Assembly (NCBI GenBank): GCA_951406725.2
Contig: OX597824.1
Location: forward strand, 39,432,001 to 39,496,000
Source: Octopus vulgaris
Taxonomy: Eukaryota
Direction of reading: 5' to 3'
Length of the DNA: 64,000 nt
Part shown: in pieces, positions 1 to 64,000 of the stretch
How the letters are laid out: the number at the start of each line of letters is the position of its first letter
How positions within the stretch are numbered: position 1 is the first letter of the stretch
Notes under the pieces: model-generated
The model's database searches: none
What the model saw: the letters and a program-made list of their open reading frames with translations, nothing else
Told to the model about the DNA's origin: nothing
Translations under genes and position numbers: made by a program

Positions 1-169
1 ATGCAATATAGTGCTAGTTCAAGTACTGAGGGGAATGGTATTGACTTAGCCACTCCAATCATGATTGATGGCCATGGACTTAAATCAGAAACTGTGGGCT
101 GTGGTTAATGTTGTTGTTGTTATTGGTGTTCTTGCAGTTATTTTTGGTGGTGGTGGTGGTGGTTGTGTT

Positions 170-396
170 AAGGCGACGAGCTGGTAGAATTGTTAGATCG
201 CCAGGAAAAATGTTTAGCGGCATTTCATCCATCTTTACGTTCCGAGTTTAAATTCCGCCGAGGTTGACTTTGCCCTTCATTCTTTCGATGTCGATAAATT
301 AAGTACCAGTGAAACACTGGGGTCGATGTAATCGGCTAGTCTCCTCCCACAAAACTGCAAATTTTGTGCCTTTAGTAGAAATTATTATTATTATTA
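170..396 (+). mobile_element. tRNA-derived SINE, family A (Meta/MESC-like central domain), (TTA)n tail
   Basis: AAGGCGACGAGCTGG head, GAGTTTAAATTCC B-box-like motif, GTTGACTTTGCCCTTCATTCTTTCGATGTCGATAAATTAAGTACCAG core. The same sequence recurs more than 10 times in the window. Confidence 0.85.
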
Positions 397-2008
397 TGAT
401 TCTATGTTTGACTTTTGCTTTATGTTTGTACAAGTTGGCTCTAAGTCTCACCCAGAGACCTCAAGAAACAACATGTTGGAAGTTCCCGTTGATGTTATGC
501 CTAGTGTGCCATATTTGGGGGGTTTTTTGGTTTTGTACTAGTGAATGTCTATTAAATAAATTTTTTAAAAAAAGTTTGTTTTAAACCTTGAGATTACATA
601 GTGAGTATTTTGCGTAGGATATGAGCAGTTACCATGAGCACTATCTTTTGACTTTCTGCCATTTTGGGGTTTCCTGGTATCTGAGTTAGGTAGCAATCAG
701 CCCCTTTCGCTATCATTCCCAGGGAACCTATGACAACAGGTATTGTTTTAGTCTTCAGCTTCCACATTTTGCTGATTTCTATTTCAAGATCTTTATATTT
801 GCTCAGTTTTTGGTAGGTCTTGACAGATACGTTTATATCGATTAGGACAGTCATATCAATGAGGAGGCATGTTCTTTGTCTGAAGTCTTTCAATATGATG
901 TCTGGCCTGCTTTCATCAATCTTTCTGTCAGTTTAAATGGTGAAGTTCCAGAGGAGTGAGATGTGGTCATTTTCAAGCACTGGAGAGGTGGATTGTGTTC
1001 CCACCATTTTTTTTCATGGGGCAAATCCAGGTTTTTGCAAATTACCCAGTGAATATATTGTGCAGCTCTATCATGCCTGTTGAGGTACTCTGTAGGCGCT
1101 AGAAGACTGCACTTGGAGACAACATTATCAATGGTTTCATTTTGTTGTAGACATACACGACATGTTGGGCTACTGCTGTTCTTTAATATGTTGGCCTGGT
1201 AGTTTCTTGTTGGTAGGCATTGATCTTGAGCTGCTATGATAAACCCTTCTGTTTCAGATTTTAAGCCAGAGGCCATTAGCCATTGATGGGTCAGGGCTTT
1301 GTCAATATCTGCATTATTCGCTCTCTTTGGGTATTTGCCATAGAGAGGTTTTTCTTGCCATTTATTATTCAGAATATCTAAGGCACACGGGTTTTCATGC
1401 GCTTAGCTTTTTCTGTGATTGTTTCTTGTATGACTATCTCTAATTCCGAAATTTGTTGTATTCGGAATTCACTTAGATATTCCTTTGCCTGTTTTGTTAT
1501 TGAGTATGGTGCTTTCTTGTTTTCATGTTTTGAGACAAGTTTTAACATCCAGTCCTCAGGCTTTTTCAGGTAGGTGTCTAGGCCAATTGTAGCAATCTTC
1601 ATTGTTATTGCCAGTTGTAAAAGACCACAGCAGATAAAGTCGTTCTGTATCTGCCTTAGTGTGGTGCATTCTATGCATTGTCAACAGTTTCCTTATTTTT
1701 CTGTCAAGCTGACATATTTCAGTAATTGACCAGTTAACGATATTGAAACTGTAAGTCACGACTGGTATGGTTAATGCATTGATCGCTTCGATCCTGTTTC
1801 TTGCATTCAGCTCTGTCTTGAGTATTGCTCTCACTCTTCGATAACATTCTCTCCTGATCCTTTCCTTCATCTCTGAAAGCCTTATTCCGCCCCCTTCAAT
1901 TACCCCTAGGTACTTGTAGCTCTCCGCTGGGTCTAGTTCTTTTATGACATTCTGCTGGTCAATGTTAACGTTAGATGTTTCTGTCATTTTTCCTTTGATA
2001 AAGGTAGC
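397..2008 (-). mobile_element. 5'-truncated R4/Dong-like non-LTR retrotransposon (RT C-terminus, zinc knuckle, restriction-like endonuclease), frameshifted
   Basis: ORFs 1556-1987 (YKYLGV), 890-1276 (CRVC..ETIDNVVSKC) and 594-893 (LLIDM..KLSKYKDL..PVVIGSLG, RLE type). (TTA)n on both flanks. Confidence 0.9.
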
Positions 2009-2068
2009 GTTTGCACATTTATTATTATTAGTATTATTATTATTGTTATTATTATTATTATTATTATT

Positions 2069-2110
<42 letters not shown>

Positions 2111-2160
2111 ATTATACCGGCGGCAGTGTTGTTGTTCTTGTTGTTTTTATTATTGTTGTT
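2009..2160. repeat. (TTA)n/(TTG)n compound microsatellite
   Basis: Read directly from the sequence. Confidence 0.95.
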
Positions 2161-2199
2161 TGACTCCAAATCGGCCCCGATCAAATACATCTACAAACG

Positions 2200-2340
2200 A
2201 AGTCAGTTAAGCCTTAACCAACCCATGTTAGTTTTAAGAACTAAAGATGGTATATTTCGTAATGATATCTTTATTAGCGCATCAATTAAATGGAATTTGG
2301 CTGCTATTTCAGGCAGATGTATCAACCGCACATGCGTAAC
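2200..2340 (+). repeat. Old dispersed repeat carrying the motif TTGGCTGCTATTTC(T)AG(C)AG
   Basis: Variants of the motif recur in both orientations at about 3915, 5973, 14393, 14745, 14850, 56220 and 63830. Confidence 0.45.
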
Positions 2341-2606
2341 TCTATTAATGAAAAGGACAGTAGATTTCCAGGATTTTTGATGTTTAATAATAATGTCGTA
2401 GAGAACAGAGTTATTTTGTAATGATACATAAGAATATAAATCACGCACACACACACACAAAACGCACACAACACACACACTCACACGCGCACACGCGTAT
2501 ATATACATGTATGCATAATGTATGCATATATATATATCATATATAATACATATATATGCAGTTCTCTCTTTATCTTTTTTCTCATTTACATATACATACA
2601 TATATG

Positions 2607-2667
<61 letters not shown>

Positions 2668-3492
2668 ATAACAATGCATTAATATAAATTCATTTTCATT
2701 GTTTTATATTTCTACTTCATCAATAAATGAGTAGATATGCAATGCATGTTAAGAGTCACACCATTTTGGAGACAACAGATATACAGAGACTGAAAGAGTT
2801 GGCGTGAGAGAAGGGCGATTTAGTAATGTCTACAAAGAACAATGGCTCTGTGTAAATTGATACGTTACCATCTCAAAGATCACTGGCAAGTTAAGTAAAT
2901 ATTTAGGATTCCATAAGGGAATATTGAAATGTATGATTGGATAATGCAGCGGAATGCTGCAATTGTTGTCAGTCCTTATTGTCAATAAACGGCCCGAATC
3001 GCTTTGGGAATTGGTTAATATAAGGCTTCATTGACAAACAGTGAAATAGTCTACTATCAGAAGTTAATTAATTGAAACGGAGTCTATTATTATATGTTTG
3101 TCGCCAACGACAAGAGGAATGAATGCCAGTATGCATGTAAACTTCCTCAGTAGCTTGAGTGTCTGATTCTACAGCAAACTGCTCAAAGAGAACTTCTAAA
3201 ACGTTGCTTGCGTACAAAATTTCATGTAACTTCGGACATTTTAATTTATCAAAACTGAAAACTAAATGTGTCATTTGAGGAATATTCAGTGCAAGGCTCT
3301 CAAATATTCATATAATATTCCACCATTTACCATATTACGTCATCTACGTGGTCACTTGACCTGCTAAGCAACAATAACAAAGAGAAAAAAAAAAGCAACA
3401 TAAGATAGAAACTATAATAGAAATAACGATTGCGTCTTTATGATCAATATCCAAATATGTGAAAATTAAGACGACTGGCTACATTTTCCCCT

Positions 3493-3640
3493 AAGGTATG
3501 GCTGCGTGGTTAAAACGTCCGTTTCACAACATCGCGGTTTAGGTTTCATTCAAACATCGAGTAAGAGCCTCGAATATCGTCCCGAGCTGCCCAGTGCCTG
3601 ATAAGTGAAACTGGTCGACGGAAACTGAGTGGAATTCGTT
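3493..3640 (+). mobile_element. Decayed tRNA-derived CORE-type SINE, family B (head)
   Basis: Similar to the better copies at 53245-53455 and 10305-10720 (TGGCTGCGTGGTTAA...GACGGAAACTGA). Confidence 0.6.
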
Positions 3641-3667
3641 ATATACATATCTATCTAGCTACCTATC

Positions 3668-3715
<48 letters not shown>

Positions 3716-4067
3716 CGCATGTGTGTGAGTGCGTGCGCATGTGCGTGCGTGCATGCGTATGTATGGGTATGTTTATGTGTGTAGGAGGGAGAGAAAGAGA
3801 GAGAGAGAGAGATGCTGCATTGTTAAGGCGTCGGTGACTAAACAGGTAAATTGCTACTCGCACTCCCGAATTTTTCATGAGGCTGTACTTTTGTATGGCT
3901 TTTCGAGTTAGATTTTAGCTATAATTTCTAGCAATTGCAGGTGCTATTTTGCACCCTCCTTTATTAATTTAATCTTTTTAGTTTTAATTGTTACGCCAAC
4001 ATATATTATAATGTATTTAATATATCTTAATATATAAATATATTATTATAATATCTTATTGTATTTT

Positions 4068-4107
<40 letters not shown>

Positions 4108-4344
4108 AGTGTATAAACTATTTACGTACTCATATACGAAAGAGGTGACCATTAGCAGAACACCTTACATGCTAGAAAGGCCAGTTAAAACCTAGACCAT
4201 GAGTAAAAGCAATTTCAAAAGGATAATCCTGAACCAGTTTTTGTGTGTCCTACAAGAAGAGTCGATATTAGATGTGTCGAAACAATTGTTGTGATTAATA
4301 ATATATTCTCGTATATTCCATCTTCTGTCTTTCATTTGTTATAC

Positions 4345-4395
<51 letters not shown>

Positions 4396-4789
4396 AAGAT
4401 AATTTTTAATGGCGACAATACTACATGTATAGTGCAACTGATTTTTGTGCTCGTTTATAAGCTAAGGAATTATAAAAAATTGTAGAAGATAAAAATTCCA
4501 GTTGTCAGTAATTTACATGCGAAAATGAAATCGTGCTTACAATGATTTATAAGACTTGGATGGGATATGTGTTTATATTAAAAATTCAAACTATAAAAAA
4601 TAATAAAAGATAATTAAAAAATATATTAAAAAGAAGATATAAAGTTTAAATGAAATAAGATATAAGAACATGAAAACCATTATGCGTTGTAGATACATGT
4701 ATTCGAGGCAAAATAAATAGAATTCAGTAATACGATATATCATGAAGGTAAAATTTCGTTAAAAATAAAAATCAGTTAAAAACCTATGG

Positions 4790-5910
4790 CCGTTTCAGAA
4801 AAGATTAAGGGATGTAGGAACAGTCTGTTTTCAACTCCATCGAATAACATTTCCTTATTCAGGGCTTACTGCTTGTAGTAAGGTTCATTTAAAACTCTAC
4901 ATCTTGAATTCCTATTGGTGGGTGCCCCTCCCCACCGTCCAAAATTCACTTTTCCGTGACGAAAAATACCCCTCCACTACTGTTGTACCTAGTCTATAGA
5001 ATTCATATTTTTTCCGTTAATTGATTTTGAAGACTGCGTAACATATGACAATCAGATGGGACAATATCTGGCGAATATGGTTGTGTGGGGCATTGTTTAC
5101 CATTCAAACTACTTCAACCTCTGGAATGTCATCATCGTTGTATGTGGCTGAGCATTATCCTGATGGAAGTAAACCTTTCCTCTTGAAACCAAAGATGGTA
5201 ATTTTTGTTCTAGCACTGACTTAAACTGCTCAAACTACTCGCAGTAGATCTCCTTTGTTATTGTTTGGTTTAGGTTTAAAAGTTCAAAGTGGACTAAATC
5301 TTTCATATCCCACAAAAACAGATAACACCTTACGTGGATGGAAACCTTCTTTAATCTGGGGTGCGATATTTCACATTTCCCTACCCACTGTCTTGGCGCT
5401 TAACATCTTTATAGAGAATCAAATTTTCGTCAACAGTCACTATTCAATCCAAAAAAGGTACATTCATGGGACGTGACACCAAAGAAAAGCACTCGTTCAC
5501 TTTCTGTGCGCGACTACACGCGGACAGTTTGTGAAAAACCCGTTGAATCATGGCAGCCACCAGTGTGAAAACAATTTCAATACTGAGAAAATAATTCACG
5601 AAAAGATAAGTTGTTTTTGGGGGGCCTGCAATCGCCTACATTATGGATTCTGTTATTATCATTTTAACATTCTTATACTAGATAACAGAGCCAATGATAT
5701 CTTCACAAATTATTTTCTCGTGAATTATTTGCTCCGTATTGAAATTGTTTTCACATTAGTAGCTGCCATGCTTCGGTGCAAAACGAATCATTTGCAGCAC
5801 AGATTTCAACATGACGGGTTGGGGCTTTATATCATGATAACGCGTGCTAAGGAAAGTGAGGTTATTACGCTAGTCCAGAAAACAGTCCACGTGAGTCCAA
5901 ATACTTGAAT
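4790..5910 (-). mobile_element. Decayed mariner (Tc1/mariner) transposase remnants
   Basis: Minus-strand motifs VYFHQDNAQPHT (about 5140-5175), PYSPDIVPSDCH (about 5045-5085) and IVTVDEN (about 5420-5445), matching the mariner motifs HDNARPH, YSPDLAPSD and IVTGDE. Confidence 0.85.
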
Positions 5911-6045
5911 GTATGCTGAGAGATTTCTCAGCCCGTTATTATCAGTGTATTTTGGCGATTTAAATAAAAGTATTGGCTGTTATTTCCAGCAGGTAGACAT
6001 ACTTAGTACGTCCTTTGATTAATTTTTAAATTCATACATACATAC

Positions 6046-6114
<69 letters not shown>

Positions 6115-6161
6115 TGCATGTATGTATGTATACACATACATACATACAAACATACATACAA

Positions 6162-6193
<32 letters not shown>

Positions 6194-6635
6194 ACACACA
6201 CTTATCTAAGTAGACAGTCACACGTCAAATTTACCTATTTTCCTCAAATTAAAAAAAAAATCGATGATCAGCTGTAATTGATTTTGACCCCTTATAGTGA
6301 TCTGATCAAAGGTGTGTATATTACTGAATAAAAACAGAGTCTACATCATAGATTTTTGCAAATATATTCCCTGTCTAGAAGTATTTTTCTATTCGGAATC
6401 AGTAGTTATTTATTACTCAGTATATCACACATGCAGCAGATATAAGTCGTCTCAAATTTTAATATTATGTGTTGCATTTATGAAAATGAGATATTGCTAC
6501 CAGTTTTTTATCATTAATTTCATTTATAGTCCGTAAAGTAAAGCTTTCAATATGAGCTTTTAGCTGACGGTTAAAACCTAGCTACAATTAATTATTCTAT
6601 AATGATTTTTCATCTTTCTTTTTGTTGCATTCGTA

Positions 6636-6850
6636 AAGTGACGAGCTGGCACAATCGTTAGCACACCGGGAAACATGCATAGCGGCATTGCGTCCGTCTT
6701 TACGTTCCTAAGTTCAAATTCCGCCTAGGTCAAATTTGCCTTTTATCATTTCGTGGTCCATAAAACAAGTGCCAGTTGAATACTCGGGTCGATGTAATCA
6801 GCTTACCCTGCCCCCTCAAAATTGCTGGACTTGTGCCAAAATTCGAAATC
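6636..6850 (+). mobile_element. SINE family A
   Basis: Same head, core and tail as 170-396. Confidence 0.85.
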
Positions 6851-6991
6851 GATATTCATATTATTAGTGAATTTAAATTAAACTTATGCATAACATAATT
6901 TTAAATAGATTCATGTTTTTACCTGACGCTTTACATTAAATATTAATACAGATGATTGGGGAAAGAAAACTACTTTTCAGCAATGTAATTG

Positions 6992-7286
6992 TTTGTTCCT
7001 TCTCGAGTAATGCCTGGCTCATAAGGTCCGGTTTCCCGGTTTCCTTGGCGTATAGGTTCCCTACCTAGACGGGACACTGGTCCGTCGCTGGTGTGCTGCA
7101 AGATGCAGGAGACAAGAGTGAGTTGTGGCGAAAGAGTCAGCAGAAGTTCGCCATTACCCTCTGCCGGAGCCGCGTGGAGCTTAGGTATTTCGCTCATAAA
7201 CTCACACATCGACCAGTCTGAGATTCGAACCTGGGACCCCTCGACCGCGAATCCATTGCTCTAACCACTAGGTCATGTGCCTCCAC
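6992..7286 (-). mobile_element. tRNA-derived SINE, family C, full length with 15-bp TSD
   Basis: tRNA-like head (TAGTGGTTAGAGC...GGTTCGAATC on the minus strand). TSD TCAGCAATGTAATTG at 6977-6991 and 7287-7301. Paralogue at 15241-15550. Confidence 0.9.
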
Positions 7287-7891
7287 TCAGCAATGTAATT
7301 GAAAATACTAAATTTTAACAAGATTCGAATCTACATCTACTGCTTTGTATTGAACATTAAATAAGTTCTTGTATTTCTAGATAGACATAACACATAACAA
7401 CCAAACAATTCAAATTGTTGAAAACAGTTAGAGAAGTGAATGATACAAAAAATATATTGCATTCATGACAAGAAAATTTCGAAAACATTTTGAATCAGGA
7501 AGGAAGTAAATGTACGGGAAATTTTAGTCACCGATTCTGACGTTAGTCGAAATAAGCAAAATCTTACAACGCCGAATGCAAGTTACCGGTAAAAAACATT
7601 TAAATTTATTTAAATTTCGCTGAAAGCGTCTATATTGGTAAGCGAAGATATCCCCACTTGTTCCTGTATTTCATGTCATCATTTCCCTTACATCATTATA
7701 TTATATGTAAGTTTCAAGCAAGTAAAATTGAACTTCAATTCTGAAATGATAGGCTACATAGTGTAGTTTAATACATCGCTTTTGATTTCACTTCTTCTGT
7801 GCGGCAACTTGCACAAGTGTCCTTTGTTATATCCCCGGGTGGATTAATGGCTCTAGAAACTGAAAGGAAACCCGCCATATATATATATATA

Positions 7892-9582
7892 TTAGCAGTA
7901 ATACTCTTCGTTGATCGTGTAATTACTTTTACTGATTCTCGGGAGCCACATTCAAAGTATCATTATTACATATATATGTATAATTTACTCCTGTATATGT
8001 GTATTTTTATAAGAGAAAAATATGTAATAACTGAAGTGGAAAAACGATCGATTTCATTCTTGAATGTAATGACATTAATGGTAAATTAAATTATTGAAGT
8101 ATTCATGTTGCAGTAAGATTGATTGATTGATTCTAGTTTCAGCTCATGAGCTGTGGCCATGCTGGGGCGTGAATATTTCTTTACAAACAATGTTTTTTTT
8201 TTTGTTTTATTTCGTCGTGCACAAGCAAAATGATTTGCTTCTGCTCCCACACGTGATGCTCCAACATAAAGACCTCAGGTCAAGTAGAACATCCATTTGA
8301 ATAGGCCTATGGCGAAGGAGAATAGAAATATTCAGTTTCGAATCCAGGGTGAGACGACCACTAGAGGTTTAGAATTACTCTTCCTGTATGTATATTATAA
8401 GAGAAAAACCTGTCATAATTGAAGTAGAAAAAAGATGGATTTCATACACGAACTTCTGTTTGTTTATTTTATGACAATAATAAATGAGCTGTATGCGTTA
8501 TTTTATACATCAATACAGTAATGGTAATTATATAATACAGTTCATTTAAATAGGTAATTTAGTCATTCTTGAATGTAAAGATAGTAATAGCAAATTCAGT
8601 TAAGGAAGTATTCATGTTGCATTAAGAGTGAATATTTCTGTATAAACAATGTTTTTTTGTTTTATTTCGGAGTGCATAGGCAAAAAGATTTTCTTTTGCT
8701 CCCACAGTTGATGCTCCTACGTAATGTTGGCCATGTGAAAAGGATGGTTCTCAAAAACATCTAATAATTGAAGAATGAGAATTCAAAGATTCAGTTTCAA
8801 CGTGAATGGAGGAAGAAAATTAGCTATATCATATAGAAAAATAGCATTACGTAATGCAGGTGACTGTGCGATGGCACTGAAAAGGCCTCGGGTCAAGTAT
8901 AACACACATTTATCACGGTTTCTTTTGACATTTGATCAGGCCTATGGTGAAGGAGAATCGAAATATTCAGTTTCAAATCTGAACCAGGATGACACTACCC
9001 ATAGAGATTTAGATTTACTCCGGTATGTGTGTATTTTAATAGAGAAACCATGTAATAATGGAAGTAGAAAAAGATTCATGTCATACACGTTAAGTTATTG
9101 AAGTATTACTGTTACATTAAGAGTGACTATTTCTTTAAAAACAATTTTTCTTTTATTTCGGGGTGCATGGGCAAAAAGATTTGCTTTTGCTCCCACATCT
9201 GATGCTCCTACATAAAGCTGGCCGTGTGAAAAACATGGTTCATCAAGTTGCAACTCAGCAACTTTTAGTGTTTCACAATGAGTTTTAATAATGCTCATGA
9301 CAAAAGAAAGTGGGATAGGAAACTGTAACCGCTAAAATTGGAATGGGACATTAGATGATATAACTACTATGCGAGGAATGAAGACGGTGTCAATTTTAGA
9401 ACAACCAGTGAGAATATTTACTTCAATGCAGTTTGTCATAAGTTTCTGCACAATTAGTGTTGTACCAATGCATAATTTTTGTTGAGACAAATTAGGCTAT
9501 AGCATAATAGCTTCCCCTGAATCATTTACTTTCATTTTGCTGGACAAGCATACAGACAGAATCTCGTTTTTATATGTATAGA
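7892..9582 (-). mobile_element. Non-autonomous Helitron with a PIF1-like helicase C-terminal remnant
   Basis: ORF 9095-9298 reads ETLKVAELQLDEPCFSHGQLYVGAS, with upstream FIPRI..RLQFPI..SFVMSI. 5' end a|TCTATACATATAAAA at 9582. Degenerate 3' end ..TACTGCTAA|t at 7892. Confidence 0.8.
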
Positions 9583-9590
9583 TATCTATG

Positions 9591-9645
<55 letters not shown>

Positions 9646-9667
9646 CATATATATATATATACATATA

Positions 9668-9703
<36 letters not shown>

Positions 9704-10304
9704 TGTATGTATGTATGTATGTATGTATGTATGTGTGTAGTAAAGTAGATAGGCAGAGTACAATAAACGTGCCAGAAGAGTGACAAACAACGTCTTGGTG
9801 ACTCCATCTGTAGGGAAAGTTTGAAAGGAGAGAACTACATGCGAGACAGTAGAGTTTCACATCATCAAGCTTAAAATTCTGTCTTCCACTAATAAGGAAT
9901 AGAGGACCACATATATACACCCCCAAAGCGCGCGCGGGTACACACACACACAAACACACACACACACGATCATATTACATCTAAATTGAATAACAGTTTG
10001 TAATTCTATTTCAATAACTCTGCAAAAACACACACAAACAATAAAAAAATAAACAAACATCTTTAAAGTACATTCATCAAAACAAGCTAATGAATACTCG
10101 TAAACACAATGACATTATCTCTATACTGTAAATACCAAAATATCCAGAAAAAAATGGCATGTCACCTTTTAACGAATCATATCATTTTTCACCCTTATAT
10201 TATTCTCAATCACTAATTTTATTTTATTTGTATATATATATATTTTATTTTGGGCTAATAATATGTGTTCTGTCAAAGGATTGTTCTCAGTGATAATAAA
10301 GGAT

Positions 10305-10720
10305 CAGTTTACTATTAAGAAGCTTCATTTTCAACCATATGGCTCCGCATTCAGTCCTACTGCGTGAAACCTTGGGCAGCTGTCTATTATCTCCGGCCGA
10401 CCAAAGTCTTGTGAGTCGATTTAGTAGATGGGAACTGGAAGCTCGTCTCATATATATATATATATATATATATAGATGTATGCATATTATATATATGTGT
10501 GTATATGTATGTATGTATACGTATTTATTCATGTGTGTCTGTGCTTGACAACCGATTTTAGTGTGTTTATGTCCTTGTAACTTGGCAGTCCGGCAGAAGA
10601 AAATGATGGAATAAGTACTAGGCTTACAAACCATAGGTCCTGGGGGTCAATTTCTTCGATCAAAAGTTGAAGGTAGTGCACCAGCATGGCCACAGTCAAG
10701 TGACTAAAGCGAGTAAAATA
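10305..10720 (+). mobile_element. CORE-type SINE family B with an internal (TA)/(TG) tract
   Basis: CAGTCCTACTGCGTGAAACCTTGGGCAG core and CCAGCATGGCCACAGTC tail. Matches 53245-54010. Confidence 0.8.
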
Positions 10721-10989
10721 GTAATATTTCTTTATATTAATTAATTACACACCCATATATCAAACACATATGCAAAATACAAAACATTGGGCGTAAGTAT
10801 TTTCAAGAAAGAAAAGGTATTATGATGAAGAGTAACTCTTTGAAATATCCATATTAAAGCTGAATAAAACATTATTTTTGTTTCTATTTTTTTTCTAAGT
10901 GAAACACTGCGAAAAACTTGAACCAATATCACTGTATAGACGTCACATACTCGAATCGCGTACCCACATACATTGTGCCAGCAATCCTT

Positions 10990-11460
10990 TTGTTTGTGTT
11001 ATCGACGAAGAGACTAAAACCTGAGTGACCATACAGAGAAAAGATTTAAGTCAAAGAAACATGTGACCAACAAAAACACCACCTTGCCAGAGCTCACTGT
11101 CGCGGAGTTTTCCTCCGGCTCTCATTACAATAAGTGGAAGTAGCCCTAGCAGATCTTTGTACAGATCGATATCGCTAAAGTCTGTTCAAAGCAACAAGGG
11201 CGTATACCTGGTTCTAAGCTGGTGTAAAAATGCAAGGAAAGCTGTTCCACCATTCACTCGCTGATAAGCTAGAGTCACAATATATGAGACGAGGCAATCC
11301 GAAAATTACGGTGAAGGGTTCTACGATGACGTTGGCTCATTTACTATCATCACCTTTTTGGGACGTGACTGGTAGATGGTTAGCGCAAGGGTAACCAAGA
11401 GATGTATGTTTTTAAAAGGCATGAATGGCTCTTCAAGGCTTAATTCTACAAAAAATCATG
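10990..11460 (+). mobile_element. Possible highly decayed Tx1/L1-like 3' fragment
   Basis: Weak similarity by eye to 48500-48900 (GATAAGCT segment). No clean ORF. Confidence 0.25.
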
Positions 11461-11864
11461 TAGACCTGAGAAATTAGTAGATAAGCTGTTACTTTAAGTG
11501 CTAGGATTTAAAAACTAAAAAAGGCAATGAAATGTATATGAATGTAAAAAAAGTGATTGTGTATGTGTATATATGTGTGTTGGTGTTGGTTGGAGTTTCT
11601 GTGAATGTCAGAGTATTTATGTTCTTTATATATAATCTTTCCATGCGTATGTGTTTTGTGCCTGATGACTATGTAAAGATGCTACACATATCATAATTAA
11701 TTATTTGGCACGTTCTCAGCGCAAGAAACTGCCAGTAGCACATGAAAATATGTATTTTGTCTATTAAATAAAATTTATCTCTCACAAGATTGAGTACACA
11801 TTTTGTTGATTTTACCATCACGGAATAGTACATTATACACACACATACATATATATATATATAT

Positions 11865-11977
<113 letters not shown>

Positions 11978-13095
11978 ATATATAGTTGCCTGGGTTATTT
12001 ATTTCTCAGTGTGTAACTATATATTTAAACGCTTTCCACAAGTATTACTTTGGGTTAATTTTCTGATACAGCTATAAGATCACTCACCTCTGGCAAGCCA
12101 ATGGATGTGATTACCTCTCTCATGTACTTTTGTCATTAACTTATTATGCATATATATATATTCATACGCATACATGATTATTTGTATATATGTGTGCGAG
12201 TATATACACATGGCCTTCTAGAGATATCTATAGACTTGATATATTTTTATATGCACGCATAAAAATAGGTATACTTACGTATGAAAATACTAATGATTGA
12301 TTCTTAAATATATAACACTAATTTACTCCAAGTGCTAATATGCGTGTAGATATGTAATAAAAGCCATATATTGCATTACATTGAAAGGAAACAGGAGATA
12401 ATGAATAGCAACTTCACTCTTAGAAATTTGCAATTTATTGAATATTTTCATACTATTATTCTATGATTTACAGCTGAAAAATTGGAGTCGTCAGTCACAT
12501 CAACCTGTACCAATAAATAATACCAAAAACGTTATGACATTCACATAAAGACATGCAGTGGTTTATATTGGCTAGCATTGTTGATTTGGGATGTTTACTA
12601 GTCTCTGGTTACACTGAATGTTACGTAATACATATATGATATGTCTATAGAATCCAAACATCTGTATTATGAAAACCATAGTAATTTTATTGAATAGACA
12701 CTGTTACTATACTCATCTATTTTTTTTATATGCGTATATGATTTGAAGGTGATTTCAAACAACACGGACGAACAGTAGATTGACAAAATCATAAGGGCAT
12801 CAGAAAAATGAAAAATTGACTTGGGATATTTATTCCGGCGCTCTGCATACTGTGTTGAAATTCTGCCGAGGTCAACTTTGCCTTTAATCCCCATAGGATT
12901 GATGAAGTATCTTACCAATTAAATACTAAAGGTCGATGTAATCGGCGCATCTTTAGCATAAAATTTTAGGTTCTCTACGTTTAGGATAATATAAATTTGC
13001 TTTTGTACAGTGTATTAAAAAGAAAAGAAAACATTAATTACAGAAATTATACAATAAAATAACGTGCAATAAAATGAAGTAGATAGATAGATAGG

Positions 13096-13157
<62 letters not shown>

Positions 13158-13510
13158 CATGGATGGATTGATGGATGGATAGTAATGTATGTTCGTGTGT
13201 CTGTGTGTGTGTATATGTTTCCAGTTATGTAATTATGTGTGCATGCACGTATGTATGTGTCTTCTATTTCTTAATTATTATAAATCTTCCACTGAAGAGG
13301 GAGCCAGTTTCCCACAAAGATACAAGGTTCCATCATCGGGACGTAGTTAACACAAATTCACATTTGGAACTTGAAAAAAGTTTTGCATATTTTTACTGTT
13401 ATACTCACAGATTGCACTTGTAATATACGAATTAGCCGGTCAAGTTCTCTTTCTGAAATCCCAGTTTATCCAGATTCTCCTTTAAGCATTTTCTAAAAAA
13501 AAAAAATATA

Positions 13511-13541
<31 letters not shown>

Positions 13542-15240
13542 TGTATGTATGTATGTATGTATGTATGTATGTACGTACGTATGTATATGCTGGTAAATCA
13601 AATAAATTTGATTCAGACTACATTTCCTTAAATATATTGTTGGAATAGAGGTATAGATGGTGTATGCGTGTTTTATCTTTAAAGAAATTGATCAGTGTTT
13701 CTATTTTACTATCACTATTATTTTGTAATATCTCATTAGAAGAAACCGAAATTAATCTTCGTCGACAAAAGATAAATAAATATTACTCCATTCGTATCTC
13801 TTTACTTTCTATATTTATACCAAGTGATCATAACAACGTGAAAGCTGAACCGATAAGCCTAAAGTAGCTATTAAAATTACTAAAATGTAGCTATTTAAGG
13901 CAATAAAATGTATCTATTAAATGCTATTAAAGGGAGCTAAAAAAATTAATTGATAATGAATTGTAATAAACCAGTCCATTAATTCATTTGCAGCTTGCTT
14001 AACTGGAAAAATAAAACAATGGCTATCTGGAAGCATGATCTTTCAATGTGTATAGATTCCAAAAGATATCAACAATGATTTTTAAACTTTGTTAAATAGG
14101 TGGTTTAGGACTAAGTTGGGAATATCTTTATTTTATAAGATGTTCCACAATGATTGTCATATAAGAAAAAAATATATATCCACGACACTTTCAGATCGAG
14201 AATATATAAATAAAACCTCTATTAATGGTATTCCTGATTTTCATAGCTGTTATTAATGTCAGTTCAGCTTTGGCCGAGCAGACTTGTGACCAAAGATGTT
14301 CTTGATGTGTCTGTCACCTCTTTTTAGAAACAGTTTAGCTGTATTAACCTTCTTTTTATTTCAGAATGTCTGAGTGTGATTTAAAAGAGATCTGGCTGTT
14401 ATATCTAGATGATTGTTCTTACGTGATTTTATCTTTATTCGTACGCGAAAGATAATCGGCTTTCTTTGCTACTATCATGTTTACTCTAAGTAATTCACAC
14501 CTTACTTACACCAACCACTTCTGTGAAATAATGAAATACAAGTCACTCAGTTCAGTCCACCTCTTATATCAGCTTCGAAAAAGGGTAAGAAAGAGTGAGT
14601 GTGACAGAGATACTCTCTGCCTGTGGTCAGGCCTGTCTTCCGTATTACTACCTAGAAATATTTTTTCCCAAATATGGTTGACAGTGTATAGTGCCTGATC
14701 TTGGCGTTGAATATAGAAGCTTTTAAGAATCACCCGACCCACAGGAAATAGCAGTAAAATCTCCATCAAAACAATCATTTTGCTTTCTTGAAATATATAT
14801 ATTAGAAAATGTAATTCCTGATAAACAAATTGCTTAGTTTTTCAACTACAAGAAATAGCAGATAGGTTACTGTCAACTCACACACTATTATGCACATAAG
14901 ATAGCCCTATAGTGACAAAATATAGTGAATATAATACATAAAGTAAAAAAAAAAAACGCATCTTGGGAATGTGCTTTATTTTGAGTTGATTGAAGATCAT
15001 TGATATAGAGGAATTGGCGAGGATAAGTCGGGGAATGGAAGCGTTGCTCAAAAATCAGAGACAGAAACGAAGTGAAATAGCTTCATATCTTCATATGGAA
15101 AATTTTCGGATTACATAGAATTTAGTTCTCGATTTTATGGTACTAGGTATTAACAAATAACATCCTAGATTTCATATGATATCAGACAAGTATATTTGCG
15201 GGTGGAGCGAACTGTTCACTGTAACGACAGTTTTAGGTAT

Positions 15241-15550
15241 TATTGTTGTTTGTTCCTTCTCGAGCCATGCTCGGATCCTAAGGGCCGTTTTCCCGGTTTC
15301 ATTGACGTATAGGTTCCTCACCTGGCTGGGACGCCGGTTTGTCACAGGTGAGCTGTTAGATGTAGGAGAGTACGAGTGAGAGTAAGTTGTGGCCAAGGTG
15401 TCAGCAGAAGTTCGCCATTACCTTCTGCCAGAGCCGCGTGGAGCTTAGATGTTTCACTCATGGGCATACGCATGGCCCGGTCTGCGATTCGAACCCGCGA
15501 TCCCTCGAACGCGAGACCGCTGCTCTAACCACTAGACCATGTGCCTTCAC
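15241..15550 (-). mobile_element. SINE family C with about 12-bp TSD
   Basis: Paralogue of 6992-7286. TSD AGTTTTAGRTAT at 15229-15240 and 15551-15562. Confidence 0.9.
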
Positions 15551-15943
15551 AGTTTTAGATATACAGTTGATTATTTGTTTTATTCTGCAGAAATAATTGT
15601 TTCAATCGTCTTCTGTGATTTGAAATGAGAATTCACAGGGATCCAAATTACGAAATTCCAAAGAAATTAAAACAAGAGAGTACAAAGCAAGTTTTCTGTC
15701 GCAAGATATATTATAGGGTAACTCTATTTACTGAAAAGTTGAAGAGAAGAGATATTTAAAAAGAAACTGCAAGAGAAATTTGAACCAGACAAATATTTAT
15801 GTCATTTATCATACAGGTATTATTTTCATAAATTATAACAGACTCAACATCTATTTATGGTTTGTTTACATCATTTAGTGTCGTTATTTGCTTATTTCTT
15901 TACGTTTTTGTTTCATATGTCTAGTTTATTTATATATATATAA

Positions 15944-16003
<60 letters not shown>

Positions 16004-16346
16004 TTATTTATTTTATTGTACTTAACAAAATAACAAAATATTACTGTGCTAAAGATTTCGGCAGAGACCAACAGGACGCATGTGCTTATTTCAATTAGCG
16101 TCTTTGAAATAAATGAAATTCTACCCCCACTCAGTCTATTTAATTACTACTCAAAAGTAAACACACAAAACAAAATAATTACTGCATATGAAATATTAAT
16201 AATAACAGCAAAAACAAACAAAAACACTAACTGCAAAAACATGTGATTCAAGTCGTTGTTGTCATATTAGTTCAGTTCTAGTTATTCCAATAACAAATAA
16301 CGAACGAGAAGAATAAAATACAAGCCAGAAATATAGAAATAACGAG

Positions 16347-16700
<354 letters not shown>

Positions 16701-18719
16701 AACTTTAAATCAGTAGAATTCAACTTGTTTTATAGATATAATTGAATATCAGATAGAATGTCAAGAATTATTAGCAGATACAAATTTGTTATCGTTGCTG
16801 TTTCTTTTTTGTTTGGTTGTTTGTTTTTTTCTTCTTCTTTCCTTTCTTTCTCTTTCTTTCTTTGGTTCTCCAGCTTCAGTCACACTCATATCCCCACGCA
16901 AACACATGCATTCATAATTTAAGAATTTAATTACATATATGCGTGTGTTTGTGTGTGTATGTATGTGTGTAATTTAAGAATTTAGTTACACACACACATA
17001 TATATATATATATATTATATAATATATATATATATATGTATGTATATTATATGTGCATGAGTGTGTAAGACTTAAATGTATATATATATGCACATTTGAA
17101 TATAAGTATATTTGCATATATATATATATGTGTGTGTGTGTATAAATATATGCACATGAACATATGCATACATGCATATATGCATGAATGTATATGTATA
17201 TACCCACATATATACATGCATGTACATATATATAAACTTATATAAGCTTAAGTATAATTATATATTCGTTTGTGTATGTATATATACATATATGTATGTC
17301 CATATAATTGTGTATATGTGTGCGTTTATGTGCATGTGTATATATATTTACGCGAGTATGTGTCTGATAAGAAATAAGCCAGTAAATTTACATATGCACG
17401 TCTCGGTGTTTTATTTTAAATGTTATTGTTTCTGGATTTTTGCCACAGGGGAACCATTATAATTACGAGTAACTTCATTTCAAGCCGATATAAATAGAGT
17501 TGAAGTTTTGTTTTATTTGATTGAAGCTTACGAGCATAAACATGAAGCAAAGTCTCACACCAGTTAGGAATATAGGAACCTCATCGCCTAAATGAATACC
17601 ACTGACCAACATTACAGAACAAAAAAAACGAGTACTAAGTACAAATAGCATTAACAGCAATAATGTGTCTAATTTAGGCACATGGATTAGAATTTTGGGT
17701 GAAAAGAATGAGTTGATTATATCCATCACAGTTTACGACTGGTACTCTATTTCATCGATTCCTGAACGAGCTCAAGAAGGAACATAAAGAGCTTGGAAAT
17801 AGATCCAGATGAGATGACCTCGGTGAGGCGTGAATACTTCTGGAACCATTCTGGTTCTCCACTGGGTACCGCGGTCTTTGTTGTCCCTGGAGATGACCGA
17901 TTCGGCAAGAGTTATGGCTTGTCATTAAAGCATTGACAGTGACAATAGTAGGCGGGTCTGTTGTTTCAGGCTTGACATTTTAACTTGAAACCGCTTCCTT
18001 CTTCTTCGAATGGATATATTTGTCATACCGTAGGCTGAAAGGTCAAACATCGCCTCTAAGGATAAACATCATAGAAGAGCAGAATAAAATAAGTGGAGTA
18101 AGAGCACACACAAAGACAAAGAGTGTTGTTGAAGAGGTCACAGACGTGTGACGCAAGATCTCCGGACAATTGACATCAGTCAGAATAAGAACAGTAATAA
18201 ACCTGTGAAGAACAAATAGCATGAAGGTGAAAACAACAGCAGTAATAATTGGAGCTTTGGACATTATATCAAAAACATATGAACAAAAATATAGAATCTA
18301 AACCTGGATCCTCAACGCTACACACTATTCACAAAATAGAAACAGCCCACATTCTGCGCAAGGCAATATGAATTCAATAATATAACCCAAACAAATCAAT
18401 CCAGAAATACAAGACACACTATATATAACAAATATCCATCAAAATAAACAACTATTAACAGGTTGTTTACCCAACAGAAGAACGGACACAATACACAATA
18501 CAAGCACTAGTAGAACAAAGGACGGCAATCGGGCCTCGTAACAAAGCAAACTGACGCCGTATAATACCTAGAAGAGTTCGCACACTCGTCCAACAGCAAC
18601 AACAAAGAACACACAATGCTGCACACACCTAGCAACACGGAGGAGTAGCAGGTGCTGCAATAGAAATTCACTGGAATCTACCAAATGTAATAATAATAAT
18701 AATAATAATAATAATTTCT

Positions 18720-19085
18720 CTAAAAGAGCCCGCAGAGCTGAGTACAATAGGACAAGAATAAAATAAAACTAAGTGTGTAGAAAAAAAAACATAATGTGGC
18801 GGAATTACATCAATTAAACGGGCATATGAAACAATCATTGGCATAATGATAATAATTATAACATTAAAGAATTAAATTATTTGAAAATATTGCCAAAATG
18901 AGTGATAAACTCGTTGATGATTCTTAGTATCGCAGACACCATCTCAGAGCACCCTGACACATCGAAATCAAATACCTCCTTCAACCAATAATGAATATTA
19001 ATTATAGAAAATAGACAAGGTAAAGAGAAGAGAGTAATACACAGAGAAAAAATTTTGAATGGTGTTGCTCTATACAAAATATGGA
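18720..19085 (-). mobile_element. Possible LINE 3' end (ORF C-terminus plus UTR) next to an (ATT)n tract
   Basis: ORF 18877-19077 ends ..ILRIINEFITHFGNIFK, followed by a UTR-like stretch and a microsatellite tail. Clade not identified. Confidence 0.3.
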
Positions 19086-19760
19086 TAGAAAACAGTAAAA
19101 ATAATTATATGAAGAGGATACAATTATGACGACGATGACGACGACGACGACGATAACGACCATGATGACAATATGTTGATGATTAGTGTTGTTATCAATA
19201 TTTATGGAAACAATAATTAGAAGAACAATGCCAAATGAAGAAATTGACTGGATGGGAGCATCAATATCGATGGAAAGAAATATATCAAGTGACAGGTTGT
19301 TTAAATTTCCGCTAATAGTCCATATTAATTAAAGCAAAACAGGAGTTGTTTAATTCTGTTTAAAGAAAACATAATTGAACGTCATCAATTTGTAGAAAAA
19401 TAAATAATGAAGATAGGGAACAATTAGAGGAAAGAAGAAAAGAAGGAATGTTCACAATGAAATACAATTTATTCTTAAAACAAAAACACACTCAGATGGT
19501 TATAATTAAAGACACACATCACATTAATAGCCACATGTACATTTGCATGTACAGTCAAGAGCACATACACATACATAGGCAAATACTCTGATGCACAAAC
19601 GTACGAGCACACATACATACACACAGGAAAGGTTTTAAATGCGCATGCGACGGCTCGTGCATTCTTCCTTGAGTGTGAATGCGTGACCGTCTGTATGTAT
19701 GTTGGTATGCATATACATACATATACACACATATATATACACATTATATGTGTGTGTATG

Positions 19761-19827
<67 letters not shown>

Positions 19828-20100
19828 CACATTACATATGCAAGAAAGAAATGCAGCAAAATTATAATTAGAGACACACATCACCACCTGCATCTCCATA
19901 CAGACATAGGGAGACATACTACACATACACACACACATCACACACGCGAGCACACACACACACATCACACACGCGAGCATACACACACACAGAACCAGAC
20001 AGACAGTCAGGTAGATACATAGATAGATAATCAATAAAACATATATAAGAAAAGAAGTGCACTCTAAAGAATAGAGTGGCATGTATTTAAACAAAAAGTT

Positions 20101-21175
20101 AAATTTTTGTCATAGATTTTCCAACAGTTTCGTATCTACAAAAGCCACAGCGTGGTAGACAGCGCGTCAGACCCTCTACAAAGACAAAATTTAATTTTCT
20201 ACGCACGGACGGGAGGAAACACTAGATCTAACGGCTAACGTATAAAACATTAATGAGGACGGTTTATCTGCCCTGGACTGGAAGATAAAAAACCTTCACC
20301 GATTCGTAATAGCCTAACCAGCAAACAGAGAGATCTAATTTTCCAGTAAGTAGCCTTTGAAATGGACACATTCAGAGAAAATTTCCGAACGACTATTTAA
20401 CGCGTCAGGTTTAGCATACTCCTTAAGAACTTTGGTTCTCTCCGCGATACAGATTTTGCAACGGCCACTCCCATTAATATATGGGCCTGGATATTCTATT
20501 ATTTTCCACCAGATGTTACATGGGGTTCTCTTTATCTCTGAAGTACCACGCATGGCGGGCTAGGGACATAACAAAACGTATTTCTAGGACTCTGAAGGAT
20601 GATTGGTGGTTGCGGAAGCGTCGTTTGAACGATGCAGTGGCTCATCCGATATATTTACAAACTTGGGAGGCGTCTATATTCGCACTCTTGGTTTATCTCT
20701 GGTAGGCTCCGGGCCTGAGAATGCTGTTAGTAACACCGTTGCTAAGGTTGTCATTATCATGCAATGATCCGGCGGTGCTATCGCCGTGGTTATCGTTTCT
20801 GGTCATATGGTTGGCGATGATGCTGCCGGCGTTAGTGTGGGTGTGGCTGGTGGCAACATATCGTGCGGGGCCGGTCAATCCAGCGGTTTCGATGATAAAT
20901 GTTTGGTCATCGTGTATGGTGGTGGTACAGGTGTCACCGGTTACCTCCTCCGTGTCGGTGGTTTCGGATTGGTTATCATCTTTAGCTGTGGCGATTGTAC
21001 TGGTGGTAACACATGGTGCGGGGTCGGTCACTCTAACGGTGTCGATGATAATGTTTTGCTCATTATCTATGGCGGCGGTAATGGGTTTGCCGTTTCTCTC
21101 CTCTGTATCGCTGGTCTCAGACTTGTCATAATCTCTGGCTATGGCAACTGTACTGGCGTAGGATCTGGGTAATCT
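20101..21175 (-). mobile_element. Decayed Penelope-like element: GIY-YIG endonuclease plus pLTR-like 3' region
   Basis: Minus strand reads CKYIG*ATASFKRRFRNHQSSF..SLARHAW, then WKIIE..YINGSGRCKICIAE..LNSRSEIFSECVH. Hammerhead-like remnant at 20101-20190. Confidence 0.8.
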
Positions 21176-21179
21176 CCTA

Positions 21180-22275
21180 TTATGCTAGTTGTAAAAGTTT
21201 TCTTAAATGAGACATGACATTATCATTGAAAAGGTTCACTGCTCTATTTGCTACCACTGTACCAGGGTGAAACTTTTCCACAAAACTTTGCACCTCACCC
21301 CATTCAGCACAAATTCGTTTGATTAAAGAATTTGGGGCATCCTCCTTCCCTTCTTCCTTCTCAGAAGACATTTTCTCAGCCAAATTCTTTTGCTGTTCAT
21401 TCTGAAAGTGTAGAAGCTCTTCGGTGATTAGCTCAGTCCGATGGTCTTCCACCAGCTCTTCAATAGTTTTCCCATGGAGACAGTATCATCAACAATAGCA
21501 ATTTCCTCGACAGCAGCGGTACTTGTAACTGTCTCAACCCCCTCAAAGTCTCGTCCTGGTACAGTCTGGCCAAAGTTTGCTCCATGCTGAATTCATGGTT
21601 CTGTAATTCACTTATCACTTATCAATAAGATTAACACAATTCAGGATATTGAAATGATTTTTCCAAAACTCTCTGAGAATTAACTGCGTCATTAGTGACT
21701 TGAAAACACTTTCGAAACAGAGCTTTTGCGTAAAGTTTCTTAAAGTTTGCACTGATCTGTTGGTCTATTGTTTATATTAGAAGAGTTGTAATAGGTGACC
21801 TGATTAAAATCACATTCTTCTGCTAAGTCATCCTCCAAAACTGGGAGCATTGTCTAACACGAGAAGGCATTTTAGTGGCAAGTGATTTTAGGCAGTCACA
21901 TAACAGGCAATTTACTCTTCATAACATTGTTCCTTTGGAAAACCCTCGGATTATCGGAATAGCAAACAACCAATGGCTTGACTTGAAATCGCCACTTACG
22001 CTGCCGCATAGCAAAAGAGTTAGTCTATCTTTCATTGGCTTGTATCCTGGCAACGCAGTTCCCTCCTTAGTAATATAGGTCCTATTTGGCATTGGTTTCC
22101 AATATAATCCTGTTTCATCCCCGTTAAACACCTGCCGGGGAGGGGGGGAGATAAACTCCTTCTTCTATCAAGTCATTAACTCAATCAGAAATTTCTCAGT
22201 CGCATCCTTGTATGAACTCGCTGCCTCTTCGTGCCTAATTACACAGTGCATTTCACTTCTCTTCTCAAATTTGGT
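21180..22275 (-). mobile_element. Decayed Tigger/pogo DDE transposase
   Basis: Motifs FNGDETGLYWKPMPNRTYITKE..KPMKDRLTLLLCG, CLLVLDNAP and RHEEAASS, plus the C-terminal ORF 21180-21452. Confidence 0.9.
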
Positions 22276-22439
22276 GTAGGAGAAGAAGTAGTAGAAGAAG
22301 AAGAAGAAGAAGAAGAAGAAGAAGAAGAAGGAGAACAACAACAACAACAACAACAACAACCTTTGGATGACTGTTTGTATGTATGTATGTATGTATGTAT
22401 GTATGCATGTATGTATGTATGTATGTAGTGATGAATGGA

Positions 22440-22570
22440 TGGATGTATATATGTATAAGAGGATTCCAAACAGCTTCTACCGAATCCACTCACAAGGCAT
22501 TGGTCCGCTTCGGGCTTTAGCAGGATACAAATGCTCAAGGTGCCACGCAAGAGGACTGGACGTGAACCCA
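22440..22570 (-). mobile_element. SINE family B fragment
   Basis: Reverse complement of the family B head and core (CTCAAGGTGCCACGCA on the plus strand). Confidence 0.7.
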
Positions 22571-22802
22571 CATACTTACAAAGTGTATTTATTATGAACT
22601 GTTCAACACAGTTTTACCTAATAGGAATTGACTTGAAATTATCTTAGTTTGTTTTGTAAAGGTATGGTGGGATGTTTTGCAGCGCTCATGGTTAAAGCTG
22701 CTTCCCATTACACGGACATTTCAAAAGATCTAGGTTTTTCCACCCTGTAAGCAAACAAGAATCAACATTATGTTATAAACATGCTCACAGATGCGCTCTT
22801 TC

Positions 22803-23152
22803 TTATTACCTCCGAATTCGCTAAGGCGGAGTTATTGTTTTCAGCCGTGTTTCTTTGTTTGTTTGTCCATTGACAAGATATTTCAGGAACCGTTGGATGG
22901 ATTCGAATGAAACTTCCAGGGTTGTTTGCCCTCGTGACTGGCACGAGCTGATCAGATTTGGGGAGTGATCCGGTACTGGACAAGGATTCTGGACGTCTTT
23001 TTTTTTTATTACTTAATTTTTGAGAGCGGTTGGGTTCATTATTAGCATTTTCATTTGTGAGAGCAGTTGAGTTTATTTCAGATATTCTCATTTTAGAAAG
23101 AAGACGTTGGTGTTGCCTTGGCATAGTTTTGTGCACTCTGAGTTCTCTTGTG
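22803..23152 (+). mobile_element. Helentron-associated/DINE-like non-autonomous element (HINE)
   Basis: 5' TTATTACCTCCG..GGCGGAG short inverted repeat, GTTT tract, TGGATGGATTCGAATGAAACTT motif, and a 3' subterminal repeat with a small hairpin. Confidence 0.6.
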
Positions 23153-24054
23153 TTTAGATTATTTTAAATTTCATTAAAATAGTCTATATAGCGTAAGAGG
23201 TGATAAACGTGGCATCATAATGTAATAGTGAAACAACTATTATTCATATAAGATAATGTATAGAAATATACTTTTATTACATGTCTTTGTAAAATACTGA
23301 GCAGCTGACAACTACATTTAAATATATTAACTGGCATCGGTAACCATAAAAAAATATCTGTAGACACTTTCTTAAGATGTAAATAAATTAATTGCCTATT
23401 AAAAGCTCTTAAAGTTTCTGCATATATGTAATATTTTTCACTTCATCTTATATTTCTTTGCGAAGCTCAAAGATTTTTCATTTCAATTGGAAGCTATTGA
23501 ATTAACAGGAGTATATTACTAGTATAAAGTATAATATCCAGCAAGAAACGAATGTCTATAGCTTAAGTAATTTAGTATGCACTTCCAGCATATAAAAGAA
23601 ATGAATACTATTTTCTAATCCGAGAATTATTGTGTAATGAAGGTGCGGCTTGAAGACGGTAGGATAAAGGAAATGATATGTAAAAACGCAAGAGAGGTGT
23701 CGTGGGGCGGAGACAGACGATAGAATAGACAGAGACAGAAAGTAGCATGAGTAGCAAGATAATAGAGATCATGAAAAATTATAATGACCAGAATAAACTA
23801 AAATGATTAACTACGCCATTTTCATGACGAGTAACTAAGACAGCTTTGTTCAGTGGTACTCACACAGCTGTAGGTATTGATGTAACCACTGCAAGCATTA
23901 CACACTTATTAATAAATAGTGTTCCCACCAATATAAGTGAAACACTGATTACTTCATTGGAAAATTGTAAACAACGATGCTATTATTCCATAAACCTTAT
24001 ATAAATTAAGAATAACGTATGGAAGTTTGAAATATTTGTATTTGATTATAAATA

Positions 24055-24262
24055 TCGGTTTCAAATTTTTGCACAAAGCTAATAATTTCGTGGAAGGGGT
24101 AAGTCGACTACATCGATCCCAGTATTCAACTGGTACTTATTTTAACAAAACTGAAAGGATGAAAGGTCGACCTCGACGGAATTTGAACTCCGAACGCAAA
24201 GACTGACGAAATGCCGTGAAACATTTTGCACGGCTTGTTAACTATTCCCGTCAGCTCACTGC
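24055..24262 (-). mobile_element. SINE family A
   Basis: Reverse complement of the family A consensus. Confidence 0.8.
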
Positions 24263-24669
24263 ATTTATTTGATTATAAACATCATTGTGGATTGAAATGT
24301 TATCGTTTTGGCTAACAACGGTACAGTACACCAGCTTGTATGTAAACTAAACTTGTAGTGCAGTATCTTGTCATGAAAATTTGAAACATGTAGATCACCT
24401 TCGATTGTCTTTGAAATGATTCACATGTAAAGATATCAAAATGTGTAATAAAACTGCAAGAAGAAATTACATTACAATTGTAATCTAAAAATTATTGGTA
24501 GTGGATCTCCGGCATGTAACGACAAAGATTCAGCTCCAAGAACAACTTAATTACATTAACTCGTAAGTGGCTGAGCATTCAACAGATACGTGTTGCCTTT
24601 ACCTAATTTGCAGTCTCTATGTGGCAAGACTGCACCTTTTGAGTTACAATATGATCGACAGGGTTTATT

Positions 24670-24815
24670 ACAGCTTCCGTCTACCCAATTTCACTCAAAA
24701 GGTATGGGTTGACACAGAGCTATAGAAACTATATGCCCAATATGCTTTACAAGGAAAAGAACCCAGGATCTTGCAGTAGCAAAGCGAACTTCATTACCAT
24801 TCGGCCGTACAGCGC
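24670..24815 (-). mobile_element. Decayed SINE family B head
   Basis: Reverse-complement similarity to 53245-53400. Confidence 0.5.
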
Positions 24816-24827
24816 ATAATAATAGTA

Positions 24828-24911
<84 letters not shown>

Positions 24912-24915
<4 letters not shown>

Positions 24916-25085
24916 CTTTACTACCCACAAGGGGCTAAGCACAGAGGAGACACACAAGGACAGACAGACGAACTAAGTCGATTATATTGACCCCAGTGCG
25001 TAACTGGTACTTAATTTATCGATCCCGAAAGGATGAAAGGCAAAGTCGACCTCGGCGGAATTTGAACTCCGAACGTAACGGGCGG
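24912..25085 (-). mobile_element. 5'-truncated SINE family A variant with the TTGTGGGTAGTAAAGAAAT tail
   Basis: Core reversed. Tail matches 27541-27560. Sits against a (TA)n tract. Confidence 0.85.
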
Positions 25086-26014
25086 GCATAATAAAAAATA
25101 TATATATATATCGTACATCAAAAGAGAACTTATCAAGAAAATAATTTAGAAACGTTATTCTTTTATTAATTATCTTCCAGATTATAAGTTCTCTTATAAT
25201 ACATTTTCATGCATTGCTCATAGGGATGAAACTAAACACATCTTACCGTTTCTTCTGCTTTTTATGTTTTTACTATAAACGTGCTGTCTTGCGCTTTACA
25301 CTCAACTGTAGGATTGCGATAACGGTATCTGATGCTCAGGAACGTTTTCAAACAAGAGTGCCGACTAATTAAAAGATTCGGCTTTTTCTTTGCTGACATT
25401 GTACTCTATAGTAATTGACGCCCTATTTACCTGAAACTTTTGAAAGCATGATGTACCTTGTGTAAATATTTCGTAACATATTCTGTTTCTAATATCTGCT
25501 GATGTGTTTAGACAACTCCGAATTAAAATACTGATGTATTATTCTCAATAGGGAATTTCCTCGATAATTCTGGACGTTGTTTCGCATGTTCAGTTGAATT
25601 TCAGTATTAACATTATTTGGAGATTAAAAGAAAACCTATGAAGGATACAAAGTTGAACAAGAGAATTATATACAGAAGCTTCCATGTTTACAAATGACAT
25701 AAGTTCATGGGGTTTGTTGATAAGTCCAAATGTTCACCAATCCTCCTGTCAATACAGCATACTCAGCACAACATTGCAAGAAAAATGTTCATAGTAGAGC
25801 AGTGCTTCAGTAATAATCGACACTATAGTTTGCTAATGTTAGGAAGAATAACAATAATAATAATTATTCTTTGTAATATTGCCTCAAGGCCAGTCATTTT
25901 ATGAGGAAATGGTAAGTCCATTATGTCGACCTCTGTACTTGACTGGTACTTTATTTCATCTACAGCGCAATAGAACATAAATATAATGTCGCTAAGAATT
26001 TTATCAAGACAGGT

Positions 26015-26300
<286 letters not shown>

Positions 26301-27140
26301 ATCCTTTCAACTAAAGGCACAAGGCCTGAAATTTCTTTAGTGCACTTCTGTTAAATAGTGTGGGTGTTAGATTATTTGTACAAATAAATAAGAATAACAT
26401 CGTAACGTCACAGAGAGAGACAGCAACTTTACTTTAATTTACCAGCTGACACTGTGCAGCGAACCGGGGTGATTTCCAGGTAGGTTTGATCGTCTCTCAC
26501 AAACTTTGTAACTAGAAAACTTGTAATGAGGAGAGGGATCTGAAATAATTTTGCTTTGTTTATTTCAGCTGATATTTTTGTTTTGCTTTTTTGTTTGAAT
26601 TATTGATATTACTAAGATGTGCTTATATATAACTATTACTAAATAGTTTATATAAACAGATATAAAAATATACAAAGTTTTCAGACTGGCAAGAATTTCA
26701 AATTTTATGTTTACTTATCTATATTGTATTTATACAGAAATTCACATATGAATTAAAATAAAACTTTAAAAGTATTTATTTGATATAAGCAGGATTCTTC
26801 ACTGAATTTCAGAATTATTTATTTATTTGATATTTCCATTCAGCATGCTCTCATATTCTCTTTTACGATATTTTCATGAAGGTCATGCAAAAATGTTAAA
26901 GTTCGTAAACAATATAGACGCAGTCCAAGTTTTCATGAGCAACCCATTATACAAATTATATTTTCTCATATTTTAATTTCTACTAAATTAGTATACTCAA
27001 TAAAATGTATTAATTTCTTATATCTTTTATATTTAAAGATGCAAAACGTTTAGTGATACAATATCGTTATATTTTTATGCTTGAATATTTAAAATTTCTC
27101 ATTGTAGTATGTAATAGATAATGCAAAGATATTAAGTATA

Positions 27141-27560
27141 GATAAGGCGGCGAACTAGCAGAAACGTTAGCACGCCGGACGAAATGCGTAGCCGTATTTC
27201 GTCTGCCGTTACGTTCTCAGTTCAAATTCCGCCGAGGTCGACTTTGCCTTTCATCCTTTCGAGGTCGATAAATTAAGTACCAGTTACGCACTGGGGTCGA
27301 TATAATCGACTTAATACCTATGTCTGTCCTTGTTTGTCCCCTCTATGTTTAGCCCCTTTAGGGTAATAAAGAAACAGGTATTTCGTCTGCTGCTACGTTC
27401 TGAGTTCAAATTCCGCCGAGGTCGACTTTACCTGTCATCTTTTCGGGGATCGATTAAATAAGTACCAGTTACGCACTGGGGTCGATGTAATCGACTTAAT
27501 CCGTTTGTCTGTCCTTGTTTGTCCCTTCTGTGTTTAGCCCCTTGTGGGTAGTAAAGAAAT
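27141..27560 (+). mobile_element. Nested or dimeric SINE family A variant (two body-plus-tail units of about 185 bp) with 14-bp TSD
   Basis: TSD AGATATTAAGTATA at 27127-27140 and 27561-27574. Units at about 27193-27376 and 27377-27560. Confidence 0.9.
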
Positions 27561-27994
27561 AGATATTAAGTATAATTGCTAATCTAGCGCCTCACCTGAC
27601 AGCAAGCGTGAATCATAAATCACTGATAAACACTTGATTCGTAAATACAATATATCAGAGCTAACAAAAGAAAATCTTTCGCAATTTCCTTCCAAGAACT
27701 AATATCAATATCGATGTAGTTATTATGAAAGCAACGTACAGTGTAGCACATGTTATTCATCAATAGCTATTTAACAAACTTAAAACCTAACTGTCTATAT
27801 TTTAATGTGTCTGAAATGTGTTAAACCAGTAAATGACCAAGAGAAATACACTTCTTTAATAGGTCTTAGTTGTGTTAAATTGTTAAATAGCTATTAAGGA
27901 ATAACATGTGCTGGATTGCACATTGCATCCATAATAACCTCATCAATATTGATATTAGTTCTCAAACATCTTTATAAATCTGAAGCATCTACGT

Positions 27995-28058
<64 letters not shown>

Positions 28059-28075
28059 ATATATATATGTGTATA

Positions 28076-28131
<56 letters not shown>

Positions 28132-28170
28132 TATATGAAAGAATGGAGTTGAACGACTAGTTAACAAATA

Positions 28171-28267
28171 TCCTTTATTCTCGACATATGTTTCGAAGGC
28201 TGCATATTCCTAATTCCGAAGGAATAAGGAGTACATTATGCAGATTTCTCATCAGGAAAATCAAGGA
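28171..28267 (-). ncRNA. Type I hammerhead ribozyme (Penelope pLTR type)
   Basis: Stem I UCCUUGAUUUUC/GAGAAUAAAGGA, core CUGAUGA, long stem II (CUGCAUA/UAUGCAG closed by GAA/UUC), GAAA, palindromic stem III ACAUAUGU, GUC cleavage triplet. Confidence 0.85.
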
Positions 28268-28651
28268 ACTTATGTCGACATCAAAATGCACAAAAAACTT
28301 TTAGCTGACCGCTCTCAAGGAGCCCATGGCGATAATGAGTGTCTCTTTATAATGAGTGACGTCAGAGTGGCTGAATGTAGAAGAATCTAGAAGTTTCTAA
28401 AGGTTCAAGAGTTCAAACGAAGTAGGAGGGAGGCATAAGAATAGTAATGGTGGGTTTAAATGATTTCCTTTGTGAATGAGTGCCTGTGTGTGTGACTGTC
28501 TTAATGTGTGTATGTGTGTGTCTGAATGCTTGATTGTGTTTGTGGATGGGTAGATGTCAGAAAACTGACAGCTGTGAGCTGAAAGGTCTGTATATGTGTG
28601 TTCGATTATGTTTACTGGAGGGAAAGGAAAGTAGATAGCGAAAGGGAGAAA

Positions 28652-28850
28652 GAATCGGGCGAGGTGAGAGGCAACGCAAGAATGTATAGTAGTAATTGGG
28701 AATATAAGAAAATCTCTTTTGACTATTGGGGTGAAATATAGCAAAAACTTTTTTTTTTTGCTATATTTCACCCCAATAGTCAAAAAAGATTTTCTTATAT
28801 TCCCAATTACTACTATCCATTCTTGCGTTGCCTTTCACCTCGCCCGATTC
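28652..28850. repeat. Inverted repeat with arms of about 96 bp and 3 mismatches
   Basis: GAATCGGGCGAGGTGA...GCAAAAA / TTTTTGC...TCACCTCGCCCGATTC. Confidence 0.95.
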
Positions 28851-29019
28851 ACAAATTTCATACAAATTTCCGCACGAAGACACGTAGTCTATGCCCTAGG
28901 GACGTAGCTTCAACCGTGTTCTTTCTGATGTGAATTTGCTACCCAGGTATCGGTTACCTTTCGAATTATCCTTAATAAGATAATTCATTCAATTATTCAT
29001 ATATATATAACTTCGATAA

Positions 29020-29072
29020 CAGATATGTTTCGACCAAAGACTGGTCCAAGCCATGTCTAACTTAATAGCACC
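29020..29072 (-). mobile_element. Short 3'-end fragment of the CR1-like LINE
   Basis: GCCATGTCTAACTTAATAGCACC is shared with the 3' end of the LINE at about 35330-35378. Confidence 0.7.
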
Positions 29073-29459
29073 GTATGTATGTATGTATATATGTGTGTAT
29101 GCATGTGAAGGTATATATGCTACGTGTATTTTCGGGTAGTCTGCGATATGGCATGGTGGAGAATACTCTCTCAAAGCACCGGATACTCAAACACGTAAAG
29201 TCATAGACAGACGATATAACCCACCTCCAATTCCATCCAGAAGTGACGGAAAACGATGTTGCACCATTTTTGTGGTTCCTCAACCTCACATACCCGAACA
29301 GGATCAGGCATGAATGATATCGCCAGTCCATAACTTATATGTATATAGCGTGCAAACTATGTGCAGGTATGCCGGAAAATGCTTGCATAAGAATGAATTC
29401 AGATACGAAATAAAAGCAGCGCTTGTGTGATAACATTTTCAGATACATATACTTAATTA

Positions 29460-29900
29460 TTTACATTACGTACATTATTTATATTCGACAGATATATTAG
29501 TCCCCATCTTGTTTGTTGTTAACACAACGTTTCGGTTGATATACTCTCCAGTCTTCTTCGGCTGTCTTGGGGAAATTTCGAACCTAGGTTCTCATTCCTA
29601 AGGTATTTTTCGATGTTGTTGTGGGCAAGTATGGAGTAAATTTTAGGGCTTATAAATCTAATATTCCTTAATACCGGTTCCCATATGCTGCTCATATCTG
29701 CACTCGGTCTGCTTAGGAGGTTTTTGTGTCCTAGCATATGTGTTGCTTCTTTTAGTTTTCGTATTTTCCAGTGGTGTTGTATTACTCTTGAAAAGATACA
29801 AAAGATATGCAGGCCATATGACATCAGGGTATGCAAGGGATATGCAAGGGATATGCAAGTTGTCTGAATACCTATCTTCCTGTAATGTTGGCCTTTGTAC
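29460..29900 (-). mobile_element. Rearranged Penelope-like fragment (GIY-YIG C-terminus plus pLTR)
   Basis: HWKIRKLKEATHMLGHKNLLSRPSADMSSIWEPVL on minus and EKIQKICRPYDIR on plus. Decayed hammerhead CCGAAGA..GAAACGTT at about 29515-29570. Confidence 0.75.
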
Positions 29901-30055
29901 CTGTGTTGGCAGCTGAGGTTTGAGTACGAATGAACTAGTTAATTATTATCTGCATTATCTAGAACCTTCTCTTGTAGCAAAGCATATCTTTTAATGTAAT
30001 TTGCTCATATGAAACCATTTATCATCATTCTCATGATTCAGAGAGTAACATTCAT

Positions 30056-30081
30056 TTCTACTCTAGGCACAAGGTCCGAAA
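30056..30081 (-). mobile_element. 26-bp SINE family A tail insertion with 17-bp TSD
   Basis: CAGAGAGTAACATTCAT at 30039-30055 and 30082-30098 flanks TTCTACTCTAGGCACAAGGTCCGAAA. Confidence 0.85.
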
Positions 30082-30540
30082 CAGAGAGTAACATTCATGA
30101 AGCTATGAACTTTAGTATTGTTCCAATGACTCGATCGCTTATCAGTAAATACATTTGATTTAATTCTATGTAAATATAAGAAGTAATCCAGCATTATTGA
30201 ATGGACGAATGCGGGAAAGAAAAGTGTATTTAACATCGCAGTTCACAATACTTTTCACAGAAGAAAAGTTGCACTGAAAGCTTGTGATATTCTCCAGTGG
30301 ACAATCAAAAATCGTGAAAAGGTTTCAAACTCGATTTGAAGAGATCATACTTCATGTAAGCCAGCAATGTTCTTAGAGAAATATACTAAAACCTCAACGT
30401 TTAGCTTCTCGTTTCAGACATAGAAATCTTCTGCAAAGGATAGGATGCTATAAAGTCTGACTAAAATATTTATAATCCCGATGCTAAATGTTCCCTAGTG
30501 TAACGTTAATTTGTTGAATATATTTGTTTTTATTTCTTAG

Positions 30541-30626
30541 TGAAAAGTAGAAGTTTTCGAATCAATGGTCATTTCAGGACGTACAGAATTATCGGAAGGA
30601 AAAGACGCGGCGATCACCCGAAGTGA
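30541..30626 (+). CDS. Candidate terminal coding exon of an unknown gene
   Basis: Acceptor TTTTTATTTCTTAG, open frame KSRSFRINGHFRTYRIIGRKRRGDHPK*, then a repeat-poor AT-rich stretch with AATAAA. No homology recognised. Confidence 0.25.
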
Positions 30627-32974
30627 AATCTATCAAGAATGCTTACAAAACAATGGATGTCGCTAAAGACATCCAAGGACCAAGTGGTTGTGTTAAACCG
30701 AGAAATGGATCAGATCTATTACATATTTCTTAGATATTGCATTATTTAGTTTAAAATGAATGTTTTATTTTTAAATAAGTTTTCTGCTGAAATAGTATCG
30801 ATATGATGTCTTTTAACATTTGCTATATATAATTTGTAATATTTGAAAGGTGAAAAAGAAAAGAAAATCGACAAGTTAATTGCATCGGGTGTGACGAAAT
30901 TGTGAAACGAAACAACAGACGCAAAAGAGAAAGAATCGAATAAGCATCGAATAAATAGATATAATTTTCATTGGATTTGTATTCATCAATAGTTGTTAGG
31001 AAATATAATTCAGGTATAAAAAGGGGTAAATTTCCTTTACTGAGAAAATATATGAAATGGAAATGATAATGAATCGTGTTTATATTAATCCATTTTACAA
31101 TAAATAATAGTTGAAAAACGTTATTATATCTGTAAATTAATAATATGGATGTTTTGTATTATATCCGCCATTGTACTAAAAACTACATACGCAATATTTC
31201 CTTTTGAGTATTTAATTTAGAAAATTTTGTTTAACAGGAAACATTCCATCACAAATCTTATTTACCTAAAGAGAATTAGAGTTGGTACACAAGATTACAG
31301 GTTCCATTCAAACCTTATTGTATTATTGTTTTTGCTTTTACTTAGCCTATTACTGCTTGTTTATTGCTGTCATTTTCCCCCTTTTTCCTTATTTTAGGTT
31401 AATCATAAAGCTTTCTGAATTAGAAAGATTTTAAAACTCAGATATACACTGTTTACAGAAACATATTAAATCATAGCAAATTAGTTTTACATTGATTCTA
31501 ATGCCGGATATTCGAAATTGTAAAAGAAGGACAAAAAAGCTTCGAATTTATTTAATGTATTCATTTGGAAAATGGGAACTGCTGACAAAAGTTTCATTCT
31601 CTAGAATTCAATCAAATATTTTATGAAAGCTTTTTATAAATTTTTTTTTCTAAACTAAACTTTTACCAAATGAGTGTGATTCATGTAACATCGGCATGTT
31701 TTAATGAAATATATTCTTAACTGATTAGATTGCTGCCATATTTGTTTTATTGAAACCACCGTGAATAGGGCTTCGATCATTTATCAAATGCAATTTAGGC
31801 GGTCGGCATGCTTCTATTCTTCATTAATGAATGTATTATAACTTAGACAACTGCTATTAAAACCTTATAAAGCACTGATCGATTTAATTTATGTTACAAA
31901 TTATATGATTTTGTTAATTCTAGTAGTTGTTGATGTAGCTGTTGTTGATGTTTAACTGAACTGTCACACGTATTAAGGAGATCACACATATTAAGGAGAA
32001 TAGTAGAACATCAAAAATGTTCTACTATTCACCAATCTGTTTTATATGAACTTAGGACTATATTATCTAAATTTTAAAATGGTCAGTTTTAATACGAGGC
32101 AAGTTTGGCAGATATTTTGATTAAGTGACAGGATTGATGAATTCCAAGTTAGGATCAATGAATACAATGATATGGTATGCTGTATATTTCTAGGGTATCT
32201 ATGGCATAAATTCTCATACTTCTACAAGAGATAATGTCTCCTATAGAAGTAAATATAATCTAACTATACGCCCAGCATATCCCACGTACGACATATTTCA
32301 CATAATTCTAAGAAGAATACGAAACCATTTGTAAGAAACGAAAGTGCATCTCTAAAAGAAACAGAGAAATTATCGGAAAATAACAAAAAGCAACTGGAAT
32401 TAGAGATTTCCAGATATTTAGAAGTGTTGATCACATCTCTGTATATCTATTCTCAGGCTTCTTAAAGATTGGCAGATGGCTATATATGTAACCCTCTCAC
32501 CACGCCATTGAGAAAAGCCAGCGCATTAGTGCCAACATAGCTTAATACAAGTGTCATTTAATGCATCTTATTCGACGTAGCTTTCAGAATATATACAGCA
32601 GGTCTTTTATATCACGTTTAATAGCTCGGACGATCTACCACTCTTGGGAACTCATTTTAACGATCGCAGACAGTACAATTGCCCACGACAGCATTTGATC
32701 TCAGAATGGGGAGACCATGCTGATTCACTAACTTGATTGAATGAAAAAAATTATGCCAAAAAAAAAAAAATACACACCTTTCAATTGATTCAATCGATTA
32801 TTACGTAGAAACAAAGCTTTAAATTTAAAATGGCGACAAAGATGTTTACATTCGTATTTAATTAATATCATTCAATCAATTCATGTCGAGTTATTATATA
32901 AATTACTGAAAAGTGTTTAATTCCATATTACATATAAAAATTATACATACTATCGTCAATACTCAAGCATTCAT

Positions 32975-33324
32975 GGTTGGCGGAAATTTCACCTCGGAGA
33001 AAATGATTAGCGGCATTTTCATTTGACTATTCATGTTTCGAATTCATATATTACAAAAGTCAAATTTGACTTTCATCGTTTCGGGGTCGATAAAATAAGT
33101 ACTAGTTGAACATTGTGGACGATATCATCGACAAACCTATCCCTAAAAAATTTCATACCCTTTGTTTACACGCCTAGAACAATGCCTCCTAGGTAGACGT
33201 TGCATTTCATCCTGAGGTCGATAAAATAAGCACCAGTTCAGCACGGAGTCAATGTTATCTACTAGACTCCACTCCCCGCAAACTGCTGGCTTTGTACCAA
33301 AATTATTATCATTATTATTATTAA

Positions 33325-33387
<63 letters not shown>

Positions 33388-33599
33388 GGCGGTAAGCTGG
33401 CAGAATCGTTAGCACGCCGTATGAAATGCTTAGCGGTATTTCGTCTGTCGTTACGTTATGAGTTCAAATTCTGGCGTGATCGACTTTACCTTTCATCCTT
33501 TCTGGGTCCATTACATAAGTACCACTTACGCACTGGTGTCAATACAATCGATATAATCCCTTCCCCAAAATATGAGGCCTTGTGGTTCCAGTAGAAAAG

Positions 33600-33600
<1 letters not shown>
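32975..33600 (+). mobile_element. Head-to-tail cluster of three SINE family A copies, with (TTA)n before and after the last
   Basis: Cores at about 33060, 33200 and 33480. Clean head at 33386. Confidence 0.8.
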
Positions 33601-33656
<56 letters not shown>

Positions 33657-34167
33657 GTTATTGTTATTATTGCTGTTGTTGTTGTTACTATTATTGTTGT
33701 TGTTGTTGTTGTTATTATTATTATTATTATTGTTATCATTATTATTAGTAGTAGTAGTAGTGTTAATTTTATTATTGACGCTGTTGTTTTGTTAAGAGGA
33801 AGGGGAGAAGACGAGTGATGCATATAGTTATGGTAAAGATCTTCGTGTAAAGATGACGATGATTATAAGGATACAGGCGATAACGTCGGCAAAAACGATG
33901 ACAACAACGACGACGGCGATGATGATGATGATTACCGCAAAGCTATGATAAAAACATGGCGACAAAGATGTTCGAATTGATGTTTACTTAATTAATACCA
34001 TTCAATCAATTCGTATCGATTTATCATCGTAACTTACAGAAAATGCTCACCACATTTCCAGACATTTCTAATATAGAACACACTTTAATTATTTGACATA
34101 TTAAATTTACTGCTTATAAGAATTTCCTACATGCATCTACACATGCGCACACATGCACACATACACA

Positions 34168-34203
<36 letters not shown>

Positions 34204-34646
34204 TATCTTAGAATATAAGGCAGTTATTCGATATCCAGTGTTGTGTGCATATATTCAAAGTTAATCAATCGGAGCTCGAAAAATCGTTGAAAGCACGTCT
34301 ATTTAATTGGCAAGAGTGTATATTGGTGTCAATTAAATGGCTGACTTGTCGTCCATTATTTAATCCCTGATTCAAAAATTACAAATATAAAATACACGTA
34401 GCCTGTGGTATCGGACTACTGGTTTCTATGTAAAGAAATTCTTTATAAACCCATGCGATGTTAAGGTCGCGTTCATTCTACCAGCTCCATTAATGTTACA
34501 CAGTCCTCCCCACACAAAAAACACACATATGCATAGGGGTGCACCTGCAAGTGTATCCTCCAGGGTGTGTATGTTGTGTGTTTCGAATTTTCAAAGATGC
34601 TCTCAGTCTCTTTCTCGCTCAGTATATTTACATATATATAGATATA

Positions 34647-34709
<63 letters not shown>

Positions 34710-34723
34710 ATGTTATGCATATA

Positions 34724-34789
<66 letters not shown>

Positions 34790-35279
34790 ATATGCATAAA
34801 CATACATATATATATATATATGTATATTTATATATATATAGTCTCTGAGAGAAAGAGACTGACAGACAGACAGAGACAGAGTAAGTGTTGCTGTGCATGT
34901 ATGTGTACATTATAATGGTTCCTTATACAATGGCTCTCTCAACGTGTAGAGACATTTTAGGAAGTAACGAAGAATTTAATGAAATAAATTCCCAAGTTTC
35001 TCAGTAATTGAGATTTCCGAATAATATGTTGCTGAGAGTAATTACAAATTTTCCCAAAGAAACAAAAAGGAAAAAGAAAAACTGTGTATAGTTTTCTATT
35101 TTAAAATGGAAGCAATTTTCTTCGTTGCTTGAACACATATATACAAGCAAGGAGATACAGATGCAGTCAAATATTCGTACAACTATATATGCAATCCTAC
35201 AAATAGCAGATACGCAGACATATAGAGAAATGAAAAGAAAACATTTCAGTATCAGTACATATTGAACGATATATATATG

Positions 35280-35309
<30 letters not shown>

Positions 35310-35311
<2 letters not shown>

Positions 35312-36066
35312 CTTTACTTTGATACTTTGATAGGTTTCGGCCATTATTGGCCCAGGCCATGTCTAACTTAATAGCACCACCTGGTGAAGTCTTTCAAGTC
35401 AGAATTTGGGCATTATGGCCCACTCAAGTAGAGAGTTATTGTTTACAGAGACATATCCGGGTGTAGGGGGTTTATCCGGGATTTCTTGAAGGTATCTGTC
35501 CAAAGACTTCTTGAACCCTATAGGGTCAGTTTCTGTTTTAATGTGTTTTGGTGTAATGTTAAAGAGAGCGGGGCCAATTGAGGTGAAATAATTGTGCCGT
35601 ATTGTTGTTATGAGATGAGAGTGCGATTTTTATTTTGGGCGGATGGCACGGGGCCCAAGCCTTGGATGTACCTTAAAGGTGATGCCAACATCATTTGGGA
35701 AATGCTGATGGAATATTTTCCATATCATGCAGATGATGTAGCGCTCACGACGACGTTGGAGAGAATAGAGTTTTAGCTTTTCTAGTCGACCCCAATAGTC
35801 GAGGCCTGTCATGCCATCTATCTTTTTTGTGATTGCCCTTTGAGGTGCTTCAACTTTTATGATACCTTGTATTGTGTGGGGAGACCACAGTGGACAACAG
35901 TATTCAAGGTGGGGTCGGGCAAAAGTGGAGAAGAGAAGGATAATGGTGTGGATATCTCTCGACTGGAGAGTTCTGAGAATCCAGGAACACATTCTGCGGG
36001 CCATGTCAACTTTGGTGTTTATATGAGTGGCCCAGCTTACGTTGTTGTCCACAATTACTCCCAAGT

Positions 36067-36072
<6 letters not shown>
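35310..36072 (-). mobile_element. 5'-truncated CR1-clade LINE (RT C-terminus plus 3' UTR)
   Basis: [39 protein letters not shown]. Short-repeat 3' tail. (TA)n on both flanks. Confidence 0.9.
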
Positions 36073-36128
<56 letters not shown>

Positions 36129-36156
36129 TAGAGAGTTAGATATGGATATATATATA

Positions 36157-36204
<48 letters not shown>

Positions 36205-36513
36205 GTGTATATATATATATATATATATGTATTAAGTATATGTATGTATATATATGTATGTATTTATGCATATACATACACATCCATATATATCTGCATG
36301 TTTACCTATATGTAGGATATGTTTCTTTTGGTTGGAAACATTTGAAGTAGTCATGGATTCACACATGTAAATACTTTTTCCAAAGCTACATACATTTCCT
36401 TTGTATGCATCTACACACGATAAGTAATATTTGGAAGCTCTTCGGAAGCACTTGCTGAACAAACGCACACAAACGCATACTCATCCATCCCTATACACAC
36501 CATCATATATATG

Positions 36514-36544
<31 letters not shown>

Positions 36545-36547
36545 ATG

Positions 36548-36584
<37 letters not shown>

Positions 36585-36878
36585 TTGTGTATATATATAT
36601 TTGTATATATATATAAATATATATATATATGAACGTATGTATTACAGTCGGACAGATATTCGCTTATATATAGACATGGGCGCTTTTGTGTATATGCGTG
36701 TGTAGGTGTGTGTTTGTGTGTGTAAATATATATCAATCAAACTCAAAAGGAAGAAATCAATGTGTATGCAGATTTTATAATATCATTCTGACCTGAAACG
36801 TAATTGACCATCTCTGATTTATGCACATCAAACAGCTAGGATACATACATACATACATATGTATATATATATATATAT

Positions 36879-37423
36879 ATTTATATATAGAGGGCATTAT
36901 ACATACATGCCAGAAGGCATTATACATACATGCCAAACGCTAAGAGGGACAATTAGTCATTTCTACCAAAAATATTACTAATCCCACCGAATGCAATTTT
37001 TCAAAGTACGACATTAAAAAAATATATAGACCTGTATCACAGTGATTTCATACTTACGTACTCATCAGCAGGCCAGAATGCATTATAAATAAACAACGAC
37101 CCTGCCCCGCTTAAGTCGATCAGCTAACTGCTCAACATTAACGAAGCACATGGGTGAGTTTACATATATTACATCCGGATAAATGGCAAACTTTTACGAA
37201 TTGCATTTCGGGAGAGGAGAAGTTTTTTCGGAATAAAAATTTAGCAATTAAGGACAACTACTTAATAAGGAAAACTTAACAAGAAATTGTCAGGTAGATA
37301 GCGTAAAAACCTCATAAGAGAAAAAATTTCGAAAATAATTATTTCTTATTGAACATATTAATTTATATATAGAGGGCATTATACATACATGCCAGAAGGC
37401 ATTATACATACATGCCAAACGCT
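36879..37423 (-). mobile_element. Hammerhead-containing non-coding insert flanked by identical 63-bp direct repeats
   Basis: Direct repeats at 36879-36941 and 37361-37423, with the hammerhead inside. Confidence 0.65.
37029..37074 (-). ncRNA. Type I hammerhead ribozyme
   Basis: GGCCUG-CUGAUGA-GUAC(GUAA)GUAU-GAAA-UCACUGUGA-UA-CAGGUC. All three stems form, with an AUA cleavage triplet. Confidence 0.88.
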
Positions 37424-37471
37424 TGTAATTATAATTATTTGAGGGAATATAAATCCAAACTTACAGGGATT

Positions 37472-37521
<50 letters not shown>

Positions 37522-37557
37522 AATAGTAAAGAAAATTAAAAGATATATAATTAAAAG

Positions 37558-37609
<52 letters not shown>

Positions 37610-37684
37610 TAAAAATATACAAATAAAAATGTACATATATCTGCATATAAGGAAAAAAGATATATACATATTTACAAACATTTT

Positions 37685-39440
37685 GTTGGATGGCCTTTGA
37701 CTGTTCAGGAGTTCATCCGCCCTTCGACAGATCTTATTTTTCACCCCGTAGAGTGTCCAAAAACACCCTCCTCACCAAGCAAATCTGGAGGGGTTGCTTG
37801 TTTAGTCGCCGACGACCCGACCATGCGACAGGTTGTACTGGATTACATGTTACCAGTAGCACTCAAGAGCTACCTGACATAGTTCCAAATATAGTGTCTG
37901 AGTCTCAGTACGGTTTTCGTTCCTCCATGGGCACAGCTGATTGTATCTTTACTGTCAGACAATTTCAAGAAAAGTGCATTGAACAGAATATTGCTCTATA
38001 CTATTGCTTTGTTGATTTGAGCAAAGCCTTCGGTACTGCTAATCGAAATGCTCTGTGGTTAATTCTAAAGAAAATATGAGCAGGGCTTTTGATGGTAGAC
38101 TCTCTGTACCTTTTGCTGTGGAAAATGGAGTCAAGCAAGGAGACCTTGATGCACCAACCATCTTTGCAATATACTTTGCTGTTGTGTTGTCACATGCTTT
38201 TCAAAACTCTGAGGAAGATATTTACACAAAATATCAAAAAACAGGGAATGTTTTAATCTGACCAGACTGAAATTCAAAACGGTTTTTCCTTCACTGATTA
38301 GGGAACTTTTGTACGCTGACGATAGCGATCTAGTCAGTCATTCTGTAACAGATTTGCAATCTCTGGTATCTTCATTTGACTCGGCTTGTGATGATTTGGG
38401 CTTGACCATCAACTTGAAAAAACAGATAAAATGCATCAACCTGCGTGTGATGCTGTTTTGTAACCCTCTAAAATGTTTGTTAAGAGAAAGTTACTTGAGG
38501 TTGTCGATTCGTTCGTCTACCTTGGGAGCTCTGTTCAAAATTATGGAATTTTGATTCAGAAATACAGTTGCGAATTCAAAGGGTAGCAAAAGCATTTGGG
38601 CGCTTGGAGTGATGCATTTGGTGCCAGCGAATATAGATAAGAATACAATGCTGGCTCTTTACAAATCATTTGCCTTACTATCCCTGTTGTATTCCTGGGA
38701 ATCTTGGACTTGTTATGAAAGGCATTTTAAATTGTTAGAACAATTCCACCAAAAATGCCTTCATCGCATTTTAGAAATTAAATAGAGTTCTTTTACTCCA
38801 AACACAGATGTCCTTGCATCTGCAGGCATCACCTCAAATGAGATGATGTGGCCATATTGTTCGAATGGCAGATGAACGCATACCAAAACAGCTGTTTTAT
38901 GGTGAGTTTGCAGAGGGTAAAAGCTATTGGTGTAAACCTAAAAAAAGGTTTAAGGACGACATAAGGATTACAATGAAGTCACTTGGAATGGTTCCAGAAG
39001 ATATAGAAACACTTGCTTCGGATCGAGTTGGATGGCTAACAAACGTGTGGAGTGGAGTGAAAACATTTCCAGGGGCCAGGATAAAGCAAGTAAGACTCAA
39101 AAGATTCTTTTGATGGCCTCAAATCTCATCAGCGAACACATGGAAAACGAGCGTCTACCATCTATTGTGACTATATTCTGTGCAATCCTTTGAATGCAGT
39201 GTATGCCAGAAGGTTCGCAATTCCAACGGAGGCCTCAAAAAAGATTTTAAGATCCACAAATAGCAGAATTTATCTGCAGCTCTTAGTGGTCCAAATCGGA
39301 GGTGCAATCTATGTGGGTATCTTTTCAGAACATTGTCTTTTCGGAACATTAAAAAGCCACGTCAGATGCCATGATGGTAATAAAGTGTAGGTACAAGGGG
39401 TAGTTAGACTCTGTACATGGAGCAGACAACCGCCATGTAT
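37685..39440 (+). mobile_element. RTE-clade LINE, internally deleted and decayed
   Basis: SESQYGFR..TADCIFTVRQFQEKCIEQN..FVDLSKAF, GVKQG, LLYADD and MADERIPKQLFYGE. (TA)n tail. Confidence 0.92.
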
Positions 39441-39599
39441 ATATATATATATGCAGCAATTTTATGAAGCTTTGAGTGCTACATTATGCTGAGTAACCCT
39501 TATGTATAAAATGACGTAATAATATAGAATATGATTGAAAGAACATCTGACTACTCTTTCTAACAGATTACGCAACCAATTCTACTATCAGCTTCATGA

Positions 39600-40300
39600 A
39601 ATCACATAGTGGTTAAACCAATGACAAGTTGCATAAGTGTAGTTATCTGTATACATGGGTAATGATGGTGAGTTACATGTATTAATGTCTAGTATTAATG
39701 TCTACTCAACATTAAAAAAATGTTTTGTACAGCTATAACTTACTTGAACGTTGATTCTGTTAAACAGCTTGTTTACTATATGGTCGTTCGAGATAGTTTT
39801 TACTGACTGCTCAGGGATGGAAATATGCTGTAGCGTTGGTTTACTACACCAATAATTTATGATAAATTATACCATATAATATTCCATTTCTTAGTGATTT
39901 TTGGGGTGGCTGCTTGCTATCAGGTTTCTGATAGACCCTCTACAGAATAATTCTATATGTTGAGAGTAGGATGGTTGAAGTATAATGTATTAATTTTCTC
40001 CATAATACTTAGTGGAAAACGCATTTGAACACTTTGCATTGTGGTTGGATGTACAAGGGTTGGTTTCTTGAAGGTTTTTATGTATTAGAAAGCAGATTAA
40101 TTTTGGATTTCATGGAGGGTATTGATTTAAAATTTGTTTTCATGTTAATGTTTAAGTGCTATATTTATTCTGTCCTTGAAAATATCAGCAGTGTACGTTG
40201 TTAGGAATTCTGAAAAAATTCTGTAAAACTCAAATTCTTCATTAGTGTTACTTTTTGATGGCCGACAGATACAAAACACTTTTCTATCAAAATATTATGA
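39600..40300 (-). mobile_element. Highly decayed Penelope-like ORF remnant
   Basis: Weak similarity by eye to the RT-to-GIY-YIG linker. Many stop codons. Confidence 0.35.
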
Positions 40301-40699
40301 AGTTTTTCTTCCTAAAGCATAGAAACTAACTTAAATATGTAATATTTTGATATTTGTGTACGCTTGTATGTACACAAACACACACAAATGTATATATGTA
40401 AGTGTGTGTGACTTTGTGTGTGTGTGTGTGTGTGTGTACATATCTTATAGTACTATCAGCTCCAAGCAGTTTTTAGATATGAGCGAACTTTGGGTAAGTT
40501 AAAATATGTTTGTGGCATATTTCAGCTTCTAAACGCAAATTTACTACCGTTAACGTGGACAGATATGGTGTTTATATAACTGTTTAGAATAAGAGAATTT
40601 TTTTCTCCTTGGTAACTCTAGTGAATTTGCCTTTAGAATTTGATGTATGTCACAAACATATCTTAACTAATTTAAAGTTCGCTATATACATGCAGACAT

Positions 40700-40986
40700 G
40701 TATATAGTTGAAATTTAATAGAAAAACAAAAAAAAACAAGACTGGTGTATGAACAACAAGCAAGTGAATTAGTTTGACACTCAGGTAAATGAAAAAGTCT
40801 TTTACGTTCGACTCTACGCTCTTCAATAGACAGGAATGAGGAAATAAGCAGAAAGAAATTGAAAAAAAATTGTAGATTTCAGCGGTCCAGCATATATATA
40901 TATATATCTGTGTCTGTGTGTGTTTCTATATGTATGTATGTGTGTATGTATGTATCTAAGTATGTAGGTATGTATATGTATATATG

Positions 40987-41041
<55 letters not shown>

Positions 41042-41225
41042 AGAGTTTACGAAAAAAACAAAAGACGAAGACAGGTGGTATACAAAACAAATAGATGTAT
41101 TAGTATAACGCTCAGGAATAGAAAAAGTATTTTACATTTCGAGCCTTCGCTCTTCTACAGAAAGGGACACAGAAAAACAAGGAGAGAAAAAAGTGTGTAG
41201 TGGCTAATGATCAATCATGGCGACA
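40700..41225 (-). mobile_element. Two adjacent related pLTR-like repeats (40700-40880 and 41035-41225)
   Basis: Both read GAAAAACAAAA...CTCAGG...TTTTAC..TCGA..CGCTCTTC on plus. The minus strand gives GAAGAGCG..TCGAA, a hammerhead-like remnant. Confidence 0.55.
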
Positions 41226-41239
41226 TATATATATATATG

Positions 41240-41293
<54 letters not shown>

Positions 41294-41337
41294 TATGCAT
41301 TGGCTAACGATCAATCATGGGGACATATATACATATG

Positions 41338-41437
<100 letters not shown>

Positions 41438-43785
41438 TATAAATGTGTATATGTATGTGTGTTTGTGTATGCTTGATTACATCGGGTAATAAATATTCGT
41501 TCACGTCACACAGACACTGGCTCATCGATCATGCCATCTCCATGGAAATGAACCACTCATCAGCCAGGGAACATATAACCAATGACGATATTATGCAGAG
41601 ATATCGCGATATAAAATATTAAAATTGCATATGAGTATTTCCTGTACCTAAATACATACATATACATCGTCTGAATGTTTTAAATCTAATCTGTGCTAAA
41701 ACGGTTTTCAGTACTTCTGTCGTCGTAAAGCAGAGTGATCTGGCTTTTGATTTTGAAATTATGAACATAACTTATTAGGAAACCAAGGACGGGATATTCC
41801 GTACTTATACAAGTTATGTTGTCCGTCTTTCGTTATCCTTTCGTTATCCAGGAAATTTATCGATAATTTTGCTACTATTCAGGATAATTGACTTATTGCG
41901 TAATCTTCGTTTCGTTTGAGACTTTGTGTGGTTTAAAAAAGATGTGAAGCACGCACACACAAACACACACACACATACATATGTTTATATACACAGAAAC
42001 AAATATCGACAGATTGATAGACAGACATATAGACATACGGGTAGATAGATAGATAGATAGATAGATATAGAGAGAGAGAGAAAGAGAAAAGGAGAGAGAG
42101 AGATTCTTTACTAAGCGCAACTTCTACAACGTATTTTTTTCCTGGTTCTTAACCGAAGTCCTTTTGGACCTTTAAATTTTAGGTGAATAGATTATTTGTG
42201 TATGATGATATCTTAAATTAAATAGGAATATTTCTGAACGCCTTTGCTATCTCCAGCGCTTCTTTGATTGATTAAACACGTAGGATGTTACTCAGCATTT
42301 TTCCGAATGGTGTCAGGTTTGATAAGTGTGAACCCTTATAAATATATCTCTCGGTTTGGTGATAATTTGATTCATCATCCTATACAATATTCAAACATTC
42401 TAAGCAAAAACAAAAATACTTTGATGTGATTAAAATATTCTAATTCACAAGCCGTTATTTTCAGCACTTGTAATGGAAATACTGATAATGTACATTAGGA
42501 TAACAGTAATATTTTGATGTGACATTGGAATATCGCAACTCAAACTCTTTTATACTTAGTTATTGAAAAGTATATAGAATGTGAATTTAGACATAAATAC
42601 AGGTGTAGATTCATATGGTAACCCTAATATTATGGTCAAAAAGTGATGGAAATTGCTGACCACATCGGCACTATAAAAGTACAAGATTATATTCTACATT
42701 TGGCAATCATATATATCATTCGTAAAACTGCCTGTTATTTACTACACGAACACCTGGATTTTTACAGGTCAAAATTCTGATAATTCAAAACAATTTCATA
42801 TAGTTCTCCTGTAATCGATAGCCGAGTTTGAAGCGCTAAATCCTAACGATTAGTACTCTTTACTCATAACATTGCATTTTACTGTGACTTGCAATATTAC
42901 TAATTATCGTTAGGCGTATATGTAATAGAAAACGATACCAAAATCTATAGGAATAATTATAAAAATTTCTGATGATAATGTCAACGTAAACATAGATTCC
43001 AAATATTACCGATGCCAACAGCATGTAAGACTAATATTGCGAGTTTAAAGTAATATTTTAGAACATCCGATACCAACTGAAAATACTTTAATACTTACCT
43101 CTTATACATTACGTTTTAAATCTTGTTTAGTTTTGCTGAGATAAGTGTTTAAGTGTTGGCCAAAGTTTATAAATGGATTCCTTTTATATAGCTATGAAGG
43201 GATGGATGAACTCATTAAAGCCAACATTTATCATATACTGTGTACACAAGCTTTGTCCTGCTATTTCTCATGGACAGCGGTAGTTCCTGTAGCAATCATC
43301 GACAAACTAGTGACTCTGGTGCATAAAACGCAGTGTCTGCTCAGGAAATTGACACGTTTTTCGTAACAGACTGGCACAACATGTTTGAGAGCAGAGAATC
43401 AAGAGAATTGGAACGTTGGTATGGTTTACCACATTACTGGGAGTGAGTGACCTTGTCTAGGAGAAGGAAAACTGACGTAAAGTCTGCGACTCGATGACAG
43501 CCACTGATGTGTACTTCTTTTTGCGGTATCTGTCATCATTGTTCACAGGGTGGGATTGGTTTTGTGTAAGGGGTCTCACCTCACATTCAACAGCATCTGA
43601 CACAGATATGATCGATTTGATTGACATACCGTCGTCGTGAGTTCATACCCGAAAACAACGTAACGGCAACCTTGTATATATGTGTGTGTATGTGTGTGTG
43701 TGTATGCATGTATGTATATATTTATTTCTCTGTATGTATATATATATGCATATATATGCATATATATATATATTTATATTTATAT

Positions 43786-43840
<55 letters not shown>

Positions 43841-43844
43841 GCTC

Positions 43845-43882
<38 letters not shown>

Positions 43883-43928
43883 CTTGTTTGCTTATCATCT
43901 GACAATTTTAAGTCTGCCTACTCATTTT

Positions 43929-44004
<76 letters not shown>

Positions 44005-44234
44005 TATACATTAAAACTCAAGGTTTTATCTGTTTATTTGAATCATTGTCTCCATATCTGGTATCTGCTCACTTGGATTCCCTTTATATCCAATTTTTAC
44101 CGCGATGAATTGATCCTTAGTAAAGATATCGCAGTGTAAGTTCAAATCATTTGAGCGCTAAGTGTTTTCTATATCGGGATCCTCATCATCTTATTAGTTC
44201 AAACTCTCTCCCTCTTTCTCTCTCTCTCTCTCTG

Positions 44235-44279
<45 letters not shown>

Positions 44280-44526
44280 TGGGATATATATATATATAGA
44301 GAGAGAGAGAGGGGTAGATAGACAGACAAACAGACAGAATATAGATAGATAGGTAGATAGATGATATGTAGGTAGTTTCTAGCCACAGGTATCCAAATCT
44401 GCTACACACACAGTGGTTCGAAAACATATTACATGCACTTGTTTGATGACGAAGGGTCTGCTCTTGCGGTCCAATTATATTGTTTAATTACCCCACCCCT
44501 TTAATTCTCAACTTTCTCTTCAAAAT

Positions 44527-44720
44527 ACAGCTTTAAAAAATAAACTTCGTTGTCCTATTGCTCTCTCTCTCTCTACTGTATATTTACTGGCTTCATACGT
44601 TGCTCACTGCAAGTTTATATATATATAATGTATATATGTATGTATGTGTGTGTGTACGCACGAGTAGGTTTGTGCATGTGCTTTTGTGTGTGTTGTTTGT
44701 GTGCGCGTGTGCGTCCGAAC

Positions 44721-44767
<47 letters not shown>

Positions 44768-44916
44768 CATATGTTCGGACGCACACGCGCACACAAACAA
44801 CACACACAAAAGCACATGCACAAACCTACTCGTGCGTACACACACACATACATACATACATATATACATTATATATATATAAACTTGCAGTGAGCAAGTT
44901 TATTTTTTAAAGCTGT
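44527..44916. repeat. Near-perfect fold-back palindrome centred on (AT)n
   Basis: 44600-44897 is self-complementary. Outer arms at 44527-44547 and 44896-44916. Confidence 0.95.
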
Positions 44917-44919
44917 GAG

Positions 44920-45801
44920 TACTATTTCTAATGAGTTCAGTATGTGGCAAAGTAATTTATTTTACTAAGCCCTTTTATATAATGTAATAATTTGAATTCG
45001 CCTTAAATGGTCCCTTTGCATACTGAATACTTGGTGAAATTGATTAATAATTAATTAATTTTACCCTCAATTGTTGAAATTATAATTCATCTCTCTCTAT
45101 TAAATGCTTCGGATTTTACCGAAAAAGCATAGTGTTTACTGATTTTAACCCACGCTGGTGGAAAGGGGAGAGCAGAAATTCTTCGCTTGCATATTTTGAG
45201 TTTGCTGGCACTGTTAGTTTCGAGCAGATCTTCAGAAGCGATAAGAAGCTGAAAGGGTATGCTCCCACTTTCAGTGTTTTCAAATCCAAACCAAGGAGTT
45301 CTGAGCTGATGATAGAAATGTCGAGTTGACTAATCTAGAAACGTACGTTCTCAAATAACCTTTGCATTTGATTTTTTAATGTCTTTACCCCCATACTTTC
45401 GTGAGTTGAATTGAGCAAACACTATATGAGAGAGATTTTCTTTAAGTATTAGAAATAGTTTTATAAAAGTTTTTTTAGCTACTATTTCTAATGAGTTCAG
45501 TATGTGGCAAAGTAATTTATTTTACTAAGCCCTTTTATATAATGTAATAATTTGAATTCGCCTTAAATGGTCCCTTTGCATACTGAATACTTGGTGAAAT
45601 TGATTAATAATTAATTAATTTTACCCTCAATTGTTGAAATTATAATTCATCTCTCTCTATTAAATGTTTCGGATTTTACCGAAAAAGCATAGTGTTTACT
45701 GATTTTAACCCACGCTGGTGGAAAGTTTTTTTAGCTACTATTTCTAATGAGTTCAGTATGTGGCAAAGTAATTTATTTTACTAAGCCCTTTTATATAATG
45801 T
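44920..45801 (+). repeat. Direct duplication of 246 bp plus a partial third copy
   Basis: 44920-45165 matches 45480-45725 (one mismatch seen). Partial copy at 45722-45801. Confidence 0.95.
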
Positions 45802-46065
45802 TATAATATATATATATACATGTATATATATGTACATATGTATATATAGATAGATAGAGAGATATATACGTCTTAGATAGGAAGATAGATACATAAATAT
45901 ACGCATACATCGCATAAATATATTGAGAGAGAGAGAAAGAGAGAGCGAAAGAGTGGGAGTAGCGAGGGAGAGTAGAAAGAGATGGTTGAGAAAAGAGAAA
46001 TCCTGTTTATTTAGATCAAGTTGTTATATGTTTTTGATTCTGCATTTTTGCCTATTTTTTTTCAG

Positions 46066-46169
46066 ACTTTAGTTGTTTACTTGTTATGTTTACTCAACCT
46101 CAATATTCACTTTGATCAATCAGCAGCAACGTTCTCTACGGTTCCATTACATCGGCTCTTGTTTATAGT
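46066..46169 (+). CDS. Candidate exon with a signal-peptide-like hydrophobic stretch
   Basis: Strong acceptor (TTTTTTTTCAG), GTAAGA donor, open frame TLVVYLLCLLNLNIHFDQSAATFSTVPLHRLLFI. Confidence 0.3.
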
Positions 46170-46719
46170 GTAAGAGGAGATGTCCAACTGTAATTAAAAA
46201 GCTATAACATACAGCAACAATTACTTATTAATAAATAAAGTCTAGGAAAAAGAAAAAAAAGAGACAGAAATTGAGAGTGAGCGAGGTTGTATGCGTGAGA
46301 GGGAGAGAGTGTGTATGTGTGTGTGAGAGAGAACGTGCGTGGATAAGTGTTTGTGTGCGTGTATGTATGTGTATGTAAAAGAGAGAAGGCGTGTGAGTAG
46401 GAAATAAGTATAATGAAAGAGATCGTGAGTGATGGAGTGTAACGGAAATATTTAAAAAATCAAGAGAATTACAAGAGGAGAACATATGGTGTGTAAGGAA
46501 CATGAGTAGGCATAAAAAAAGAAATTAGAAAATGAAAATTTACAAAAGAAGAAGAAAGTGAAAGTAGAAGGAAATGATAAATAAAACAAAGAAAATGGTG
46601 TGGCGGGGAAAAGCCGAAGCAGAAATGAAGAGAACAAAGAGAAACAATGAGGAAAGACGGGGTAAAGAAGGTGGAAATCCTAATGGAGCCTGAAAAACGA
46701 TTATGAGAGAACGATGAAA

Positions 46720-46766
46720 AAGGCGGCATTGGCAGCGAACTTGGCACGCTAGAGAATATGCTATAC
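46720..46766 (+). mobile_element. Diverged SINE family A head, probably the 5' half of the SINE split by the Tx1 element
   Basis: AAGGCGGCATTGGCAGCGAACTTGGCACGCTAGAGAATATGCT compared with the head at 27144, AAGGCGGCGAACTAGCAGAAACGTTAGCACGCCGGACGAAATGCG. Confidence 0.55.
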
Positions 46767-46769
46767 ATT

Positions 46770-49202
46770 AATTGGATTAACAAATCGATATCCGGAAGAA
46801 GCCGGAAACGAATCGGTCACTCGGAGGTGGTTTTGAAAGACGACATGCAGCTGAAGCACACATACGCATGCGCCTTTCTTTACTGAGGATGGTAATATAC
46901 GCAGCTACTGGCGCCAAGAACGGGGGTACCTGAAAAACGTCCCATAACTGCTACGGCTAATGCTGTGGTGTTACTGAAGTTAGGCAGATAGCAGCGGATT
47001 CTCATTTAGAGAATGTCTTTTCTCTTTTTCTGCTCTTATTGTCTTAGTGTGGATCGGTGCTCGCAGTGCGTTTGCTCTTCAGGTGTTTGTGAAGAATAGT
47101 TAACATCGAGGACTTTCTTGCCGAGCTACCACGCCTCTCGGGGTCGGATGCGGAGGCTTGCGAGGAGCCGATCACGCCTGGGGAGGTGACGGAGGCTAAG
47201 TCTGACTGTAAAGCGGGTAAGTCACTGGTACTTGATGGTCTTCCTTACGCGCTATATAAATGTATGCCAGACTTGTTCGGGCACCTACTGGCTAGCGTGT
47301 ACGCGAACTGTCAACAGAATGGGTTTATCCCCAGATCTGTGCACCGAGGAGTGGTGACGTCGATCAAAAAGGACCCGGACAAGGGGGACGTTATAGAGAA
47401 TTTCTGGCCCATCACTCTGTTAAACATAGCAGTGAAGATTTTGGCCAATGTTTTAGCAAAAAGGTTGGCGCATGTCGCGAATGGTATAGTCGGGGAAGCA
47501 TAGACATGTGCCATCCCAGGTAGAACCATTCAGGATAATCTCTATCTTATTTGCTATACCATAGAGAGGGTTCATGATAACAGTAGCAATGGTGGGGCAT
47601 TGGTGCATTTAGAGTAAAACTTTTTATAGGATCGACCATCAATACCTGGCGACTGTGCTTGCGCGGTTTGGTCTGGGCCTTGGCTTCCTCATGTGGTTCA
47701 TCGCTCTGTATCACAACATTGACTCGATAGTTCGGGTGAATGGTTTCCTTTAGAAGCCGTTCTGCATCAGACGCTCGGTTCGTCAAGGATATCCGTCCGG
47801 GAAAAGTCGGTCGGCTTGCAACTCGGCACCTGGGTTGGAAAATCGATGCCTCCAGACAGCGTTGTTGGGCGCTGGACGGAGGGTCCGGTTAAATTGCTCG
47901 GAGTTTGGTTTGGACTAGGACTCGAGATAGAGAAGAACTGGGCGGAGGTTTCGAGCAGGGTGGCTGCAATAGTCAAGACCTGGTCTTGGCGGTGGCTATC
48001 CCTGAAACGGAGGGCGGAGGTGGCCAATGTGTTTATTGCATCGGTGATAACCTACCGCGTGGCTGTTGGGCCCTGTCTGGATTCGTGGGTGATCAGGTTG
48101 GAAAGGCAGCTCTTTCGCTTTTTGTGAGGGGGCAAGTCGCCACTTGTGAAACGCTCTATCTGTTGTCAGGAGCCGTTAAAGGGAGATTTAGGGATGCCTT
48201 GGTTAATGATGCGTAGACATGCGTTGAGGTTGAGGTACCTCTAGATTCTCCTTGATAGTGAAGGGGTGTGGTCTCCGCTAGCCAGACAAATGTTCCCCAA
48301 GTTCAAAAGTTTTTGCGAACAGGAAGTCGGGTGTTCTCGTAGACTACATCGGGTAAGTCGTATATGGAGTGTCGTAAGGCCCTCCTGCTATTCCGGCGCA
48401 ACGCCAGCGGTGGGAGCTCTACATGTTTATTATATAGTGGGTTGCTAGAGTCTGGATGTGACGATGGCCTGGGAGTCTGTTCCACCGTACGTTCGTTTGA
48501 GAACGTTGGCGAATTTCCAAAAGTCCTTGACCTGGCAATGTTATAGGGGCACCTTGCCCGTTTGGGATAAGCTCGCAAGACATGGGAAGTCTCACTGTCC
48601 GACCTGTCCAAGATGCGGGGTGATAGGGAAACCGTTCCTCACGCTATTGCCCAATGCCCGGAGGTGTCTGAAATGTGGGTTTATGCTGAACACCTGTTGC
48701 CCGGCGAGGAAAGAGTACAGCTGTCGACTGGGTCAATTATAAAAATTGATCCATCGGAATTTTTAACAAATGAAGGTAAGAATTGTTTTCTCACTGTTGT
48801 TGCAATAGCGAAAGAAGCAGTGTGGAAGACTAGGATAAAAGCGATTAAGCCGGTTAACTTTATCTCCGCCACGAGGTAAGTTCATTTTTCACTTTTCACT
48901 TGAAAAGGAAAATATGGCTGGAGAAAAGGTACCTGTCGGAGAGTGCTGTGCATGCAAAGAACCATGTGAACAGGCTATGGAAGAAAAACAAAAGTTGAAA
49001 GAAGTACCAGCGACCGATCGGGGCTTATGGGGTGGGAGCGTGGCCTGATCATCGCTACATTTGTGTCATATTTGTATAGTATATTTCATTCGATTCTTAT
49101 ATATTTTATATAATTTTTATATTCATATTTATGTAATATCATAACGTGTTACTGACCCCAATCAGTTGTTTTGTCTCATTCTTTGTGGGTAATAAAGAAA
49201 TT
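46770..49202 (+). mobile_element. Tx1-clade (L1 group) LINE, internally deleted and decayed
   Basis: GKS..LDGLPYALY, ENFWPITLLNIAVKILA, AIPGRTIQDN, SVRQG, VKLLGVWFG, and zinc finger CPRC..ETVPHAIAQCP. 3' tail TTGTGGGTAATAAAGAAAT. Confidence 0.9.
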
Positions 49203-49360
49203 GGTATTTCGTCTGTCTTTACGTTCTGAGTTAAAATTGCGCCGAGGTCGAATTTTCCTTTCATCTTTTCTGGGTCGATAAACTAAGTACCAGTTGTGTA
49301 CTGGAGTCGATTTAATCGACTGGCACCTTCCCCCAAAATTTCGGGCCTAGAATAGAATAT
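49203..49360 (+). mobile_element. SINE family A 3' portion beginning at GGTATTTCGTC
   Basis: B-box, core and ordinary tail, with no head. Directly abuts the Tx1 tail. Confidence 0.85.
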
Positions 49361-50489
49361 AGGCTCATTTCGCGTTTTCTTCTAAAAAAAACTAAAGCTA
49401 TCTTTCGACAATTTAAATCCAGATTACAACTTATTTGATAAAATGGTTTTGAATTTATTTCTGCATAAACTGAAATATTATTTTCTTATACATGGTGCGG
49501 TAAAAACCTCCCATGTTTTGCAGGTTGACAAAAGGTTCGAAGCAAATGCATAGTGTATACCGCTTCAAACGATGGCAATAACAAAAAACAAAACGACAAT
49601 AAAATAATGGTTATATCAAGACACAGTGAATACCTACCAGGATAATAAGCATCGAAAGAACAAGTGCAGGAAGCCGTTTTTTGAACGGTGCATATATTTG
49701 CTAACTGCAAAGTAGATACCGAAAACGTTCGTTTTAATAGCCATGAGGCCTAGAGGATTTCTGCTTTACTTGAAATATTACAAAAGATGCTCCGTGTGTC
49801 ATACTATTTTGATATTTCTTCAGAAATCGATGTAGTGCTACGGATTCTCCATTCAGTCGTCCCTGTCTATTATAATTATTCTTACTGTAGGTTTATTCAT
49901 TCCCAAGTCTTAGTAAAGCTTTGCAGTCATTCATATACTATAACACCCAGTTGTTAATCCTCACAGTCGAACACTTTTCTTTCTTTCACTCAATAATTGT
50001 TCTTGTCTGGCTTTCTTTTAAACATATTCAATGAGTCTGAATTGCTTGTTATATTCTGATGAAGGATACATTTAAGACACTCCAGTTTAACCGTTCGCCA
50101 AATTTTAAGATTTTCTCATTAAGCTCATTAACGGAAGTATATAAAAACTTTCTGTACGATCCCTAATAACAGCTGTCCAGAAGTACGACTACTGAAAATT
50201 GACACAATTCGCGATTTACCCAGACGACATGGAAATTTGTAGTAAAGACGTACACATTCCCAAATAGGATAGATAGCATAAAATTGTACTTATATATATA
50301 TTAATGTTACGTATATTTAACGGGCATATTTTTTTATATTATTATTTGTTTTCCCCCACCACACACACTCAGACACGCGTGCGGGCGCGTGCATATATGT
50401 TTCTTCTTCAATAGCTATTCGGAGAAGAAATACTTAATATAAACATAGACCGCAGTGGTTCATTAGGAGTGGTGGACTGTTCTACATAA

Positions 50490-50642
50490 CCATATATATA
50501 CATACATACATACATACATACATACATGCATACATACATACATACATACATACATACATACATACATACATACATACATACATACATACATACATACATA
50601 CATACATACATACATACATGCATACATACATACATACATACA
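50490..50642. repeat. (CATA)n microsatellite
   Basis: Read directly from the sequence. Confidence 0.95.
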
Positions 50643-52306
50643 TTCGTACATATCAAGCATTTTGTTCGAACTAATTATGTCATGTTTTAACTAATCATTA
50701 TATTTGCGCATATACATTTCTTCTTATCCTCATTAAATATTAAATCTTTACTTTTCCACTTACAATATTTGTCCAATAATTATGACTCTTTACAATCAAC
50801 AAATGCGTTTCTTTAAAATGTACTCCTGATTCTCTTTATATATCTTCAGTTATTTACGCCATTCGTACTCTACGACTATGTGAAGTGAGACGGAAAGCTG
50901 CCAGGCTTTTTTTTTTTTTTTTTTTGACAACTTATTCATCTCAGCTTTATCTGTATTTACCATTCCTCATATTGTTAGCTCAACCCCATTTCTCCCCACC
51001 TATCTTACCCTGACTACTCATCTCAACCCCACAGGCACGTCGTCTGAACGTCCCCAAGCCCCTCTCAAATTTAGTTTTTTCTATTACACTCAACCATATT
51101 CTGATAGTCTGACCGAAGTAACAACATCCACCCTCATCGCTTCACAACTATACGACGTTTTCTCACTTCCACACCATACCCTTTAGTATCCCCTGCCACG
51201 ACTTATATAAGCACGGCCCATCTTTCTATATATTTTTCTCTATTTGTAGACCTTAAGTTAATCTACGTCTCTTCATTTCTGTTTCCTTATACATATCTTG
51301 TAGTTTCCGACCTTGATTAAACTGCCCCGCTTCACTTATGTTCACTTTTAATCCTCATATATTCTTAATCCTTATATATCCTCATATATCCTTAATCCAT
51401 ATATCATTTTAATCATTATATCATCAAAGTGTTTCATTATATTTTCCCTCCGTAAACAAAATACATTGTCACTAAAATGTTAGATGCAGGCACCATGCAG
51501 AGAACTGCACACAAATTAAACCAGTATTCTTGAAACAGATGTAAGGTATAATCAATAAGCCCACTTTTTTTTTTGTTCTTCAGATTACAAGATTTCATCT
51601 GAGGTGAGCTACTTCTACCTACCAAACTATAACAATACTACGAGCTTATACCTCTTCCCGGAGCCTACGATCGTACATAGCAACTATTATGAACATTCTG
51701 AGGTGGAACTTTTACTCACACCATGTGATTCCTAAGGCTTGCATTAAGCATACTCTTAAAATTTCATCAGTGCTTTCATATGTAATATCTATTTATGTTT
51801 TATTTTGTTTTTAAATATCATCATAGTAAATCTTTATTCTCACTAACCTCTGTTAACATACGTAAGCTTCCAATATTTTCTCTGTTGTTTTTTTTAAAAT
51901 TCTATATGCCAAAAAGAAAAACTATCAAACATACGGGCCTTCATGTAAGATGAGTGCATTGGCTATCTTGATTATGTTGAATGGTGTGGTGTTCTTGGCG
52001 GTAGTGGTAGTGCTACGTGTTATTGTTGTAGTTATGGTGATGGTAACTGTGATGATTGTGTTGGCTGCTCTAGCTTTGCTGTTTTTGGTGGTAGCAGCGG
52101 TGATGGTGGTGACGGCGGCGGGGGCGGTGGTGGTGGGATCGGTGGTGGGAGCGACGGTGGCGGCGGTGGTGGAGGTGGTGGTTTTGGTGGTGGCTTGATT
52201 GTGTGAGTGCATAGTGCATTCTCAATTTATTCTCAAAAGCCATGGTTTGACAAATACGCAAAATCCGATATTCTCCTCTCTTCTTGTTTTTTTTTTGTTT
52301 TCTTAG

Positions 52307-52344
52307 CTTCTACATGCCACAATAACAAACATACGGGCTTTCGT
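52307..52344 (+). CDS. Candidate 38-nt micro-exon
   Basis: Long polypyrimidine tract with TTAG acceptor and GTAAGT donor. Two of three frames are open. Confidence 0.35.
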
Positions 52345-52969
52345 GTAAGTTTTCAATCATTATCATTATAATTTTATCCGTTGAAGAAAATTCTGCTGAG
52401 TTAAAATACCAAGATGTTTTTAAATACAGCTAAGAACTTTTTTCGAGTAAACAACCAATTTCCAGTTACTTCCCACTATCATCACCATCATCAAACTCCA
52501 CGTTATCAGTGATGGCGACTGATAATTGGTATGTATACGTGTTTCATCTAATGTATCGTCATTTCACATTTAATTATAGTGGTGATAGAAGAGAAGTAAA
52601 AGTGGACGTGGAATGGATACAGATACGTTCGTATTGGTAGTAACAACTATGTTTTATATGAATATATTACGGTTTTGTTTTCTTATATTGACCTTCAGTG
52701 ATAATTTCAATTTTCTAAAATAATGATTGATGGTGATGAGATTGAATGGTTGTTGTTCTGGGGATACTGACAGTATGGTCATAATGATGGCTAGAGCGGT
52801 TGAACAAGAGCAACAGTGGATTGTATAGCATCGTCTTGCTTTAAAATTTGCATTCTCGTCATCTTTGCAGATTGGGGTACTAACCTGACCACATAACATT
52901 ACATTTAATTATTTCAACTGGTAGTAACATTACATTTATGCATATAACTGCTTCTCGCGCCTACTTTGT

Positions 52970-53200
52970 AATCCAATTATACTGTCGCTCCTTCCTGTGT
53001 GAACTGTTTAAAAAATAAATATCTAATTGTACAACTACCTTGAAATAAAGATGAATTACTAGGAGATGAACAAAACTGCAGGAAAGGATCACGAGAAACA
53101 AAGGATGAATTGCCGATGGATTAGATAATTTTGAGGGACTTACATTGACTTTAAGAAAGCATACAATATCGTGTATACTCGTGCATTCTTACAAATAGAT
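52970..53200 (+). mobile_element. Decayed R4/Dong-like RT fragment
   Basis: DEQ..RKGSRETKDEL and IDFKKAYNIV. Similar to 60880-61050. Confidence 0.6.
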
Positions 53201-53244
53201 CTTTAAATATTACTGGAAGTTATCGTTCCTATCCTTATACACAT

Positions 53245-53713
53245 AGGAGTGGGGGTGGTAAGTGGATTGCTTACCAACCAGATGGTTCTGGGTTCAGTCC
53301 CACTGCGTGGCACCTTGAGCAAGTGTCGTCTATTATAGCCTCGGGCCGACCAAAGCCTTCTGAGTGGATTTGGCAGACGCAAACTGAAAGAAGCCCAGCA
53401 TATATATGTATGTATATATGTATGTGTATGTATATCTTTGTGTGTCTGTGTTTGAAATTTCGGCCACTGGTCATTTAGTCAACGAATCTAGTCAACACAC
53501 AAGACAGCTTGGACACAGTTGAGACTCGTAAGAAACAATTATGAACTTTTTTATTACACTTAACTTCTAAAAATATTTTTGATAAGGCTCGTTTTTTCAA
53601 GAAGAACCGAAACATGTAAAATTTCTAAGAAAATTAAAATTTATCTTATATAGTGGCGTTTTCAAACTTGTTTTTTATAAATATATACCCACTCGTATAC
53701 CACCTACACTTAT

Positions 53714-53790
<77 letters not shown>

Positions 53791-54010
53791 GTGTGTATAT
53801 GTTTGTGTGTCGGTGTCCCCCCCCAACATCGCTTGACAACCGATGCTGATGTCTTTACATCCCCGTAACTAGCGGTTCGGCAAAAGAGACCGATAGAATA
53901 AGTCCTAGGCTTACAAAGAATAAGTCCTGGGGTCGATTTGCTCGACTAAAGGCGGTACTCCAGCATGGCCGCAGTCAAATGAATAACAGGACAATGAATA
54001 ATAAGAATAA
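53245..54010 (+). mobile_element. SINE family B head (53245-53455) and tail (about 53790-54010), separated by other sequence
   Basis: GGTTCAGTCCCACTGCGTGGCACCTTGAGCAAGTG core and CCAGCATGGCCGCAGTCAAATGA tail. Confidence 0.85.
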
Positions 54011-55942
54011 AAGTTAATCTAGTAAACAAAATAACTAAATCGTCTCTCCCCCCCCAAAAAAAAAATTAGCTCTACTGTATAACGAATACGGTTATATTAT
54101 TATATAATATATTTCTAGATGCAATATGGGTTCAAATGAGACTTCATAATGATATATTCTCCCAGCCAAACAATATTTATAAGTGTAAAAGAATAACAAC
54201 AGAGACAATGTTTAAAACATTTGTCAAATGTTTTTTTTTCTTTTTTATTAATAGGAGTAAACTCGGGCTAACTTCATAACAACTTAGCCATGCACTTCTA
54301 TCTTACCTTCAACCGACACGTATATTGTTTCATCTCAATCTAGTCGTTACTTCTGATAAGAGACGAATGACGTTATACAGTAGAGCTTTATTTTTTGTTT
54401 CATGGGCGGAACGATTTAGTTATTTTGTTTTACTAGATTAACTTTTATTCGTATTATTCATTGTCCTGGTATAAATGTGTATAATGATAGTAACGATAAC
54501 TTCCAGTGATATTTAAAGATCTATTTGCAAGGATGCACGAGTATACACGATATTGTATGCTTTCTTAAAGTCAATGTAAGTCCCTCAAAATTATCTAATC
54601 TATCGGCAATTCATCCTTTGTTTCTCGTGATCCCTTCCTGCAGTTTTGTTCATCTCCTAGTATTTCATCTTTATTTCAAGGTAGTTGTACAATTAGATAT
54701 TTATTTTTTAAACAGTTCACACAGGAAAGAGCGACAATTCCTAGTGAATTCCTTTCGTTCAAGAACACTCACCAAAGTGATTTAACTGATTTGGCATGGC
54801 CTGTAAAAGTAATGCATTCAGCATTTTCCGCCACATCATTCTATTAACAAAAATACTTACAACTACACACAGTCTTGAATGAAGACATGAATGTAATATT
54901 TCCTTCTTGCTGTCGTGTAGCAACCATAATCTGCCTCAAATCAAATACCATCGCCTTAATGAAAGTACACAGAGATAAACGTCGTCTTATATATATCTAA
55001 TATATATCAATCATAGTATGTGTGTATATTGACTAACACATACATTTCTACAGTTCTCAACCGACCTTCTTTACACTCACATTACTTATCTCCCAAGGAT
55101 GGTCATACATTATAACATTTTACCCAGAGCTCCCACGTAAATGGACAAACCGGGGTAAACGGTGGTTTACACGGGCTTTTCTCTCTAATTCGTTGTATGT
55201 ACATAGTTTTTTTTTATGTAGTGTCTCCCATATATTTTTAATCCGTATGGTCGTATATTGGCATTAGAGAATATTTTTAGTGGTTTTCACATATTTTTAT
55301 TTATTATTTACTAGCTTACAAGCCGCACTATTAGGCGGTTTTTAAGCTAGCTCCTGTGGAGGACACTTCATTAGGCCTTGTTCCCCAAAATTACACTTCA
55401 TGCATTGAGAACATATTAAATTTTATTAAACTTGAACAATGTTTTTCAAGCAATGAGCAATTTTCATCAAAGCAATGATATAATTTGTCGACTTGGTACT
55501 TACTGCAAAGCTGCGTGATAAACAGCAGTACCACCACCATCTGTCATACACACACCATTGAGACTTCTGACGCCAACACCATCAATACCTTTAACTTCAC
55601 TGCCAACACCCCTGTCTTTCACATCACTTACTCTCACCGTCATCCTTGACCACGTCGGCTACCATCACCAGCATCATCATTACAGCTGCCTCTGCCTCTG
55701 TCACAACTACAGTTCATATTATTACTATCAACCCATTACCATTACAAAAACCTAAATATGTGTAAATGAATTTTGTTCACGTTGTTAGTTCAGTATGTTG
55801 GTTCAGTGTTCAGTCCCTCTTTCTCTCACATACCCACTCTTTCTCTTTCACTTATTATTTCTCCCAATACCACCATCAACACTACTACTTTTAATAAAAA
55901 CATCAACTCTCCCTAAATTTCTTTGTTCCCCCTCTTTTCTTT

Positions 55943-55983
<41 letters not shown>

Positions 55984-57008
55984 TTGTCTGTCTTCGCCCC
56001 CGCCCTCACCGTATGGGGAATAGATGTCATGATTTTTGCTGGGAACTTATAACTCCTTGCTAATCATAATTGACCTTGGGCTATGTAGCAACAACAACAA
56101 TAATATATACGGAATGAGTTGCAGGAAATAACAAACGAGTGAGCAACGCGACAGTATCATAAGATAAAGCATAATATATGGTTTATCGAATGAGGAAACC
56201 TCTACATGGTAGCTCACATTGTAGAAAGAGCAGTAAAACCTCCTTTAAATCACTTTATTCCGTGCCATCTTTGAAAAAGAACTGACTCTTTAAAAATAGT
56301 TTTCTGTATAGAATTCTCGATAAGGAAACGTTGTAGTTATAGCTGGAAGTTTCTTGGATCATATATCTCTTCTATGAAGGCTAACTTTTGGTAAACCATG
56401 ACAACCACCACTGCGACCAGTAATAACAACTACAACAATAACTGCTACCGTCTCCATAACTCACACGAATGTAGACCACCTGCTCCATTAACATTAGTTA
56501 TCCATTATCTATTCTACCACTCCACCAGTACCACCACCACTGCTGCTATCATTACTACTACCACCACCACCATTGCTGCTATTACTACTACCACCACCAC
56601 TACTACTATGAGTATCCACAACACACCAAATACTGTCAGCACCTACTCCTTCTACAACCATCACAACTATATTAGCACGCCACCACCATACCCGCCACAC
56701 ACCACTAATAACTACTATCCCTAACACTATTAATAACCCAGCATCTTAACCACAACTGTAGCAAAACTGTAGAAGATTTTACAATCAAATTAACTTACTT
56801 AATAAAGATACATGCTAAGCACGTTTTTGACTTCTATTTATAGTTTGTTTTCAACCTCTATTATTTTTGTTTTACCTTATGACCGATTTCGACAACAGGT
56901 CATTAAACAGTGTGTACAGGCTGCTTGTGTTTTGTATTCTCTTGTTTTTCCATTAAGCGTTTTTGATGCATTATAATTGAAATAAGAATAATAATAATAA
57001 TAATAATG

Positions 57009-57062
<54 letters not shown>

Positions 57063-57065
<3 letters not shown>

Positions 57066-57508
57066 TTCTGCTCAATACCACAGATTTGCTTGTCAGTTGT
57101 TTGACTTTAACCAGTTGAACATGTCCCTTAGTGGCTGACGATATGTGCATCTCTGATCACGATCAGAAGTAGTGGGGGAGCATCGTAGCCATGTGTTGAG
57201 AGGGATTCTTTGGGGTTTGAATAATTCACCTCTGGAAACATGGGTGTTTCGTTCAACATCCTTAAACAACCCTTATTCAGGGACCTTTCGAGTGGGATGG
57301 GTTACTCGACCTGAAGAAAATTCTAACTAGGTCCCACCTGCAAGGTCATGTGCTGTTTATCTTGATATGAGATCACCATGTCGCGCACATATGGTTGTGA
57401 TGCATGTGCCTGGTGTACCCTTATCAGACGGGTAGTCATGATGGGTATACTGGGCTTCGTATATTTTACCCCAGTGTCACTTTGATGGCATGCACTGCTC
57501 TCTCACTC

Positions 57509-57509
<1 letters not shown>
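57063..57509 (+). mobile_element. Non-coding retroelement 3' fragment embedded in (TAA)n
   Basis: An inverted paralogue lies at 58632-59150. Both copies end at the same point in (AAT)n and differ at the 5' end. Confidence 0.75.
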
Positions 57510-57580
<71 letters not shown>

Positions 57581-57582
<2 letters not shown>

Positions 57583-57961
57583 GATTAGTAAATATAAAGA
57601 CCTGCTAATAGAAATTGAAAAAATGTGGCATCTCAAGGCGACTACAGTCCCAGTGATTGTAGGATCTCTAGGAATGATATAAAAAAAGGTACTGAAACCT
57701 ATTTGAAAATGATTCCAGGCTTATCATCCCTACAGGAAGTGCAAAAAATCCTGTTTACTGGAACGGCTCATCTACTGCGAAGAGCGTTATCACTGTGAAA
57801 ACAACATCCATCCATGAATTTATTTATTTATTAATTTTTAAATACATACTGTGAATTTTCGTGTGTAATCTGGGAATGCATACAATGAGCTTCACTGCCC
57901 TAGGTGTATGGAAAACACTCAGCGAGAAACGGAAGAAAATTTGAAGAAAGAAGGAAAAAAC

Positions 57962-57962
<1 letters not shown>
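57581..57962 (+). mobile_element. R4/Dong-like LINE 3' fragment (RLE C-terminus plus UTR) in (TAA)n
   Basis: KISKYKDLLIEIEKMWHLKATTVPVIVGSLGMI..EVQKILFTGTAHLLRRALS. Confidence 0.88.
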
Positions 57963-57992
<30 letters not shown>

Positions 57993-57999
57993 TAATAAC

Positions 58000-58595
58000 A
58001 ACATGCGGCATTTTGTCCGTCTTTACGTTCTGAGTTCAAATTCCACAGAGGTCAACTTTGTCTTTCACCTTTTCGAAGTCGATATATTAAGTACTAGTAA
58101 AACAACGGGAGGCCATGTAATTGACTACTCCGCTCCAACAAAATTTCATGCTTTGTGCCTTTATTGAAAAGGATTGTTATTGTTTTTAAGAAGGTAATTT
58201 GGTAGAACCGTTAGCACTCCGGGCAAAATGCTTTGAGGCATTTTTGTCCGTCTTTACGTTATAAGTTCAAATTCCACCGAGGTTGACTTTAACTTTTATC
58301 CTTTTGGGGTTGTTAAAATACTCCTAAAATTACTTCCCATGAGCCAAAATTTGAAACCATTATTACAATTATTATCATTGTTAAGGCGGCGAGCTGGTAA
58401 AATCGTTAGCACGCTAGACGAAATGCCTAGCAGTATTTCGCCCGTCGCAACATCCTGAGTTCATATTCCTCCAAGGTCGACTTTACCTTTCATCCTTTCG
58501 GGTCGAATAAATAAGTACTATTTGAGGACTGAGGAAGATGTAATCCACTATCCTTCATCCTCAACATTTCAGGCCTTGTATCTACAACAGAAAGG

Positions 58596-58631
<36 letters not shown>
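58000..58631 (+). mobile_element. Head-to-tail cluster of three SINE family A copies
   Basis: Cores at about 58050, 58280 and 58480. Clean head at 58383. Confidence 0.8.
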
Positions 58632-59150
58632 GGGTGAGAGAGCAGTACATGCCATCAAAGTGACACTGGGGTAAAATATACGAAGCCCAGTATACCCATC
58701 ATGACAACTCGTCTGATAAGGGTACACCAGGCACATGCATCGCAACCATATGTGCGCGACATGGTGATCTCATATCAAGAAAAACAGCACATGATCTTGC
58801 AGGTGGGGCCCAAGGTCTCCTAATAAGGATTGTTTAAGGATGTTGAACGAACCACCCATGTTTCCAAAGGTGAATTATCTAAACCTCTAACAATTCCTTT
58901 CAACACACTGCTATGATGCTCCCCCACTACTCCTGCTCATGATCAGAGATGCACATATCGTCAGCCATTAAGGGACATGCTCAACTGGTTACGGTCGAAC
59001 ATCTGACAAGCAAATCTGTGGTATTGAACAGAATATTTTCTGTAGCTCATCTTGTCTACAAAGACAAAACAATGTACATGATAACACTTTCAGTCAGTTA
59101 AGATTAGAAGCCATGTGAGCCACTGCCTGGTACTGCATCAGGACATGGTA
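58632..59150 (-). mobile_element. Second copy of the 57063-57509 element, inverted
   Basis: Reverse-complement match, with an internal deletion of about 40 bp near 58812. Confidence 0.8.
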
Positions 59151-59168
59151 CCGCTATTATTATTGTTG

Positions 59169-59209
<41 letters not shown>

Positions 59210-59229
59210 GGTATTATTGTTGTTGTTTC

Positions 59230-59945
59230 TTTCTAGTCCTGTTTCTTCATCACGTCTCAATTTCTCCCTCTGCAACTTAGAGACGCAACGCTTTCTTCAA
59301 TACAATGTGTTATTCCGAGCCAAATCCTAGCAACTGTGTACTTCCAATAAAGTTTGTCATTTTCAGCTTTACATGCCAGAATATTTTTTTTTCTTTCAGA
59401 TGGCCCAGAATGCACCGATCACGATTCATATCACACTCCCTTTTAAGGCGCTATGGTTACATTTAACTCCCAGTAATAGGTCTTGTTACTTTTCGACTTT
59501 CTCGTTCTGTCTTCATTAAAATCTGGTCTGTATGTATAGCTACGTCGATGAAGATCTATTTTTTTGGTAGTAGAGTGATATCAGTTCGATTATGTTGCAG
59601 TTTCTTTTCTGTGTATATTGACATATTCCCACGTAGGTTTCACCTGGCCATTTTCTGTTACTAGCAAAGGTTGGTGCTCATACCACTTGGGACATTTTAG
59701 CCCATACATTTTGCAAAATTCATAGTGTATTCTCATTGCTCCCTTGTCATGGCGTTGTTTTCCACTTCATTTAGGCCAATTTTGAGCATCCACTAATTAT
59801 ATGTTTAACTGTCTCAGATGATTTTTTTCCATATAATGTACACAAAGGTGATACTGCTCTCTTAACAAAACTGCACCTGATTTAGTCGGTTCGCAAGGCT
59901 TCGTTTTGAACAGCAAATATCAATCTTTCTATTTACTTTAAAAAT
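59230..59945 (-). mobile_element. Decayed R4/Dong-like LINE 3' part (zinc knuckle plus RLE)
   Basis: Minus strand reads ETVKHIISGCSK, RHDK, NRTDIT..IDVA and KVEK..DL. Confidence 0.8.
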
Positions 59946-59959
59946 CCGTGATAGGATTC

Positions 59960-61150
59960 TGGAAGTGATGCTCCTTGAAGAAAAGAAAAGATCAGAAGTC
60001 AGAAAAGCGAATGATGTTGCTATGAAAATTCTTAATTAAGGGCATCACAGAGTTAAATTCTTTGATATTTGCTACTGCTTATGCCATCCCGTGAAGAGGA
60101 TGTTTAGCGAAAAAGACGTAAAGAGAAGCAAAGGAGTTCTAGAAAAGAGAATAAAATGAAGCATCGATACATGGAGAAAAGGTTTTAAGTAAGATCTAGG
60201 AAGTAAGGAGAGGAGATATGAGGCTCAGTCACAGTGAACAGAACCACACGAGTAAGAAATAGTACCTGGAGAACAATAACGTTTTGTTTATCTCGAATAT
60301 GTTAATACAAACGATCAAGGTGAGTGGAATTAAGATCAAATGATACCAAGAAAGTTGCCTACAGTTCAAACAAACCAATTGTTCAGAACAAGAATCTATA
60401 TCGAGGAAATAGAGAAGAGGCAGAGTTACCTGGTACCACAGTAGCAACTTCGTTTTTAAGCAAGATTTGGTCAGAGGCTGTCAAACAAGAGGAATCCCTG
60501 GCTACAAAATGTGGAAGATTTTCAGTAACAGAGTTATGAGGACATTATCATCACGTTGGATGATAAAAGCAGGAGTTAGTAAGATGAGAAAGATTAAAAA
60601 GATTATTAAGATTAGAAACTATAATTCAACTGTCCCAGAGCTAGTTCAGTGATTTTTTTCTCAAAGGATTAAATTTGCAACCTAAGCTACAAGAATTTCT
60701 ACAAAGTTGTGTACACCAAGGCACTGTACCCGAGTGGATGGCCACAGAAAGAACCGTATTGATCCAGACGCAGGTACCCAATGATCTGAGGCCAGTCACT
60801 ACCGTCCGTTAGCTCCCTTACATATGATGCGGCAGCTTCTAATTGGAAAAATTGGAAAACGTTTGTACAACCACTTTCATATAAAATGGACTGCTAGCAG
60901 ATGAATAAAAGAGCTGAAGAAAAGGTTCTCGAGGAACGAAGGATCAGTTGCTGATAGTTAAGGCAATTTTAAGGAACTGTCGCAGAAGGCTGACAAGCTT
61001 ATCAATGGCATGGATTTATTATAAGAAGGCATACAATTTGGTTCTTACCTGCGAATTCGTAAATGCATGAAGAGGGTCGAGACTGCTAAAGATGTATATT
61101 TGATCAGAAGCAGTATGAGAAACTGTAAGACAATTTTGACAGCTGGTAGG
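59960..61150 (+). mobile_element. Decayed R4/Dong-like LINE, RT N-terminal part, opposite orientation
   Basis: VPEWMATERTVLI and [40 protein letters not shown]. Confidence 0.8.
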
Positions 61151-61269
61151 AGGGAAAACGGACAAGGATGAAGAGAGCGAAAAGTAGCTGGTCTGTTTCT
61201 TTACTTGTTATTGACGATACTTCCTGGTTTTATTATTTTTTAATTAAATATTTTTATTACTATTTTTAT

Positions 61270-62080
61270 ACATGAATACACGCCTTTTGTAATGCCTCAA
61301 TTTCGCTTTTATCTAGAAACCTAAAATAATATATCATAAAATACCCACATTTGAACCAGAATTGAAGAAATATTTGTAAACACAGCCCACAAACATTACC
61401 TCCATAAAACATATAGGTTAACAATTCTACATATTAATCAAATTACTTATAAAACAATGAATTTTTAAAGAGAAACATATAGACACTCTTTACAACTACC
61501 CACATACATCAAAGCACAAGATAAATAAATTTCTATACTAATAACACAATGGAATGTCCGATTAATAACTTTCACCATCCGAAATCCTAAATACCAAGTA
61601 AAAAACACTAACACTACCTACTTATATTCTGATATGAAATCCTAAAATATATTACAAAAAGTTAACAAACCCGTTTTCTAAATTTTTAAACACTGCCCAA
61701 AACTTTAACATTTACATTTTCAGAGTAAAGGATTAAATCCAATAAAACCAAAAGTAATAGAAAATACTGGAACATAACTGTTTACAAAAAGGAACACACC
61801 AATAAATTCATTCCAAGTTCTACATACAAGGTTCGACATACATGAACAAATTCTAAACAATAATATAACCCCAAATTTAATCCATAAAATATTTCTCCAC
61901 GTCTCCACCACAAGCTACACTACAAACGAATTACCACTCCATTCAAACCAACAAACCGAAGGGAGATTGTACCTCAAGAAGGACTATAAAACTGAGGTTA
62001 ACTTCAATGCATCAGAGTCCGACTATGGCTCACCTGGCCAAAACTTCGAAGCCACTCTCAATAATATTCTTGTTTAAGAA
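61270..62080 (+). mobile_element. Possible decayed Penelope-like remnant
   Basis: A/C-rich decayed ORF-like sequence ending in a CTCAAGA-AGGACT...AGTCC-GAC hammerhead-like remnant. Confidence 0.35.
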
Positions 62081-62752
62081 TAATATAATGTAGATTAATG
62101 TAGAGTTGTTTTTATAACTAAACATAAAAAGGGAAGCTAATAACTCATTTTTATCATGAGAAAATGTTTTAGTTGAATATACATCATTGAATGTTTCACT
62201 GTATAAAGTATTCAGCTTAGCACTTAACTATATGTTCTTCATGTAGACCACAATTTTACCATTGTGAATTATTATGTAAATATACACACACACACGTGTG
62301 TGTGTGTATATATATATATATAGAAATAAATACACTTTAGATCAGTTAAAAGTATGTTCAGAACATATTTGAACTTGTCTTATTTCAGATTTGGCGTGGA
62401 GAAAAATTATCGATTTAGGCATAAAGAGAGTTATTTATGGATTAGTGAATTCATTTAATGCTCTTTTGTGTTTTTCAGTATCAGATTCCAAGACAGACAA
62501 CTTGGAACTGATTGGAAAGTTTATCTTTTTTCGTACGAAATCAGAAATTACATACGTAAACCGTCACGCCGGAACAAATAGAGAAGTGAGCAAGTAAAAG
62601 ATGGAGAATAACTTTAGATCAGTTCTAATATATTTAGGACAGATTTGAAAGCGTGCATCTACCTATCGCTTTAACATGGCCATAGCTGTGGTACAAATGA
62701 CATTGAGCGAATTTTTACTGTTATCATTAAGTTAAAATTTTTTTTCGCTTAT

Positions 62753-63140
62753 TAAGGTGGCGAGCTGGCAGAAACGTTAGCACATCGGGCGAAATGCTTT
62801 GCGGTATTTCGTCTGCCGCTACATTGAGTTCAAATTCCACCGAGGTCGACTTCGCCTTTCATCCTTTCGATTAAATAAGTACCAGTTACGGACCGGGGTC
62901 GATATTTTCGACTTAATCCGTGTGTTTGTCCTTGTTTGTCATCTCTATGTTCAGCCCCGTGTGGGTAGTAAAGAAATAGGTATTTCATGTTTTTACGGAT
63001 TGAGTTCAAATTCCGCCGAGGAATTAGCCTTTCATTCTTTCGGGGTCAATAAATTAAGTACTAGTTGCGTACTGGGATCGATCTAATCGACTGTCCCCCT
63101 CACCCAAAAATTTCGGCCTTGTGCCTGGAGTAGAAAAAAA
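62753..63140 (+). mobile_element. Nested SINE family A: a Tx1-tailed copy inside an ordinary copy
   Basis: Head and core, then GTGGGTAGTAAAGAAATA|GGTATTTC at 62979, then a second core and an ordinary tail. Confidence 0.85.
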
Positions 63141-64000
63141 TGTTTTTCGTTTGTCCCATCTCTCATGGTTTTTCCCCAGTTCATACCCTGAATTTTCGTT
63201 TGAAATGTTTGTCTACCACTAAAATATATATTTTGTTTAGTCATATTAGTTATTAATTATTTTTAATAAGTCGACTGGTCATTTGCGACACTAGTGTCTG
63301 ATTAGACATTCATATTGTATATATCGTTTCCGGAAGATTGTTATGTCACTGCTGGTAACCTATCCTAGAGGAACCCATAGCAGGGAGAAATTACGCAATC
63401 TGGAAGTTCCGATATACCCGTGTGCTTATATGTACCACGAGTCCAGATGAGATATCCTCTCAAGTTAAATATCTCTGTATCCTGTGTTCTAACAATTTTC
63501 ACGTCAAGTCGCAGATTAAGATTACCTTTTGGTATTATTATTGCGTATATCGCTATTTTTTTTAGTAAGCCCAGTGGCCATTTGCGACTTTGGTGCCAGA
63601 ATAGACATTATGAAGCACGTATAAGAGTACGACTTCGATACTTGTGATGTTGGTTAGCTTTTAGTCTTCGGTTTACTCCGATGGAGTAAATTACAGTCAA
63701 ATGTATTCCAGCGATGACCATCTCATCTGGGAGATATACAAGACTTAAATTATCCAATTATCCTTTTCCAAGAATACACCTATTTGATGGTACACACATT
63801 AAATAATGTGACATGGGGTTTTCAACTCCTGTTTTAGCTGATAAATTGGTAACCGAAACATTCATACTACTATTACTACTACACTGAACTAAATTGTTAT
63901 CTATCGCTACGTGTAAATAGCCACTAGAATTTAACAGTTGCGAGATAAATATTAAGGATATATAGAATTGCTACTGGGCCAGGAAATATGGGAAGATATA

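Follow-up and report, generated by a model that had tools for sequence, protein, structure and literature searches.

A SINE variant with a LINE-like 3' end, here called V, probably has a preference for a single site inside its own SINE family, directly before position 51 of the element. On balance, we favour the reading that V nests at this position of its relatives and that read-through composites of the nested pairs are re-copied as dimers. Our confidence in the site preference follows from the weights given to four explanations, namely the favoured one, a rather unlikely one that involves the same targeting, and two that we consider improbable. The evidence was drawn from the window (the whole 64-kb stretch of Octopus vulgaris DNA that was analyzed), from reads and contigs mapped to positions 27007-27700 in four public runs, from protein searches and from the literature. 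The feature is real but rests on a handful of junctions, with five tails in the window and perhaps two loci in the reads, and any LINE named as its partner is a candidate.

The parent SINE, variant V and the LINE remnant

The window is microsatellite-rich animal DNA in which the long open reading frames belong only to repeats. A profile of the SINE body gave 20 matches at E ≤ 0.01 in the 64 kb, 12 of which were nearly full length from position 51. The parent element is short, non-coding, dispersed and high-copy, with target-site duplications and 5'-truncated copies, all of which identify it as a SINE, and about 240,000-259,000 contigs per run matched the SINE stretch (27007-27700) in organisms D and E. 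Motifs resembling the Pol III A and B boxes (judged against the box consensus) were present about 64 nt apart in all six SINE copies examined, with at most two mismatches in the A box and one in the B box. The ends of the SINE head region pair with each other in the RNA fold. ARAGORN found no tRNA genes, and Rfam gave neither a tRNA nor an snRNA match, so that a U1/U2-derived head of the SINEU type was not found. Ohshima and Okada are said to have described the tRNA-derived octopus SINEs OK, OR1 and OR2 in 1994, and the parent SINE may be one of these.

Variant V comprises four SINE copies (V1a, V1b, V2a and V3; Table 1) in which the ordinary tail is exchanged for a 59-nt tail. The coordinates that the first-pass annotation gave for tails, junctions and flanks were all correct. 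A 17-nt tail motif occurred five times in the window at up to three mismatches, at 24912-24928 (minus strand), 27359-27375 (three mismatches), 27544-27560, 49185-49201 and 62961-62977, with four of the five being exact. Shuffled windows contained a mean of 0.68 such occurrences, and five were reached in one of 100 shuffles. Pairwise identity among the V copies over the unit was 86.4-90.1%. The V copies differed from their own majority at 6-11 of about 120 body sites, compared with 14-26 in the ordinary copies, and V is therefore the younger subfamily. The variant tail was also found in organisms D and E. Two bodiless pieces of the ordinary SINE tail were observed on the minus strand (26305-26334 and 30055-30080), possibly very short truncated copies or the ends of the ordinary SINE's partner LINE.

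Scanning for the tail pattern returned no loci in metagenome contigs and none in genome contigs. Two matches in viral contigs were set aside as chance, as both were without a SINE body and the better one lay inside a phage-like reading frame. None of 257 stretches was confirmed when protein query P0016 was searched against metagenome contigs, and the single supplement of PMC13282606, made up of tables with no repeat library, did not contain the tail motif.

The fifth tail motif lies at the 3' end of a LINE remnant. This remnant had 6531 relatives at E ≤ 0.001, its best match among solved structures was human L1 ORF2p (E ~1e-9), and the best named relative of the fragment was an Argonauta hians protein (48% identity). 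The relatives carry PF03372 (endonuclease), PF00078 (RT) and PF13966 (zf-RVT); in the window copy the PF13966 match was weak and below the cut-off, and the endonuclease part was absent. The combination that defines the L1 group (L1-type RT, APE endonuclease and C-terminal zinc motif) was therefore found partly through the domains of the relatives. As none of the 20 relative clusters that were looked up carried a Tx1 name, the assignment stops at "L1/Tx1-type". No ORF2 homology was found upstream of about 47085. The adjoining 46768-47084 (about 320 nt) has neither protein homology nor other copies in the window, and may be the 5' UTR of a LINE that a deletion has brought next to the 3' half. 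Preceding this is a tentative SINE head, whose match has a window-wide E of 2 and falls inside the shuffle range. No target duplication was found on the 5' side of the LINE or around the composite of SINE head, LINE and SINE body. Elsewhere in the window, 37813-38076 showed a weak match to another reverse transcriptase (E 0.002-0.055).

About 20 nt had been claimed as common to the SINE variant and the LINE tail, and this was borne out by the last 19 nt of the tail, which matched LINE positions 49183-49201 at 18 of 19 positions in V1b and V3, 17 in V2a and 16 in V1a. A shared 3' terminus, as in SINE/LINE partner pairs, is thus present (18/19 nt in V1b and V3). The likeness ended at about 19 nt, and farther upstream 1042 of 2000 shuffles scored equally well. 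Alignment of the tail to the LINE 3' UTR, suggested as a check, accordingly succeeded for the last 19 nt or so but was no better than shuffles over the rest, and homology of the whole 59-nt tail to the 3' UTR of the window LINE was ruled out. Since the V and LINE tails show no more than chance resemblance 5' of the last 20 nt, this LINE copy was not the direct donor. The idea that the SINE caught the tail of a LINE that targets it therefore holds as far as the terminus and the register (see below) are common to both, but not with the window LINE as direct donor. Terminal hairpins in the V tail gave z-scores of -1.05 to 0.86 against shuffles, which does not support a stable 3' stem-loop. The 20 nt at 49183 may also be a tiny insertion separate from the LINE, given that tail-only units exist (see below) and that 49165-49177 matches the target site at 9 of 13 positions, a score reached in 345 of 5000 and 276 of 5000 shuffles.

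Table 1. Positions of the V copies, the elements joined to them and the LINE remnant in the window.
Feature	Position	Strand	Remarks
V3	24911-25081	-	5'-truncated V with tail; ends in (TA)n; (AT)n run near 5' end
Left 14-bp target-site duplication	27127-27140	+	13 bp if the first A is the last base of the tail
SINE 5' part, positions 1-50	27143-27192	+	A-box-like motif 27156-27166
Hairpin	27176-27205	+	Arms 27176-27188 and 27193-27205; loop 27189-27192; DNA fold
V1a	27193-27376	+	SINE position 51 onward; B-box-like motif 27220-27229; variant tail 27318-27376
V1b	27377-27561	+	Starts at SINE position 51; variant tail 27503-27561
Right target-site duplication	27561-27574	+	14/14 identical to 27127-27140
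SINE 5' part, decayed (tentative)	46720-46767	+	Best head-like score after the eight true heads, 34.7 (next 33.2)
ORF2 remnant, broken, of L1/Tx1-type LINE	47085-48998	+	Stops and frameshifts; about 72 aa of RT missing at 47795-47801
Presumed LINE 3' UTR	48999-49202	+	Last 20 nt (49183-49202) are the terminus common to V; contiguity inferred
Ordinary-tailed SINE 3' of LINE	49203-49350	+	Begins at position 51; clusters with 62979-63136
V2a with SINE 5' part	62753-62978	+	5' part, variant body and variant tail
V2a	62803-62978	+	Variant body and tail; with 5' part from 62753
Ordinary-tailed non-V SINE	62979-63136	+	Begins at SINE position 51

Three further repeat structures were observed in the window. 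The stretch 52983-54736 has 262-nt terminal inverted repeats (97%) together with inner 102-nt inverted repeats, its inner parts resemble 10332-10707 and 22473-22561 (about 73-75%), and it looks like a non-autonomous DNA transposon. Inverted arms of about 480 nt (84% overall and up to 96% in part) bound 57062-59037, with three SINE copies inside (58005-58600). A 298-nt near-perfect palindrome (44600-44897) adjoins a 246-nt direct repeat of 99.6% identity with a third partial copy (44920-45807), and 44600-45807 is either a very recent rearrangement or an assembly artefact.

The insertion register

The sequence GGTATTTC was found directly after the tail at 27377, 62979 and 49203, in each case as position 51 of the SINE, which bears out the first-pass report of one register for the SINE and LINE junctions. 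Three of the five tails thus end exactly at position 51, with about 12 such sites in the 128,000 strand positions. Position 51 immediately follows the loop of a hairpin, on its 3' side, in three copies (V1a, V2a and the one at 33385), and the RNA fold of 27143-27260 gave a z-score of -3.5. The position also sits between the A-box-like (27156) and B-box-like (27220) motifs, as judged from the box consensus. The SINE copy at 58005 likewise starts near position 51.

All three SINE junctions read GGTATT; the eight intact ordinary-tailed copies listed carry GGCATT (six), GGTATT (one) and AGTATT (one) at this site. The more general motif GRWATT occurs 252 times in 128,000 positions (0.002 per position), and a GRWATT-like start was found at five of six flanks, made up of the three SINE junctions, one non-SINE flank in the window and one non-SINE spacer in the reads. 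The (TA)n flank of V3 fits the motif poorly, with only TAT in common. A preference for GGTATT or GATATT flanks, as proposed earlier, is supported by these starts, with the (TA)n copy as the exception.

The same register could arise with no targeting of DNA if the reverse transcriptase jumped from a SINE 3' half, beginning at position 51, to the 3' terminus of an RNA from V or the LINE, the 3' halves being supplied by SINE RNA that was cut or stalled at the hairpin loop. The exact coincidence of the register with the 3' edge of the loop in three copies agrees with such a jump, as does the start of the copy at 58005, and one head, one enclosing duplication and equal ages of the units would all be predicted by it. 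We nevertheless regard template jumping as improbable, because it leaves unexplained the GATATT and GGAATT starts of non-SINE flanks, the 13-nt piece of the site between two tails described below and, if the head is real, the SINE head upstream of the LINE.

Dimers and tail units in the window and in other individuals

A single perfect 14-bp duplication encloses the entire V1a+V1b dimer at 27141, and the non-SINE 3' flank of V1b begins with GATATT. The other ends proposed for V, AGATATT with a 14-bp duplication in V1b and (TA)n in V3, were both seen, and the claimed tandem unit of about 185 bp corresponds to a measured period of 184 nt (27193 to 27377). V1a and V1b were identical at 163 of 184 positions (88.6%), no closer than dispersed V pairs (86.4-90.1%), such that the greater likeness between neighbours that marks a SINE-derived satellite was not observed. 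Three of the four columns in which the copies split two against two pair V1a with V3 and V1b with V2a. The two units therefore belong to different sub-lineages, and local tandem duplication was rejected as the origin of the dimer. Over whole units, V1a and V1b had six private changes each, contrary to the expectation that the inner unit would be younger than the outer one; over the body only, the upstream unit differed at 6 of 120 sites and the downstream unit at 10 of 120, a slight lean towards a younger upstream unit. Both 5' parts linked to V (27141 and 62753) have A at position 22, where T is present in all four aligned ordinary heads and in the contig majority.

The composite at 62753 is surrounded as a whole by an imperfect duplication (14/17; 62734-62750 and 63136-63152), and its upstream unit is less diverged than its downstream unit (branches of 0.053 and 0.108). 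The units that follow 62978 and 49202 have ordinary tails and non-V diagnostic bases, and were grouped at a bootstrap of 77 in a tree of SINE units in which most other nodes were weak. The two dimers of the window consequently carry different downstream units, V-tailed at 27141 and ordinary-tailed at 62753. This difference bears on the proposal that one or two ancient accidental composites served as masters for the dimers, with no recurrent preference and with a tiny V fragment at 49183. The existence of tail-only units and the absence of homology upstream of the last 19 nt are compatible with accidental masters, and the target-like 49165-49177 (9/13) could be the duplication between the LINE and the fragment. 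We give this proposal little credence, since the downstream units differ, a tiny V fragment at 49183 would still add a third independent insertion at position 51, and any LINE whose end precedes a duplicated site would itself be targeted there.

Reads and contigs from four of 24 runs (X10, X13, X21 and X22) were mapped to 27007-27700. The raw runs were thin, with 27 (X21) and 253 reads mapped from 12.9 million each, and the joints were taken from the best 24 of 1441 loose ends and the best 15 of 1723 joints. In X22, from another individual, at least 25 reads carried, before 27496, the tail end followed by 13 nt of which 12 agree with the SINE site, and at least 18 reads showed this same joint from the opposite side, so that the beginning of the site lies between tail-only units. 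A tail followed by a 16-nt non-SINE spacer starting with GGAATT and then a shorter tail was observed in at least 11 and at least 15 reads, the latter with an agreement of 0.56. The tail-only units of X22 start at TTAATCC, which is SINE-body sequence, and are thus truncated V copies. The spacers of 13 and 16 nt agree with the 13-14-bp duplication at 27141, and since tail-only units stacked around such spacers are what target duplication would produce, the site preference is likely real. About half of the X22 tail reads have four private changes in common (63/99, 66/136, 72/144 and, at 27554, 60/121), which makes one locally amplified array more likely than many insertions, and the 13-nt spacer could be a deletion inside a dimer. 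No tail junction was present among the joints listed for X21 (27 reads). Behind 27250, at least 15 X22 reads leave the SINE body midway and enter the beginning of a further SINE head, which marks another kind of nesting or tandem joint.

Contig depths at 27375 and 27554 were 1.33 million and 5.15 million in X10, and 0.138 million and 2.14 million in X13, and are not copy numbers; an estimate from these depths that 6-20% of tails stand at junctions was set aside for this reason. The X13 run is from a related species (organism E), in which depth was 59.9 over both flanks of the dimer and the distances to the piece ends placed these at 27127 and 27560. We infer that a single contig spans the empty site and that both V units are absent. 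The flanks in organism E differ by at least six substitutions and one insertion in about 260 nt, a few percent, against a difference of 11% between V1a and V1b.

The single enclosing duplication, the equal numbers of private changes, the minority base common to both V-linked heads and the apparent absence of both units in organism E make it more likely that the 27141 dimer reached this locus as a finished dimer, copied from a nested pair that had formed at another site. The first-pass annotation had the dimer built by self-insertion in place; its units are indeed of different sub-lineages, but arrival in one piece fits the duplication and the empty site at least equally well. Building in place would involve the same targeting, with a second V copy entering a resident one at position 51 and a seamless 5' joint formed as the cDNA annealed to the homologous overhang, which would restore the A-box/B-box spacing. 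It draws on the same junction evidence as re-copying, both dimers join units from different sub-lineages, and body-only distances are lower for the upstream unit at both loci (6/120 against 10/120 at 27141). Targeting strengthened by a co-transcribed target sequence has also been discussed (PMC4494074). We consider building in place rather unlikely, as private changes over whole units are equal at 27141, two hits at one locus would apparently be needed after the split from organism E, and the 5' part at 62753 is V-like and not host-like on one column.

L1-group elements nick their target, start reverse transcription at the 3' end of the RNA and leave a duplication of a few bases, with the nuclease setting the target (PMC4494074). 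For nesting followed by re-copying, V would have gained a tail recognized by an L1/Tx1-type LINE and would be copied by the enzyme of that LINE. A sister LINE family is the probable source of the 59-nt tail, through a template switch or a short insertion near SINE position 176. If the LINE nuclease prefers the sequence found at position 51 in the parent SINE, V would insert into its own relatives, with target-primed reverse transcription nicking before G(G/A)(T/A)ATT and duplicating 13-16 nt. A full V inserted at this site, between the A- and B-box-like motifs, would bring its own promoter, and Pol III would read through the V tail into the remaining body and tail of the host copy. Re-copying of the read-through RNA would yield an element with one head and two bodies, and such re-copying of a nested pair is the most likely origin of both the 27141 and the 62753 dimer. 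Runs of 4-5 T, at which Pol III would terminate, are present in V1b, V2a and the unit after V2a, and if this explanation holds these runs must postdate the read-through copying. A structure of outer head, duplication and inner head was not seen in the window or among the joints listed.

A further reading, which we advance tentatively as possible and somewhat doubtful, is a closed parasite loop, in which a LINE came to target the hairpin of a hyper-abundant SINE and the SINE, having captured a tail of that LINE lineage, became its own target and spreads as multimers. Nested copies would stay transcribable because the site lies between the promoter boxes, read-through dimers would be copied in turn, and the family would go on creating new insertion sites both for its own copies and for the LINE.

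Relation to known systems and significance

Self-insertion is known for Zepp. The algal L1 elements Zepp and ZeppL form centromeric clusters, according to the available part of 10.1101/2022.06.16.496473, and pile up among their own copies as V does, but are autonomous LINEs and not a dispersed SINE. The closest precedent is the crocodilian SINEU, which shares the preference of Tx1-Mar for a Mariner element (PMC4494074, Kojima 2015) and whose tandem SINEU-3 copies sandwiching a duplication represent sequential targeted insertions (PMC4494074). Under the favoured reading, SINEU/Tx1-Mar and V are alike in having a transposon as target, a LINE-derived preference, tandem copies that flank a duplication (about 16 nt in SINEU) and dimers, which form subfamilies in SINEU. 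SINEU has U1/U2 heads, a poly(A) tail, no 3' end shared with a LINE and a Mariner target (PMC4494074), whereas V has Pol III-like boxes, 19 terminal nucleotides shared with a LINE and, as its probable target, its own family. Other targeted insertions in the L1 group are those of Xenopus Tx1L into Tx1D, Keno into U2 and Kibi/Koshi into microsatellites (PMC4494074). These elements resemble the LINE proposed here in their sequence-preferring nuclease and multicopy targets, but no SINE target or target-derived SINE partner is described for them in PMC4494074.

Stringent SINE/LINE pairs share their 3' ends, as stated in the available part of Ohshima 2013 (PMC3747384); by comparison, the stretch that V has in common with this LINE copy is only about 19 nt long, and no significant stem-loop was found. 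Dimeric SINEs, jerboa Dip/B1 multimers and SINE-derived satellites are known from the accessible text of PMC10702118, and the systems covered there resemble V in their tandem SINE units, in dimers that amplify as one and in local amplification, as in the likely X22 array. In V, unlike those systems as that text presents them, the repeat unit begins at one fixed position within the element that serves a LINE as well, and neighbouring units resemble each other no more than scattered copies do, although satellite-like likeness of adjacent units may hold for the X22 array.

SINEs account for about 12% of O. vulgaris DNA (accessible text of PMC13282606). Octopus repeat surveys list L1-Tx1 elements and large SINE fractions, and in their available portions no such SINE/LINE pairing was found (PMC13282606, PMC8967140, PMC4758252). 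No account of a SINE that uses a LINE tail to target members of its own family was found in the open-access literature; V or its dimers may already be consensus entries in deposited repeat libraries. Each ingredient has a precedent, and the combination was not found in print.

No effect on a host gene was shown. If the favoured reading is true, targeting, as opposed to slippage, offers a concrete way for a monomeric SINE to become dimers and tandem arrays, and V is an example of a SINE directing its parasite's enzyme at members of its own family. Natural insertion sites would also be available by the thousand, from which the preference of an L1/Tx1-type nuclease can be read, and dated nested pairs could be used to order SINE subfamilies in SINE-rich genomes.

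Follow-up and report, generated by a model that had tools for sequence, protein, structure and literature searches.

Apparent site-specific insertion of a probable Tx1-clade LINE lineage into an abundant SINE of Octopus vulgaris

Introduction

SINEs normally exploit LINEs. In a stretch of 64,000 nucleotides of the Octopus vulgaris genome (contig OX597824.1, positions 39,432,001 to 39,496,000; hereafter the window), the 3' part of a decayed LINE runs directly into the 3' half of a SINE, and this arrangement raises the question of whether the LINE had used the SINE as its landing site. A preliminary description of the window had proposed that it did, with the front half of the same SINE just upstream of the LINE.

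A 2026 repeat annotation of Octopus vulgaris reports 13 recently active L1-Tx1 families and assigns 11.6% of the genome to SINEs (PMC13282606). The words "target" and "nested" have no occurrence in its main text, and its supplements and library may contain the families described here. Abundant tRNA-derived SINEs were reported from octopus by Ohshima and Okada in 1994 (cited in PMC4758252), and the SINE of the window may be one of them. Searches of the open-access literature brought up no description of a cephalopod LINE that has a SINE as its target. SINE positions are counted throughout along an intact copy, whose first base is window position 33386, and the genome searched for relatives comprised 2.8 Gb.

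Results

The LINE copy and the SINE half in the window

The features of the locus are collected in Table 1. When compared with an intact relative (locus L068), the window LINE corresponds to ORF2 residues 421-1134 and has neither 5' UTR, ORF1 nor endonuclease; numerous stops and frameshifts interrupt what is nevertheless a genuine LINE fragment. Translation indicated that the 197-nt internal deletion takes out the reverse transcriptase (RT) segment with the catalytic ADD motif. Four ORF fragments from the window gave no match in Pfam (0/4) because they are too short and too decayed. Among named proteins, the closest relative belongs to Argonauta hians, at 61% across the RT region, and a tree placed the window copy in the oldest clade of its lineage. 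The junction itself was borne out as first described, with the LINE tail followed immediately by SINE position 50 (GGTATTTC). This SINE half scored 112 bits with a SINE HMM and is 88% identical to the SINE majority. Elsewhere in the window, a group of open frames of 100-196 codons was observed on the minus strand at 594-2703.

Table 1. Features of the window, in window coordinates.
Feature	Positions	Strand	Basis
SINE dimer: first unit with C50 head, body and LINE-like tail; second unit a body that starts at G50 and has this tail too	27144..27567	+	
Head-like stretch, described earlier as the SINE 5' half; probably not so	46720..46766	+	
Single-copy non-LINE spacer, common to related species up to 47079	46767..47105	.	
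Old LINE copy, retaining the 3'-most 40% of an APE-RT element of 5.3 kb	47106..49202	+	Alignment to intact relative L068 (blastn, tblastn)
Initial part of RT domain (residues 421-652 in the ORF2 of the intact relative)	47106..47795	+	Pfam RVT_1 on intact relative
Site of 197-nt internal deletion	47795..47797	+	L068 4694-4890 missing from window
Remaining ORF2 and C-terminal zinc-binding region (zf-RVT in relatives)	47797..48966	+	
LINE 3' UTR, terminus ...AATAAAGAAATT, without poly(A)	48967..49202	+	
Host SINE, comprising everything from a G-type position 50 onward, with box-B-like motif and T1-type tail	49203..49359 (end approximate)	+	
SINE dimer: first unit with G50 head, body and LINE-like tail; second unit a body with T1 tail, joined at its position 50	62754..63125 (end approximate)	+	

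Copies of the LINE lineage lie at one position of the SINE

Relatives were retrieved with a query restricted to LINE sequence (49040-49202), and 30 loci, the window among them, were fetched from the 40 scored. SINE position 50 follows directly 3' of the LINE in 30/30 of these (29 G, one A), and likewise in 30/30 copies of the young subfamily (29 C, one T), so that the unrelated 3' flanks which would have spoken against a landing site were not observed. A LINE-tail pattern whose flank was left free except for T as its fifth letter gave 92 matches, all of them site-like by hand count (53 CGTAT, 30 GGTAT and nine near variants).

On the 5' side, a SINE head together with positions 50-66 precedes 18/18 full-length young copies, a set of 20 loci minus one older and one truncated copy, and 17 of 20 further young copies. 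Among truncated copies, L152 and L162 directly adjoin a head and L158 a partial head. The 5' ends of older LINEs, 30 in number including three duplicates of one locus, are all preceded by the leader formed by SINE positions 50-63; before this leader comes a head in 16 cases and a SINE tail in 14. When older copies were chosen by their 3' ends, the head was absent at the 5' break in 27/40 (14/20 and 13/20), probably through later deletion. We regard it as very probable that this LINE lineage is real and that its copies are site-specific at SINE position 49/50.

A sister LINE family (L073-L092), young, with an ORF2 of 1132 aa and 72% protein identity, was examined at its 3' ends, and no SINE was found at any of 20 loci, one of which had lost its 3' end. 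Its copies are found mostly inside other LINE-like sequence, or else are arrayed head to tail at intervals of ~5.28 kb (C22, C27, C30). The SINE preference is therefore specific to the lineage and not an effect of SINE abundance. As for the two further occurrences of the junction that had been noted in the window, both (27361-27377 and 62960-62979) proved to be SINE-SINE junctions with no LINE body.

A short tail motif was also tried as a LINE marker. It gave 594 matches, of which only 181 continue into NRTAT, and it was rejected when 16 of 20 sampled non-junction matches turned out to be ends of tailed SINEs. No LINE 3' UTR accompanied any of the 20, and such matches are therefore not counter-examples to site specificity.

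Other arrangements were seen at the same site. Two loci (L099, L107) hold short derivatives with ORF1-like sequence and the LINE 3' end, most of ORF2 being gone. At four others (L200, L202, L203, L204) the LINE 3' end adjoins a further member of the family, whose leader and 5' UTR come next; this is stacking at the regenerated site.

The SINE halves are host copies older than the LINE

The SINE halves that flank the LINE are host copies which were present before it. Pairwise divergence among young copies was 1.3%, 0.6% and 0.9% in the LINE, as against 12.0% in the SINE head and 7.5% in the SINE body; among older copies it was 12.7% in the LINE and 18.1% in the SINE. Three SINE tail types occur downstream of older LINEs. 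The outer duplication of the split SINE is retained at 20 of 33 loci compared with 3 of 1056 mismatched control pairs (four of 37 loci had no tail, and L150, which duplicates L149, was excluded). The SINE segments are accordingly not a fixed part of the LINE, being older, varied and still bounded by their own duplications, and the proposal that an abundant SINE serves this family as its landing site is upheld by these host copies together with the 3' flanks. That the halves are instead fixed LINE ends, captured once or derived in the SINE 3' part from the LINE, within a unit that inserts randomly, strikes us as exceedingly improbable: an outer duplication around head, LINE and tail would be equally expected, the 5' copy of positions 50-66 appears partly element-borne and 27/40 old 5'-less copies have no head, but divergence in the SINE halves on either side is 6-9 times that of the LINE, the same LINE subgroups precede three tail types, the truncated L152 and L162 still adjoin a head, and LINEs also lie behind SINE tails, and before the leaders of other elements, at the same base.

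A repeat of 13-17 nt, corresponding to SINE positions 50-66, flanks intact LINE copies, and truncated copies show 1 and 7 nt. Between the 5' and 3' copies of positions 50-62 two variants are shared, four are confined to the 5' side and seven to the 3' side (L155 omitted), and with two of 13 variants shared the inner repeat is therefore not a clean duplication. It is probably in part a true duplication and in part a leader borne on the LINE RNA. For insertion of the LINE into the older SINE we propose that the element's own endonuclease would nick the SINE bottom strand at 49/50, and that the RT would prime at this nick and place the LINE by target-primed reverse transcription. When contigs were aligned to the whole locus, no joint skipping the LINE was found among those listed, the contigs breaking in repeats, and no empty allele of a filled site was seen.

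The head-like stretch upstream of the window LINE

The stretch at 46720-46766 had been described as the 5' half of the split SINE, which it probably is not, given an identity of 63% compared with 88% for the 3' half, the absence of a leader and a distance of 340 nt to the LINE. Its score of 41 is above the maximum of 30 among 3128 non-SINE tiles of the window, so that the likeness exceeds this null. The 63% identity to the SINE majority is, at the same time, below that of all 51 intact SINEs (lowest 78%; binomial p ~1e-5). A full-SINE HMM gave 2.1 bits (E 4.6), and a head-only HMM did not list the stretch at E<=10. It has no GGTATTTC leader, the sequence which precedes 30/30 older LINE 5' ends, and for an outer duplication around 46720-49359 the best match, with 3-5 mismatches in 14, was not convincing.

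The spacer between this stretch and the first base of the LINE is single-copy save for one weak match: searches of the genome with 46770-47110 and 46700-46940 returned the window itself and one weak match of 72%. The sequence of 46440-47079 has a colinear counterpart in a related species (organism C), which there continues into 30 letters belonging neither to the SINE nor to the LINE; organisms B and D share the 47106 junction with the window. We consider it likely that the real head and leader of the window copy, together with the 5' 3 kb of the LINE, were removed by a later deletion.

It is improbable that the stretch is nonetheless the genuine front of the host SINE, displaced by an insertion of 340 nt. 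Its orientation is correct, its end falls near position 47 and its score stands above every null tile, but the low identity and the joint absence of leader and outer duplication argue against this, as does organism C, in which the stretch is colinear with the spacer and no substitution is listed across 46713-46791, compared with 24 in the next 290 nt.

Two observations concern the spacer alone. Part of it (46932-47093) has a 67% match at one other locus (L032:1461-1621). In its single-copy portion at 46780-46920, promoter-like motifs are clustered, namely two CCGGAA, GCATGCGC, ATCGATA and TGGCGCC, which we take to be ETS, NRF1-like, DRE and E2F motifs; a promoter or first exon of the host may thus lie here, immediately 5' of the LINE.

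Protein domains and clade

Tx1 elements typically have a separate ORF1 with a CCHC zinc knuckle and not an L1-type ORF1. Pfam recognized Exo_endo_phos (APE), RVT_1 and zf-RVT in the ORF2 of intact relatives and zf-CCHC on two ORF1s, with no match to an L1 ORF1 family. Atlas neighbours carry zf-CCHC/RRM, and there was no clade name among them; a cluster look-up supplied no names either. The sole clade-named match among 120 listed was "Transposon TX1" (268 bits over 401 aa); human L1 ORF2p gave 166-219 bits over longer spans. Membership of the Tx1 clade is thus likely, though unproven, judging by this architecture and one clade-named match.

A candidate change of the favored base at the insertion site from G50 to C50

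Intact SINE heads exist in two forms, T45/G50 and G45/C50, which account for 54 and 46 of the first 100 among 30,179 exact heads. Junctions of a SINE tail with position 50 carry G50 in 99 of the first 100 of 32,189, and C50 is found in 0/30 older LINE leaders. In the tree, all 27 C-type copies form one clade (27/27, support 0.96), with tips of 0.5% for C-type compared with 4-5% for G-type copies. The tree has the form of a ladder which leads from the old clade of the window through younger G-site copies to the one C-site clade, in which intact ORF2s are retained; it was built without the sister-family rows above L078, the odd-numbered young rows below L140 and copies with <430 nt of the segment. 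Downstream markers are present in 4/36 young hosts, compared with 8/28 C heads (p=0.11) and 23/38 G heads (p=1e-5), and the young hosts therefore resemble C heads and not G heads. Exceptions to this pattern are L054, which lies downstream of a G-type SINE, and the 3/30 young hosts that carry the tail typical of G heads.

Fixed differences between C-site and G-site elements fall at 11 of 238 endonuclease (EN) positions and 18 of 893 positions elsewhere (p=0.035), a test in which each position was covered by 8-14 decayed G-type sequences; the enrichment is weak, with p=0.088 against RT alone. In L068 ORF2 numbering, positions 11 and 14 align with human L1 N16 and N19, beside N14, which we take to be catalytic. 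Position 142 is within the GDFN motif, for which the young clade has GDSN in 34/35 copies, and position 199 corresponds to T200 of L1, a residue of the hairpin loop. This loop of the L1 endonuclease has been tied to target choice (PMC1950540).

Old branches, then, lie on G50 heads and the youngest clade on C50 heads, and the endonuclease changes of the young clade would be the likeliest cause of the switch, a candidate to which we give roughly an even chance, with RNA-target pairing given clearly less and other causes less again. More tentatively, and with less than even confidence, we suggest that a SINE variant (T45G and G50C) escaped nicking at the site on which the LINE lineage and the tailed SINE copies land and grew to nearly half of the intact heads, after which the endonuclease of the young LINE clade retargeted it.

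The pairing explanation holds that the enzyme was unchanged and that read-through transcripts carrying the master's SINE flank pair with the nicked strand and select or overwrite the base at position 50. We judge it possible but on balance unlikely. Its appeal lies in a LINE which has no poly(A) and always continues into the SINE, in a 5' leader that reads TCGC/CCGC as against CCGT in the local target, and in the T1 tail, typical of G heads, which is found in 3/30 young hosts and 0/15 free C heads; pairing of element RNA with the target has moreover been proposed for SART1Bm and R1Bm (PMC7265360). It is opposed by two truncated copies which sit behind C heads even though the 5' end of their RNA went uncopied, and by the excess of fixed changes in EN over the rest of ORF2, of which three lie close to the N-terminal loop and another within the hairpin.

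Less probable still is an account with no escape, in which C50 heads were absent in the time of the old branches and the G bias of the SINE-tail junctions reflects a few amplified master dimers. C-type SINEs are indeed the most uniform group (8.8% pairwise compared with 10.8-21% for G types), and junctions are found in 184-nt arrays. The age of the C-type SINEs (~4.4% from the ancestor) nevertheless overlaps that of the younger G-targeting LINEs (4.1% tips), yet none of the 30 leaders has C, and the avoidance of G heads by young LINEs, with 54/100 available, is left unaccounted for.

A tailed SINE subfamily at the same base

The dimers of the window belong with a SINE subfamily whose T2 tail is similar to the last 35-45 nt of the LINE (83-88% identity) and resembles the tail of the sister LINE family just as closely. 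The genome holds 32,189 exact junctions of a SINE tail with position 50, which indicates that LINE and SINE share one insertion site; the tailed subfamily is present at unrelated sites too. It is likely a passenger of the LINE machinery, carried to the same base. A G junction comes next after 7 of 15 C heads, which fits replacement of the front of an old SINE by a new copy and fits master dimers equally well. Many SINE-tail junctions belong to 184-nt arrays, and a small number of master dimers may have given rise to these junctions by copying. Tailed SINEs were sometimes seen to be followed by SINE position ~17 (AGAAACGTTAGC) and not 50 (L068:6576, L006, L022, L214, L219), possibly a second insertion site.

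Discussion

The closest parallel among the systems considered is that of the crocodilian Tx1-Mar LINEs and their SINEU passengers, for which the Mariner-N4_AMi DNA transposon is the target and in which the SINEU heads derive from U1/U2 (Kojima 2015, PMC4494074). The two systems are alike in that a transposon is the preferred target of the LINE, and a SINE shares this target, with tandem insertions around the duplication. They differ in that a third element is targeted in the crocodilians, whereas the octopus LINE targets the SINE's own head at one base: the target is neither a Mariner nor headed by U1/U2 but the SINE itself, two copies of which had no snRNA match in Rfam and no tRNA match at E<=10. 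The octopus lineage differs further in that nearly all sampled copies lie at the site and in the change from G50 to C50 along the lineage. Target preference in Tx1 elements has been recognized where >20% of flanks lie in one repeat type (PMC4494074); here the SINE occupies the 3' flank at 30/30 older and 30/30 young loci.

Other LINEs with an APE-type endonuclease are likewise known to insert sequence-specifically into repeats, namely Xenopus Tx1L into Tx1D, Keno into U2, Kibi and Koshi into microsatellites and Tx1-9_AMi into Harbinger (PMC4494074, PMC1950540), but unlike in octopus, there is no SINE among the targets listed for them. R1Bm and SART1Bm (see also PMC1919474) are likewise site-specific APE LINEs, in which pairing of RNA and target may guide priming (PMC7265360); unlike the octopus element they are of the R1 clade, with rDNA and telomeric repeat as targets. 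In the octopus LINE the hairpin loop reads SNSDGSTR and is similar to the loop of R1Bm that was grafted in 2v0s. The working mode may be like that of Tx1L in Tx1D and of Tx1-Mar with SINEU, the difference being the SINE itself as target.

The usual roles would thereby be reversed, with the SINE as a renewable landing pad of the LINE that offers tens of thousands of sites. A tailed SINE inserting at the same base would account for the dimers and the 184-nt arrays of a major genome repeat. Old G-site branches and young intact C-site branches, separated by 11 endonuclease differences, make retargeting of an APE endonuclease testable with two proteins and two oligonucleotides. If true, SINE escape and LINE retargeting would amount to a chase between two parasites in one genome, which would provide dated before-and-after enzymes for a change of specificity at one base.

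With respect to the SINE's own origin, derivation from a tRNA is likely but unproven. ARAGORN found 0 tRNAs in the window, and the SINE head compared with 25 distinct genomic tRNA genes of six amino-acid types reached a best z of 2.7. By eye, and against the consensus, there is a box-A-like motif at ~13-24 and a box-B-like motif at ~75-86; the insertion site is between the two, and the LINE on landing would split the SINE's probable promoter. At a separate locus (L243:384-430), a tail of the sister LINE family lies ~1 kb from a tRNA-like gene.
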